This document shows, one piece after another, positions 1 to 64,000 of a stretch of DNA of 64,000 bases. Positions within the stretch are counted from its first letter, which is position 1. The number at the start of each line of letters is the position of its first letter. This stretch comes from Pelomyxa schiedti (Eukaryota; Protista; Evosea), in NCBI GenBank assembly GCA_020536535.1, contig JAHLWZ010000231.1, forward strand, positions 1 through 64,000. The letters run 5' to 3'. Under the pieces are notes generated by a model. It saw only the letters and a program-made list of their open reading frames with translations, was not told the DNA's origin and searched no databases. The position numbers and the translations under genes are program-made.

Positions 1-309
1 ATAGTAAATGGTCCTTCCCAGCGTGCTTCTCTTGGTGATTTGGAAAGCTGGAGACATACCTGTTACGGAGTTTCGGCTTGATCTGTAGCTCGCCAGTATG
101 AGTTGCAAGTATTCATCCCAGAATTCCTTATTGTCATATATTTAGTATGCTCAATAGCGTCTTATTGAATCTTTCTCCATACCATTTGTTTGGTCTGCGC
201 GCTGAACTTATGCGGTGTTCAATGTTGAATAGAGTTTTCATTTGAACCACCAAATAATTCAAGAAGTGAATTCCTCTATAAGATAGTAGTATGTCTGGTG
301 CCCCCTTAT
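1..309 (-). mobile_element. Degenerate Ty3/Gypsy integrase fragment (copy 1, runs off window start)
   Basis: Reverse complement of 57901-58208 with about 9 differences by hand alignment. Translates through frameshifts to F...LVVQMKTLFNIEHRISS..QTNGM..RFNKTL...WDEYLQLILASYRSSRNSVTGMSP and RWEGPFTI (GPY/F motif). Confidence 0.85.
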
Positions 310-310
310 G

Positions 311-796
311 TCCAGTACCTGGATTTGGTTGTCTTATAGGCTCTCACAGAATACAAGTCACATGGGAACCATGGTATTCTGCATCTGGACTTTAAATTAA
401 CTGATAAATCACAACGCCCAAACGAAAAATATCGATAACGATACATGAAAACTCCACTCAGTGAAAAAATTAACACCACATAGGCAACAGAAGCGGCTAT
501 TCTCCACCCTTTTTCACCCTCAGACTTTGTTACCAAGTAAACTGTTATTTGTAAGTTACCACAGTATTATTACTACATGGAAATTGACCCACCATATGCA
601 ACAATGGAACCAATCCCTGTTACTGTAATGCCATCCACAGACAACCATTTTTTCCAATTCGATACATGTTGAGGCGAATCGAGAAGACCAGCCAATAAAT
701 AACACGAGGGATTGTGGTGCAAGCATAAACATGAGAAGTACAATTGGTGTACACCTCTGTCAGAATTTCAAAAGACAACCAAATCCAGGTCCTGGA
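311..796. repeat. 25-bp inverted repeat pair bracketing ~440 bp (MITE-like)
   Basis: 311-335 tccagtacctggatttggttgtctt is the reverse complement of 772-796 aagacaaccaaatccaggtcctgga at 24/25 positions. No clear target-site duplication. Confidence 0.6.
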
Positions 797-809
797 GATG
801 ATCTGCTAC

Positions 810-918
810 TGTACTCAAATGCGTAGGTATCAACACCAACACCATTGTGCATCATGTAGTTTTCAAGTGACTGTGAGCATGAAGTGGCAAGGTAGACTTC
901 AGAGCTTGGTTTGCACAG
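810..918 (-). pseudogene. Isolated degenerate copy of a UBA3 exon segment
   Basis: Reverse complement matches ~49263-49371 (gctctgaagt...tgccacttc.tgctcacagtcacttgaaaactacatgatg.acaatgg...) with indels and substitutions. Confidence 0.85.
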
Positions 919-1387
919 TCAGGTGGAGGTGGATTGAAAGCCCTCCTACACGTCACCCCGACCACACTGATCAAACATCCCACATAGCTGCTATTGGGGA
1001 CCGCACACCCATTACTGTGAACAAGCCCTCTGGTTCATGGGCCACGCAGGCTGAAATGTTTGATGCGCATCGTGGGTTCCATGCTGCTAAAAAGCATTGG
1101 GAAGTTTGAGTTCTATTGCTAGAGCACAGGCCCAACAGGAACCCTGGACCCATTGCCATTCACTGCACCCGTCTCAGCCAATTGGATCTGGGACCAAGCC
1201 TCCAACAGACAGTTCCGCGTGTGAAAGGCTTGCGTCCTTCTTTGACAGTGCAAGTCTTCCATTTTGTAGATTGAAAAAGAGTGCCAAATTCAGGCACAAC
1301 AACTTGCTTGAACGAAGTTGGAGAAGGCAGTGTCCTCAAGTTGGTAAAGTGACAAACGGTGAATTATTTCACCGAAGATAAACGGCT

Positions 1388-4300
1388 ATGAGCAACGCAC
1401 CGTTTCGTGTGGAAGAAGAAAACGCCATCAATGCAAGGAAAAGAGTCGCTCGCGTTGCACTCGAAAAGTTCCTACGGAAGGTATACTTCAGTTTTTACAT
1501 TCCCAATCTAACACTCACAGCCCCCAAACACAACACAAGTGACAGAAACAACCGCACCGACTTCGGTATCTCATCCGGCTTCGTCAACATCATTGTCACC
1601 AAAACCGGTGGCTATAAAAACTCTCACAAGGCCAACATCACATGCTACGGAAGGAGGGAGAGCTACTACAGTCAGCACGTGTACAGTTGTAACAGACAGG
1701 GGTGTAAAGACTGAAGTAGGAACCCCTGTGATTGCACAGTGCGGTTCCGGAGGTGGAACAATGGCATCACTGACAGCATCAAGCTCTAGACCACAATCAC
1801 AATCAACTTCGTCGCCGGCGTGTACAACGAGCACATGTACAGAACGAGGAGGAGCAAAGACCGTGGAAGCAGAACCACTTGTGATTGCGATATGTGGGTC
1901 TGGTGGTGGAATGAGGGCAATGCAGAGCATGGTTGGGTTCATGGACGGCCTCAGCCACATCGGCCTGCTGGACGCCGTCACATTCGCCGTTGGTCTCTCT
2001 GGAAGCACGTGGTGCCTCAGCCAGTGGGTTTGTGACACGGAAGGCAACCCATTCCATGGTAGCACTTGCGCTGATGATCCGTGGCGGGCCGGTGGGCCCC
2101 CTTTCGATGAGAGAAGGCACACTCACTCGGAGCTCAAGAAGATGCTGAGCCAACACTCCTGGTTAACTGCATGTGGTGAGGTAGCCGCTTGCGTTGTAAG
2201 AAAAGGGAGCCTGGTGGGTGGATGGGCTGAATTTCTGTCGGATGTCGTGTTGAGCAGGCGTCACCTGGAGTCGACAAGGTTCAGCCAATGCAAGAACCGC
2301 CTTGCTGACGGATCATTCCCGATTCCAGTGTGCACTGCCATCAGCGAAAATGAACAAGACAACTGGGACTGGGTTGATTTCACACCGTTCACGGTGAGGA
2401 AGTGTGGAACCCCTTTGAAGGCAACTGAAAACCTCAGTGATGACACCCTCCCACATTTGATGGCTGTCTGGGGCAGTTTCTTTGCCGTTGATTGGAAGGG
2501 CTGGCATGCAGAAATCCCGAAAGTACTAAAGTGGCTACCGGCTATATCCACTGTCCCGGAACCTGGGCGGAAAAGAAAGGCAATGGCCTGCGAAACTGCG
2601 TTTGAAGAGAACATCGGGAACCTTCGAGACGCAGGCATTGACTTCAATGTTCCTCTTCCGGCTCTCCGTGGTCGTGGTGTTGATGTTGTTCTTGTCATGG
2701 ATGCCTCCGAAGGTGCTAAAGGCGCTAAGGAACTCGCACTTGCAGTGAAAGCTGGTCATATCGGCGTTGCCGAAGAGGATAAAAACTTACTTACTAGGGA
2801 TTTTGGACCTCGGGAAAGGTGCCGGTTGTTCTATCCCGAAAGAACTGGCCAGCCCGCAATTGCCTATTTCTTGTGCCACACACAGAGTGCCACTGTAAAC
2901 TTGCAGTACGAACCACAGCACGTCGAGGGTATTGTTCAATCAGTGTGCAATGCTGTTATTTCTGAATCTGGGACACTGAGGCAGTTTCTTAGACGGTTAG
3001 AGGACGCCAAGAGATCTGCTGTGATTCCTGTCATGCCATGCGGCTCCAGGCAAAGCCCTCTGAGGGAGGTCGTGCGCCCGGCGTTGAAGCAGTGCTACTG
3101 TAAGTTGTATGAGCTCATGGCACTGCTGGACCACTTGGGCCACATGCAACATCGCCCGCCATTCTCTGTTCTTTACACTTCCCTGCAGGTTGCAGATGCC
3201 GGTATGCATGGTGGCCTCGGACAGTCCGTTGGAATAGATGTGCTGTGGAGTGCTGTTCTACGAACTGGGAACACACGGTGTGTTGTGGAAGGTGACCCGG
3301 GCTCGGGGAAAAGCACTCTGGTCAAATTCCTGGCACGCGAACAAGGAACCGTTGAGATGGAACAGCAATTCGGAGCCATTGTTGTTGTGGAATTACGGGA
3401 GCTCTGCAGCACTGTAATACCTTCACACGAGCCTCTCAGTCTACGCAACTGTGTCCAGGAATACTTACTGCGTGTGCTCAAATTGGACTGCTCCATCGTC
3501 CAGGCTCTATTCTTGGCAGACCCAAATGATATTCTGTGGGTCTTTGATGGGTTTGATGAAGTCGACACACGGAGATGGGAGAGTTTTCTGGACGAACTTG
3601 TCCACAATCACTTGGATTGGGCACCTTGCGTTATGGTCACATCAAGACACGACCGCCGACACCAATTCTTCACTGCTGCAACCACGGTCATCGTGCAACA
3701 GTGGAACCCTGCAGAAATTGACACTTACATCAAAAGATACTTTGACTACGTCAATGAATTTGGAAGCACCGCTGATTCACGAGCCATACAGGCTTCTAGT
3801 GTTTGTAAGTTTATTTCAGACAACCCAGAGCTCGCAAGAATGGCCAAAACACCACTTCTCTGCGAAATAATTTGCACTGTTTACAGCAAGATCCAGAGTG
3901 ACACAAACCCTAGTGTGACAACAATTTTCAAACACCTTGTCGCCTATGCTTGGGAACGCACAAAAACCAAACTAAGCATCGCTGATGATAGTCCAGGTTG
4001 GCACCAAGATATGAGGGCTGCCAACTATATTCTCTGTGAAAGGTCATATGACACCACTATTGGCACCATGGCTGACGACTTGGCTGGAGTTTTTCGGCTT
4101 AGCATGAATAAGCCAATCGAAAAACTGGCATGTTGTTGTGGGTTGGTCAGGCGGTGTAGCCGGTTTGACTATGACACAAATGTCCACGGGTTCCGGTTCA
4201 TTCACAAGACTTTGGAAGAATTCTTCACAGCTTGGCACATCTGCAGCAAAAAGAATGCGCCCATTGCCACTGCATTACTTGATGGAATCTTTGTTGATCA

Positions 4301-5801
4301 AAGTACCCAACAAAGTATCAAATGGTCGCCGAAGGAGCGCAACCTCGTTCTGTTCATTGCAGGTTTCATCCACAGTTCCAAGAAGCACTATATCAAGCAA
4401 ATCCAAGAACCCTTCATTGGATCATTGTTGGCAGTTTTCAACTTCAATTATAAGACCAACTATCAAGAGCTTAGTGCGGATCTATCTCGCGATGCATCTC
4501 ATCCAACACGTGACAGGTGGCGTGTTCAACTTGGCCTGGATGCCGTTGTTGCAGCCGTTACACTGCTTGGTAGTTATGCAACTGAGCGCTTCCTGAAGAG
4601 CATCAGACCATATGGGTGGCAGGCATCTCGGGTGATTCCAAGATCTTTGACCTTGAAAGTTGCACCTTGGATATATCGCTTGCTTGCAGAGCCTTGTGCT
4701 CGATATGGCAATCTAGACATGCTAAAAAGGGTAGTAATTTATGCAGCAGGTGAGATGGATCAGGCTCTCTTGGAAGCCCATCTTTCTGGTCAACAGCGCG
4801 CCATTGATTGGCTCACTTCCATGAACGCCGGTGGCGTTTCCATCAGAATCCCAGCCAGGATGGGAAATCACCAAGCTGTTTGCCAGATGCTGGCACAGGT
4901 GCAAGATATTGAAAAGAAAAAGGAGCAGGCCCTCGAGGCAGCATTTGAGGCAACCAATAATGGGCAAGCTTGCGTGTTGAGTGAGTTGTGTAAACTCTAC
5001 TCACCAAATGATCTCCTAGATGGTATACTAACCATAGCTTGCAAATTGATAGATCCCCGAATGGAAGAACTGTCAAAAGTTCTTAATACAACGCTTGTAA
5101 GATGTTCTTGCTTCAGAGGAGTAACAAAAGTCTACCTCCCAAGCTTTCTCTCCAAAGAGAAAGCCAAAAAGATGTGTTTCGAGATTGCCGAATCTCTTCC
5201 AGCCCTCACTTCCCTGGACACATTTACGATGTTGCCTGAAGATGGCATACGTGCCATTGCCAAGTCATGCGGAGCTATCACTGAGTTGCGCTGTCGCCTG
5301 AGTCTGAACGGTTTTTGTGGCGCTGCACCGTTTTTCCAGTCACTCCGTTCTCTGCACTTGGACAACGAACTGAAGGGCAGCCTACCAAATCACTCAGTCG
5401 TCCTTCCATCACTCACTTCTCTTTACTTGTATTCTGGTGTATCATTACTAGCTCCTTTGTGCCCAGGACTGACATCTCTCACTTGCATCTCCTCTAAAGG
5501 TGTCACCAACGAAGATGCTTGTGCCCTGGCACGCTACTGCACTTATCTCACAACCCTTCGCTTGTACCGCACTACCAGTGAAAGTGTGGCTGCCATCGCC
5601 AATCACCTTGTTTCCTTGACAGACCTTACTCTCGAAAATTATGACTTTATAGAGGGACCAGTACCGACAGACGTTGACGCGAACCCCATTGTTGTGCACT
5701 GCCCTCGTCTACGGAGGCTTTTTCTGGGTCCTACCATTCACCCAACGTCATCGAGTTCGAGAAACTCCAATGGTGCCCCTCCCAAGGTAAATCTCCTTTA
5801 A
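1388..5801 (+). CDS. NLR-like STAND protein: cPLA2/PLA2_B phospholipase - NACHT - ankyrin-like repeats - LRR (~1457 aa; exons 1388-1480, 1521-5801)
   Basis: Exon 1 (EEENAINARKRVARVALEKFLRK, resembles the helix preceding the cPLA2 core) splices in frame over a 40-nt GT..ctaac..AG intron (1481-1520). cPLA2 motifs: IAICGSGGGMRAM, GLSGSTW (catalytic Ser, ~1992-2012), FPIPVCTAI, WVDFTPF, DAGIDFNVP (catalytic Asp, ~2628). NACHT motifs: GDPGSGKST (3291-3317), WVFDGFDE, VTSR, TPLLCEIIC, FIHKTLEEFFTA. Then ~4 ankyrin-like units (ARYGNLDML, ARMGNHQAV, ATNNGQACV) and Cys-type LRRs (IAKSCGAITEL, LAPLCPGLTSL, LARYCTYLTTL, VVHCPRLRRL). Confidence 0.9.
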
Positions 5802-6550
5802 TACTCCACGCAAAGTTAATGCACTCATTAGACATCACCCCAAAACCACTCAAAACCAGCCACTGTTGACAGGTTTCCCTTCTTTATCCTATTAGTGTCT
5901 CACTTTCACTGTCAGTGAACAAGGAGGTCCGTCATGGACTGAAAAGACCGCTACGGTTTGCTACCCCGTACGAATCTCAATAGTAACTAGTAAAATAGGG
6001 AGATTTAAGCATCACCGAGGGAGGAAGTTTCTTCAAGGACTCTGGATCCTCTGGCGTGGACCTCACCACTTGGCGAGCTCATACTTCACACCGAAGTACG
6101 GATCATAGGCACTCGGTACCCCATCGACTTGTCTACTTGTTTCCAACTAACTCAAAATCAAAAGAACTCCAATACAACTGAGCCACCAAAGTGGGATCCT
6201 GATCAGAAACACCCTGGTGATGCTGGTGATGACACTCTCCAACAAACCAAGTCCAGTGAGTTCCTCTTCTTTTTTTTGAATGCATTTCCCTTTTCTCTAA
6301 CCAAGTGCATGGCATCCCAGGTGATCAACAGAAACAACAACCCTAAATTATGCCCTGGCCTAGTCATTAGCAGGCAGTTTCTTCTGGCTGTTTTGCCTTG
6401 ACACATAACGTGGATGGAAACATGAAAAAATAAACAAACTTTTTGAGAGGAAAATAAAAGAATCCCGCGCTTTATGGAGAAACAGAGGCTTCTTTTTTCA
6501 AAAACCAACAAGTAAGGGCACATTTCTCTTTACTTTCTGTTGACAATTAA

Positions 6551-7222
6551 TTATAGGGAAATGGCGTGACACTGTTGCATGAGACTGACCAATTGCGGAT
6601 ACATCCATTCACCTCTGTCATGAATGAGGTTCTTGAATGCCGCCGGGATTGCCTCTGTTTATTGTGGCGTTAATGATGCTTGTCCCGTTTTGTGTTATTG
6701 TTATTGAGTGAATGAACTACCTTCTCCGAGATAGGCACCACTCAGTGCCCCTGTCAATGCAGCAGTGGAATCTAAAATAGAATTACTGCAAGATGTTGCT
6801 CGAAAAAGAAAAATGCTGGCTCACCAGTGTCACCACCAGCAGAAATGGTGAGGGTTATGGCCTCAAGGAAATTCGAAGGCTTTGTCAAAAAGCAATAAAA
6901 TGCCCACATGACTGAGGACACAACATTCCCGGAGATGCCGTCACCGGTCCCATCATTGTAATCTCTTCCTGTTAGAGTTCAGAAATAGGAAGAAAAGAGC
7001 TGTGGAAGAGTGACAAAAACCAAGGCCTGAAAGCGCCGAAGCAGCACGGCTTGATGACGAGCCCACAACTTCTTCAAGCGTACGAAAGTATTCTGTGTAT
7101 CTGGTGTCAATCTGCCGATGTCACTCTGATTAGAAACATTATGGAATGTGCTAATGGGGAAAACCGACTTTCACTGCAATCAGGGATACTTGGGCAATGA
7201 AATAGTGCGCACTCAGATGGTT
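6551..7222 (-). pseudogene. C-terminal half of an ADP-ribosylglycohydrolase (ARH/DraG family), spliced, fused upstream to low-complexity sequence
   Basis: Hand-spliced exons read HYFIAQVSLIAVK|IDTRYTEYFRTLEEVVG..|GISGNVVSSVMWAFYCFLTKPSNFLEAITLTISAGGDT|DSTAALTGALSGAYLGE|EAIPAAF..SL* (stop 6551). GGDTDS..A..GALSGA.LG is the ARH signature. The N-terminal GDALG/TDD half is not present. Confidence 0.75.
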
Positions 7223-8432
7223 GTTTGAAGAAGAAGAAGAAGAATGACGATGGTGAGGGGAATGACTGTGCCGTGCGTGGTGATGTACAGAAGAGTGCGA
7301 TGATGATGGTGAAGACTTTGGGGGATATTTATGAGATGAGCTGGATTGATCGAGGGGAGTGGAGGGATTACTTTTTGGGGGCGATTGTGCCCTTGGTGGA
7401 TGCGTGTGTACCTGGAGTTGTGTTGGTAATTGTGAAGGAGCAGGCACTTCCCGTTGGTATTGAAGTGGTGGTGAGTGACTACTAGGTAAAGTCGGATTTG
7501 GGTCCTGCGGCTGACCTGATGGTAGATGAGCTGTTTGTTCCTGTTTCTTTTCAGAGGGTGGAGTTTCCCCTGGTACTGAATTTATGTGACTTTTTTCTGG
7601 AGTTGAAACTGAAGTGCATTCTGTGCTCAATGGTACTGCTGCCGGTGTTGTGACTTCAGTGCTGATTGTAGCTGCGGAGTTAATTGTGTTTGATGTAGTG
7701 TTTGTCTTTGTGTCTACAGGTTGTACTGTTTCTTTTGGACTTGGCTTTGTGGAAGAAATTGGTGAGCTTACTGGGACTGTGTTTGGCTTCGGCGTTGTGA
7801 GTGTTGTATTTGCTATTGTTGAAGTGGTGGTTGTGCTGGCAATTGTGCTACTTGCACTAGGTACGGTGCTGTTTGTAGTAGTAGTAGAGTTGAGAAGATG
7901 GGGGTGAGGAAGTTGAATGAATAGGTGAAAATGACGCGGTTGTGGCAGATTTATCGGGAGCAGAGGTTTTCATTTCAACATCTGTACTCTCTGCTTTGGA
8001 TTTTGGTGATAGTGATGCTGATTTTGATGTTGCAGAAGGAATTTTTGGTACTGGAGGCAATGGTGTAGGCTTTGGATCTGCTGGGGTTGTGGGTGCTTTT
8101 GTCAGGTCTTTTGGAGGCGGTTCCTTTGGTGTGTCTGAAGATGTGGATTTCTGTGCTGGAGTTTGTGTGGCCTTTGGAGTGGGTGCAGTGGAAGGGGGAG
8201 CTCTTTTAGGAGTTTTACGAGTGGCAAAAAGTGTGGGTCCGGATGGCTTTTCTGGGGTGGATTGGGGGGGTGCAGGCTTTGGAGTTGGTGTTGCCTGAGG
8301 TGTTCTTGTAGTAGGGGGAGGTTTCGATCCCCGAGCGGCAGTACCTGTTATTGACTGCTTGCCTGTTGTCGCTTGTTTAGGAATAGATGGAGCTCCGGGT
8401 TTTGTTGAAGCTGGTGCTTTGGTATTTTGAGG
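7223..8432 (-). pseudogene. S/T/P-rich coding segment overlapping the PWWP gene sequence, with a frameshift near 7890
   Basis: 8222-8432 is a near-identical copy of 10674-10884 (2 substitutions seen). The frame stops at QLYYYYKQHRT* while the S/T-rich protein continues in another frame (STTTTNSTVPSASS...) into ORF 7151-7630. Confidence 0.6.
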
Positions 8433-9385
8433 TATCATGTTTAAAAGTGTTGTGACTGAGAGGTGTTGCTGCCCTCTTGTGGTGGCAGTGTTGTTGTTGA
8501 ACATACCTTTCTGTTTCTCAATAAACTCCCTCACAAGGGATATCTTGGAGTCATCCAAGATTCTTGCTGTTTCGGTTTGTTTAGAACCATCAGGGTGATG
8601 CATCACATGATGGTGATCATCCCGATGGGCAACCGTTCTATTCCCTGCCTCTTGAGAGTGGGAATTCAGGAATTCAATAAGCAGTGGTCTTGTCTGAGAA
8701 ACCAAAGGTGTTTCTCTTTTTGGACGTCCAGGGTTTGCAACCTCTGTGTTGTTTTCTCTTCTCTGAAAAGAATGGCTGCTGATGCAGAGATTGTGTCGTT
8801 TCAAAGTCCTCCGTGGGATGTGACCAACAATGCGCACTAGTGTGCGAGCCACTTGGTGGTCATGTCTGGCTTTGGCACTGGTGTGCTCCTCAGCGATGTT
8901 CTTGAACATCAATTGAAGCTGTCCCATGCCAATCCCATCAGAAGGAGATGTGGGGAATTTGATTGCTGACCTCAAGGCATTTTGTCCTTGAATGTCTCCC
9001 CCTGGAGGAAGAAGAAGAAATCAATGTTAAAACTATGATGAAATAAATCCAACCACACACACAGGGCCGATTTGAATGTGTGTGTATATGTACGTTGTAT
9101 GTTTTGGGTAGACATAGCAGTAACCTAAATACAACACACGACACACAACAGTGGGGCCATCAATTATAGCATACCCAACAAATGAACAACACTGTTTAGT
9201 GTCTGCAACGTCTTCCAACGTTGAAGACCCTGCTGCAGCGAAAAAGATTGCATTCCTTGGTTGATGTTTTGCGAGACACTCCTTCACTTGTGACTTGTGT
9301 GTGAAAACGTTCCCTGTCCGCGCTGAGTTGTTGCTGTAGAATCGATCACCTCTTATTCTTTGAATTTGATGTGTGCACCGATCTA
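8433..9385 (-). mobile_element. Truncated transposase-like N-terminal ORF (unclassified)
   Basis: Globular sequence GRPKRE...LIEFLNSHSQEAGNRT...ARILDDSKISLVREF...HLSVTTLLNMIP resembles the N-terminal DNA-binding part of eukaryotic DNA-transposon proteins. It ends abruptly at the 8432/8433 junction. No DDE core is visible. Confidence 0.35.
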
Positions 9386-9474
9386 ATCGAATATGTTGTG
9401 ATTAGCAACAAAACCTAAACTTTAGAAACGCAATGGTCTGGTGTTTTTTTTATTGACCCAAATGGCCCTCAGAT

Positions 9475-9531
9475 GGGGCGGTCATTTTACGATTTTCCTG
9501 TGGTTTTTCCTCTATGTAAAATGACCGCCCC
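9475..9531. repeat. Perfect 16-bp inverted repeat with 25-nt spacer
   Basis: 9475-9490 ggggcggtcattttac and 9516-9531 gtaaaatgaccgcccc, flanked by imperfect direct repeats tggccctcagat / tggcctccagat. Confidence 0.8.
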
Positions 9532-10573
9532 TGGCCTCCAGATATGTACTTATCTTGGAGGTCTATGATTCCCTTTGGCAGAGGATGTTACAGAAGCTGT
9601 GCCAGTGCATGTTAGAACGAAACAGCACTTTCCGGGAGAACAATCAGATGTGAACAATAAAAAAACCCCACAACAACACATAGGTGGTGGGCCCAGAGCT
9701 GTGACAAACAACGACACCCACATAGACACACGACCAACACTCACATTGACAGGAGGTCCTCATCGTCTTCTTTTTATAAAAACTCTTCTTTTAGTTTAGG
9801 TTTTTCACCTTATTAGCGGTATCAGTTTATTCCTTTCTTTTCTTTTTTTCTAGATGATTCGAGTTCACACTTTATAACCAGGTTGTGTTGCAACTTGTCG
9901 GCTGCTGAGATGGCAGTGTGTCCACAGTAAATCCCCCTTCCCCTTATCACCACTCAACAACAACAGGACAATGGGTGCCACTGAATAGTGCATTCCAGGC
10001 TTTACCCACCTTCACCCGCTTCCCCTCGGCACTGTCTGATTAGACTTACCCTAAAAATCATTAATCAGCGTTTTCTCATCCATCTGGCAGGAATCGGCTT
10101 CACGCAACAGCTTTTGATAAATCGATAAAACAAAAGTTTCCGTTCTGGAAGTTCCAGCTGGCGCTGGAAATGCCAGCTGACAAAAAAAAAAAAAATGGTT
10201 TTTTGGTTGTGCTGGTTCCCAGCTGAATCACTCAGTTCTTCCTTTCTGTCCTGTTTCCGAACTGATTCAATAAAAAAAAATATTTTTTTTCTTGCGACGT
10301 AAAAACAACCCGCCCACCCACTGCTCCCACGCTCCCACGCTCCCACGCTCTCACATGCCCAGCGAGCATACAATCGCCCACGCTCCCGCGCTGCACTCCC
10401 AGTGAGCACGCAATCGCACCATCAATTCTGTTAAATGGTGTACCGAAGGTGCCCAACTTGGGAAAAAAACGACGAAAAGGAGAAACCTGAAACGCCTGAT
10501 GCATCAGTACAGGCGCACTGCTTGGTGCGTCTGTGCAACCAAACCGTTTGTGTTGTCTTGGTTTTTTTTTTTT

Positions 10574-10673
10574 NNNNNNNNNNNNNNNNNNNNNNNNNNN
10601 NNNNNNNNNNNNNNNNNNNNNNNNNNNNNNNNNNNNNNNNNNNNNNNNNNNNNNNNNNNNNNNNNNNNNNNNN
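10574..10673. other. Scaffold gap (100 N)
   Basis: Run of n characters. Confidence 1.
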
Positions 10674-12866
10674 TGGCAAAAAGTGTGGGTCCGGATGGCT
10701 TTTCTGGGGTGGATTGGGGGGGTGCAGGCTTTGGAGTTGGTGTTGCCTGAGGTGTTCTTGTAGTAGGGGGAGGTTTCGATCCCCGAGCGGCAGTGCCTGT
10801 TATTGACTGCTTGCCTGTTGTCGCTTGTTTAGGAATAGATGGAGGTCCGGGTTTTGTTGAAGCTGGTGCTTTGGTATTTTGAGGCTGGGCTTTGGGGGGA
10901 ACAGGTTTCTTTACAGTAGCTCCAAGAGTTTGGGCTTGTGCTACAGACTTGGTTGATCGAGGAGGTGATTTGGGTACACTAGGTTTCACTGAGGAAGGCA
11001 ATTTTGCCTCGGCTTTGGGGTTTGGAGTTTTGGTACCAGAAGGAGTGCTTAATTTAGGAGCAGGAGGAATTTCGGATTGTGTCTTGGTCCCCGCTTTAGC
11101 TGGCGGGATAGTGGTCTTTTCTTGTTGTTTTAGTTGCTCTGGAGACTTAGAATCGGTTTCTGGTGATAATGGTTTTGAGTTCAAAGTATTTTCGTTCTCG
11201 TGTTCACTCTTGTTTGCATCGCTCTTTTCTGGTTGACCATCAGTGGGTACTTGGTCGTGCCCCTCTTCTTCATGGTTACTTGGAGGGTTGGCACTGCTTG
11301 TTGCTGAAAGTTCCACGTTTGCATGCTGTTCTGTTGATGCCTCAGCCGTGTCGTCAGCGGTTGGCTCCTCAGTTGTGTTGGTGGTTTCAGTGCCTGTTTC
11401 ACCTGTGCCATGGGAAGACTTTGTGTGTTTGTGTTTTTTTTGGTCCTGACCACTACTCTTGTGGTGAGAACTACGATGTTTATGCTTATGGTCATGCTTG
11501 TGTTTACCAGTACTACTGTGCTTGCTTTCTTTTTTACTGGAACCGTGTTTTTGCTTATGTGAGTGCCTGTGATTATCTTTTTCTTGCTGTTTCTGCTCGT
11601 CATCCCCATCTACCTGGGTAGACAGAGAGTTGGTTTCTGTGTGGCTTTCAGTCTGTGGATGAGCGTCTGAATCCCCTACATCAACCTTTGATTTCTTTGG
11701 TGAGGGTGATTGAGGCTCTGTGTCACCCACTTCTTGGGGTTTACTTTGTTGAGATTCATCGGTTTTGGTTTCCCCTCCAGCTGCAATCCGGCGTCGTTTT
11801 GGCACATGTGGGGCTGGTGCTGCATTAACAGAATCTGTTGGGTTCCGCTTTCTTGCAGAAGCATCAGAGGCTGCGCTTGATGTACTTTGTGTGGTGGAGA
11901 CAGGCTTTCCACTTTTTGTATTGGATGTATGGTGAGTGTTTTTGGAACTGCTTTCAGTCTTTTTTTTTGGAACACTTGAGGTTGTTGTGGAAGTGGAGGC
12001 ACTGCTTCCAGATTTGGAAGACTTCCCCTTTTTTTTCGAACCTGCTTCCCACTGTTGACGACTGAGGCCACAAAATTCGAGGGCTTCTTGAAGGGCCTTG
12101 TCCCACCCAGGGTACTTATTTTGGGCCACATACAGATCTTCAAAGCGGGTAAGTTGTTCAGAGTTTACCCAGGCACTTGGAAGAAGTAAGCAACATCTTT
12201 TGCAAAGAGGAAGGTACTAATCTTTCGAGCCAAAGAAATGTACAAGGATTTCCTCATTATTTCTTTCATGCTTCACATTTTCAGGTGCCTCCTCAGGATC
12301 AAAAATCTGCTGTCGATGAGAATAACAAAGGCTAAAAGCAAAGATACCGTTGCAGGCCAAACAGGGAAGGTTTCTATTTGAGCCCATACAGGTTCTTGTA
12401 CAGAAAAACCGCCAAAAGTCTTTGCCTTTTCATTTACCCAGCCGTGCACCTTTTTTCAAGCACTTAGAGGAAGGCCCTTCTTTGTTTAAAAAAAACCTTG
12501 GGATCTTCAACAAAGGGCCTTCTTCCTGTTATAATTGAACTGGTTTCCTCGAATTCATCTAAGGTTACTGTTAATTCAGAATGTTGGTAGGGGTAGAAAA
12601 AGTGGCACCATATAGTACGGAACGGGCGTCGTGGAAATGAATGAACACCAGTCTAGCGTGCCTGTGCTTTGGCTTTGTCTTCCTATTGTTTCGCGTTCTG
12701 TTTTCCTTAAACTGTGCTAGTATATCCGTCGTTGCGCCCTCTTTTTCAGGAACAACATCCGGCTCCTTTCGCTCACCATGTTCTTCCTCAACGTCGCTTT
12801 TTTGTTCCTCATGGGACGACGTCGTTGTACCTAGACAGCATCACAACGCACGTGAAAAAGACTCAT
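10674..12866 (-). CDS. PWWP-domain chromatin protein (3' part interrupted by the gap)
   Basis: Spliced exons give FSVQEPVWAQIETFPVWPAT|..IFDPEEAP...ILVHFFGSKD|.AWVNSEQLTRFE...WDKALQEALEF, followed by a long K/S/H/P-rich tail. Probable ATG at 12866 with a 32-nt first intron. Confidence 0.8.
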
Positions 12867-13294
12867 TAAAAAAAAAAAAAAAACGGGAAAAAAAGTAACG
12901 CGGCATATAGTACTATTAGTATCAGTGTTACGTTACGAACTTGTTGCGTTGGTGTCGGACATATTTGCACCAGATCTGCGGCCTGTGGCCGGTGTGGTTT
13001 TTAAACAAACCCTTTTTTCCCCTTTTGCGATTTAAAGAACCAAAAAACAAGGCGAATCTATCTATTTTTGGTTCATTCGTGGTAGAGCAAGAGTCCAAGC
13101 AAGTAGGTTAAAGAAAAGGTGGATTTAGTTGTTATAACTGAGTTTTGGATACAAACGCGCAGTTCAATTGAAATAGTAATGTGCATGTACAACTAGACTG
13201 AGAAGGGTAATGAAGGGACCCTTCCATACATCACCAGAAGTTCAGAATCACAGTAAGAACCCAGTACAGAAATTTAACAAACAACACAAAAGCT

Positions 13295-14332
13295 TCAAGA
13301 CAAGGAAGGAGGGTGTGTGCACTTCCCACTGAAGTCCACTGACCCACAGCAGCTCCAGTGTGCTGCACCGCCCTTGTGCATGCAGCCACCCCCGCACGAC
13401 CCACAGTAGCACACGCCAGAAGAAGTAGTTTCCAGGCACTTTGACTTCCAGCAGGCAGCGTGCCAGAACCCAGTGTGCGACTCATTGCACCCTGCACTGA
13501 AGCACTCTGCCATGCAGCATGACCAGTGCCCACTCCTGTTCTTTCCGCTGTAGCCACATGAAACGCCGCCATCAAGTGGTCGGCAGGATTCGCAGGAGCA
13601 GTGGATGTCACCGAACCTTGGGTCTGTGCAGGGGTGGTGCCACTGCCCAACATGCAGAGTCAATGGTTTGAGAGTGGTTGCAACACCATACATGTCCCTA
13701 AGCGCGTTGATGTCGCCGGCAGAAAAGCTGCGGCTCTTGAGTTGCGCAATAGCAGAGCTCTCGCTGGATATCTTGCTTGTCCACCCTGTTCCATGTCCAT
13801 AATGCATGATCGAGTTGTAATCACACTTCCTTGTTTTCCGGCCAGCAGAACCATTGCGTTCCATGGAATTCGAGCCACAGCCAACGTGCCTGGTGTCTCC
13901 GTCTTCCCTCGCGGCCTCGCACTGAAGCCCAACTGCATGGCACATTTCGTGCAGAACACACGTGAATTTGAGCTGATCCCCGGGGGCAAACAGCCACCCA
14001 CAATCCGTTCTGGGGTACCTCTCAGGCAACTCCACGTCCACTCCCCGGCTGCCGCCGCCGCCACGGCAGCACCTCGGGCTCGTGCCTTCCTCGCCAAGCC
14101 TGAACCTCACGTAGTAGATTGGTTCCCCGGTCCACGGCAGCCACTGGACCCCGACGTTGTTCCTTGCGAATTCGTTGACGCCGTGCTGAATGTGGGACCG
14201 CAGGTGACTGGACTCTGGTATGCTCTCATCAACAACGTAAGGGACGACGCCTCCTCCTGGCCACGCTCCTTCGCGGTCACTGTTAATCGATGCTCCTCCA
14301 GGCTGCCTATCATATGTCTCTGTGTTGCCCAT
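13295..14332 (-). CDS. Astacin-family (M12A) metalloprotease-like protein with two C-terminal Cys/His-rich repeats; intronless
   Basis: WPGGGVVPY, HEMCHAVGLQCEAAREDGD, Met-turn DYNSIMHYG, FSAGDINALRDMY. Two H-x-G-x-W-H..C..CxCxxC..HWSCC modules. Starts MGNTET. Confidence 0.85.
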   Translation of the reverse strand: MGNTETYDRQPGGASINSDREGAWPGGGVVPYVVDESIPESSHLRSHIQHGVNEFARNNVGVQWLPWTGEPIYYVRFRLGEEGTSPRCCRGGGGSRGVDVELPERYPRTDCGWLFAPGDQLKFTCVLHEMCHAVGLQCEAAREDGDTRHVGCGSNSMERNGSAGRKTRKCDYNSIMHYGHGTGWTSKISSESSAIAQLKSRSFSAGDINALRDMYGVATTLKPLTLHVGQWHHPCTDPRFGDIHCSCESCRPLDGGVSCGYSGKNRSGHWSCCMAECFSAGCNESHTGFWHAACWKSKCLETTSSGVCYCGSCGGGCMHKGGAAHWSCCGSVDFSGKCTHPPSLS

Positions 14333-14401
14333 CTTTTCGGTTTTTGTGGACTTTTGTTTTTTGATGATCAACTTTTTACACTAACACATTCAGGTGCTCA
14401 T

Positions 14402-15748
14402 TCAGGAGCAGGATGAGAAGCAGGAGAAAACTGCAAGAGTAAGTTTGACTGGATAGAACAGAACGAGTTTGAGTGTGAGGCACTTGAACCCAGTTGTTGG
14501 CTCAATCACATCAATCGCGTTGTTCCAGGCAATGAACACGAACCCAGAGTGAGCCATGGAGCTCCTCGCTACGACACTCTGTCTATCGTGTGACTTGCGG
14601 TTGCCTTTGATCTTAAGTGAAGGGTGCACAACCTCCAGTGGTCGGGCTGGGCTGTCGCGGTGATACAGATTGAACCACTCCAGGTCAGTGTTTGTGCGGT
14701 AGGACACACAGAACAGTGAGTCCGACACACGGAACGCATCGACCACGTGGCGCTTGATTGATGTGGAAGCTGCTGTGCATTCTTGCACATGGAATGCCTC
14801 GTATGTTGGGAACGCTTTGCGGGTTGGCATATTGCGCCGAGTCTTCACGATGAAGGTTCGTGACCCGTGGCGATCAGGGGAACAGCTGTCCCAGTTCCTC
14901 ATCACCACAAGAGATTCAACTGAGTAGTGATCTGGGAATTCACACCTTGTGGTGCTGAGCACAGCAAGGCTCTTGCTGCGGTGTGTCTCCGCGACGTCAA
15001 CAATCAGGATCACCATCTTGTTACATGATGACTGAGTTAGAGCCACCTCACTGCAAACAGAATGGTCAGGATAAATGCGGATCCCATCAGGCTCCGTGAA
15101 CTGCGGCACCTCCACATGAACCAACCGCCGCTCCTCCTCCTCGTGCCCGCGGAGGGGTGCTGATCTCAGTGGTGCAACAGCAAGTGTCACATGTGGGCGC
15201 CTGCTGGCCTGTAAAACCGCTGTGACGGACCAGTCCGGGGGACATAGCAGGTTGACATGTGCAGCGCCCAGCGGAACTCTGGCCACCGGCACCTGCAGGT
15301 ACGTGCGCGTGTCTCTTGTGGCCAGCACCCAGTCCCCCGCCGAAGGCCCGCCGGCCGGGTTCCTCCTCACCGTGACGGCGCTGTCGCTGCCCACTGGTGT
15401 GGGACGGACCCAAGAGAAAGCCAAGGAAGGGGAGGGGTCCGGGGGGCTGCCCGGGACGGCGCCCAGGAGCAGCGGGGAGACTGTGACCGCGAGGCTGAAG
15501 GGGAAGTGCTCGGTGAAGGCGTCGAGCCGGAGGGTGCGGAGGGTGGGGCGCACCAGGTCGCGCCACAGCGAGCCGACCAGCCAGGCGGCGGGGCCGTGGC
15601 CCATGGCCAGCACCATGGGGCAGCGGGCCCCGCACCGAGGGATCGTGGCTCCTGCGGCCACGGCGCCGAGCTGGGCCCGCGTGGTTGTGGTTGCTGTCAC
15701 ACGCGCGACGCAGCTACTGCAGGCTCCTGTGATGGACCACCACGCCAT
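14402..15748 (-). CDS. Hypothetical protein of a lineage-expanded family (N-terminal 'Q..A..A...PRCGARxP...LWRD.V' motif); intronless
   Basis: 448-aa ATG-initiated ORF. I recall this motif from the many Pelomyxa hypothetical proteins (not verified by search). Confidence 0.65.
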   Translation of the reverse strand: MAWWSITGACSSCVARVTATTTTRAQLGAVAAGATIPRCGARCPMVLAMGHGPAAWLVGSLWRDLVRPTLRTLRLDAFTEHFPFSLAVTVSPLLLGAVPGSPPDPSPSLAFSWVRPTPVGSDSAVTVRRNPAGGPSAGDWVLATRDTRTYLQVPVARVPLGAAHVNLLCPPDWSVTAVLQASRRPHVTLAVAPLRSAPLRGHEEEERRLVHVEVPQFTEPDGIRIYPDHSVCSEVALTQSSCNKMVILIVDVAETHRSKSLAVLSTTRCEFPDHYSVESLVVMRNWDSCSPDRHGSRTFIVKTRRNMPTRKAFPTYEAFHVQECTAASTSIKRHVVDAFRVSDSLFCVSYRTNTDLEWFNLYHRDSPARPLEVVHPSLKIKGNRKSHDRQSVVARSSMAHSGFVFIAWNNAIDVIEPTTGFKCLTLKLVLFYPVKLTLAVFSCFSSCS

Positions 15749-16122
15749 GAAACGAGCTGCTTATTTTCGGAACAACTGCTTGGTTGGACTCTTAGAGAAC
15801 AAGATCTAGTGTCAAGAAATAAACAAGGAACAATGATTCAGGTACTTCGAAAAGGTACATGTCCACAAAATCGGAATTGAGGCAGCGTTCTGGCATCACC
15901 CTTACTGGTGCGATCAGTTAGGAAACTACGATGCAGACTTTTGTTCTGGGCAAATACATTCAGAAATGAGCACAGGAGCCTTCTCTGCATGGAAGGAAGC
16001 CAGCGCGCTTCCCGCCTGTTTCCGGCTTACGACGTTTTGACGAACTCCACATGCGAACCTTCCCGGAATCACGTTACGTTACTTTCCGGAAGTTACACCA
16101 CATCAATAAAAAGAAAAAAACG

Positions 16123-19100
16123 ATGCGCGAATTGAACGCCCTGTGCATAGTCGTTGGTTTGTTGTTTTTGTGCGGGCACTCTCGCTGTATAGTGAGCCAA
16201 AAGCGCGACATTTCAGATCTGACTGGTTTGTGATAGTTTCACTTTTTGTAATTTGTTGGTTATTGAAATTTCCCCCTACTGAGTACCCTTAGAGTGCAGA
16301 TGCAACTCCACCTTTATTGGTGATGGTATGTATGAAGGAGAAAAACCCAGTGTTTCAACTGTGTTGTAGTATTATACATTTATGAATGTGCAGGTGTGTG
16401 TGATGTCTATTGCTACGTCTCAGAATGCAACTACGACGACGGAGACTGTGAGCGTGTGTCAACTTTGTGCTGATTTCGCTGTGATTCACCCGTTTTATTT
16501 TTTCCTAAAGAGGAGTGCGCTCCTGGCTGTACAATGCTGATGTTGGGGAATAGAATTTGTGAACCAGTGTGCAATAATACCCCTTGTAGAACGGATGGGG
16601 GAGACTGTTGTATGGCCTTTCATTTCTCCAGAAATGAAGTAAACATCCCCCTTAGACTGTGCTCCTGGTTGCCAACCAGACTGGCTTGGTGACCAATTTT
16701 GTGATTACCAATGCAACAATTCTCAATGCAACTATGATAACCAGGATTGCAGTATGTGCAAAAAGGCATTTTCCATTCTCTGATTTACTTTAGCCTGTGG
16801 AATTCTGGGGGTATGTCAAGGTGGAGCCTCATTTTTCCTCTTCCTCTGGTTACAGTGCTTTTAGATTCGACTGATGATTCAGTAGACTTAGTTTTAATTG
16901 GTGCCCTTGTTGGAGTTATCGGTTCCTCTTTTCTTGCAGCAATCGCAGGTATTGGATTTTTGGTTTACAGAATAAGGTATTCACTCTCTCTGCAACCATC
17001 CATTCACCGAAGCAGAAAAAGGGGCTCACAAGAGATACCATTAAACATCCTTGAATATGGATTTGACATGAAAATTTTGAGGTACCATCTAGAAACTTTA
17101 TTTTAATGACACTCTCAAGGACCGCAACATACAAAGATTTCTGCATGAAAGTACTGTCATCATAATAATACTCTTTTTTTTTTAAGGTCGTTGGATCACA
17201 GGTTACCCCAAAAAATGGGCTCACATTTAATCTTGGTGGACACCAAGCCCCTGTAGAAACACCCCTTAAAGATGTGCTTAAACTTCGGAATCGGAGAAGA
17301 CACAAGGTCCATTGGGCAATACACAGCGAATCTTCCCCCAAATTTACTTTCGAGTTCAGTCCCTTGTTTGGATCCCTTGAAATAGTAGGCTTCTTTTTCC
17401 TTGTATATCTATTCTGACGAGAATGTTTTAATAGGGGTATGAAGTGGAAATTGAAGTCACACTTACAATCCACTGTACCACTAAGATAGATACCAACATT
17501 TTAGTTGTGAGTAGTAAAGGTAGTGCAGTGTTTTGTGACCTGTGGATCTTTATCGCTCACATTTTATTTAGAGGAGGGTGAACACTCAACATTGACTCCA
17601 TCTGTGTGTAATAAATTTCTGTTCCGTGAATAATGTAAGTGCTTTAGGTTTATTTCCCGATGCACTTACAAATAGAGTCTATGTTATCAACCTCTATTGA
17701 CAGCGACGAGTTACAGGTTTGATTCTATAAGTCCTCATGTCATAATAGCCTTTAGCTACAAACTGCGGAAATTGGAGAAGGATCCTTTGGAGTGGTTTTC
17801 AGGTTTCATTTTCCCTTCACCGTTTGCCTGCTGATTTTTCGTTCTTTAGAGGTTTTTGGTATTTAGAACTTTTCGTCAGGTGGTAACTCAGGTAACTAAT
17901 CTTCTTCAAGGAGAGGACAAGAAGTTGCTGTGAAGCGATTAAAGGTCATTTAGCTCTCCCCATACAACCCAGTGACCCTCTCCAAAAAGAAACAAGAAGG
18001 AAAAACCACAATTGAAGAGTTCACACAGGAAATGAAAACGCTGGAATCTGGTTAGCATAAATAAAAGTGCTACTGTAAAATTAACAGCTACAGTCAGGTG
18101 TCCACAGGTTTATAGGAGTACAATCTTTCTCCTTTTACCTCTTCCTCAGATTATCCATTACTTTGGCTCAGTGAGGCAGAAAGGGAAACTTGCCTTAGTC
18201 ACAGTCAGTGAACTCCTCTCTCATTGTGCTTCTCACCTCTTTGAAGGAATTTATGCCTCTGGGAAATATGACTTCCTGCATCAAGAGTCATCCGTTTTCA
18301 CTTCACCTCAAACTAAAGTGTCTTATGGATTGCTCCAAAGGTGCTTTCATTTATTCCTTTACTCACATGGTATTATTCACTTTGAATGAAGGAATGACAT
18401 TCTTACACAACTCGAATTTACTTCATAGAGACTTGAAACGTAATTTTTTTCATTTTTGAATACAACTGACCTACCAAATATAAACCAAACCTCAGCTGAC
18501 AACCTCCTTGTATGTCATTTGCTTATCTGCTATTATTACTCAATTTACTCGAGATGTGCTCACTCGATGTTCTTGCTCCTGTCAGTTGCAAGCTCACTGG
18601 TAAGAAGTCTTTGTTTTTTAAATGGACTTAATAATACTAATGTAGACTTCGGAACAACAAGAGACATCGTTGCCACATCTAATCAAAACTTTACTGCTGG
18701 AGTACCACATCTTTACTTTACTTTCAATTCACTACTTTGCAGATCGGAACACCAGTTTACATGTCACCGGTACTCTCTTTTTCCGACTAATACTAGCAAT
18801 CTATTAATTACTCAGATTCGCTGCAGGAGCTTCTTACCTGCGGAAAGTACGGCACGGCATCTGACGTTTTCAGGTGTGGAGAATGGTATACGGCAACCTT
18901 TTTCTCACTTCCTTTGGTATAGTTTTGCTGTCTTGACATATTTCGTATTCACTGAACAAGAACCCTACTCTGGTCTCGACTTTGATACCTTGTGGAGTAC
19001 GAACTTCCACAATAAATAGAATCTAATACAATTAAATAGAAATCAGTGAGTTTGTTGTATCCGGCAAGGTAGTGCATTCCCTCAAGTATAATGAGCTAGT

Positions 19101-19620
19101 AAACGTTCCTACTGTAGAGATTACCACTACCCGAAACAATCCCAGAAGAACTCCGTTTTCTTATTGCCCAGTGCTGGCTCCAGGACGCAAACCAACGTCC
19201 AAGTCAGCCTCCCACCCATTTTCCGCTACGCTAATCACAACCCAAGGATTCCCCGATATAAGCCTCATTCTTGAGAAAATTCTGGAGAAACTACGGACTA
19301 AAGAGGACCGTAACTATCGGCCTGATCCCACAATGACCTTGTCACTCAGCTGTGCGCTACCCCGCAATTTCCATCACCATCAGAATATCCACCCTCCAAT
19401 TCCAATTCCAATAGAATCAGCCACATCAGGCTCAGATTCTACGCCCAGAGCAGATTCTACACCCAGAACGGTGACAACCACAACAACCTCAACCAGAGCC
19501 ACCCTCACATCCAACTACACAACACTCAACTCTAGCTCGTCGGCTTCCACCTCTGATGACAACACCAACAACAATTCAACAAACAATGGCCACCATCGTC
19601 GTGCTTCCGATAACGTTTGA
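16123..19620 (+). CDS. Transmembrane receptor kinase (TKL/TMK-like) with extracellular LNR (Lin12/Notch) repeats
   Basis: Signal peptide MRELNALCIVVGLLFLCG. Three LNR repeats (e.g. CAPGCQPDWLGDQFCDYQCNNSQCNYDNQDC). TM segment LVLIGALVGVIGSSFLAAIAGIGFLVY. Juxtamembrane Ig-like region. Kinase motifs IGEGSFGVVFRG, VAVKRLK, LHRDLK, DFGTTR. Many tiny introns. Confidence 0.9.
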
Positions 19621-19763
19621 ACGTGCTGTATGTAAATAGACACTAAGAGAATTTGGAATAGTTCTTTTTTTTTGTACATTTATGATGAAGGCTATTTACT
19701 GTATGCCGACATAGCATAACTACACAAGATTGGGGGGTGTTGTGGTTGTGGTTAGCAAGAGTT

Positions 19764-22700
19764 TTACAGCCGGATTTCGGCACTGGCAACTATTGGAATT
19801 GGTGTGCCTCCAGAGCCGGATGTGCTGGAGTGAGAAGAGCCTGTTTGTGATTGTGATGACTGGCTTGATGAACTGTTGCTGTACTCAGAATATGATGAAC
19901 CGGAGGCAGGGGAATTGGACCGGGACCTGGATTTGGGTTTGTGGGGTGGTGACTTGGTTGTACAGGGGGTTCCTGTGCCTTGTTTGTGTGATACCGTTGC
20001 TGTTGCTGTTGCTTGTGTTTGGGCTGGTGTTTGCGTTTGCGTTTGCGATGATTGGGCACGGGAAGGTGTTCCTGTGCTTGTTGATCCGGACCAACTTCCG
20101 GAGCTTGAGTGAGAGCCGCCGGAACTTGATTGGGATCCGGAGCCGGAGCCGGAGCCGGAATATTGGTGTGTGTGCGTTTGTGGTTGCGACTGTGCTTGTG
20201 TTTGTGGTGCGCTGGCTGTTTTGGGTAAGCTTGGCTCCTCCTGAGGCACTATGGTGGTGCATATTGTGATTGGGGACGCCGATGATGCCCGACAGGCTTG
20301 AATGTTGATGTCAGGTGGGGGCCTTATTGTAGGGGAGGGTGATGGTTCTACTTTCACAGCTGGTGATTCACTTCTTGGATTCAAGTTGACGGTAGGGATA
20401 GTGTTTGCACTGGAAGGATCCTCACTGGATGTTATTGGGCTTGGTGGTGGACTTGGCTTAACAGGGATACTTGGTTTCGTGCTGGGGGAAACAATGCACA
20501 CAGCTGATGCAGCAGGGGGAGTGCTTGTTTTATTTTTGATAATTGGTGTCGAAGAGATAATATTTGGGGAGGATGAGGATATGGGAGTGGGTGTGCGAAT
20601 TGGATTTACAATACAAGAAGATGACAGTGACCGGGGATTAGTACTGAGCTTCTGATTTAAACGAGCAAAAGCTCCAAGCCACATTTGGCATGTGTAAGCC
20701 AGTTTCGCTTTTAAAACAAGAGAAATCTTTTCTCCCGAGCTAGAATACGACAGTTTTAACTGGAATGCATCATCGGGATCCCCACACAGTTGGAGACCTT
20801 GGAAGGGTATTTGCTGAAGAATTTCCCGGTTGTTCCGCTTAACACCAGAAATGACTAGCTTGGTGGTTGTCAATGTGCAAATGAGTGGCTTGTACTTGAT
20901 AGAGTTGCAGGTGAAGCAACTTTGAATCAGGGGAGTTGGTGAAGAGTCGTATAATTCAAGAGGCAAATCGTGTATTTGGGTAAAAAGATGGATAAGTAAC
21001 TCCCTTTTTTTGTCATAATTGGAAAAAAGTGTAAAAATGGCAGGAAAAGTATAATGAAATTGTCACGCACTGTTTGAGCTCCGGCATATCCTCACACATG
21101 CTTAGAACCCACTTTTTCATGGGTGTGGGCTTAGCCTAGAAAGTTTAGGTGTGATTTAACAAGGTATAACGTACTTGGGGATTGTGGAGGGCGGTATTGG
21201 CATAGATGCACCCAAATGCAAGTTTGGCAACATATTCCCAGTTAGGGAATAGAGGAACATCCGTACTCGCCTGGCTGTTGTGCATTGAGAACCATACATC
21301 CCCAAAAGCATCAGTCACTGAACAAATTTTTTGTCCTTCCACTGGTAAATTGAATTGTCGCAGAAACATCCTCAGAGAATTCTCGAAGTCATATAGGCTA
21401 AAATCGAGAAGAGCAGTGTAGTTTTTTAGAAGTGGGAGATTTTGCTTGTTTCCAAGGAAGTCACCAACAACAGTTGGGTTAAGTTGTTGTTGCTGGAAGC
21501 GCAGAAATTGCGCAACAAAAGGAAGAGGATCTGTGTTGCCCGATTTTGAAGTTGGTGTGAAGTAGTGTTCTACCAAGAAGTTCGTAGCTAGCTGAGGGTT
21601 TTTGTTGAAGATCCCAATAAGTTGATCGATGGTTGGTTTAGCTGTCAAAGGGGTGGAGGAAGGCACATTAACAACAGAGGAAGACGCGGCCAGTGGAATG
21701 AGGGTGACAACGGAGGAACTGGGGTTGGTGGAGGGATTTTGGATTGGTGACGAGGTGACATTTGTGGAAGATGACGTGGCTGTTGAGGTTGTGGTTGTTA
21801 ACGTAGGTATTTGCGCCGCGGAGGAGCTATTATTGCTAGAGTTAGCTGTGAGGGTGGCGCCAGTACTGTTTGGAGTGTTTGCAGTCACAGGTTTCATTGA
21901 ATCAACAGGGCACACATAATCTGGAAGATCGCAGTTTGTGTGAGTACATGTATTGCATTCTGAGATGGAACGTTAATGAAATCAGAAAGGTGTGGAGAAA
22001 GTACCTGCACAGATTCGGAACTCCTTTCCAGTAGGAATGGGATCTTTGCAAGCCGCACAATAATGATGTGGAGTTGCTTTTTGGGCAGTAAATTTGTGCA
22101 ATTTTATTCCTGAATCCCAGATGTAGACTTGATTGTTGCTGTGTGCTGTGTGGGTTCAATAAAAAGAACCACAGAGAAAGGAAATTGGGGCATACTGGTC
22201 CAAATGCCGAGTGTTGTTATTCTGGGAACCAGAAGCGATGATGTGATCTCTTCCCCAATTTTGATAGTTTTCGTGCAAGTGTGTGACTTGGAAATGTGAT
22301 TACATTAGTTGGAGTAACACAAATTACTTTAGCATCCCAGACTCTGAACGTTTCACTGGAGAAACCCCAGACGAATCCGCCGTAGCTAAGTAAAGAGCGA
22401 ATATTTGGTACTGGGAAGGTGACAACAGGTTCGTCTTGGCTCTTTTTTTGGGTTGGTTTGTTTGTGTACTTGTTTGCGGTTTGAATTTGACGCACATCTG
22501 GATTGAGAATAGAAATGGCATTGTTTGAGTGTGCCACCCATACATCATTGATGGACTCGTGAATAATATTCATCCAGAGGATAGAGGTAATACGGCATTT
22601 TTGGAAGGGTGATGGTTGCACTTTCTTCTCTTTCTATAAAAATGTTCCTCGTTATATTTAATCAAGTAGACGCGTAAATACCTTGTTGAGAATGTGAATT

Positions 22701-25700
22701 CCACTGGGTGTGCCAAGCCACACTGTATCCTGAACAAAAGTCATTGTACACACAACAGGGCACGGAATTTTCTATAATGATGTCAAAAGAGAATGCCAGG
22801 TGGAGTAGGAAGTGACCAGCAGACAAGTTAGTCGCTATTGTGAATGAGTGGAATGAAATTTGCAAAGAATGGATACCGACACACTCCAAACTCGGATAGT
22901 CAAATCAGCAGCAGAAGACCATACCTCGTTGTTTTTCCCTAGGAGAGTGTATATAGGACCTTGGGTATGGCCTTCCAGTTTCTTGAAGTCCGGGGTGAGT
23001 GCCTAAGGGAAAAAGGTTAATTGAAGTCAAATGTGAGATACACACCGATTTGTATACCCTCAGGACTTCATCGTCACAGGCCAACCAAATAGTACCATTA
23101 ATGTGTAATATTGATCGTACAACGCTTGGAACTTCCAAAAACGGGTACGCAGTGCTGGATCCCTGATACCTGGGATGTGTATTGCGTATTGGATAACAGA
23201 ATATAAAATAACAGTGGCATATCTTTTGAGAGTTTTTGAATAAAACCAGTTGTTCCAAATTTGCCCGCAACCCAGTTATGTGTTGACACCAAAGTTACAC
23301 AGTGGGGAATTCCACTGAGATGTAGAGATTGTGTTGGCTGATCCTGGAGGTTTCAAAAAAACTGTTAGTTCCAGAAAAGCATCGCCTGTTGCAACCATGG
23401 TCTTGGTCGGACTTGAATTGTCCTGAGTCATCCCAGGCAGTGTTTTCATTGACACCAATACAGAACGTAATTTCTTGCTGATTTCCACAATTATCTCCTC
23501 CCACTTGGCGTGCTTTTTCCTGTCGTGCAGGTACTTGCGGTACTCTTCATCAGTCGTGCAAGCCTCTATTGCAGGTCTGGGTGGTTCAGGTGGCGCAATT
23601 TGCTTGGCAAAGTCAATGTAACGAATATTCAATGAAGATTGTGCAGAAGCACTTGGAGCGGGTGACTGTGATGAACGGGAATCAAGTTCCCCAGACAGAG
23701 ATCGCTTTAATTCTTGTATCTGTGCAAAATGAGATAGACGTAGAAAAATAGCTACACACTGTGGTTGGTTGTAAGTCTTCCGTAATGGCTGATTGCACCT
23801 GCTAATGATTGGTGGGTAGGATGAAGAGGAAAAAGGCTTCAATAAGATAACTGCACCTTCGAAAAGAGTGTCTCATTTCGGTTTCTTTCAAATTCCAGCT
23901 GGTTACGAAGCAAATCAAGTTCTTCTGCAGTACAAACTCTTTCGGTTGCTGAGTATAAAAATGAGAAGAATTTCAATGGAAACGAAGCGGAACTTTGAGT
24001 CTCAACATCTAAAGGTTTTCTGATCCCTGTGGTTGAAGCTGTAAAAATCGGGTGTTGGCGGTTGTTGCATTTGGTAAGATTTTCTTACCTGGCACATCCA
24101 AGCTCGCAGCTGGCTGTGCAGCATCAATTTTTGCAAGTAACTTGAGAATTAGTTCTTGATTCGCCTATCAATAGTGTTGGTGTGACTTGATAACAACAGT
24201 ACTCACTGTGCTTTGTAAAAGTGGCAGGGAAGGCTTTTTCAGAAGCTCCATATTTTTTTGTTGTTCTTCCTTGAATCTTCTTCTCAAGTAACGTTGCTCC
24301 TGTTTCTGTGTTAAAAGTTTCAAAACCTAGAAAGTATTTTGATTGCCTCCTCTGAACTTTTGAGTTTTGAGGTTAGTATCTTTATTGTCTCAGATGTTTC
24401 TTCACGCAGTGTTCTTCTCTTGTGACGTTCATCATCAAGTTCCTAGTATTCCTTGAATTAATTCCCAAACAATGCAGGCATTGTACCAGTTGAATGGAAC
24501 GCCGTTTTTCAACCTCTTCATCCAATTCTCTGGTATAATGTAAGTGTGAATGAGATTTCCAGAGATTGTGCACCTCTGAATTGAGATTATTGCTCGCTCA
24601 CTGTCAATATTGGTGTTAGCATCTCTGGTCCAACCTTGAGGCGCCTATTAGCTCGGGAACCAATAATAACATTGTGCCATTACTTGAAGAAGACTGGCTA
24701 TGATTTGTGTAGTCATCTTCTTCAGCTGGTAAAGTTGCCTGGTAGTACTGCTGGTATTGATGATGTGAAGGACGCGGCGCATGAAAAGACTGCGCCGGCG
24801 GCTGCTGGTACAGGACTTGTGGGTGTCCTTCGCTTTGGTGCAGGAGTTGCGCCTGGTACCGCAGTGGCACCTGCTGCCTTTCCACTTCCAGAATGCTTTT
24901 TTTCCTGCGGTGCTGATGCCGGTGTTGATGCTGGTGCTCGTGCTGCTGCTGCTCCGGCTGCTGCTCGTGAGCGCGCGAGCTGCGGTGTGCGTGCTTCCCC
25001 GTGTGGTGGCCGTGCTCGCGGTAGGGATCGGCAGTGGGGCCGACAGCATACTGCGGGGGAGGGGCGGGGCCACAGAAGTCACCACCACCGCCGCCCCCCA
25101 TGGTGTACATCAGCTCCGGAGCCATGATGCCACATTCGTAGGGAGGCTCCAAGGGAGCCCATGAGTCGAGGAACGGGGCGCACACGCCGCCGCTCCCGTA
25201 CATTTGGTGGGCCTGGGCAGGGGACAGAGGGGACGACGCAGACATCATCTCCCGCTGTTGCGGCTGCGCGGCGTTGGCACCCGCGGACATTGGCAGCTTG
25301 TTTCCGCCGGCGCTGGTCCTGCGGTCCCGCGTCTCCCTCTCCCTCTCCCGCGCGGCGTCGGGCGAGCCGGAGCGCCCGGGCTTGCGCGGGTGCTTGTGGG
25401 TTCCCTCTCCGCCGCCGCTGCTCCCCCCACTGCCGCCGCCTCCGCCTCCGCCCCCGCCCCCGCCCCCGCCCTCGGCCTGCTGCTGGTCCCGGCGGGACGC
25501 GTCCTCGTCGTTGTGGCGGTGCCGGTGCTGGGTCTGCTGCTGCTGTTGCTGTTGCTGCTGGTGAAGGTGGCTCGAGTCGTTCTGGGGGTCGCGCCTGTTG
25601 GTGATGGCAACGGCGGCCCCGCTGCGGGACGACGGGGAGTGCGAGCCCCGCAAGGGGATTACGGAGGGGGGGCAAGCCAGGGTCGCGGCAGACGCCGCCG

Positions 25701-25989
25701 TGCCCGGGGAGGGCGGCGCCAGGGACGACGCCGAGGTGCTGGCGGCCGGCCGCTCCCCGCCCCCGCCTGGCCCGCTGCGCTTGTAGCTCGGGGCAGGGGG
25801 GGCCGCCATGTCGTCGCGGGCACGGCGGGCGACCGGTGGGGAGCTGGAGCTGTGCGGGGGGCACGCCGCGCTGAACGACGCGGAGGCGTGCAGCGAGTTG
25901 CTCGGGGGCTCCGCGGGCCGCGACGGCGCCGTGTGGCTCCGCCGTGCCGACGCCCCGTGGCTGTTATTGGACGCTGGTGTCGATGCCAT
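19764..25989 (-). CDS. Large Arf-GEF: low-complexity N-terminus, coiled coil, beta-propeller-like region, Sec7 and PH domains
   Basis: Sec7 motifs VGDFLG, FENSLRMFLRQFNLPVEGQKI, LAFGCIYANTALHNPQV (21145-21600). PH-like region ending VLKAKLAYTCQMWLGAF. WD-like fragments at 22200-23200 (INGTIWLAC, INDVWVAHSN, YGGFVWGFS). Treating it as one gene is an inference. Confidence 0.75.
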
Positions 25990-27247
25990 TTGCCCTTTGA
26001 TGTGTTGTGTTGATGTTTGAGTGGTGCTTCGGTATTTTCTGATCTTCGTGCAAGTTGATTTCGCAAAAAACGAACGTACTTCGGCACTTGGTAAGAATGG
26101 TGGTTCCACAGAGGTTTGTTTTGTTTTGTTTACTTTATACATATGTAGTGGAGTGGAACCTCAGTGTGTCAGCTCTGCTTCTCGAAGAACTGCCAAGATG
26201 GATTGCATCACACAAAAAAGCCCTAGTAAAATGCCACAACAAGCACCAACAAGCCATGTCACAACAAGTGTCATGGATAATCTGTACAGTTTTGGTGCCA
26301 GGTGCATCTGTGTGCGTTGTGAGGTTAAAGGAAAACAGATGGGCTTTACTTACGCAATCTTGTGTGTGGAAAACCCATACAGAACCAAATGGATACCACA
26401 AAACGGAGGCAAATAACAGAGCCAAGCCAATCTGAAGTATTGACCGAATCCGCATTCTCATGCTCATTGAACTAACAGCATGTATGTGTGCTGTGATATC
26501 CACGTTTTATTTATTAATTTTTATTTATTTATTGAGTTGGTAGGAATGAGGTTCAAAGTCTACTCACTCTACTCTTTGAGCTAGCTTAGGTAAAAAGAAA
26601 AACGCAATCAACATCAACAAGCATGCCAGCGCTTTTTTGAAATGTCTCTACAAACCACGAACAAAAAGACAAAGCATGACAACACCAGCAAAACTCATAA
26701 CAAAATAAAATAACAGCCAGTAAGAGCGACCCAACAACAAAGTATAGGAACCTGAGAGTATAGACAAGACAAGGATGAATGCCTGGAGTGGTACGTCGCA
26801 CGTGTCATTCCACTCCAGAACAACCACGGCACACTCCACGACGCCAAGTACGCCAGCCACGCCAAGGACAACCAATTCCACCAATTTGTTGTTCTCCCTC
26901 AGCCTAGTTCATATTTGTTTTAGTGGTTTGGGTAGGGGGGTTGGGTGTGCAAATCAAGTCGAAGGCGATCAATGGAGTGGCTGTTGGGAGTCGGTCGTGG
27001 GGGCGTGTTTGTGTTTGACAAGAGAATATGTTGCACCATGGCAAAATGCTAGCAATAAATTGCATCCAGTGCTGTAGATGGCGTATTGGCACAAATCCGG
27101 CTTTCTTGTTTTTTCCGAGTTTCCGTGGTTTTCGTTTTTTTTTATTTGTTTGTACCGTACCAATCAGGGGTGATGGTAATTAAAGAGGGTGTTACAGTGG
27201 TACTGAGGTTTTTTTACAATTTACACTGAATAGGGAATACAATAGTG

Positions 27248-28790
27248 TCATAGAAGGTTGTTCTTAAGGAGGCCAAATACAGTGATGGTCCCAGCGCCTA
27301 AGAGATACACAAACTTCACCACCGTTGTCCTGTACACTGTAATGCCAAGGAGGCTGAATCCTTGGCTCACAGTTTGTATTTGCTGCATAAGTGCTCCGTA
27401 TGCCTCAATATCCAACGGGTTGATTGAGGGGCTGTCACCTGAAGTAGAGGGCGCGGTAATGAATGCTGGTTGCTGTACGTTTGGTGGAAGTGCTGAGCAC
27501 ACTGTTGAAGTAGGAATTCCGGAAAAAATTTCAGCAATGTTTGTGGGGAAGTCGCTCAAGTAGTATGAAGTTACGTGACCGAGGGCATACAACTGCATAA
27601 GCAATAGAAGCAAGTAAAGTGTTACGATCGCGGAGTACCAGTGCAAGTCCGGCTGGAGCCGAATTAGGTCTATGTCTGCCTGGTTCGTTCCAACCATTAC
27701 CAGTATCAGAGCAGTCCATGACAGGATGTGAGCTCCCGCTTGTGGTAGTAATATCCACTGAAGCCGGGAGTTGAATTTTATCATTCTCGAGTTCATTCTC
27801 GCATGTTCAGATATCAGCCATATTACAGAGGAAGGGCTCCCTGAAGATGAAGAGTGGATTACTGATAAGGTGAGACACTCAAACTGCATCACGCGGTCGA
27901 GCCACATCCTGGAGGCAAGTATTACAATGGCCGAAGTGATGCACACCAGGTATCCAGACGCACTAAGGAGTGGAATGGTGGGTATGCCTTCGAAATTCGC
28001 AAGGTCCTCACTTGCAAAGAGAACAGAGGATGACACCAGGGAAAATGTGCACACTAGAGCTGTAAGGAGTATCAACAGAACCATAACTACAAACACGCCC
28101 TTGTGCCACCTCAAAATCCTTCTGAGTGCCATAGAACACCTCCATCTGTTGTTGTACAACAGATAGTGCGGGTGTGTACCAGAAGAGAGCTCCTTCAGCG
28201 TATCTTCCAGAGCGCCAGAGTCGCAGAACTTGCACACGAGCACATACAGAGGGAGGCAGAACCCCTCCTCGATAGCGTACGAGGCCATGTATATCGTCCT
28301 GATCACCAGCGGGGCGTCGCCCTCCAAGTGGAAGTACGACCAGTGGATGTCGTTCCAGCAGCACCACACCACCAGCGCGGACAGAGCCACCACGACGGCC
28401 GCCCTGTGCGCCCCCAGCAAGGCCCCCCTCCTCCCTCTCCCGCACCCGCACCAGCCCCCGCTGCCCGGCATGCTCGCGGCGGCCCCAGCCACTGCCACGG
28501 CCACACTCGCCGGGCCGGGGGCAGGGAGTGGTGGCGGGGGGCCCGCGGGGGTGCCGCCGGCAGGGTGGCTGGGAGGGGTGTGCGGCGGCGGGCCCGGGGC
28601 GGGGGCGCCGGAGTGGCTGCCCACGACCGAGGAGCCCCGGGCTCGGGTGGAGGGAGATAGCGGGCAGCCTATGAGGGCCCCCGCGAGCCACAGCCCGCGG
28701 AACACGCGGGACAGGGTTACTGCTGGCCCGGGGCGGCGGGCTCCCCCGCCCCCGCCGGTCGTGCTCGTGGTGGGTCGCGGCGGCGTTCAT
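27248..28790 (-). CDS. Seven-TM protein resembling the gustatory-receptor-like / DUF3537 (7TMIC) superfamily
   Basis: Seven hydrophobic segments; H..M...MIKFNSRLQWILL before TM5, LYALGHVT at the end of TM6, C-terminal GFSLLGITVYRTTVVKFVYLLGAGTITVF. The ATG at 28790 is out of frame with the main ORF and needs a 52-nt GT-AG intron or a 1-nt frameshift. Confidence 0.65.
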
Positions 28791-28939
28791 GTTTGAGGGT
28801 TGTTAAGATGAGAAATCAACTGTTTGATTTTCCTGTAACAGCAAAATTCGTTGACTAGGTTTGGGGGAAGTGGGCGAGCCCAAACGCAAGATAATGAGGT
28901 GTTTTGGTTTTAGTTGGGTTTTTTACATGTGTGTCTGGC

Positions 28940-30842
28940 TCATCCCATGAAGGTTTTAATGATTTGGGAAATGGAGGTTCGGCAGATAGGGCACTTGTGT
29001 ATTTTGGGTTTGAGTAACTTGGAACACTCAAAACAAACACACAGGTGTCCACAGGGAACAATTACCTGGGGTTTTTGGAGGGGAAGGAGTGAGATAACAG
29101 GTAAAAAGATAAGGGGCATCCATACAGTGTTTATCTTGGCATCATAGCATATCTTTAATGGTAGTGAGATACTGACTGATGTTTAAAAAAGGAAAGGCAT
29201 TACTGTGCATTCGCCGGCCGCTGTATTGTCTTGTGCGCCATCAACCTTGGGTTTTTTGGGAGACGGCTGAACTGCTGCAGCTGAATCAGAAGAAGCTGAA
29301 GTAGAACTTGTGGTTGTCACAGATGCGGATGGAGGAGCTACTGCAGCGGAAAGCGTAGGAAGCAACAAAGGAAAGGAAGGAGGAAGTAATGGGGGTAGTA
29401 AAGGCAGTGGAGCGGGTCTTACCTCTCCTACAAAGAAAGAAGGTTAATGTGAAGCGAGGATATTTTATTGTTGCGCAAGGTGATCAACCATCTACAAAAG
29501 CTAGCCAAGATGCTGTTGCTCCCCATACAATCGTGTCCCGCCAGGTACCACAAGTCAAAGTAAATCCAGCATGATATATTCCTGTTTCGATGACCTTTCA
29601 GAATTAATTTCAAAGTGTGTTACAAGCTTAAAAAAAAAACCTTGATTCTATTGTCATCTTCATTAGAGACATCAACTGCAGATAACAATACAACCCCAGA
29701 AGGCTTTTTCTCAAAGTAGGATCCAAAACTAATCGGATATTGAATCTCTCGATCTCCACTTCCTTCGTCAAGCGTCCAAGCTGGGAGTCTATTGTTGAAT
29801 CTATGTGTCCCTACCTTAAGAAGCCACTTACTATCTGCAATATAACTCGAGGACTAACCTTGATTGCAGCACCATTTGAGTCCTCTAGATCAGCATCCAC
29901 AGCTAGCCAAGCAACTGTGACTCCGTTAACCACACTATCACTCCAAGTTACTGCAGATAATTGGAAACTGTCTAATGACACAGAATCCACTGTCACTGAA
30001 AGTCTACGGCCAGTTAGATTACTTGACCAATAGAAATGGCTCGCCTGTGATCTTCATGCTTAGAAACATCCAGGCCAGAAATACAAGCAATCACTTTGGG
30101 TATCTTCACGAAAGTCTTTGTAAACATGACCCGAACACTATACCTACGATTGCCTGTGCCTGATGATAAAGTCCAACCAGATAAAGTCCTGCGAAATGCA
30201 TAGCTATGTTGAAGAGTTAATTAATTTTCAGCCCCATTTGAGCTTACATTCCGGTTTCAAGCCTGGCGCCATCAATCATAGCAGGTGCCTTTTCAAAAGC
30301 AAGAAAACTCGCTGAAGCGGACCACACATGACTATCTCTCCAGGTGGAAAACCGTATATCAAATCCCGTTCTTTCCACGTTCTATTATTTGTTACGGTGT
30401 TACCCACTACAGTGTATCTACCAAAGGTTGAACAGAAATCCTGTGATCAGCTTCTGTAAGCAAGTCCAGAGCAGATAACCCAAGGAATACCTACATATAA
30501 AACATGCAATTTTTTTAGTCACTGCATGCCACAAACAACACACAAAAAGTTCACAATACATCCCAAACAAAAGTCGTCATTCTCTCCAACAACAACAACA
30601 ACAAAAACAAAAAAACAAAAAAAAAAAGAGAAGAGAGATACAGCAGGGGGATCAGCAAAGGGCCTGACGAAATTTATATGCTGGCAGAACGGCCTCTCCC
30701 CATTGCCCTTGTGTAGCTTCCACCCCGTCGCCGACATGGTCTTGTCGCGCCTCTTGGACGGCCACACGATCCCGCTCTCGCACCGTATAGCTTTTATCGG
30801 CTGCCCTTGTGCATCATAGACGACTGCCGCTGATGCCGCCAT
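28940..30842 (-). CDS. Triple H-type lectin - proline-rich linker - RING-HC E3 ubiquitin ligase
   Basis: Hand-spliced. Three repeats W-x-L-x2-G-x-G-x-R...F...P....S-x-[LV]D...D-x-R...F...TW-x-D (e.g. GFDIRFSTWRDSHVWSASASFLAF; GFTLTCGTWRDTIVWGATASWLAF). Then GEVRPAPLPLLPP..., then GECT|ICYDAKINT|VIVPCGHLCVCFECSKLLKPKIHKCPICRTSISQIIKTFMG* (stop 28940). Confidence 0.85.
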
Positions 30843-31027
30843 CAACACACCAACCCAAACGGCAAAGAAAAAAAAAATGGTTTGCGTGTTGGATCTGTTG
30901 GGCTTTCGGTTTGGTAATTTAGAATCTCTTATCTGATAACAGAAAAGAGACTTTTGGTTGGTAACACGGGTTCAGTGATTTTTTTTGGTGTCAAAAAAAT
31001 GGTTGTATTTGTAGTACTACATAGGAA

Positions 31028-32245
31028 TCAGCTGTTCATAAAGCCCACCTGAAGGGCTGAAGTGACTTTGGTTTTGAACCGTTCTATTTGGGTTGCGGAG
31101 CCAGTAACTTTCATTGTGAGCTCAATGGATTCAACATCCACACCAGGTTCACCCCATACTTTGTCACGTGGTGCTATGGGTGCTGCATTGTTGTTAGTTG
31201 TTAAACAAAGAAGATAATAATATCATACCAAGTTTGTAAAGGGTGGAAACCGGAAACTTTAGATTCTACAGGGAGTTAGGAAAAAATTTGAACAATTTGT
31301 GTGGCACACTGTTGTTAATTCACCCTCGGAATTTGATTTGATATTCTTTGGCCAGTCAGATTGTGTGGTAGAAACGTGAACAACCTGAGGGGAAAGTTGA
31401 GTAACTTTTAAGATCAAAGGGGAAGAAGCTATACCGATCCAAAAATGGTGGTCCCTTCAAGTACTGAAGCCACAAGAGGTAGCTCAGCTAATACTTGTGA
31501 AGCTGTGGTGCCAGATGGGCTGTCCAATATTGCTTTTAGCCATACAATGGCAAAGCCACTTGATATAACTTTTGCTGCAGTACACAACCACTTATGCGTA
31601 AGTTTGCTAGTAGACGGGTCAAACAGCAACTGAGAAGAAAAAGTCTCCATAACTTCGTTCTGTCAAGGTCAAAAGTGTAAGATACGGTAACATCCAAAAT
31701 AAAAAAAAAACAATTGAAGGGTGATTTACCTCAGTCACTCCCCTCGGCAAATTAGAGGCATACAAAGGGTGCTCGTCGGGCCTCACGACCGGCGTGGTGC
31801 CCGTGCCCGCGCCCCCCGCGAGCTGCGCCCCGTCGCTGGGCTTTGGTTTGGCCGCTGGTGGTGAGCGTGAGCGTTGGCGGGAGGAGCGAGAGCGCGACCG
31901 CGAGCGTGAACGAGAGCGAGAGCGGGAGCGGGAGGGGGCCGGAGGTGACCTGGACGAGGCCCTGCGCCGCGGCGAGCGGCTCCTCCTGGTCTGCGAGGGA
32001 GACCGCGACCTAGAGGGAGACGGGGACCCCGAGCGGGAGCGGGACCGGGAGCGCGGGGAGCGGGACCGGGAGCGCGGGGAGCGTGACCGAGATGGGGACG
32101 GGGAGCGGGACCGCGAGTGCTCGTCGCCGCGCGACCGGGACCTGTCCCCCAGAGACGAGGACTGAGTGGCCACAGCACCACCGGCTCCCCTGCCGAATCT
32201 TATGTGCATTGGCGGCTTGCCCGTCGAAAAACTCCCTCCTCTCAT
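31028..32245 (-). CDS. RS/SR-repeat protein with degenerate RRM-like domain
   Basis: Long RS/SP dipeptide tract, then LYASNLPRGVTE (RNP2-like) and SGFAIVWL (RNP1-like). Spliced to a stop at 31028. Confidence 0.65.
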
Positions 32246-32380
32246 GTCACAACACTCCCACCGTTCACGGTTTTTTTTGTTTTTTTTCTTGTACGTTTTC
32301 GTTCATGTGGGAACGAAGGACAAGAAAAAAATGAAATGCATTCTGCAGAAAATTCCTTTTATTCCTTTTTGACCTTGGAA

Positions 32381-33547
32381 TTAGGGTGACTGGTGTGTAG
32401 TACTTTCAGTGGTTATGGTTGTGGTGGTGTGGTTGGTGGGAACGGTGCAGCATGATTGTGGTTGTTGTTGATTTGGCTTGTTGGAGGCTTGCATCATGTG
32501 TGTGTAGAAAACTCCGCTCTTCATCACCTTGCCACCAAGGTCACATACCCTCCCAGTGAGTTCCCTGTCACTGGTAACAAGGAGTGGAAGGGGCACGCCG
32601 GCGGCCTTCATTCGCGTGAACATCTCTACTATAGTGTCATCGGCTATAGTATCCGAGCCGCTGAGAAGCACCTCCACTCCACCTTTGGACAAGGCCGCCG
32701 CGTCGCCAGAGCCATCAAAGATGATGTCATATTTCAAGTGATTGGCGGATTCAGATGTGGAGAACTCTGCAACCATATCTACAAGGCCAACACGGGCCAG
32801 TCCACGAGACCTCCGCATCTCTTTGGCAGGTTAGACTGGAAAAGTTGTTATGAAAGGAATCAGATACTAGTACGGAGTGTAGGATCACAGCCAATAATAT
32901 TGTATCCATCAACAAGAACACATGTGATTCCGAGCAGCTCCCCAGGGTGTGGCAGATTATCTATTCTACAGGTTTCAAGTTTCTCATAGAGTAGTTCCCT
33001 CTTCCTCTTCCTGTCTTCAGCAGTGGCTTTATTGTCGAGCCTTGATTTGCCCATCCCCTCACGAGAGCCCATATAAGAAGCGCAAGACGTAGTAACACTC
33101 ATAGGAGGCGCAGCAGCAGTAGAGGCAGCAGCTGTGGTAAGGATTGTTGGTTTTTCCCCACCCAGAACCCCCCCATCCAGCCCCAGCCCCAGCCCCAGCC
33201 CCGGTGTGTGTCCCTCTGTCTGTTTTTCCACCCCCGAAGGAGAATGTACCATATTGTTTTCTTCTGCCTGTTCTGTCTTAGTGCTAGCCATTAGTTCGCT
33301 TTTGAGTGCCCTTCTGGCGTCTTGGTAGGTCTTTCTTTCGCTCCTATCCAAGGCCCTCCACTCCTGCAAAGGGGCACAAAAAAAAAAAAAACAACCTTCA
33401 GTCTAAAGAAAGAGCGAGTGGAGGAAAGACCTGTCTGTACTGACGTCGTACTTCCATGGGAAGATCCCTTATGACCAGATCTGGTTGGTTTAACAACTCC
33501 CTAGCATAAAGAAGAAACGCTGGTGGCACGGAAATTGTGCGAGGCAT
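32381..33547 (-). CDS. HMG-box-like - NYN (YacP/Rae1-like PIN) ribonuclease fusion
   Basis: Exons 1-2: PPAFLLYARELL..PDL...|EWRALDRSERKTYQDAR (HMG-like). C-terminal VLVDGYNIIG, IIFDG, TIADDTI, VTSDRELT..V...GGKVMKS (NYN_YacP acidic motifs). Confidence 0.8.
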
Positions 33548-33932
33548 GTTTGTCTTCGGTTTGCTTAACGATCAAATTATTCAAGTTTTTTGTATTTTTT
33601 TGAATGTTTTCTGTTGTTAACAGACTTTCGGTTTTTGTTGGGTTTCGTGACTTTTAGACAACAAATATCTTGCTGGCAATCCGGTAGTGGAAAGGAAACT
33701 TGTAGAAAACTGCCAGGCAATTTGTTTGTACTTGGGTTCTGAGTTCTCTGAGAGAATTGGGTGCTCTCAGCCCACAGGGAGTAGGCGGCACTCATTACTC
33801 CTACTCACCGGGAGCACCTCCGGTTCCTTTATGTCTGTGACTAGTAGTGAGAGACTTTCCAGATGGAAGGATCTTTCCTGAGTTAACTGTACGTATTTTC
33901 ACTGAACACGGAAGGAAAAGGAACAAAGACGA

Positions 33933-35273
33933 ATGACGTCCGTTGGCGGGAGTGCTTCGTGGTCCGACTCGTCCCACAATTACAACAGCAGCTCCAGTTC
34001 CGATGGTGGCTTCACCGACAACCAAGAAGAGGCCTTGAAAATTATCACTCTCGTTGGGGCAATTTTGTCAGTCGTTTCATGCTGCATCGTGATGATCTTT
34101 GGAATAACCAGTGTTGTTTTTCCCTCCCTTAGGAAACTTTATTTGGGGCAACCTTGTTTTTATTTTTTTTTTTTTTTTTTTTTTTTTGTGACTTACAAAC
34201 ATCTTTTGTGGATATAGTGCCACCTCTGAGAAAGTTCAAATCGAGACTGGTTGTATATCTTGCTTTCTTTGACTTGCTCCCTGCATGCGCGAAGTTGATC
34301 AGCCTTGCCTCACCTACACCAACTTCTCCTATATGCCAAGCTATGGGCTATTTTGAGCAAGTCTGTGAGCTCGTCCATTCTATTATATTTCTGCAGTGTG
34401 AATAACTATTTTGAAGGTTGGGGGGCTGCTGGGAATTTCTTGGGCAATGATGATTGCTATTGCTATGTATCTGATGATTGCGTGGAAAATTATTCCCTGG
34501 ACAAAGATCTGGTTTAATGACTTTACAATGATCGCTGTAATTGCTATTCCTTTGTGTTGTGAAGGAATTATCCCATATTTTAGATTGGGGTACGGTGCTG
34601 ATGGTATGTGCTTTTAATGTTCAACTCCCTTTTAATGCATTCTCAAGGTGCTGTATGGTGCTGGATTATGGGCCCTAAGGCCTTTCTTTACTTCTACCCC
34701 CTTGCTTGGACCTTCATTTTTTGTACTATCATTATATATATTATGGTATCCCTCAGAGGGTCAAAATTTCTGCTTTCTCACACTTTTCTAGGTTGGAAGA
34801 AATCTCGTTGTCCGCATGCGTGCCCGGAAGCATAAAGGTGAAGATGTAATATCCAAGAAAAACAGTCAAACCAGGAGTACGCTGCTACATTTAGCTCCAT
34901 TTCCAATAGTAGTGGCTGCGATTTGGTTCTGGCCCACAGTTCACAGGATCTATGTACTTCTATCAATAAATTTGTGGGAGTTTTACTTCATTTTCCAACA
35001 GAGACTGGTGAATGACGGCGAAGATCTATTCGCCTTAGCGGTATTGCATGCATTGGTTGATCCATCCAGCGGATTTATCAATTCTGTATTTCTTCTCTTC
35101 GCCGTTATCAACACTGATTCCTTTGCATCCAGGTTGTGTACAGCATTACGTACTACACAGAAATCAAAACAACAATGGTGACAAGACAATGTATACAAAT
35201 GCAAGCAGTAGAATCTGCCGAAATGCACCTCGAGGGTGCGGCCACGCCCTCGGGAACAGCAAGCACATCCTGA
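33933..35273 (+). CDS. cAMP-receptor-like (Dictyostelium cAR/Crl family) GPCR
   Basis: TM1 IITLVGAILSVVSCCIVMIF, RLVVYLAFFDL, ICQAMGYFEQ, SWAMMIAIAMY, GAVWCWI, FPIVVAAIWFWPTVHRI, PSSGFINS|VVYS. Confidence 0.85.
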
Positions 35274-35476
35274 CCCCAATCCGGCTCAAAAGCCACTGTT
35301 CTCCTTGTAAAACTGTGTATCCTTATGGATCAATACAGAAATTAATGACTCCACATCCTCTCGGTTTCAATAACCGAGGTATCACTACACTGAACACATA
35401 CACCAAACCATGTGTACAAGAAATAAAACAAAAGCAGTGTTTTTAGTTTCTTCCAAATTTGCAAATGTTTTTAGTC

Positions 35477-38400
35477 TTAGGCCTTATTTGGCAAAACTTT
35501 GAGTGGGGCATGGCTATCCCCATTCTCAGAAAGAAGGAGTACGTGTTGCTTTGCCCTTGTGGGGTCTCCCCAGCAGTGTACAGCCACAAGGGATAAGCAC
35601 TCGGGCTCCTGCGAGGCCTGGGCCCTCCTTCTTGTGATTGTGCCCAAACTCCCGGTGCCGCTCCGGGTAAGTGCCCTAAGAGGGGGAGGGGGCGGCGCAG
35701 ACGAAAGTGAACCAGGCCCGGGAGCAGGAGGGGCACCGGGAGGCGGGGGGGTGGCTGGCTGCGGAGTGCTGGTGAGCGCCGAGGACAGCGGGGATGGGGA
35801 TGGGGATGGGGAAAGGGAGGCGGAAGCTAGCGGGGATGATGGAGCTGGCGAGGAGGCGGGGGGAGGCGAGGGTGTGGCTCTGCTGGCCAGCATGCGGGGG
35901 CTGGAGCGGGGTGAGGAATTGTTACCTGAGGGGGTCCCTGTCGTGGGCTCCGGGGTGGAATTCTTCCATAGGATGAAGGCCGGAGTTTGGGTTATTTGGG
36001 CTATGGCGTCGAGGATGCCAGCGGGCTTGGATGGTTCCGTTTTGTTGGTGTTGGCAAGTATATTGAGGGTGTGTGTGTACCCATTCCAGCTGAAGAACCT
36101 CTCCACAAACATACAAAACACTTGTTGTCCTTGGCACCAAACATCGAGAGTCTTTTCACACGGTTCCACTTCTTGAAGATAGAGTGAACTAAGCTTGGTG
36201 TACTCACAAAGAGCCTTCTCTTTCGTGGAAGAAAGAATATCCGTAGGGGATGCGGTATTGGTTATTGCCGAGCCACCTAATATTTCAATAGCTTGCCGTC
36301 GGAAATTTTCACAGCCTTCTAAGTAAGACTTTTTAACTGCAGTTATGTGCGGCCAGTGTTGTTCTAGGAGTTCACAAATATTTTTTTGGAATTTGCCTAG
36401 TAGAACGGCCTTGATCTCAGTTGCAACTATATAGCGAATCTCACTTTGAGAAGAAACTGAGAGGAGTTGGAATATTGCCCTATCCCTCTCTGGGCTGGGC
36501 TGGAAAAATGTTTCCTCATAATTGCTCACTTCAATAATAGTCTTTTCAAGGCAGAAAGAGAACTTAGTGCTATGCACCAGCCCAATATGTGTAACTGGAT
36601 CCGAAGTTACGTGAGTTTTTGCACCTCGCTGCTTCAGTAGTAAAGCATTCAAGGGAGTCAATCCCTGAACGAGATGAATATCTGCACCCCCAGCCATTAC
36701 AGGACATGAAGTTGCACTCGAAATACGTCTTTCGCAAATGCTGGTGAATTGTCCGTCATGGAGTTGAAGTTTAAACCAACAAAGACCTGACATTGTTATG
36801 ACAACCAGCAAATTCCTCCAAGCTGTAACTGATGAAATGTGTTCAGGCAACTTGATATCGGCAATGAACCTCTGAAGTTGTGTATCAAAGACAAGTATTA
36901 GACCACCGCCACATGACAAGACAAATAATTTCCCATCCTCACCAGCAAAGGTGCTGAGTTGTGGAAGAGGGGCAGTGGTTACAAAGGAAGGAACTATCAG
37001 TGGGTGACTTTTCTCTGGTTCTGTCAATGAACATTCGGCAAGACTATTTATGAAGAAGATATTCTTTCTACTGTCAAAAGCTACAAGAGCCTTTGTATCA
37101 CGGGAAAATTCTATGTGTTCGATGGATTGCCAGCAGTTTACTGTGTTTTGAGCCTCAATATCAAAAATAAGGGAGACAGTCTCAAATCCTTTTAAATTCC
37201 ACACAAGCAAGGTTCCGCAAGGTGAGAACTTAGAGTCACAGTATACTCTAGTTGTGTTCTTAAACTCGACGGGTAGTGGTGTGACTGTGCACTTCCCATC
37301 CTTAAGAGATAAAAGAGTGAGCGTCCCATCATCCATATCCGTTGAAGCTAGGAGTTCTTTGGTCATAGAATAAGCACTTCTGCTTCGAATTAATTTAAGT
37401 GGTGTTCTGAGACAAGCGAGTTCCACCCAAGGTGGATCAAGTTGCCAAAACTTTACTTTATGATGGGAAATGAGTGCCACTCTGTCGCTTAATAGAACTG
37501 AACTACAATCTGCAGAATTGTGCTTCCTAACTGTGTGTACTTTCTCTTTATGGGATGTACTCCACAGAGAAAAAGAGTCATTTCGGTCGTCAAGAAAGAG
37601 GCTTCCATCTTGTGTAAAGTGACCCCTAAAAAATAGGTTTACAGCAGGAACGATGCTCGATTTGTTTATTGCTTTGACAGAATTGATTCCTCGGAGAAGA
37701 ACGCAATTTCCAGAGTGGAATGCGTAATATCGGTTATCTGGTGAGATGGTTTCAAATAATATGGCATCTCTGAACAAGGAGAAGCCATTTTCTGCATCCC
37801 AAATTGACATGACATTCCGTGTATCCCCAGAATACCCCCTAGAAAGAATTGATGCCTGAAGGGATATGAGAGTCGTGAGATTGCCAGAAAAGAGGAAATT
37901 CCCATTCGGAGAGAATTCAAGCAAGTCAATGGGCAATTTTATTTTTGATGCATGAAGGGTAAACAGGGACTTGAGTTCGTTGACTTCATTCATTTCAATT
38001 ATCTGTATGGTGCCATTTTGTAGACCCATTGCCAGTAACTTATTGCCATACGTTGTGCAGCAACACACAGGTGCTTCACAAATGACCGACTTCTGGAGCT
38101 TCTTTCCAGTTGCAAAATCGAGCAAGGAAACCTCCTCACAATTTACAGAGACGGCACAGTCAAGGAAAACGTTATGCATTATGGGAATACTGCTCTTCCA
38201 ACTCCCTTCCCAGACCTTGGTCCAGCTTGTAGTATCCCAGCATGATAGAGAATCTTCAGTTTGCACCACAAAGTATTTATTACTGAGTGAGAACTGGCCT
38301 GCGGCATGATGTGGGAACTTAAAGCATAGAGAACCACTGTCACTGTCATAGACCAGAACTGCCTTTGCCATTGTGGAAGATGTGGCCAGGAATCGGCTGT

Positions 38401-41400
38401 CACCTGAAAAATATGGAAGACTTAAGATTCCAGAAAAGCTTCGCTTAAAAAGCTGTACGTGACTCTGAGCATCAAACATCACCAACTCTTTGTTATTGGT
38501 AGCACATAGTTTCTTGCCATCAGGAGAGAAGAAGCAGTAACCATAAAAAGCTTTATCCAAATTGTAGAATTGGATTTCTCCATGACCAGAAAAATCAACC
38601 AAAACAACACCTTCACCAGCCACCGACATCAGTTTGTCCTTGGGTGAAAAACTGCAGTAACAAACAACGTCAGTCTCGAATTTAATTTCGGCCTCACCAA
38701 AATCCACACCACCCATTTTGCACTGAGATAAATTGGTGTTTTGCAAACAAGTCTGCTGCATATCACATCCACTCAGATCAGAGTGACTAAGATCAGCAGC
38801 TGAGAAAAACCCACAACTTAAATTTGCATCTGGAATTTGGACTCCTTGAAGGTTGCACTCACAAAAATTGTGGTTTGCTTGAATTAAAACTGTGATAGCA
38901 TTGCTTGCTGCAGTTGCGAATGATGAATTCTCACTTCTCTCAGTTTTTAATAGTCGATTTCTTGATTTGTCAACAAACATAAGAAGTGCATCCCTGAAGT
39001 GTAGATGTCTATCAGGCAGAGTATCGTCATAGAGAACAAGTTCTGTAAGAAATGCCGTTACTTCGGGGTGGGCTCTCAGTGGTTTGAAGTTCAAAGCCTG
39101 GGCAGCAGGAGGAGGGACAAAAGCATTGCACAACTGAGTCTCTCTGCGTGAACAAAATTTCCTTATGCAGGATCTTAATTTTAGGAGAGCTGCCAGTGGG
39201 AATGAGATGCATTTTCGGGCATCTTCCACAACTGTTTTTATGTTGACAATTCCGTGCTTTGTCCCCTCAGCAATGCATGCGTCATAGGGGCTTTCACCCC
39301 TCCCGATTCTGCGTATTACTTCTTCCAAACTTAAGGGGTTTCCAGAGTTTTGTGAAAGTGTCATCAGAACCTGGTGAACAAAATTGCTAGATATTTTAGA
39401 CCTGGTTGCCTGTAGCGCTTGTCGAATACGAAATTCACGGAAGTGAGTGTAGGATTGTCCAACGCATTCAAGGCAGTCATGGTAGATTTTTTGAGCAATG
39501 AAATACTCCATGATTGTTTTATGAAGGAACCTTGTGAAAGAATTGTTAATTTAGCGAATTACAAGTTTGTTAGATACATGTAGTTGTTGGCTCCCTTTTG
39601 TTGCAATATACAACCGGATCTAACAAGTTCCACAGCAGGATTTATACAACTGAAAAATCTTTCAAGTTGATGGTGCATGTCAAGAACTCTGGCTCCATCC
39701 TTTCTAGTCCACTTGGGAGAATAGCGTATAAGACTTGTCCCATGAGAAAACATGTAAAAAGCAAGTTCTTCACTAAAATATCTGTAGTCTCGAGCAATGT
39801 CACCCCTGACCTATATCCACCAATTAATACCAGGTCCAGCTATAATTATAAAGGAACCTGGAAGTCAAACATAATATTGTCCTCACCAGGGTTCTCACAG
39901 GCCACAGAAGCGTCATTTAATCTCTCAGGGGTAATTTTGGATTTCTCTTTTTGAAACCAATGCTCGGTAAATCGATCGTATAGCTCAAGGCGTGTCAATT
40001 TGTACGAATTCCTTGCGGATTTATGCTTGTGTGCCCCACGAACAGAGTCTTCAAGTTTTTGTTTCACCTCATCATGTTGATATTTTTCCACAAGAGACGG
40101 AAGAATTTCCATAAAAATAGACAGGACAAATGGTGTCTTTATGAGGTCTTTGATGCCACCAAGCTTGGCCTCAAATTCTTCATATAGGTCCGCACAGAGA
40201 GCTGCTTGACCTCCTCCATAATGCCGGTAATTAGCAACATACTCCTTGATTTTTCTATCATCAAACACTTCAATATGCCAACATAGAACTTCTTCTGCAT
40301 TCAGCGTGGAACTTTTCAATGTGGTGAATTGTTTGTTCCAATCTTGGCTGACCGCTTCAGCTCTACTTGTTATTAGTAGTTGTGCGTTCCAATCCGCGAA
40401 ATTGTTTGTTTTGCATAGATTAACCCCAGGGTCCAATTTGATCTCATCAAAGCCATCGAGAATAATCAACAGACGCTGTTGCCGAATTTTGAGGATTTCA
40501 ATATTCTCAAATGTAAAGCCCTCGTTCAACAGAAATTTTTCCAGCAAGTTTTTCCTGTGCCAACAATTAGAGTGGGCCAATTAGTGGTGTGTACATACTT
40601 AGGATCTTTGACTGTGGCCAAAGAAATTATTATCGGGAAAATATTGAATTTGTCGAACTGTTCCCACAGTTTCTTGGCAATGAATTTTGCAAAGATGGAT
40701 TTTCCAGTACCACCAGGGCCTAAAAGGAGCAGTGTCTTAGGTCTTTGCCCTGGGAGTCCATTTGAAGTGCTTGTCAGTTGAAGGAAATCAGAATAAAATG
40801 TAGAACTCAGATCAAAGCATTTTTCTTTTGGATCATTGACCTCTAACTTTCCTTGAGTCTCGATGTACAACTTGAGTTCTTGCTCAAGGTTGGGGTCACT
40901 AAAAAATTTATCTCTGAACTCCCTAATCTGGTCATCAACCGAACCTCTAAGCAACTCTTGCAACACTTTCTTAGCTTTTTGCAAAAGTTCTCCGTTTGCA
41001 TCCTCCTCATCCGCTTGGATTTCTGGAAACTCCGCGCGAGAGTCATTAAGGATAGATTTCAGTTCCACAATGGGGTGAACTTGAAAAGAAGCACTCTCAG
41101 AACTTCGTTCACATTGTATTTGCCCAAGTAAAGTGGCAAAGGGCTCCAACTTGCTTGATATGTAGGCAATTGCCTTTGCGGGAAAGATATTGCTGTTCGC
41201 TTTTAAGGTGCCCTGTAGGTGCCTAATCCTCTCGTCATTCCTTGGTAAATTTTTTCTTAGCTTGGCTGGTACAGGTTGGTCGAAGTCAAAAGAGGATGTC
41301 CCAGACATGTCAATAAAGACCCAAGTTTCCCGCATATGAATGTATGCAAGGAGCCCTTGGGATTTCCTACTGGCTTTAGCTTCCTCTATAGCTCTCTCAA

Positions 41401-43925
41401 ACTGTTTGCCACTGCTCTGAAAGCTTGCTACTGCAATATCGACTCCCAAGTGTCTTGCAAGTTGCTGTTCTTCCAGTACTATGAATTGTTCCACATCTTC
41501 TAGCTGTTGCATTGCGCATAATTTGATTGCTTCTGGAAATTTTGTGTATTCCTTCAGTCTGTAAAGTATCAGAACTTGCAGCCCCCCATCAGCAGAGCTG
41601 CTAGAAAGTGTCTCATCTCCAGGCCCCTGTCCCAACAAAACTTTTCGCATCTGTTCAATACACCACTTCTTTAATTCCAGATTGCCAAGAAGTGGTTTTG
41701 ATCTCACAATACCTGCGTTTTCATTAAGACGTCTCAACGGTGTAGCAATTATCGGTCTCACCATCGAGGAGATTCATATAGCCAATAGTGAAATCCTGTT
41801 CTCCAAAGACTCTGGACGACACCTTGTTTGCCAATCCTGACACCTTCTTCTTAGCATCTGACACAATTTTGGAGGCAGTTGGTTTATCTTTGATAGGCCC
41901 CAGAGCTGAGGAGTCTGTAGTAACTGGCTTCTCTGTGAGGACATTTCGTCCATGTACTCTGGTATTCCAAAATATCTTTGCTGCGTGGTCTACTAACAAG
42001 AGCCGTTCTTGTGCAGTGGAGGAAAGCCTGCTTAGTTTAAAAAGGTCGAGCTCAATTAAGAACAACTGATCCATCCAGCTTTTTTGTATATTAGTTTCTT
42101 CAAGAGAACTTTTTACTCCTTTTGCTGCATCAACAAGTGAGGAGATGTCCCATTGATTAACCAAATTTGCTAGACCTTGCATCACCATAACACCTAAGAA
42201 CAGTATTGAGGACGACGTTCCTGGGTTTTAGGGAGTCCTACCATGTCCAACCCATTTGACAACACTATCAAGCAATTCTGAGGTATCTTCAATTCTAAGA
42301 AGATTCTGTTTGGCAACTTCGGCAGCAGCAGCAACATAACACTCCTTTCTATTGTAATCTGCAAAGCATCCTTTTATTTCATTGAGAGAGGTGGCCATTT
42401 GGGTTTTGTCTTCCACCCTGGGGGAACGTGAGTGCCAAGGAGGAAGTGATAGGACAACTTGAGTTGGGAGACCCCTGCAGCCCATAGCGATCTCAGAACA
42501 TTGCTTATTGCCTGAAGAACACAGTAAACTCTCTCGGCATTCGCACTTTGGGTATGCATGCCAGCCACTTTCGATGTTAGTACCTGAAGGACCTTCGTCA
42601 TCCTGAAGAGTAGTTGGAAGTCTGTGGGTATTGCAACTACTCACTGGTCTTCCGCAAATAGGTCACATTTTGCTTCGCTGAGAACAAATGCCACAGCATC
42701 GACCATTCCAACATTGATTAGGACATCTTGGTTCACTGCATTGATGAATGCATCCAAAAGTAACTGGACAACTTCGCTATCATCTACAAGTGCTAGTTGC
42801 TTCACTTCGTCAATCAAAAATTGCGGTTTGACTGGCGTTAAGGCAAACTGATTGATGACTTCAATGCACAATCTCCTTAAGGGATCTTTTCGGCTAAGTC
42901 GCTGTGAAAGAGCTTGTGCAGGCATGTCAATAACCGGCCTTCCACTACCTGTCACTGTGTCCAAAAGCAACTTTGCAGCTTGCTTCACGGTGTCAAAAAT
43001 GCCTTTCAAGCTGGCTGCAGTGCTCTTAGACTCAGTTGGAACTTTAACATGCTTGTTGAGCTCCTCGAGTCGCACTTGAGCAGTTTCTTTGATGCCAGAC
43101 GAGAGGATATGTGAAAGCTCATTCACACTGGACACCATTTTGATTTTTGTCGCATCCGACACGTGCTGTTCACTACGTTCCGGTATAACTTGCAATGGGG
43201 CAGCAGTAGATGGTGAAGTAACATTACTTGAAGATGTCCCTGCGTCCGGAGTAGGAGCCAATGTGTTAGTGGGCTTAGACACATCCTCTTCCCTGATTGT
43301 TTTTGGCAGTGAATTGCAGGGTTTTTCTGCTAGAGTGGGAGGCAATTCAGGAGGCACCCATTGAATGGTAACGTGCAATTTGCCTTTTGGGACATCCTTT
43401 TTAGTCTTAAGCTTTCACAGTAATATTGGTAGTATACAGTTAAGTCAAGCAACTGGTCAGAAACTTCTCTGTCAACCAAAGTGCTCAAATCACATATTGC
43501 ACTACCAAGAGGAGTATCAGCTTTGTGTTTGACATGGCTCTACGTGCAGTTAAAGGATATCAGGTTTTTTTGACATACCCAAACTCTAAAAGCTATAGCT
43601 TTAGGTTTTTCCCTTGTTTCGTACACAAACTCTTGCTCCCACTATTAAAAAAATCAGCCTCAGAGAAAGGGGTGAAAAAAAAAGGGAGGAAAACCCTGGG
43701 GGTTGTAGCTGAGCTCGATAGTTTCGTTTCGCCAATCAAAACGTTGCCGTCATGCACAACGATTTCAACGAAGGGCAACGCTAGACTGTGCGTTTAGTTT
43801 TGCTTTTGTGGCTGCAAGGGGATTTTTTTTTTGTTGCTTTCTTTTCGTGTTGGTGTTCAACCTCCTTCGTGATTGACAGGAACAAGGTGCCGAGCACTGA
43901 CAACTGACACTCCCAGAGTGCCCAT
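35477..43925 (-). CDS. Giant STAND protein: C2 domain - helical/ARM-like region - NACHT - pentapeptide repeats - WD40 propellers - C-terminal domain
   Basis: ATG 43925 MGTLGVSVVSARHL...PLGSAICDLSTL...GKLHVTIQW (C2). Walker A LLGPGGTGKS, Walker B LIILDGFDE, LITSR, TPFVLSIFMEILP, FLHKTIMEYFIA. AASNAITVLIQAN, then pentapeptide repeats NLQGVQIPDANLSCGFFSAADLSHSDLSG...GVDFGE. Many FSP[DN]G WD repeats. Confidence 0.85.
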
Positions 43926-44151
43926 TCGTCCCCCAAACGACAACCTTTGACGTTGTTCCCGAAAACCAAAAAAGCAAACTGCACACTTTCTCAGGAAAAA
44001 GGGAGGAAGGATTCCCCCTCCAAGACATATCGAGAGTCCTCGGTCACCCGGGTGTTCACTGTGTCCCTCCAAGAACGCACTTTGAACCGTTGTTGGCCTT
44101 TGATTTCTTCGGTGATTCAGAGGCACTCAGTTCAAGCAGATTCGTTATGAG

Positions 44152-47100
44152 ATGAACAAAGGCGAAGAGGGAGACAGCAACAGCCGGGCACGATCGTTGC
44201 TCCTCACATTTGACAAGCTGTTGTATGGAGGAGGGAGCGGCGGGGCCGTGGGTGGTTCGAGGCAGCTGCAACAACAGCAGCCGGGGTTTGGCGTTGTTGG
44301 GTCGTCGCCCGCCCCCGCGCCCTTGGTTGGGATTATGGGAGGCGAGGGGGGTCCCGGCGTTGCTCAGCAGTACCGCGCTTTGCTACTGATTCCCACGTTG
44401 TTTTCTTTGACTTCAAATTCGGCCACTCTCAATGCTGTAACTTCGATTTCTTGCCTCTTTCTTTTTTAAAACCCTGGCACCGAATCTCTTGTGTTTATCT
44501 TTGTGTTAGGCTTTTATGAAGATGGCTGATGTATTTATAAACACAACGTAACTTCCTCTTTATTGGTCCCATAATGTTTGTTATGCTTTGGGGGTAATTA
44601 TTGTCGTACTGGCAGGAGTAACCTCATACGCCACTGCATATTCCAAGTTGTCTCCAACCCGAATGTAATCAAGTCTCACCATCTTATCACTTGTGCTGAT
44701 GAAGTTATATCGAGATTCCACAGCGTAAGATAGCTCTACTGCAAGATGGTAGAATTCAATATTTATGTTGTATATAGGTTTTGCTATCAAATGATCCAAT
44801 TGCAAGAGCTATCACTTTGAGGTTTCTTCCTGAAGATTGGTCGAAGCTGAACTTTTCTGCAGGGTTTTTTCGTCCATGCCCACGTTGATTCGTAATCAGC
44901 TACTTGTGCATCATGGGTATAAACAAATGCATTCTGTGAAACCAATCTAAGCTACCAGGCTCATCACAATTCCCCAGAGTGAGGAACAGCCTTGACTCGA
45001 ATAATCAATTGGAAGTGGATGCCTCTATCGCCACTATCGAATCGTTATGCAGTTGCTCTTGCATTTTTGCGGAGAGTATTATAACTCGGCTTGATGCAAT
45101 GATAAAGGGTAGGATTTGTGACAGGTGGGCTTGGTGACTTATCATTTCTCCAGAATTAGTTACCCCACTGCAAAAGAAATTAAAAATAATAAGGATCCTC
45201 AGACATATGCACCATACTGCTGCGTTGTCTCAACAAGTATTGAAACTGTATTAGTTAATAATACCCGGTCAATGCTTCCCAGGCTGAAGCAATCTGCCGT
45301 GAAATGTTAAAGCGATACCCTTTGTCAGTCGTTTATTTGGTTACACTGGATACGTTGACTTCTCTGGCGTGCACTTCAGTTATAATAATACCCAAGCAAG
45401 TTATCAACCATTCTTCTTTCTATTCCCAATTTTCTTAAATACGGATAGGTGGATTTCTTATTTACCACTTTGAAGCAAGATATGAGAGAAGAAGTGTGTG
45501 TTGCGTGCCTAAAGCACCTTGAGTGTTTAACGAAAGTTTCTCCTCATACAAGAGCTTCTACAAACAGAGTCGAGGTTTCGTTGCGTGGTGGAACTGGGTA
45601 GGCACACTCACCTCCCACAAGGAATTGCTTGGACTGGCTGAAATAAAGCACAAATTTAAGATCCACGACTCCATTTTACAAGTTTTTCAAGCTATGTGTC
45701 AGGCGCAACATGAAGCAATCCTGTGCAATTATGACAGACTGGTATGATTTCTTTGACTCTGTACTCAGACGCTACCCATACCCTTTTATCTATCTGTATT
45801 CATGCCTTCACACAGTTTAACCTTCTGGACCAACTTACATTCAATCGTGTCACTCCATCCCACATAGTGGCGTCCACGAAACTTGTTCAATGCTTGATGT
45901 TACGCTGTTCCGATTCCAGCGAAAAAAACCAAGAGTTTCTATCAAAAATGCAGAAATGGTTACTAGGAGCTGTATGCTTTGGTATTTCTTATCTCTTTAA
46001 ATCTGAGGATTCATCCAAGGGTACCTGATTTTTTTTTACCCCACAACAACCTAAACACAAATCAGACACTAGAATATCTGTAATACAGCTAGCACGTTTT
46101 TTGGTCAAGCAAGATTCCACACTCACTCCTCACATTATTGCGGCTCTTGTATCTGTTATTGAGGGCTCTTCTGGTATTCTCCTGTGCTATTTTTTTCCCC
46201 CTTAAGTTCATGTCAGTCATTCGGATTGAAGAACCCTCTGCGAATCTACTGAGCCAATGTATTTTCCTCATTGCTGCTCTAAGCCCTTCTTCCCTGTCTC
46301 CCCATATTAATACTTTGTGTGCTTACCTAACACGAACCCTGAAAAGTGCTAGCCTTCCGCTAATGGTACTCTGTTTTCTTTCCCATATCAGTGAAGTTCA
46401 TTGTTTCTATTATTTCAGAGAAACCTATGCGGGGCATTACTGCATTTCAGTGTGTATGACCAGCATCAAACCAAGCACTTACAACAGCACGTCTCTAGCG
46501 TTGCTCATCACCAAGCAGTTGAGGTAGTGCAAATGGTACTCCAGGCCTTGGTTGAGGAAAACCGGAACTGGGAATGCTTTATCATGGCTAGAGAAGCATT
46601 TTGTATTGGTCAGCACACCATTTCTACGAAACTCTTTTCTTCTCTGTCTCAAAAGGTAAGAGTATATTCCTGTGCACAAATCGGTCTTTCCTTAGACTTA
46701 GGTGGAGAGAGAACATTTCTATTTCTGGTTCCAGGCTCTATCAGAGATATCTTCAGCAGAAGTCCTTCTCACTGAACACACAAATGATGGACATGCAGCC
46801 TCTATGTGCTACCTATACCAAGCAAAAACACATTTAATGGTAAATTCTCCTCTGTGGTTATTATTCTCAGTATCTTAGGCTGCTTCAGATTTTCAATATG
46901 CCTTTGCGTATCAAATAGAATTTGTATCCCTCCGAATTCAATATCTTGAAGCAGTGTTATCTACTTGGTATCTTTGCCTTCCCTGATCAACCTTTTTCCC
47001 AAAATCTTGTGCTCTCAGTGCATGGATTGATGAGGCCTACTCGCCTCACTCAAGTCAAGCCAGTCAAGCTGTATTAATTCTTCCTTCCAGAAGTAAGGTT

Positions 47101-47724
47101 TAATAATACACCTTGATTAGGTACTGAACCAGCTGGAAAATGTACTTACCATGGCTGCACACTTTTTTGAGCACTTTCCTCATAAGTTAACTGCGATTGC
47201 TCAAGAGTAATTTGACCCCTCTCCTTCAGTGACATGACTTTCCCTACCCTTTTAGTTTTTGCATTGCAACTCATGTGATAAAGACTCTTCTGGATGTGGC
47301 AGGAGTAGGGTGTGTCAACCTTAAGGCTATCAATTGAGCTGATCACCACCTCACCACCAGACAACAGCAACTGGTGACTTGTTTTCCCCTGCCGCATGCA
47401 TTGAAAGAGAGCACTCTTCCTGCCGGTGTTACTAACTTACATTCCACCGCTTGGACAATGTTCCACAACGTTGAGAATTTCCAGAAGCTTGTTACAGCAA
47501 GCAGCAACACCACAGACGGCTCTGCCTCTGTTCAGGTTAATATTTACATACTATGCAGCATTGCCAACAAATGCCCAATCACCCCAAACACCCACCATAT
47601 TCACCACCCATAGTGCCAATTAACACCCAAACAGGCCACACTGCTTCTCAACATATGGAAGCTGGTAGAGCCCTCCCCTTTCCCTAGAGACTTTTTCTTT
47701 GTGGCCAAGAGACCATCACCCTGA
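44152..47724 (+). CDS. INTS7: Integrator complex subunit 7
   Basis: LLLTFDKLL, NA|AFMKMADVF, SNDPIARAITLR, RNSLDSNNQLEVDASI, WECFIMAREAF, EHFYFWFQALSEIS.AE, PFPRDFF match INTS7 conserved blocks. Confidence 0.85.
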
Positions 47725-47809
47725 ACAAACTTCCAGAAAAAAAAAAATTAACACCTGTTTTGAAGGCTGACGATAGCCGATCTCAATTTCAAATCTAAGG
47801 GAAAAAGGA

Positions 47810-49727
47810 ATGGCGGCTGTGGGGGTGTCAACGGGTGGTGCGGCGAGTGACGCGACGCCGATGGACGACAAGGCCAAGTGGGTAGATTTAAACAAAGTCG
47901 TTGGGCGCTACGGTCCTTTGGCTGGCCCGGTATTACTGGTTTTTTTTTTTTTTTTGAGGCCTTTTTTTTCTCGCCACACACCCCCTTTTTTTTCAGCTTT
48001 TGTCCTTATGGTTGTCAGGATTTTCAAGTGGAAGGTGCGTTGCAAAGATTGCATGACTTCCCTGTTCTTGTGGTAAGCCTATTTGTTGTCACTTATGTTA
48101 TTTTACTTGTTGTGCAGGTTGGAGCAGGCGGGCTTGGGTGTGAGCTTCTCAAGGACTTGGCTTTATCAGGTTTTTGCAACATACACGTGATCGATATGGA
48201 TACGATTGAGGTTCAACTTCTTAATGCTTCATTGCCCTTAATCTTGCAAATACACAGTATTCGAACTTGAACAGACAATTTTTATTCAGGTACTCACCCG
48301 TTTCATTCTCAATACACTTAATAAGGTACAGGGCAACAGATGTAAAACGTCCTAAGGCCACTGTGGCTGCAGAGTTTATAAACAGGTGGGCGTTTTATCT
48401 ATCTATAATAAGGGTGGACGCGGCTTTACAATTAAGCCTTAGAAATTATCTACACTTCGTCCCAGGCGTATCACGGGAGCAAATGTAGTTCCACATGTAT
48501 GCATGCTGCAGAGCAAGCCAGCTTCCTTTTATAAACAATTTAAACTCGTAATTTCCGGCTTGGACTCTATTCCTGCTCGCAGGCATGTTCATCCATTTTG
48601 TTCAACTGAATAACTTCCTACAGGTGGCTAAATGCCATGCTGTGCAGTCTTGTAGAACGGGACTCTGAAGGAAACGTTGATCCTTTTACAATCATTCCTC
48701 TTATTGACGGTGGCACGGAAGGGTTCAAAGGTCACGCAAGGGTCATTCTTCCATACATCACTGCCTGCTTTGAGTGCGCCATTGACGCCTTTCCCCCACA
48801 GGTAGATTCAGGTTCTTTGCACTTGTATTTACTTATTCTCCAGACGAAATACCCTATCTGTACTATAGCGTCAGAGCCACGTCTTCCGGAACACTGCATT
48901 GAGTGGGCGTCACAGGTAAATACCCCTCGCCAGCCCCAACACTTATTTTCTTCATAGATAGCATGGAAAAGCCCCGACTTCCCGAAACCCTTCCCCCCAG
49001 GTACCAAGCTTGACGCTGATGATCCACAACACATAAGTTGGGTTTACGAACAAGCACTTGCGAGAGCCACAGAAAAAGGGATATCGGGTGTAACATTGGT
49101 GTGCAGTTTTGCTACCTGTCAATTACTTAGTTCTTCACAGAGGCTTACATTGGGAGTGTGCAAAAACATCGTGCCAGCCATTGCTTCAACTAATGCAATC
49201 ATCTCTGGTATCTATTTGTCTTGTTCATAATATTCGACTGCACTCACCACTTTTCCAAGCTGCCTGCGCAAACGAAGCTCTGAAGTTTGCCACTTCGTGC
49301 TCACAGTCACTTGAAAACTACATGATGTACAATGGAGGCGTTGGCGTGTATACCTACACATTCGAGTACACGAAAAAAGAAAACTGCCTAGCCTGTGGAT
49401 CCAAAACGTATTCCGGCCCCATTCTCTCATCCCTCACTCACACCATGTAGTGCACTGTACACCATACCTAGAACCACAAAGTTGGCGGAGCTTATTGAGC
49501 AGCTGCGAACTGACCCGCGGCTCCAAATGCAATCACCAAGCCTTATTATTCCCGGGGGAGGGATGCTCTTCATGCAAAGCCCAGAGCCTCTGAGGGAGGC
49601 CACGCTGCCAAACTTGGAGAAGACACTGGAGCAGTTGCTCGGAGCCACCGGCAATGATGACGTCAGCGTCAGCGATCCCTCACTGCCCTCCCTCAACCTC
49701 AGGCTTTCAGTGCAGTTCTCAGACTGA
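47810..49727 (+). CDS. UBA3: NEDD8-activating enzyme E1 catalytic subunit
   Basis: [80 protein letters not shown] (catalytic Cys), [14 protein letters not shown]-terminal E2-binding domain. Confidence 0.95.
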
Positions 49728-49770
49728 GAACGAAGGCACAGCACCAAATGATCGGATGAGTGACTTGCTT

Positions 49771-49847
49771 CCTTTTTTTTTTTCTGACGAGAGGAGAAAA
49801 GAAAAACCCTGAAGCGTTTAACCTGCCCAAATTGCAAATTGAAGAAA
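49771..49847 (+). repeat. ~77-bp dispersed repeat, copy 1
   Basis: cc(t)n ctgacgagaggagaaaagaaaaaccctgaagcgtttaacctgcccaaattgcaaattgaagaaa, repeated at 51651-51726 with 2 substitutions. Confidence 0.85.
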
Positions 49848-50734
49848 CTACCACCAAAAAACCCCATCAACCAACTTGGCATCATCATTAAAAAAAAACT
49901 GGGAACTTACAACTAAAAAACTTGGGAACTTACAACAAAAAAAAACTAACAACAAAAAAAAAGACGGTAGTCACGTGCCGATAGTCACGTGCCGATACAC
50001 ACTGTTCTTTTACTCAGCTACAGCCACAACAGTTCTGTTTTCCTACATAAATGGGGGTGGTTGCAAGTGCTCACGCTTTGTGCCGCTGCCACCAATATGG
50101 CTGCCGCTATTGGGATGATTCACTTTTGAAGGTTCTGGTTGGGCTCCTTTTTTTTTCCCTCCTCTTTGGTGGGGAGGGAAAGTAAAGTCCCAGGCAGCCT
50201 CCAAATTGCCTCAGTCCATTTGGCTGCTGCTGATTGATGACCAGCGGGCTCAGCTTGCTGCTGTCTCTCTGTCATGCATGCATGCTCCTCTCTCCATCCT
50301 CGTGACATTGTCATCATCGTACTCACAGTCATTTTTTCACTCACTTCTTCCTTCAGTCTCATCATTCATATGCAATCACTTCTTCAACCCCTGTCACAGG
50401 GGGATCAGCTGAACAAACAAGCCAGTTGGGTAACAGGTTTGTCAGACCTGTGTTCCAGTGGGATCACATTCTGGTGCCCACGTGCCTGTGCCGAATAGTA
50501 TTTGTTTACGTGTCGTGGGATTGGGCGCTGCTTGTGCTTTGTCGAGATGAACAACCGACCCAGCGTTTGTTTGGCATAATCCCCCCCCTCAGGTGGATTG
50601 ATTTCGCATCTTTTCGCTTGGCCATCACATGGCCATGCACATACAATCACATACATGGGCACCATCATCATCATCTCTCAGGGTTCCACCCACCACCATT
50701 TGTCACATTTTTTCGTCATCATCTTCATTCAGGT

Positions 50735-50760
50735 CAAATCAAATCAAATCAAATCAAATC
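50735..50760 (+). repeat. (CAAAT)n microsatellite
   Basis: caaatcaaatcaaatcaaatcaaatc. Confidence 0.85.
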
Positions 50761-51650
50761 ACTCACCAACAGCCAATCCATCATCCATCCATCAATCATC
50801 GCTTGGTTGCTTTGGTTGCAAGTGCTCACACTTGGGATGCTTCACTTTTGCAACCTACACTTCCATACCAGAAATGTCCACTTCTGTACCCATGGAAACA
50901 ATGGGAGTACTCATTCCAAAAAATGTAAATGAAATGAATGTGCTAATTGTAAATTGTTTTATTATGGGTGGATCATGGGAACACAGAAGCAATGGTGTCG
51001 CCCTGTGATGGACCTCAGCATTGCATATTGCTGTCCCATCACACCTGGAAAATTGTTTTTTGACCTCCTGGGTGTTATTTTGCCCTGCAAGACGTTATTT
51101 TGGGAATAAAAGAAAGTGGCCACACAGTTATCCTTGCAGTGGACTGCAGTAGCTCCCAAGGGCACTTGGTTGTTGTCTGCATTATTTTTATGGAGTGGCA
51201 AACAAATTTCACCCTAATCTCATTGAATTCAGTCCTACATTGTGCTGCAGCTTCAAAGCAATCTTTTTTTCATTAGTCAGCTGCACAAGTAATGAGAATG
51301 CATACCTATTTGAGAGTATGTGATCTCCAAGCAACTCTATTCTGGCCACCATTACAGTTTGCTGCAAACCAGCACTGGCATGATAATCTGGCAATTCTAT
51401 TGAGAGATCCACGCCATTGGGGTGGCATCCAATCATTTCAGCACCCAAGTATTCTCTCTCTTTTGGCGGATTTCTGTTCATTTATTAGGTGGAGATCAAG
51501 AAATTATTCTTACCTGACATGACACCCATGCATTCTTTATCTCTCACAACAATGACTTAGGCAATGTGGGCAATAACACACTGCACTGAAGTCCCAAAGA
51601 AGCCCACAAGTCCATTCTCTGGTGACCGGCGGTGCGGTGTTCTGGGTGGA

Positions 51651-51726
51651 CCTTTTTTTTTTCTGACGAGAGGAGAAAAGAAAAACCCTGAAGCGTTCAA
51701 CTTGCCCAAATTGCAAATTGAAGAAA
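51651..51726 (+). repeat. ~77-bp dispersed repeat, copy 2
   Basis: Direct repeat of 49771-49847. Confidence 0.85.
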
Positions 51727-51977
51727 AATAAAAAAAAAAGAATTTTTGACGAAAACTGATGATGGTATAGTGTCGTTTCCCAGGGATGAAGAAAGAGAGC
51801 AAACAAAGTTAGTTAGTCCGCTTATTGCTGTGGTCGGTTTGTACTCACGAGTTTTTCCCCGCTTTTGTTTTTGTTGCTTGTGGTTGGGTGCATTTCCTTT
51901 TCTTCTCTCCCGCCCTTTTTTTTTCTTTCTCCCTTTGTTCTATACCCATTTTCTATGTTAGTTTTGTTGACTGTGCT

Positions 51978-53120
51978 ATGGCTGCGATGGACGAGATTAC
52001 ACGAGACAATCACGGGTGCTCATTTGTTGATGGACAAGAAATGTATACACAAGTTGTGTCATGGTTCAAGACCGGAGACAAGGAGTCTTTATTGACAGAA
52101 GCCGAGGAAAGGGATATTGACACAGGGTGGTGTGGGACCTTGGGGGATTGTGTAGTTTCGCTCTTCCATGGGGTTCTAAAGGAGCCGCTTTACCCACTTA
52201 TGACTTTGCTTGTCATTCCTATCATGCACGAGGCAAGTGGTCCAAAGCAGATGGATATTCACCAGATTTTCGAGAGCGGTGTTCAGTTTGCTAGAGATGA
52301 TCCTGCTCAGGATGCAATCATGGACTGCTTTTTTCAGAGGGATGACGGTATACTAGAAGTCGCTTTCACAAGGTCTAGCACGGCACTCCAAGCACTAATT
52401 GATTGGAATGGCTCTGGTACTCCTTGCTGCCTGAAATCGAGGATTCCTCACCCTGCAGTCACAATGTTACCACTATCCCGAGAAGAACAGATCCCACACC
52501 TGCAAGATCTCGAAGCTCTAGGCACACAGGAGAGGCACTATAAAGCTTCCGAAGCTCAGGATATACTCTTCATGCACGGGATGTCAACAGAACCTAAGGT
52601 CCTGATCACGGTCGAAACTCGGCTTCTTTTAATGACACAGTAAGCCGGGCTTAACTTTAAGTTTGTCTGAAAGTTTTTTTTTTTACCTAGGCACAATCCA
52701 TCTTTGAACCACATACCTAACATGGAGATAGTTCATGGATACTTACCGGTACCTCCAAAGCCAACAGCAGCTGTTGGTAAGTGTTCTCAAAAACGAAAAA
52801 AAAGTTGTCTTGGATAAATTGACAAAAAAAAGGTTTTCTGAGGCGAGCAATTGACAAGATCACTGAAGAGTATTCATCCACCGGAATAAAGTACATCCTA
52901 GGGTGAGTTTCAAAAATAACTGTAGATTTTAATTTGTATCTAAATCTCTACTAGGAATAATCAGGCGTTTTTACAACAACTTTGCCACCTCGAGAACAAT
53001 GATGATACCCTGATGGCAACTTATCAGGCGGCCACCGAAGATACTGGCTCAAAATTGCTTGGGAGCGTTCAGCTGACACCAAAAGATAGTGACCTACGAT
53101 CAATACAGGCGGCTGTATGA
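51978..53120 (+). CDS. Hypothetical protein (4 exons)
   Basis: ATG 51978, long first exon. Three GT-AG introns splice in phase to ...DLRSIQAAV* at 53120. No family recognised. Confidence 0.6.
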
Positions 53121-53415
53121 TACTCTCACTGTTTACATAAACAATTCCCGTGCATTAAGATAACCATAAAACAGGTGCAGAGGAGGAATATCTGCTACCA
53201 CAGTGGTGCCCAGCCGGCGGTCCTGTATGGTTACTTGTGCGCCCTCTGCCATCGCCACTACAATGCCAAGGCAGAAGCACATGGCTCACCAGCAATAGTA
53301 GTAGCAATTTCCACCAACCACGAGCACTGTTCCAAAGCCAAACGCACTTAGAAGCAACACCCCAACAACATTCACAAGGATTTATCCATGCAACCAAAAT
53401 TTTTTTGATTTGCCG

Positions 53416-54407
53416 ATGACAACGAAAAGAGAAGAGACGATGGAGGGCCGCGAAGTTTTGACAGCTCCTGAGTCCATCAACCTGCGTCACGATTGGGAAT
53501 TTTCGGGTAGGAGGAACGATGGCCTTTCGGAATCATAAAATGCATAAAAAAAACAACCGAGGCCAGTGAACACACACACACAAGCACAACACACAGTTAT
53601 TAAAATAAATAACTATCAAAGAGTACTCTTTAAAGATGGGGGTACTGAACCACACCGCGATCAACCACCGACCTAGCCGTAAAGCAGAAAAAGCAGCCCT
53701 ACTCGCCCACGCCGCGATCTCATTCTCTGGCAACCGACACAAACGATGCTGCGGGAAAAGCCAGTGGTGCATCTGGATCTGCTTCTAATGCTGCAGCTCA
53801 GAGACCGCGGGATGACGCCTCGATGTTTGACCTTCCAGTTCCGCGGTTGCGAACAACAGGGGGCAAGGAGGTGATACAGATTTACCATTTGAAACGCATC
53901 ACACCAGGTTTGGCTTTTTCTCCCTTGTGTGGCTGGTGGGAGGGCAATGTGATATACTACAGGCTTCATTAACTCAAATTCCCATAAGGACCAACTGTGG
54001 CAGCAGTTGAGAGGCAACATAAACCATCCTCCGCACCTCAAGTGGAATCCACTACGCTCTACGCAAAGAAACCACCAAAACCCTGGATGAAAGTAATCAC
54101 CGCAATCATCTCCGCTCTTGTGGCCATTTGCTTGTGGCTGTGGGCTCGTGCCAAGGTCTGGATTCCCCGCATAGTATCCAAGCTCAGGCCCCGCAAAGCC
54201 CAGCCAATACAAGTCAAAGGAGTCCCAATCCCGGGTGGTGTCAGGAAAACGGGATTCGCACCACCTATGCCCAAGACAACAAACACCAATGCACCCACAA
54301 AATTCACACCACATGCTGCTCCCTCATCCCCTGGTTCTTCGTTTGAAATGGCTGCATCAGCTTCCATGCCCACATTCAGGACAAACTTGTTGAACTCCAC
54401 CTCGTAA
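53416..54407 (+). CDS. Hypothetical single-pass membrane protein
   Basis: Phase-compatible exons (MTTKREETMEGRE..; ..KQPYSPTP..; PTVAAVER..). TM segment VITAIISALVAICLWLW followed by basic residues. Confidence 0.5.
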
Positions 54408-54685
54408 ATACATGAAGAAACCAAGAGAAGAAAAAACAAAACTTTTTTTTCCCTTTTGAGCATTGAGGGTGGCGTTGTCAAAGTTCTAGCGTTACGGAAT
54501 CAAAAATCAGGCCGATTTTGTCCTGTTTCCAAATTTCCTCAAAGTGCCTCTTTGCACACATGAATGAAACAAACACGGTCCTTCCATCTTTTACTGCAAA
54601 GCACTGCAAAAACCTGTTCAGGAAGGTAATTGTTTTTTTTTGGTTGTAAGTCAACTAAAATTCAATAATATAATGTAATAGGCTA

Positions 54686-57034
54686 TTACTTCATGGGTGT
54701 GGCAGACTCCTTGTTACTCAATATGTAGGTCAATTCTTTTGCTGGGACACCAACTAACTGTGTGTCACGGGTAGAAAATTGTTTGGCAGAGCCGAAGGAG
54801 GCACTCTGTTTGTATGTGTTTGTTGGCAGTAAACCAGCGGGGGTGGAACAAGTACCTGGAGTTTGACTTGCTCCTTTATCTGTTTCATCAAATCTTTGGT
54901 AGCAAATAAGAAGCTGGAGAAACCCAAGCATTTTTGAATATTTGGAAAACGAGTTGGAGAGAAGAGCGGGGGGGAAAAAAGAGAGATGACTGTTGTGGTA
55001 CGTACCATCAAGTGAAGGTGGGTGGATGCCCAACTTAGAAAAGTCCTTCACAATGACATTGAGATTTGGAGGCTCACTGAGAGATTCATGCTTTCCTATA
55101 AACGATACAGTTGTACCTCGGAATCCTTTTATAGAAGATTACCATTAAGAGTGCAAATTAATACTACCTTCTTCAATGTCATAGTTAGACGGAAAAGGAA
55201 TAGACAAGCCTATCACATGGGTTTAGTGGAAGGCTTGAACTGGAATTCTGACCATAATGAAGATTATTGTAGGTTGTCATCTGGTCGACATCATCATCTT
55301 CAGCAATCCAATTGAAGCTGTTCAATACACGAGAACATAAACCAGTAACAATGTCACAAGAGCTCGTGCTTCCAAAAGTGAGTGTGAATGCTTTATTCCC
55401 TTGAATTGCCCACCACTTTTTCATGGTTGTTGTTAGTGCTAAGAATTAGTTTGGTGGCATACTTGCATGAAGTGGTGCCCTTCAGCCAAGAGAGACGTGT
55501 CGAATGTAGATGCCATTCCTTGAATTCCATTGACGTTCACATCTGTGATATTAAGCTGACTTACCTGTTGTAGTTAGAAAAGAGCTTCTCGCTCAGTCAC
55601 CAAACCTGCATTTGGTCATACTGCATTGTAATAAGTCTAGGTGATGGTTAAAACGATCTGTTCATGCTAATCAAAAATACCTCGTGTACTGATTAAGAGA
55701 AAGTGGTGCAGCTAATTGTGATACATGAATGGATATTTTTATCAACACTCCAACATCATGTGGATCAGTGCTTAATGAGACAACTGATTTGAAGTCTGCA
55801 ACTATTTTGTCACAACAATCTGAATGAAAAATAAGGGTTAAATAATAACATTTCCAACCTCCCTTCACAAAAAAAAAAAATACTTGTATCCAAATCTGCT
55901 TTAATTTGGTTAGGCCAACCCTCAGGTACTCGGATCATGAACATATTCTCAAGGTTGTAGTAAGGTACGAGGTTAAAACTGGTCCACAGAGGTTTATATC
56001 TTTGCTTGACATCGGAAAGATCTAGTGAGGAAATGCATTCCTTGGCAAGCTCCAGGTGCCTCTGAAAGTCACTTGGACTATCTGGAGTTACATTCGAGGA
56101 AACAGCAATATATGTCAATATGAAGGCTTGGTCATGCTTCACGGTCCAAGCCTTGATAGGTAGGATGATAGTAAGTTGATATTTTCCATTGTTGCATATA
56201 ACGTTACCTGGTAGAATCCAATGGTAAGGCCCTCGTCAGGCTCGTCAGAAAAGTAAATACTGCAGTGGCCTGATTGTCCACCCAAGGAAATATCATCAAT
56301 GTCAACCTGGTAACAGCCAGTCAATGAATTTTGAAAAGAGGCACAGGAAACCTTATGGCCAAGCATTGCCTCCAAGTTTGCTTGTGAAAACTTTGTGAAG
56401 TCATTGAGGACCATAGGATTTCCTATTACAAGACGTGGGAAACACACAACAACACACAACAAAACAACAACAACAACAAAAAAAAAAAAAAAAAAGCAAA
56501 ATAGCAGCAAACAAAAGACAAAGCACAATAGACCCACAATGTATAATTACATTACACCAGTGGGCCCTCCAACCAAAACCCAAACAACCAAGTTCGGTGC
56601 GTACCCGTCAAGTCCTCGATCGTCACCGACACCCTTGGCGCCCTCGCGTACCTCGTCGCGAACTCCTCGTCCTCGTCCATGGCCCCTTCCCCGTCCCCGT
56701 CCCCGTCCCCTCCCTCCGTCTCTGCTCCCGCCTCCGCCTCCGCCTCCGCCCCTGCCGCTTTCTCCCGCTCCACATCCCCATCTCCGAGCCCATCGGCCAC
56801 GCACGACGCCGCGCTCAGTCCCCCGCCGCCGCCGCTGATGCCGTCACCCGACGCGGTCGAGGTTGCGCTGGGGGCTGGGCCCACGAGCACGAACTCGACC
56901 GAGTCCCCTGCTGGGTTGTCGCGCACCTCGCGAAGCCGCCAGCTCGCGGGCCGCCGCAGCTTGTACCCTACCGCGGGCCTCGTGTACCACGTGGTTGTGG
57001 CCGTCGTTGACGATGTGTCGCGGCTGTCACTCAT
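54686..57034 (-). CDS. Protein with tandem PsbP/DcrB-like (Mog1p/PsbP fold) domains
   Basis: Repeated Y....GY.L..P..W ... VSVTIEDL ... Q.W..K...AF.LT[YF] ... I..S pattern (YTRPAVGYKLRRPASW / FYQAWTVKHDQAFILTY; YYNLENMFMIRVPEGW / FMQWWAIQGNKAFTLTF). Confidence 0.55.
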
Positions 57035-57889
57035 AATGATGACCGAGGGGAATGGGGAAAAAAAGGAAAAAGGAGTGTTGTTCAATCTTGTTGCGAGAAG
57101 AGTCTCATCACTGTCAAGTATCTCCACAGATTCAACAGTCGTTGTGAAAACGACATCAATTCTAGCCGCGTTGTGCCATGGACCACAACCTTGATTACTT
57201 GGGGCACACAGAACAGACAGTGTGGATGCTGGTTGTTGCTATAGCCACTCTGAAGTCTAACTGGCCCCAGTTTGGGAGGTGGGAGCCCAGATTGGGCCCC
57301 ACTCTGGAAAAAACCCCCGCTTTGGCCAATTTGGAGCTTTTTCCACGGGGTCCAAATTGGGGGGGTCACTTTTTTTTGTTCTTAGGCGTGGGTGTAGTTT
57401 GGGAGGTGGGGTGCTGGGGCAGCATGTGTAGCCAGAGCCAGGGGTCCCAGGAGCACATGAAAGGATGCAGGAGAAAGGGGCTGGGGCTGGCATACTGCAC
57501 AGCACCTGGTTAGAAAGTGTGAGAACTCGAAAAAGAAAAACAGAGAAGATACCTGAAGTAAATCAAAACATACCACACACACAGTAGGATGTAGGAGTGA
57601 GGAAGCGGTGAGGGAGGCCAGGTCCAGCCACAGTATGTCATGCCATCCACACCTGCAAAATGGAGTTAGCAGAGTTGGGAAGAAGAAGAACAAGGTACCT
57701 TGATGTTATTCAGCTGTGGCTCCATCATTCCGGTTATCTGTCAGCATGTTAGCGGAGCCAATGATGGGTAAGGATATACCAGGGGCCAGGTCCGACTGAA
57801 GTCCACTTTGGAATCAGTGCTGTGCTCTCCACGTGACGGCCCAGATGCTAAGAAGCTGCAGCAACAACTGCTGGAATATTAGTCGACAA

Positions 57890-58215
57890 TTGGAATACAG
57901 ATAAGGGGGCACCAGACATACTAATATCTGATAGAGGAACCCACTTCTTGAATGATTTGGTGGTTCAAATGAAAACTCTATTCAACATTGAACACCGCAT
58001 AAGTTCAGCGTGCAGCCAAACAAATGGTATGGAGAAAGATTCAATAAGACACTATTGAGCATACTAAATATATGACAATAAGGAATGCTGGGATGAATAC
58101 TTGCAACTCATACTGGCGAGCTACAGATCAAGCCGAAACTCCGTAACAGGTATGTCTCCAGCTTTCCAAATCACCAAGAGAAGCACGCTGGGAAGGACCA
58201 TTTACTATTACGGAA
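57890..58215 (+). mobile_element. Degenerate Ty3/Gypsy integrase fragment (copy 2)
   Basis: GAPDILISDRGTHFLNDLVVQMKTLFNIEHRISSACSQTNGM, frameshift, RFNKTLLSIL, WDEYLQLILASYRSSRNSVTGMSPAF, then RWEGPFTI after an internal deletion. Confidence 0.85.
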
Positions 58216-59521
58216 GGCAGGAGAAAATCTTTATCGGCAGGAAAATGAAAGAGGAGATCAACAACAACCCAAAACACACATACCCAAAGACAACAGTCAG
58301 CATGGCTAAAGGACTATGACTGCACAGGACGATAGTTGTGCGCTATGCCGTGTCCCCAAGGGTAGATCTAGATTGCTGTGACAAAGGCCGTTGGACAGCA
58401 AATATTAATATTAGAGTTGTGGATGCGGTATGTGGACGAGGGTGGTGTTTAGAACAACAAGTGTCAGAGAGCAAGTTCCAAGAATCATCGGGGAACTTGG
58501 TTCGGGACATAGCCGGCCATTCACAGGAACGGCCGGAGCGTTCATTCTAATGGCCTTTCCTTGAATCACCCGCCGTTGTACCACAGAAAGATTGTAAATA
58601 GGAATAATAACAAAAATAATTCTTCTTGATAGACACTATCACGCACACAACTCAAATGGGAACGAGAGTCCTATCACAAGTAGGAGTTGGGGAATTAATT
58701 ACTGTTTTTTGTTGTCACCCTTCTACGTTCTAGTACTTCGATCTACCGTCGTTTCTATCGCCTCCCATCCAAGTTGGCCCAGCGCAACCAAGTTGGTAGT
58801 TTCAGGAAATCGGCACCCTGGTCCAGACCATCTCGGAAAAAACACACCCACTTTTGCCCCACCCATAAAACTAGCGTGTGGCACGCGCTTGTGTCTCCAT
58901 GCTCTGGCATCCGGAATCCTTCTGAGGATTTTTTCGTAAAAAGAATCCTCTGGGATTGGCCAACAAAAAATGAGAAAAAGAAACAAGAACCGGGGAGGTG
59001 GTGGCATAAAACTACGGTTTGTCCCTGGGATGATACATCTGGGGGTCCTGGTTGGGCAACTTCCTGCCTGCCCTTTTTGGTGTGGGGGGGTGCTGTCTCA
59101 ACCAGCCGCCCACTGCCTCAGCCTGGGCAGCAACAGTGGGATGGATGGATGAATATTATTGTGAGCAGCAGCAGGCAGGCAGACAGACAGACAGACAGAC
59201 TGACAAAGATCACCACACACACACACAACACCGCAGTTTGTCACTTCACTCCACCAAACCCTGGGGCACACAGAGGGGAATGGCTTGGCACCCAAGGCTG
59301 AGGTACATGTTTGCTTGACATGGGTGTTGTGACCACAATTGGGCTTGGTGCTTACACCCCATGCATTTTTACTGCATGCCACCACAATTTCCTAGATCCA
59401 TCAGATGTCAGGAAATTGGATTTTTTTTTTGTTGTTCTCTTTTGGCACAAGGCACACAAAATTTGGAGTTGTGTAACTTGGATAACAGGCAAATTGAATA
59501 GAACATAATGATTGAGAGCGA

Positions 59522-61472
59522 TTAAGGGGTGGTGGTCCAGTATTGGATAAGGGTGGAGTAGAATGTGACCATGCTTGGAACTGTATCGCAAGATAACCGC
59601 TCGTTGTAGCCATGCAACAACTTTGCCTCTTCTGTGCCCATGGTCTAGAAGTCACAGTGGCCAGTATTGTGTTGGTATTAGAGTGTTGTTTAAGTTAGGG
59701 AGGGAAAAGATTACCACGGGAAGAAAACGGTAGACGTACTTGGAGAGCGGGTGCAAGATGTGGGAAGAGGTTGCTCCAATGGCTTGAAGGTATTAATAGA
59801 CACTTGAGAGAAATGCATTACTTACTTACAAAAGGGACGCACGATGAGACACCCAAAGGCTTGATGGCCTCGCAGAGATCTCTGTACAATGTGAGACGCA
59901 GGGAGGTAGTACAAAAGAATGTACTGATATTGCTGGCATTTCCACTCAGATGTGCTTCCAGCTCCCTCTATTGGGGCACCAGTTGCAGATAATCGTCCCT
60001 CCAGTGTATAAGATACATTGTGCATTTTTGTTAGCCCAATGACATTTTCCAAGTACACTTTTAGTTGTTCCAGGGTAACATTTGGAAGGAGACGTATATT
60101 GAATATCCCTGTAGCTGTGGGAGGAATGATGTTCACGGCAGTGCCCGCTTTAGACATTGTTGGTATTATGGTGGATCTAAATCAAGAAATAATTAGTACA
60201 AATGCCATATATTGTACTGAGTACCTCAATACCGCGTTTAGAGTTGGGGTTCTGTTTGCCAAGAAACCCAGCAGTGGTTTAAAGATAAACATGTTTGAAA
60301 ACAAGATTCTTAAAAATAAAGGTGCGTGCGCTCCCATAGCCTCCACAGTGGAACTCATATACTGTGTGCTGTTTTACATCATGTTAACTGGAGAATTGTG
60401 GAAGAAAAACGTTACTCAATGGGAAGAGGGTTCTTCTCTATTCTTCGAACGATTTCAGCCAATATTCCTATGGTATTCGTTTTTGGTGGAGCAGATGAAT
60501 GCCCAGGTTCACCCGTTACAGTTACAACAAGTTTGACGGGATTTTTCTCGCCAATAGCTATCATACCAACTGGTAACTGCAGGATGTTAGAAAGCGATGC
60601 AAAATTACCAACTGTTACCTTCCCAAGAGGACCATTAGGCATTACTATTCCTCCTTCATCAAGTGTTGCATATAATTCGTATTTACGTTCGCTGACTAGC
60701 TGTGCTAACGCCCGGGCACCCTCCATGCTGGTTTCTTCAGTGGCTTCGAGGGCAAGTAACCTTAAAATAGATTTATTACATTACCAGGGAGAAAAACAAA
60801 AACAATGGAAAAACTCACACGGTACGAGACGGTGAGTATCCGGCTTTTATCAATAATTCTACAGCCTCCAAAAGAGTTACCAAAGATCCCTTGTCGTCTA
60901 ATGAACCCCTTCCCCATACACTTCCTTCTGCAATCACCCCATCAAAGGGGGGATACTTCCAGTTCTAAAAGTTGGATTAGCCACTGAAAACTTGGGTGCT
61001 AAAGACTGCCTTATGTGGGTGATCAGCATCTGTATTCGCAGGGACCACGTCTTGATGCGCTAGGAACATAACAGCCTCGTTGCCAGCACTAGAAACAAAG
61101 ATATGGGCGTTAGTGGATCACTGAAATCTTACTGTAAGCACACCATTTTCCCTTCCAAGTGAAAAGCAGGTGTCGGCCCCCAACAAGCTCAGGAGGGGCC
61201 ACAGAGTGCAGGCTGGGAAACATAGAAGCGAGATCTTGCCTTAGACCACCAAACTCGGTCTCGTCCAAAGGGCTGCCGGCATCGTCAGTCACGGTGACAC
61301 GGCGCAGTGCAGTGGCCAATTTGGCACAGCATTGAGAGCCGTCGACTTTGGGGTCAATGGTTACACTCTTCGGTCGCCTCACAGAAGTCCCAGATCTGCC
61401 AAAAAGCCACGTCCGCACAGCCACCCACCCAACCAACGTCACCACAAACGACACACCCACCGCTAAAAGCAT
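59522..61472 (-). CDS. M20 family peptidase (PM20D1 / yeast Cps1 Gly-Xaa carboxypeptidase-like)
   Basis: N-terminal TM anchor, LLFTWKG, FLAHQDVVP, WKYPPFDG, WGRGSLDDKG, LDEGG, GHSSAPP, NIIPPTA, VYRFLP, LHGYNERL. Confidence 0.9.
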
Positions 61473-61676
61473 GAAGATATATCTCGATGCACTACAGACC
61501 GCTTGAACCGACAAACAAATAAATCTGTTTTTGTGCTGTTTGGGTGTTTTGATCGCCGTTTAAACAGGCAGGCATCTGCAGGTAAATTAAGGTGTCAAAG
61601 TAATGGCATTTTCATGCTAACAACGAAAGAAACAAGTTGTCAAAAAAAAAAAAATCATTGCTTGCTGCTACATGTG

Positions 61677-64000
61677 TCAAGACTTTTTATTGTCAGTAGA
61701 TACAAGATTGGGTACAATGTGCTCCTCAGGGTCCAACAACAACTTCATGGTGGTGGTTTCTGGTATGAGTGGGAACTTGGCCAGAATCGGAGGAGCGAGG
61801 GGCTTTGGCGAGGACGGGTCGGGCCGGTACTTGTGCACGAGGTGGCCGAGCTGGACGGCGTTGAGCGAGCCGAACGCCGTGGAAATGCTCTCGTCGTGAA
61901 GCAGGACGGTCTTGTCCATCGCAAGGAAGTTGGTAGCTTGCTTGATGTGCCCGAGGTACTCCCTGGGTAATTATGGGTTAGTTAGTGCCGGGGCTTGGCC
62001 CTTCGAGAGGTTATTTTTGGCTTGCCTTGCTGGGCCTAAGGGTGGTTTGGTAAAAATCTCTTGTAGTTGTGCAAGTCCTATTCCTATCTCCAGTCCTTTG
62101 GTGGTGGTACCTTGTGAAGATGAACAATGAAAAAAGGGAATGTGGGATAGTACAAAGCTCTGGGTTGGACAGGAGCTTGTTGAATAGGAGTGCATTCATC
62201 CAGTAGGTAAGTTGTGAGAAGAATTGCACACAGAGGTCGCTTGGCACTTTATTTTCGTTCAAAACACGGAGAGCTTCATTCAGTATTGAATGGATGTCAG
62301 ATATTGTGCCACGGCGGGCTCTTGGTTTGCGTAAGAACGTAAGATTTTTTTGGAGGCTAGGCTTCACCTGTGACTGACCATTGGCTGTGCTCCTGGTTTA
62401 CTGGGGACCATATTTTGTTCAAAAATGGCGTTAAAGAGAATTGGCTCAATAGCCTGAAAAAGGGTGAGCAAATTTCGACATCTGGCGGAAAATGTTTTAC
62501 CTTTTTGTACTTTAACACGAAAGTGGTGTATGCACAGTACAATGTTTCTCTTAATTTGTGGCAGAAGGTTTGCATTTCATCCCCCAAGCTTGGAGTTGAG
62601 GAAGGGGGTACAACAAAGACTTTTTCTTGTTTGCTTAACCTGTTTCCGGTTTAGCTTTGAAGAATTACGATCCTTCTTACACGACAGGAGAGATAGCATT
62701 ACGTTCGTTGTAAACTAGCTGGATAAATGACCAACATATATTAAGATTGTAGGCCCCCATCAAAGGCAAGTCGGAATAATTCTGCATCAGCATTTTAGTG
62801 GAACCAGTGAGTAACTGAAGGACTTAGGTAAAACCTTTCCCAAAGCACTCAAAGCCTCTATTATGCTGGTGTGTAAAATTGCATCTGTATTGTTGAAGCA
62901 ATCCCACTTTTTCATGACATTAATTAGAATGTTACAAGGACGAGGCATATTTCCAGAATCAAAAACAGGGGAATCTAGATGATACAACGCTTGCTTAACA
63001 ATATTAGCCACCTCCAACTGATGAGACAAAGTTTGAAGTTTCTACAGCGAATTAATGGAAGAAATGTAATCAGAAAAAACACCTCCTGGAACTTAGTTTC
63101 CAGCTCTGCTCGTTCTAAAGCTATCTGTGTTTCCAGTTTTTGCCGTAGAGGCTCGCATTGTAAATGTTGTTCGCAAAGCTCAGTTAACCTAGGTAAGTCG
63201 GCTATTTGAAGCATCATCTGATTTCTTTCTTCAGCCATGGAATGACATTCAGACTGGGTTTTCTGCTCTCTCTCCTGGAGCGCCTGCGCTTCAGTTCTAG
63301 CTTGTTCGCATTCTAGTTGAAGTTTCGCAAGTGCAGCGCTGCATTCCGTAATCTCACTCTCAAGCTCAACAATTTTCGCCTTCAAAATGTCAGAATCGCC
63401 CTTGCTTGCCTCAATACTCTTGAGAGATAGCTGAGACTCATCTTCGAGTTGGAAGACTTTTCTCTTGCTTTCCTTGGGTTTCCCTTAGAAAATTAATATT
63501 TAATCGAGGTATAAACCTCTAATTGTACAACTAGCTGCTTATTCTCATCAGATACATTTTGCATTTGCATTGACGAGTCGACCTCCAGTTGGTGCTTTTC
63601 CGAACTCAGCTGCAGTAAGTCAGACTGAAGTTGCTTGTGTTTTAATGAGTAATCTTGAAGCTGTGCCTCACAGTCTTCAAGCTTCCTTGCTAGTTGAGAA
63701 TTTTGTTCACTTAGGGCCTGCATTGGGGCAGCTTGCCCCGAGGTGGCTTGCTTGATTTGAAGTAACTCCTTGGAAAGAGTACCAAATTCTTTTCTACTAG
63801 TCTCAAGAGCATCGTTGAGATCCAGCTTCTCTCTTTGCAGAGCCTCCACTTGAGCCTGGAGGTCCCCAACTTGTGACTGAAGGTGTGCTGTACGTTGCTC
63901 CAATTGTTTGAGCTGAAAAACTTCCTCCTCTTTTTCTCTTAGTTTATCTGTCAGATCTTTCATTTGGGTGTCAATGTCCTGCAGTTGGGACGTTCTGTTG
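61677..64000 (-). CDS. Coiled-coil protein with C-terminal DIL (dilute) domain; 5' end outside window
   Basis: Heptad-rich exons at 62975-64000. QFFSQLTYWMNALLFNKLL..ELCT|TKGLEIGIGLAQLQE...HIKQATNFLAMDK...LNAVQLGHLVHKYRPD. Confidence 0.85.

Follow-up and report, generated by a model that had tools for sequence, protein, structure and literature searches.

The gene at positions 1388-5801 on the forward strand of the window (the whole stretch of 64,000 nucleotides of Pelomyxa schiedti DNA that was analysed) encodes a protein with a cPLA2-NACHT-ANK-LRR architecture, and on balance we lean towards reading it as a real NLR-like STAND receptor with a cPLA2-type phospholipase as its effector, that is, a gated defence lipase working by the mechanism proposed below. 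It is a single gene (GenBank KAH3765135.1), labelled there only as "cytosolic phospholipase A2", with both Pfam domains already on record. Fungi, plants and bacteria are known to have NLRs whose enzymatic effector is part of the protein itself. To our knowledge, almost nothing is known of such NLRs in free-living protists, and we know of no example from Amoebozoa; none turned up in our literature searches either. The features of the gene, all on the plus strand, are as follows.

1388-1480, plus strand: exon 1, 31 codons, start codon plus a conserved helix at the N-terminus of the lipase domain; corresponds to P0001 (GenBank protein) residues 1-31.
1481-1520, plus strand: intron 1, 40 nt, GT-AG, reading frame restored (sequence and GenBank model).
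1521-5786, plus strand: exon 2, 4,266 nt, all four modules in one open frame.
1521-1862, plus strand: Ser/Thr-rich linker (repeat search and alignment A1).
1863-3005, plus strand: cPLA2-type (PLA2_B) lipase domain (Pfam, 1cjy alignment, family profile, Foldseek).
1896-1916, 1992-2006 and 2628-2636, plus strand: lipase motifs GSGGGMR, GLSGS and DAG, the last with the catalytic Asp.
3240-4622, plus strand: NOD module, i.e. NACHT NBD with helical and winged-helix domains (Pfam, family profile A8).
3276-3743, plus strand: Pfam NACHT, with Walker A GDPGSGKS at 3291-3314 (Pfam).
4641-5057, plus strand: about four ankyrin-like repeats, signature beginning EPxARYGN (profile A5, AF2 helix pairs).
5127-5636, plus strand: 7-8 leucine-rich repeats of the F-box / RI-like (Cys-containing) class (AF2 model, Foldseek, VIA).
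5787-6346, plus strand: 3' tail of the GenBank model with five short introns, obtained by mapping P0001 onto the window; predicted only.
5832-5872, 5912-5955, 5999-6115, 6165-6258 and 6322-6346, plus strand: small exons of that tail (P0001 mapping).

The open frame runs unbroken from 1539 to 5801, over 1,420 codons. Transcript structure is based here on the GenBank model and on Mastigella transcripts; the spliced protein was taken as the database entry P0001, and the main exon was searched as is. The exon 1 peptide can be aligned to the N-terminal ends of paralogues and of P0005, a Mastigella transcript in which the corresponding peptide runs on directly into the lipase. Where the original prediction counted a single intron, six are given by the GenBank model; the five short ones, all located after 5786, bypass the stop of the open frame at 5799-5801. 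The tail thus added is of low complexity and shows no conservation in paralogues, two of which (P0002 and P0003) terminate near the end of the open frame. One might suspect an artefact (wrongly joined gene models, a pseudogene or contamination), as the assembly was made from single cells after amplification (PMC8887013), the tail is a prediction and one paralogue, C951, carries an in-frame stop. Nevertheless, the length of the frame, the same domain order in six paralogues, orthologous fused transcripts in Mastigella and dN/dS values well below 1 bring this explanation close to being refuted.

The lipase module is cPLA2-type rather than patatin-type. Its match to Pfam PLA2_B (PF01735) reaches 28.6-29.5 bits against a cut-off of 23, the family lipase profile scores 645 bits at 1863-3002, and phmmer against human cPLA2-alpha (1cjy) gives 1.7e-12. 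In the residue-by-residue alignment to cPLA2-alpha both the Ser-Asp dyad (GxSGS, DxG) and the GGGxR oxyanion/Arg loop are present: GSGGGMRA aligns to GSGGGFRA, GLSGSTW to GLSGSTW, and DAG..N.P.P to DSG..N.P.P, the segment with the catalytic Asp549. The catalytic columns are invariant in 7/7 aligned family members, and across 15 diverse members the catalytic Asp is invariant and the Ser is kept in 12. The claim of intact catalytic motifs, made in the original prediction from the sequence alone, was thus borne out for the oxyanion loop, the Arg, the Ser and the Asp. By these motifs the lipase appears catalytically intact and would be expected to have enzymatic activity. The original prediction had also read the motifs as cPLA2-type and not patatin-type; besides the Pfam match above the cut-off, a Foldseek search with the lipase model (pLDDT 56) placed cPLA2 delta and alpha as the best PDB folds (E 4e-14 to 7e-12), while the patatin-type folds (VipD, PlpD, ExoU and patatin) came at 5e-5 or worse. 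The 1cjy alignment and this ranking together uphold the cPLA2 assignment over a patatin one.

Several properties of this module count against our main reading. The model is mediocre (pLDDT 56, with the cap region unresolved); in a catalytic domain of about 380 residues the cap is shortened and poorly modelled. A low-complexity insert of 115 residues separates the N-terminal helix from the lipase core. Finally, no Pfam scan of the protein matched a C2 domain or another membrane-targeting domain. Most animal members of the cPLA2 group have an N-terminal C2 domain for Ca2+-dependent membrane binding, and cPLA2-gamma also does without one. The Pelomyxa lipase shares with the group IV enzymes (alpha, 1cjy; delta, 5iz5) the GSGGGxRA loop, GLSGS and DxG, and they are its best matches in both sequence and fold; in contrast to the mammalian enzymes, it has no C2 and is fused to a STAND receptor. 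The linker region in front of it contains a decayed in-frame duplication (1667-1766 against 1823-1919, at a spacing of 153-156 nt and 70-80% identity; repeat families D1 and D2), which leaves a second CGSGGG strand lacking the Arg.

The NOD module is of the NLR type and closest to those of NLRC4, NLRP3 and NOD2. Pfam NACHT scores 45-50 bits against a cut-off of 26.7, and the Walker A Lys, the Walker B Asp and the sensor Arg are all present, being invariant in 15/15 diverse family members. The family profile A8 matches NLRC4 at 1e-22 (profile positions 12-409, NLRC4 residues 169-569), NLRP3 at 2e-16 and NOD2 at 6e-14, and by its alignment to NLRC4 the module is a full one, comprising NBD, HD1, WHD and HD2. 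The lipase is thus located N-terminally to a complete NACHT, as had been proposed, in the position that effectors occupy in NLRs.

The ankyrin and LRR end is less conspicuous. No ankyrin repeat was found in the single-sequence Pfam scan; the repeats were detected only with the family profile A5 (ankyrin stretch, 11 family members), whose PDB matches are ankyrin-repeat proteins only (best 2.5e-14), and the AF2 model has helix pairs in this stretch. Similarly, the LRR match by Pfam is sub-threshold in this copy (LRR_4, 19.9 bits), while Pfam LRR is clear in the paralogues P0004 and P0013. In the AF2 model of the LRR region (pLDDT 78), 7-8 strand/helix units can be made out; Foldseek and VIA match it best to F-box and NLR LRRs (COI1, TIR1, FBXL2, D3, NLRC4, NLRP3 and NOD2). 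The mixed ankyrin and Cys-LRR sensor that had been predicted is therefore recovered with profile A5 and the AF2 model, Pfam alone being negative or sub-threshold, and according to the model the protein ends in a C-terminal LRR sensor as NLRs do. The likeness to animal NLRs (NLRC4, NLRP3, NOD2) thus extends over about 400 profile positions of the NOD (1e-22 to 6e-14) and the C-terminal LRR; the nearest Atlas clusters are animal NACHT proteins as well, with scores of about 0.8, which we treat as leads only. In animal NLRs the effectors are separate and are brought in by adaptor domains (CARD, PYD, BIR). The Pelomyxa protein differs in having a built-in enzyme and ankyrin repeats between the NOD module and the LRR.

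The original prediction had also suggested counting paralogues and surveying the architecture, and this survey places the gene in a small family found in a few protists. The P. schiedti genome holds six paralogues of the cPLA2-NACHT gene with the same domain order, tandem duplication among them, and a frame open from the lipase through NACHT in all six; P0004 has an extra C-terminal SKICH domain, a domain which occurs in autophagy receptors. All cPLA2-type domains found in the genome, and half of its 12 NACHT matches, belong to these six. A standalone cPLA2 was not found there, each cPLA2-type domain being NACHT-bound, so any housekeeping or signalling role of a cPLA2 would fall to the NACHT-fused proteins. 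This favors the idea of signalling instead of killing, in which a NOD-gated cPLA2 would release fatty acids or lysophospholipids as second messengers for phagocytosis, encystment or stress, with no lysis. Mammalian cPLA2-alpha releases such messengers, and the Pelomyxa lipase is homologous to signalling cPLA2s. On the other hand, the divergence of six paralogues and their relaxed LRRs are easier to reconcile with receptor diversification than with a single signalling enzyme, and PLP-1, the characterised lipase-NLR, is a death effector (PMC12881547); we thus consider the signalling explanation unlikely. The missing standalone enzyme, along with the annotation of the gene as a plain cPLA2, might equally suggest a housekeeping lipase for membrane remodelling, whose NACHT-ANK-LRR part would be a scaffold or a regulatory ATPase unconnected to surveillance. 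This seems very improbable to us, as the full NLR-type NOD, the repeat sensors, the tandem duplication and the gradient of constraint are hallmarks of a receptor family.

That gradient is evident from dN/dS among the three closest paralogues, which is 0.20-0.23 for the lipase, 0.21-0.35 for the NBD and 0.64-0.70 for the LRR. The lipase and the NOD are under purifying selection and the LRR is much less constrained, a pattern as in NLR sensors; as the LRR values lie below 1, they demonstrate relaxation and do not prove diversifying selection.

Outside Pelomyxa, Mastigella eilhardi transcripts share the fusion (three Trinity genes with both domains), the family being expanded in these two Pelobiontida amoebae. 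It is also found in Papus ankaliazontas, a kinetoplastid (prokinetoplastid by taxonomy look-up), and in about eight environmental clusters. Word-index searches, for which the queries were the whole ORF, the NOD region and an alignment of 15 members, returned the fusion only from Pelomyxa and Mastigella; the Papus and environmental members were found by exhaustive profile search. IMG/VR gave no match with either the lipase alignment or protein P0154 as the query. The C-terminal halves of long PLA2c proteins of the kinetoplastid type, checked for a degenerate NTPase, align weakly, at 10-16% identity.

The closest known parallel is provided by the fungal PLP-1 / HET-Z1 NLRs (patatin-NB-ARC-TPR), which likewise combine an N-terminal Ser-Asp phospholipase of the patatin/cPLA2 fold superfamily, a STAND NTPase and a C-terminal repeat sensor. 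PLP-1 self-associates and depends on both its lipase activity and its P-loop to cause cell death (PMC12881547). Still, the gene described here is not a PLP-1-type member: its lipase is PLA2_B (PF01735) and not Patatin (PF01734), its NTPase is NACHT and not NB-ARC, its sensor is ANK+LRR and not TPR, and its host is an amoebozoan and not a fungus. By analogy, it may nonetheless work like PLP-1. As PLP-1 acts in allorecognition by sensing SEC-9 (PMC12881547), we also considered allorecognition or symbiont policing in place of pathogen defence. The receptors would then stand guard over a host protein or survey the symbiosome, with local lysis upon incompatible fusion of the multinucleate amoebae or upon misbehaviour of endosymbionts. 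Pelomyxa lives with obligate prokaryotic consortia (PMC10579272), and the family expansion in Pelomyxa and Mastigella would fit this idea. It is, however, quite unlikely, given that there is no linked polymorphic partner gene and that the fusion is present in a kinetoplastid flagellate and environmental contigs too.

Bacterial comparisons are more distant. No PADLOC family, and hence none of the anti-phage STAND systems (Avs, bNACHT), was matched at E <= 0.01, which counts against our main reading. CapV and CapE, the patatin-like phospholipases of CBASS, share the fold superfamily and act in defence, but they are free-standing and activated by cyclic nucleotides, and their fold matches to the Pelomyxa lipase are distant (E 1e-2 to 1e-1). 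Among these matches are the solved filament forms of CapE and CapV (PDB 9ion, 8zr9), which makes assembly-dependent activation of such a lipase plausible.

As to novelty, literature searches combining PLA2_B or cPLA2 with NACHT or NLR returned irrelevant papers only, and the papers on the genomes of Pelomyxa and Mastigamoeba say nothing of NACHT or phospholipase; the fusion thus still appears undescribed, as had been supposed. Nor does PF01735 appear among the 19 Pfam domains that PMC9815663 catalogues at the N-terminus of fungal NLRs. The claim of a new system holds only in part. The pairing occurs in no paper that we found, but the phospholipase-NLR logic is known from PLP-1 (PMC12881547), and the Pelomyxa gene is therefore a variation on a known logic and not a new type of system. 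In this sense the earlier interpretation is partly supported.

For this protein we infer gating by a ligand, oligomerisation, activity of the lipase and a part in immunity or cell death, and the defence mechanism that we favor would proceed as follows. The ankyrin and LRR end would keep the NOD module closed until a microbial or danger ligand binds, or a guarded host protein is lost, upon which nucleotide-dependent oligomerisation would cluster the lipase domains and switch them on at a membrane. Lacking a C2 domain, the protein would gain its avidity for membranes through the oligomer. Such activation would end in membrane damage, e.g. vacuole lysis or cell death, and the role would be that of cell-autonomous defence in an amoeba which eats bacteria and houses prokaryotic endosymbionts; P. 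schiedti hosts such endosymbionts (PMC10579272).

More tentatively, and with considerable doubt, cPLA2-NLRs might represent an undescribed old class of protist immune receptors, occurring in Amoebozoa, Discoba and some gene-dense virus-like environmental contigs, in which the NOD directly gates a membrane-attacking cPLA2. In Pelomyxa they would be the sole cPLA2 enzymes and would keep ingested microbes, or the resident endosymbiotic bacteria and archaea, in check through lysis of vacuolar or plasma membranes; the lipase-NLR logic of PLP-1 would then have been invented independently.

An archamoeba thus possesses a complete NOD-LRR chassis like that of animals. The lipase mounted on it is of the cPLA2 type, and this pairing, which is not among the fungal NLR effector domains listed in PMC9815663, has been kept in both Pelomyxa and Mastigella and turns up again in a kinetoplastid. 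In P. schiedti, all cPLA2-type domains found in the genome sit under what would be NOD control. The protein may therefore serve as a compact single-chain model for how oligomerisation could activate a lipase of the cPLA2 fold, and it is a candidate handle on how an endosymbiont-bearing amoeba separates residents from invaders.

The reading of this gene (plus strand, 1388-5801) as a receptor of the order cPLA2-NACHT-ANK-LRR proved correct, because a family profile of the block behind the NOD module matches ankyrins and the modelled C-terminal end takes up LRR folds. The window contig, C231, belongs to a 52 Mb Pelomyxa schiedti assembly, in which the gene is laid out as follows:

ATG 1388 to just before the GT donor at 1481, plus strand: exon 1, 31 codons (sequence and GenBank P0001)
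GT 1481 to AG 1519-1520, plus strand: intron 1, 40 nt, GT-AG, frame restored (sequence)
1539 to stop 5799-5801, plus strand: open frame, 1,420 codons (sequence)
5787-6346, plus strand: low-complexity 3' tail of the GenBank model, 104 residues (P0001 mapped on the window)

The junction of exon 1 with the main exon is exactly that of GenBank product KAH3765135.1 (P0001; 1,557 aa), which is annotated as "cytosolic phospholipase A2". In P0001, the stop at 5799-5801 is spliced out by five further short GT-AG introns (about 39-63 nt); close paralogues have no low-complexity tail and terminate about where the open frame does, and the GenBank tail may be real or over-predicted. Under either gene model, the main exon (4,266 nt) holds all recognisable domains, and it was used as is in our searches, the spliced protein being represented by database entry P0001. 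The family is intron-poor, with frames of 994-1,672 codons uninterrupted in all six members (the window gene and loci L007, L009, L010, L011 and L012); the reported genome mean is 7.43 introns per gene (PMC8887013).

The N-terminal domain is a lipase of the cPLA2 type and not of the patatin type, as originally predicted. It scored above the Pfam cut-off for PLA2_B (28.6-29.5 bits vs 23), and a phmmer search of PDB sequences matched human cPLA2-alpha at 1.7e-12, and delta too. Residue-by-residue alignment with cPLA2 covers the oxyanion/Arg loop, the nucleophile motif GLSGS and the Asp-bearing DxG..N.P.P segment, and the catalytic columns are invariant in the six Pelomyxa paralogues and one Mastigella homologue. 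An AlphaFold model built from seven sequences was moderate (pLDDT 56, cap region unresolved); its top PDB fold matches were cPLA2 delta and alpha (E 4e-14 to 7e-12), whereas patatin-type folds (VipD, PlpD, ExoU, patatin, CapE/CapV) matched at 5e-5 or worse. No C2 domain was found in the window gene's protein. A Ser/Thr-rich insert separates an N-terminal helix from the lipase core and carries a decayed in-frame duplication (about 153 nt) of the first lipase strand (1667-1766 vs 1823-1919). The upstream duplicate, at 1667-1766, keeps CGSGGG and has lost the Arg, leaving a decayed second oxyanion-loop strand in this linker.

The NACHT domain was likewise recovered (Pfam, 45-50 bits). A NOD profile of 15 diverse family members aligned over about 400 positions, spanning the NBD, helical and winged-helix domains, with NLRC4 (1e-22), NLRP3 (2e-16) and NOD2 (6e-14), and the family alignment shows no variation at the Walker A Lys, Walker B Asp or sensor Arg. 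From the single sequence, Pfam returned no ankyrin match, and its LRR match was sub-threshold. C-terminal of the NOD module, the family conserves a block marked by the motif EPxARYGN, whose profile (11 members) matched only ankyrin-repeat proteins in the PDB, namely ankyrin-1/2 (2.5e-14), KIDINS220, DARPins, NOMPC and TRPA1. In an AlphaFold model of the 394 C-terminal residues (pLDDT 78), pairs of helices lead into 7-8 strand/helix units; the best fold matches of this model were the F-box LRRs COI1, TIR1, FBXL2 and D3 (Z about 14), together with the LRR regions of NLRC4, NLRP3 and NOD2.

Exactly six cPLA2-type domains occur in the genome, and every one of them shares its frame with a NACHT. 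These six genes account for half of the genome's 12 NACHT matches; a free-standing cPLA2 was not found. Two copies stand in tandem on contig C682. The paralogue on contig C820 (P0004, L009) carries, beyond clear LRR_6 repeats, a C-terminal SKICH domain (26.1 bits vs a cut-off of 23.4). SKICH domains are also present in autophagy receptors (NDP52, for example), suggesting a possible link to xenophagy. In the paralogue on contig C951, one in-frame stop (L010:5910-5912) divides the frame into stretches of 994 and 713 codons; GenBank KAH3743955.1 (annotated "leucine Rich Repeat family protein", 1,758 aa) runs across this stop, presumably bypassing it by a small intron.

An exhaustive lipase-profile search covered 1.84 billion representatives and yielded 1,770 matches; among the best 150 of these, 16 clusters also matched the family's NACHT model. 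They come from Pelomyxa, Mastigella eilhardi (three Trinity genes), the prokinetoplastid Papus ankaliazontas and about eight environmental or other assemblies. In Mastigella, a relative, a single mRNA carries both lipase and NACHT. In a FastTree of the lipase domain, all 16 fell in one well-supported clade of 35 members, which also takes in long PLA2c proteins from kinetoplastids whose C-termini are unexplained; judging from Pelomyxa/Mastigella pairs in this tree, at least three paralogues predate the split of the two genera. The nearest Atlas clusters (at least 50 members) have NACHT without PLA2_B and, with scores of about 0.8, are leads only.

Several relatives deserve mention in their own right. 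P0022-P0027 and P0032-P0040 (Bodo saltans CUG86623.1, Cryptobia borreli, an Oceanobacter-labelled MAG and environmental sequences) are proteins of 1,000-1,260 aa whose N-terminal PLA2c nests in the lipase clade of the NACHT-fused proteins, with no Pfam match in their C-terminal halves of 500-700 residues. The NACHT-fused members P0154 (L013-L015) and P0028 (L018-L019) lie on gene-dense environmental contigs that reach about 120 kb, where most neighbours have no Pfam match (exceptions being T5orf172/MUG113, GIY-YIG, SET and DUF5710), a layout that recalls giant viruses. In P0154 both the catalytic Ser and the oxyanion loop are gone, and its LRRs are BspA-type; IMG/VR scans with family queries, P0154 included, gave no match. 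P0245 (ENA environmental, 2,193 aa) presents another unusual cPLA2 architecture: PLA2_B with many ankyrin repeats and no NACHT on record.

The claim of a new system holds in part. No paper pairing PLA2_B or cPLA2 with NACHT or an NLR was found in the searchable literature, neither phospholipase nor NACHT appears in the genome papers of Pelomyxa and Mastigamoeba, and a catalogue of fungal NLR N-terminal domains includes Patatin and C2 but not PF01735 (PMC9815663). However, the gene is already deposited in GenBank with PLA2_B and NACHT detectable, and the lipase-on-NLR logic is already known; the window gene is therefore a variation on that logic. Among characterised proteins, fungal PLP-1 (patatin-NB-ARC-TPR) comes closest; it self-associates, and its killing requires lipase activity and the P-loop (PMC12881547). 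Filament forms have been solved for CapE and CapV, bacterial lipases of the patatin fold, so assemblies of such a fold exist.

Selection maintains the lipase: between the window gene and the two C682 copies, the three closest paralogues, Nei-Gojobori dN/dS was 0.20-0.23 for the lipase, 0.21-0.35 for the NBD, 0.19-0.67 for the ankyrin block and 0.64-0.70 for the LRRs. The sensor end is far less constrained than the lipase, as is typical of NLRs. If the protein works like other NLRs, its repeat end would lock the NOD module shut; arrival of a ligand, or a change in a guarded target, would release it, and oligomerisation would then cluster the lipases and activate them on a membrane. Candidate outputs are lysis, lipid signalling, allorecognition or endosymbiont control; PMC10579272 describes endosymbionts in the Pelomyxa amoeba.

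About 30 kb from the lipase gene, at about 35477-43925, the window holds a second STAND gene, read from sequence as C2-NACHT-pentapeptide-WD40; a domain scan of it returned NACHT only, at a sub-threshold 24.2 bits (40227-40505, minus strand). If the C2-NACHT reading is true, C2 and lipase, which form one chain in animal cPLA2, would here be split over two NACHT proteins.
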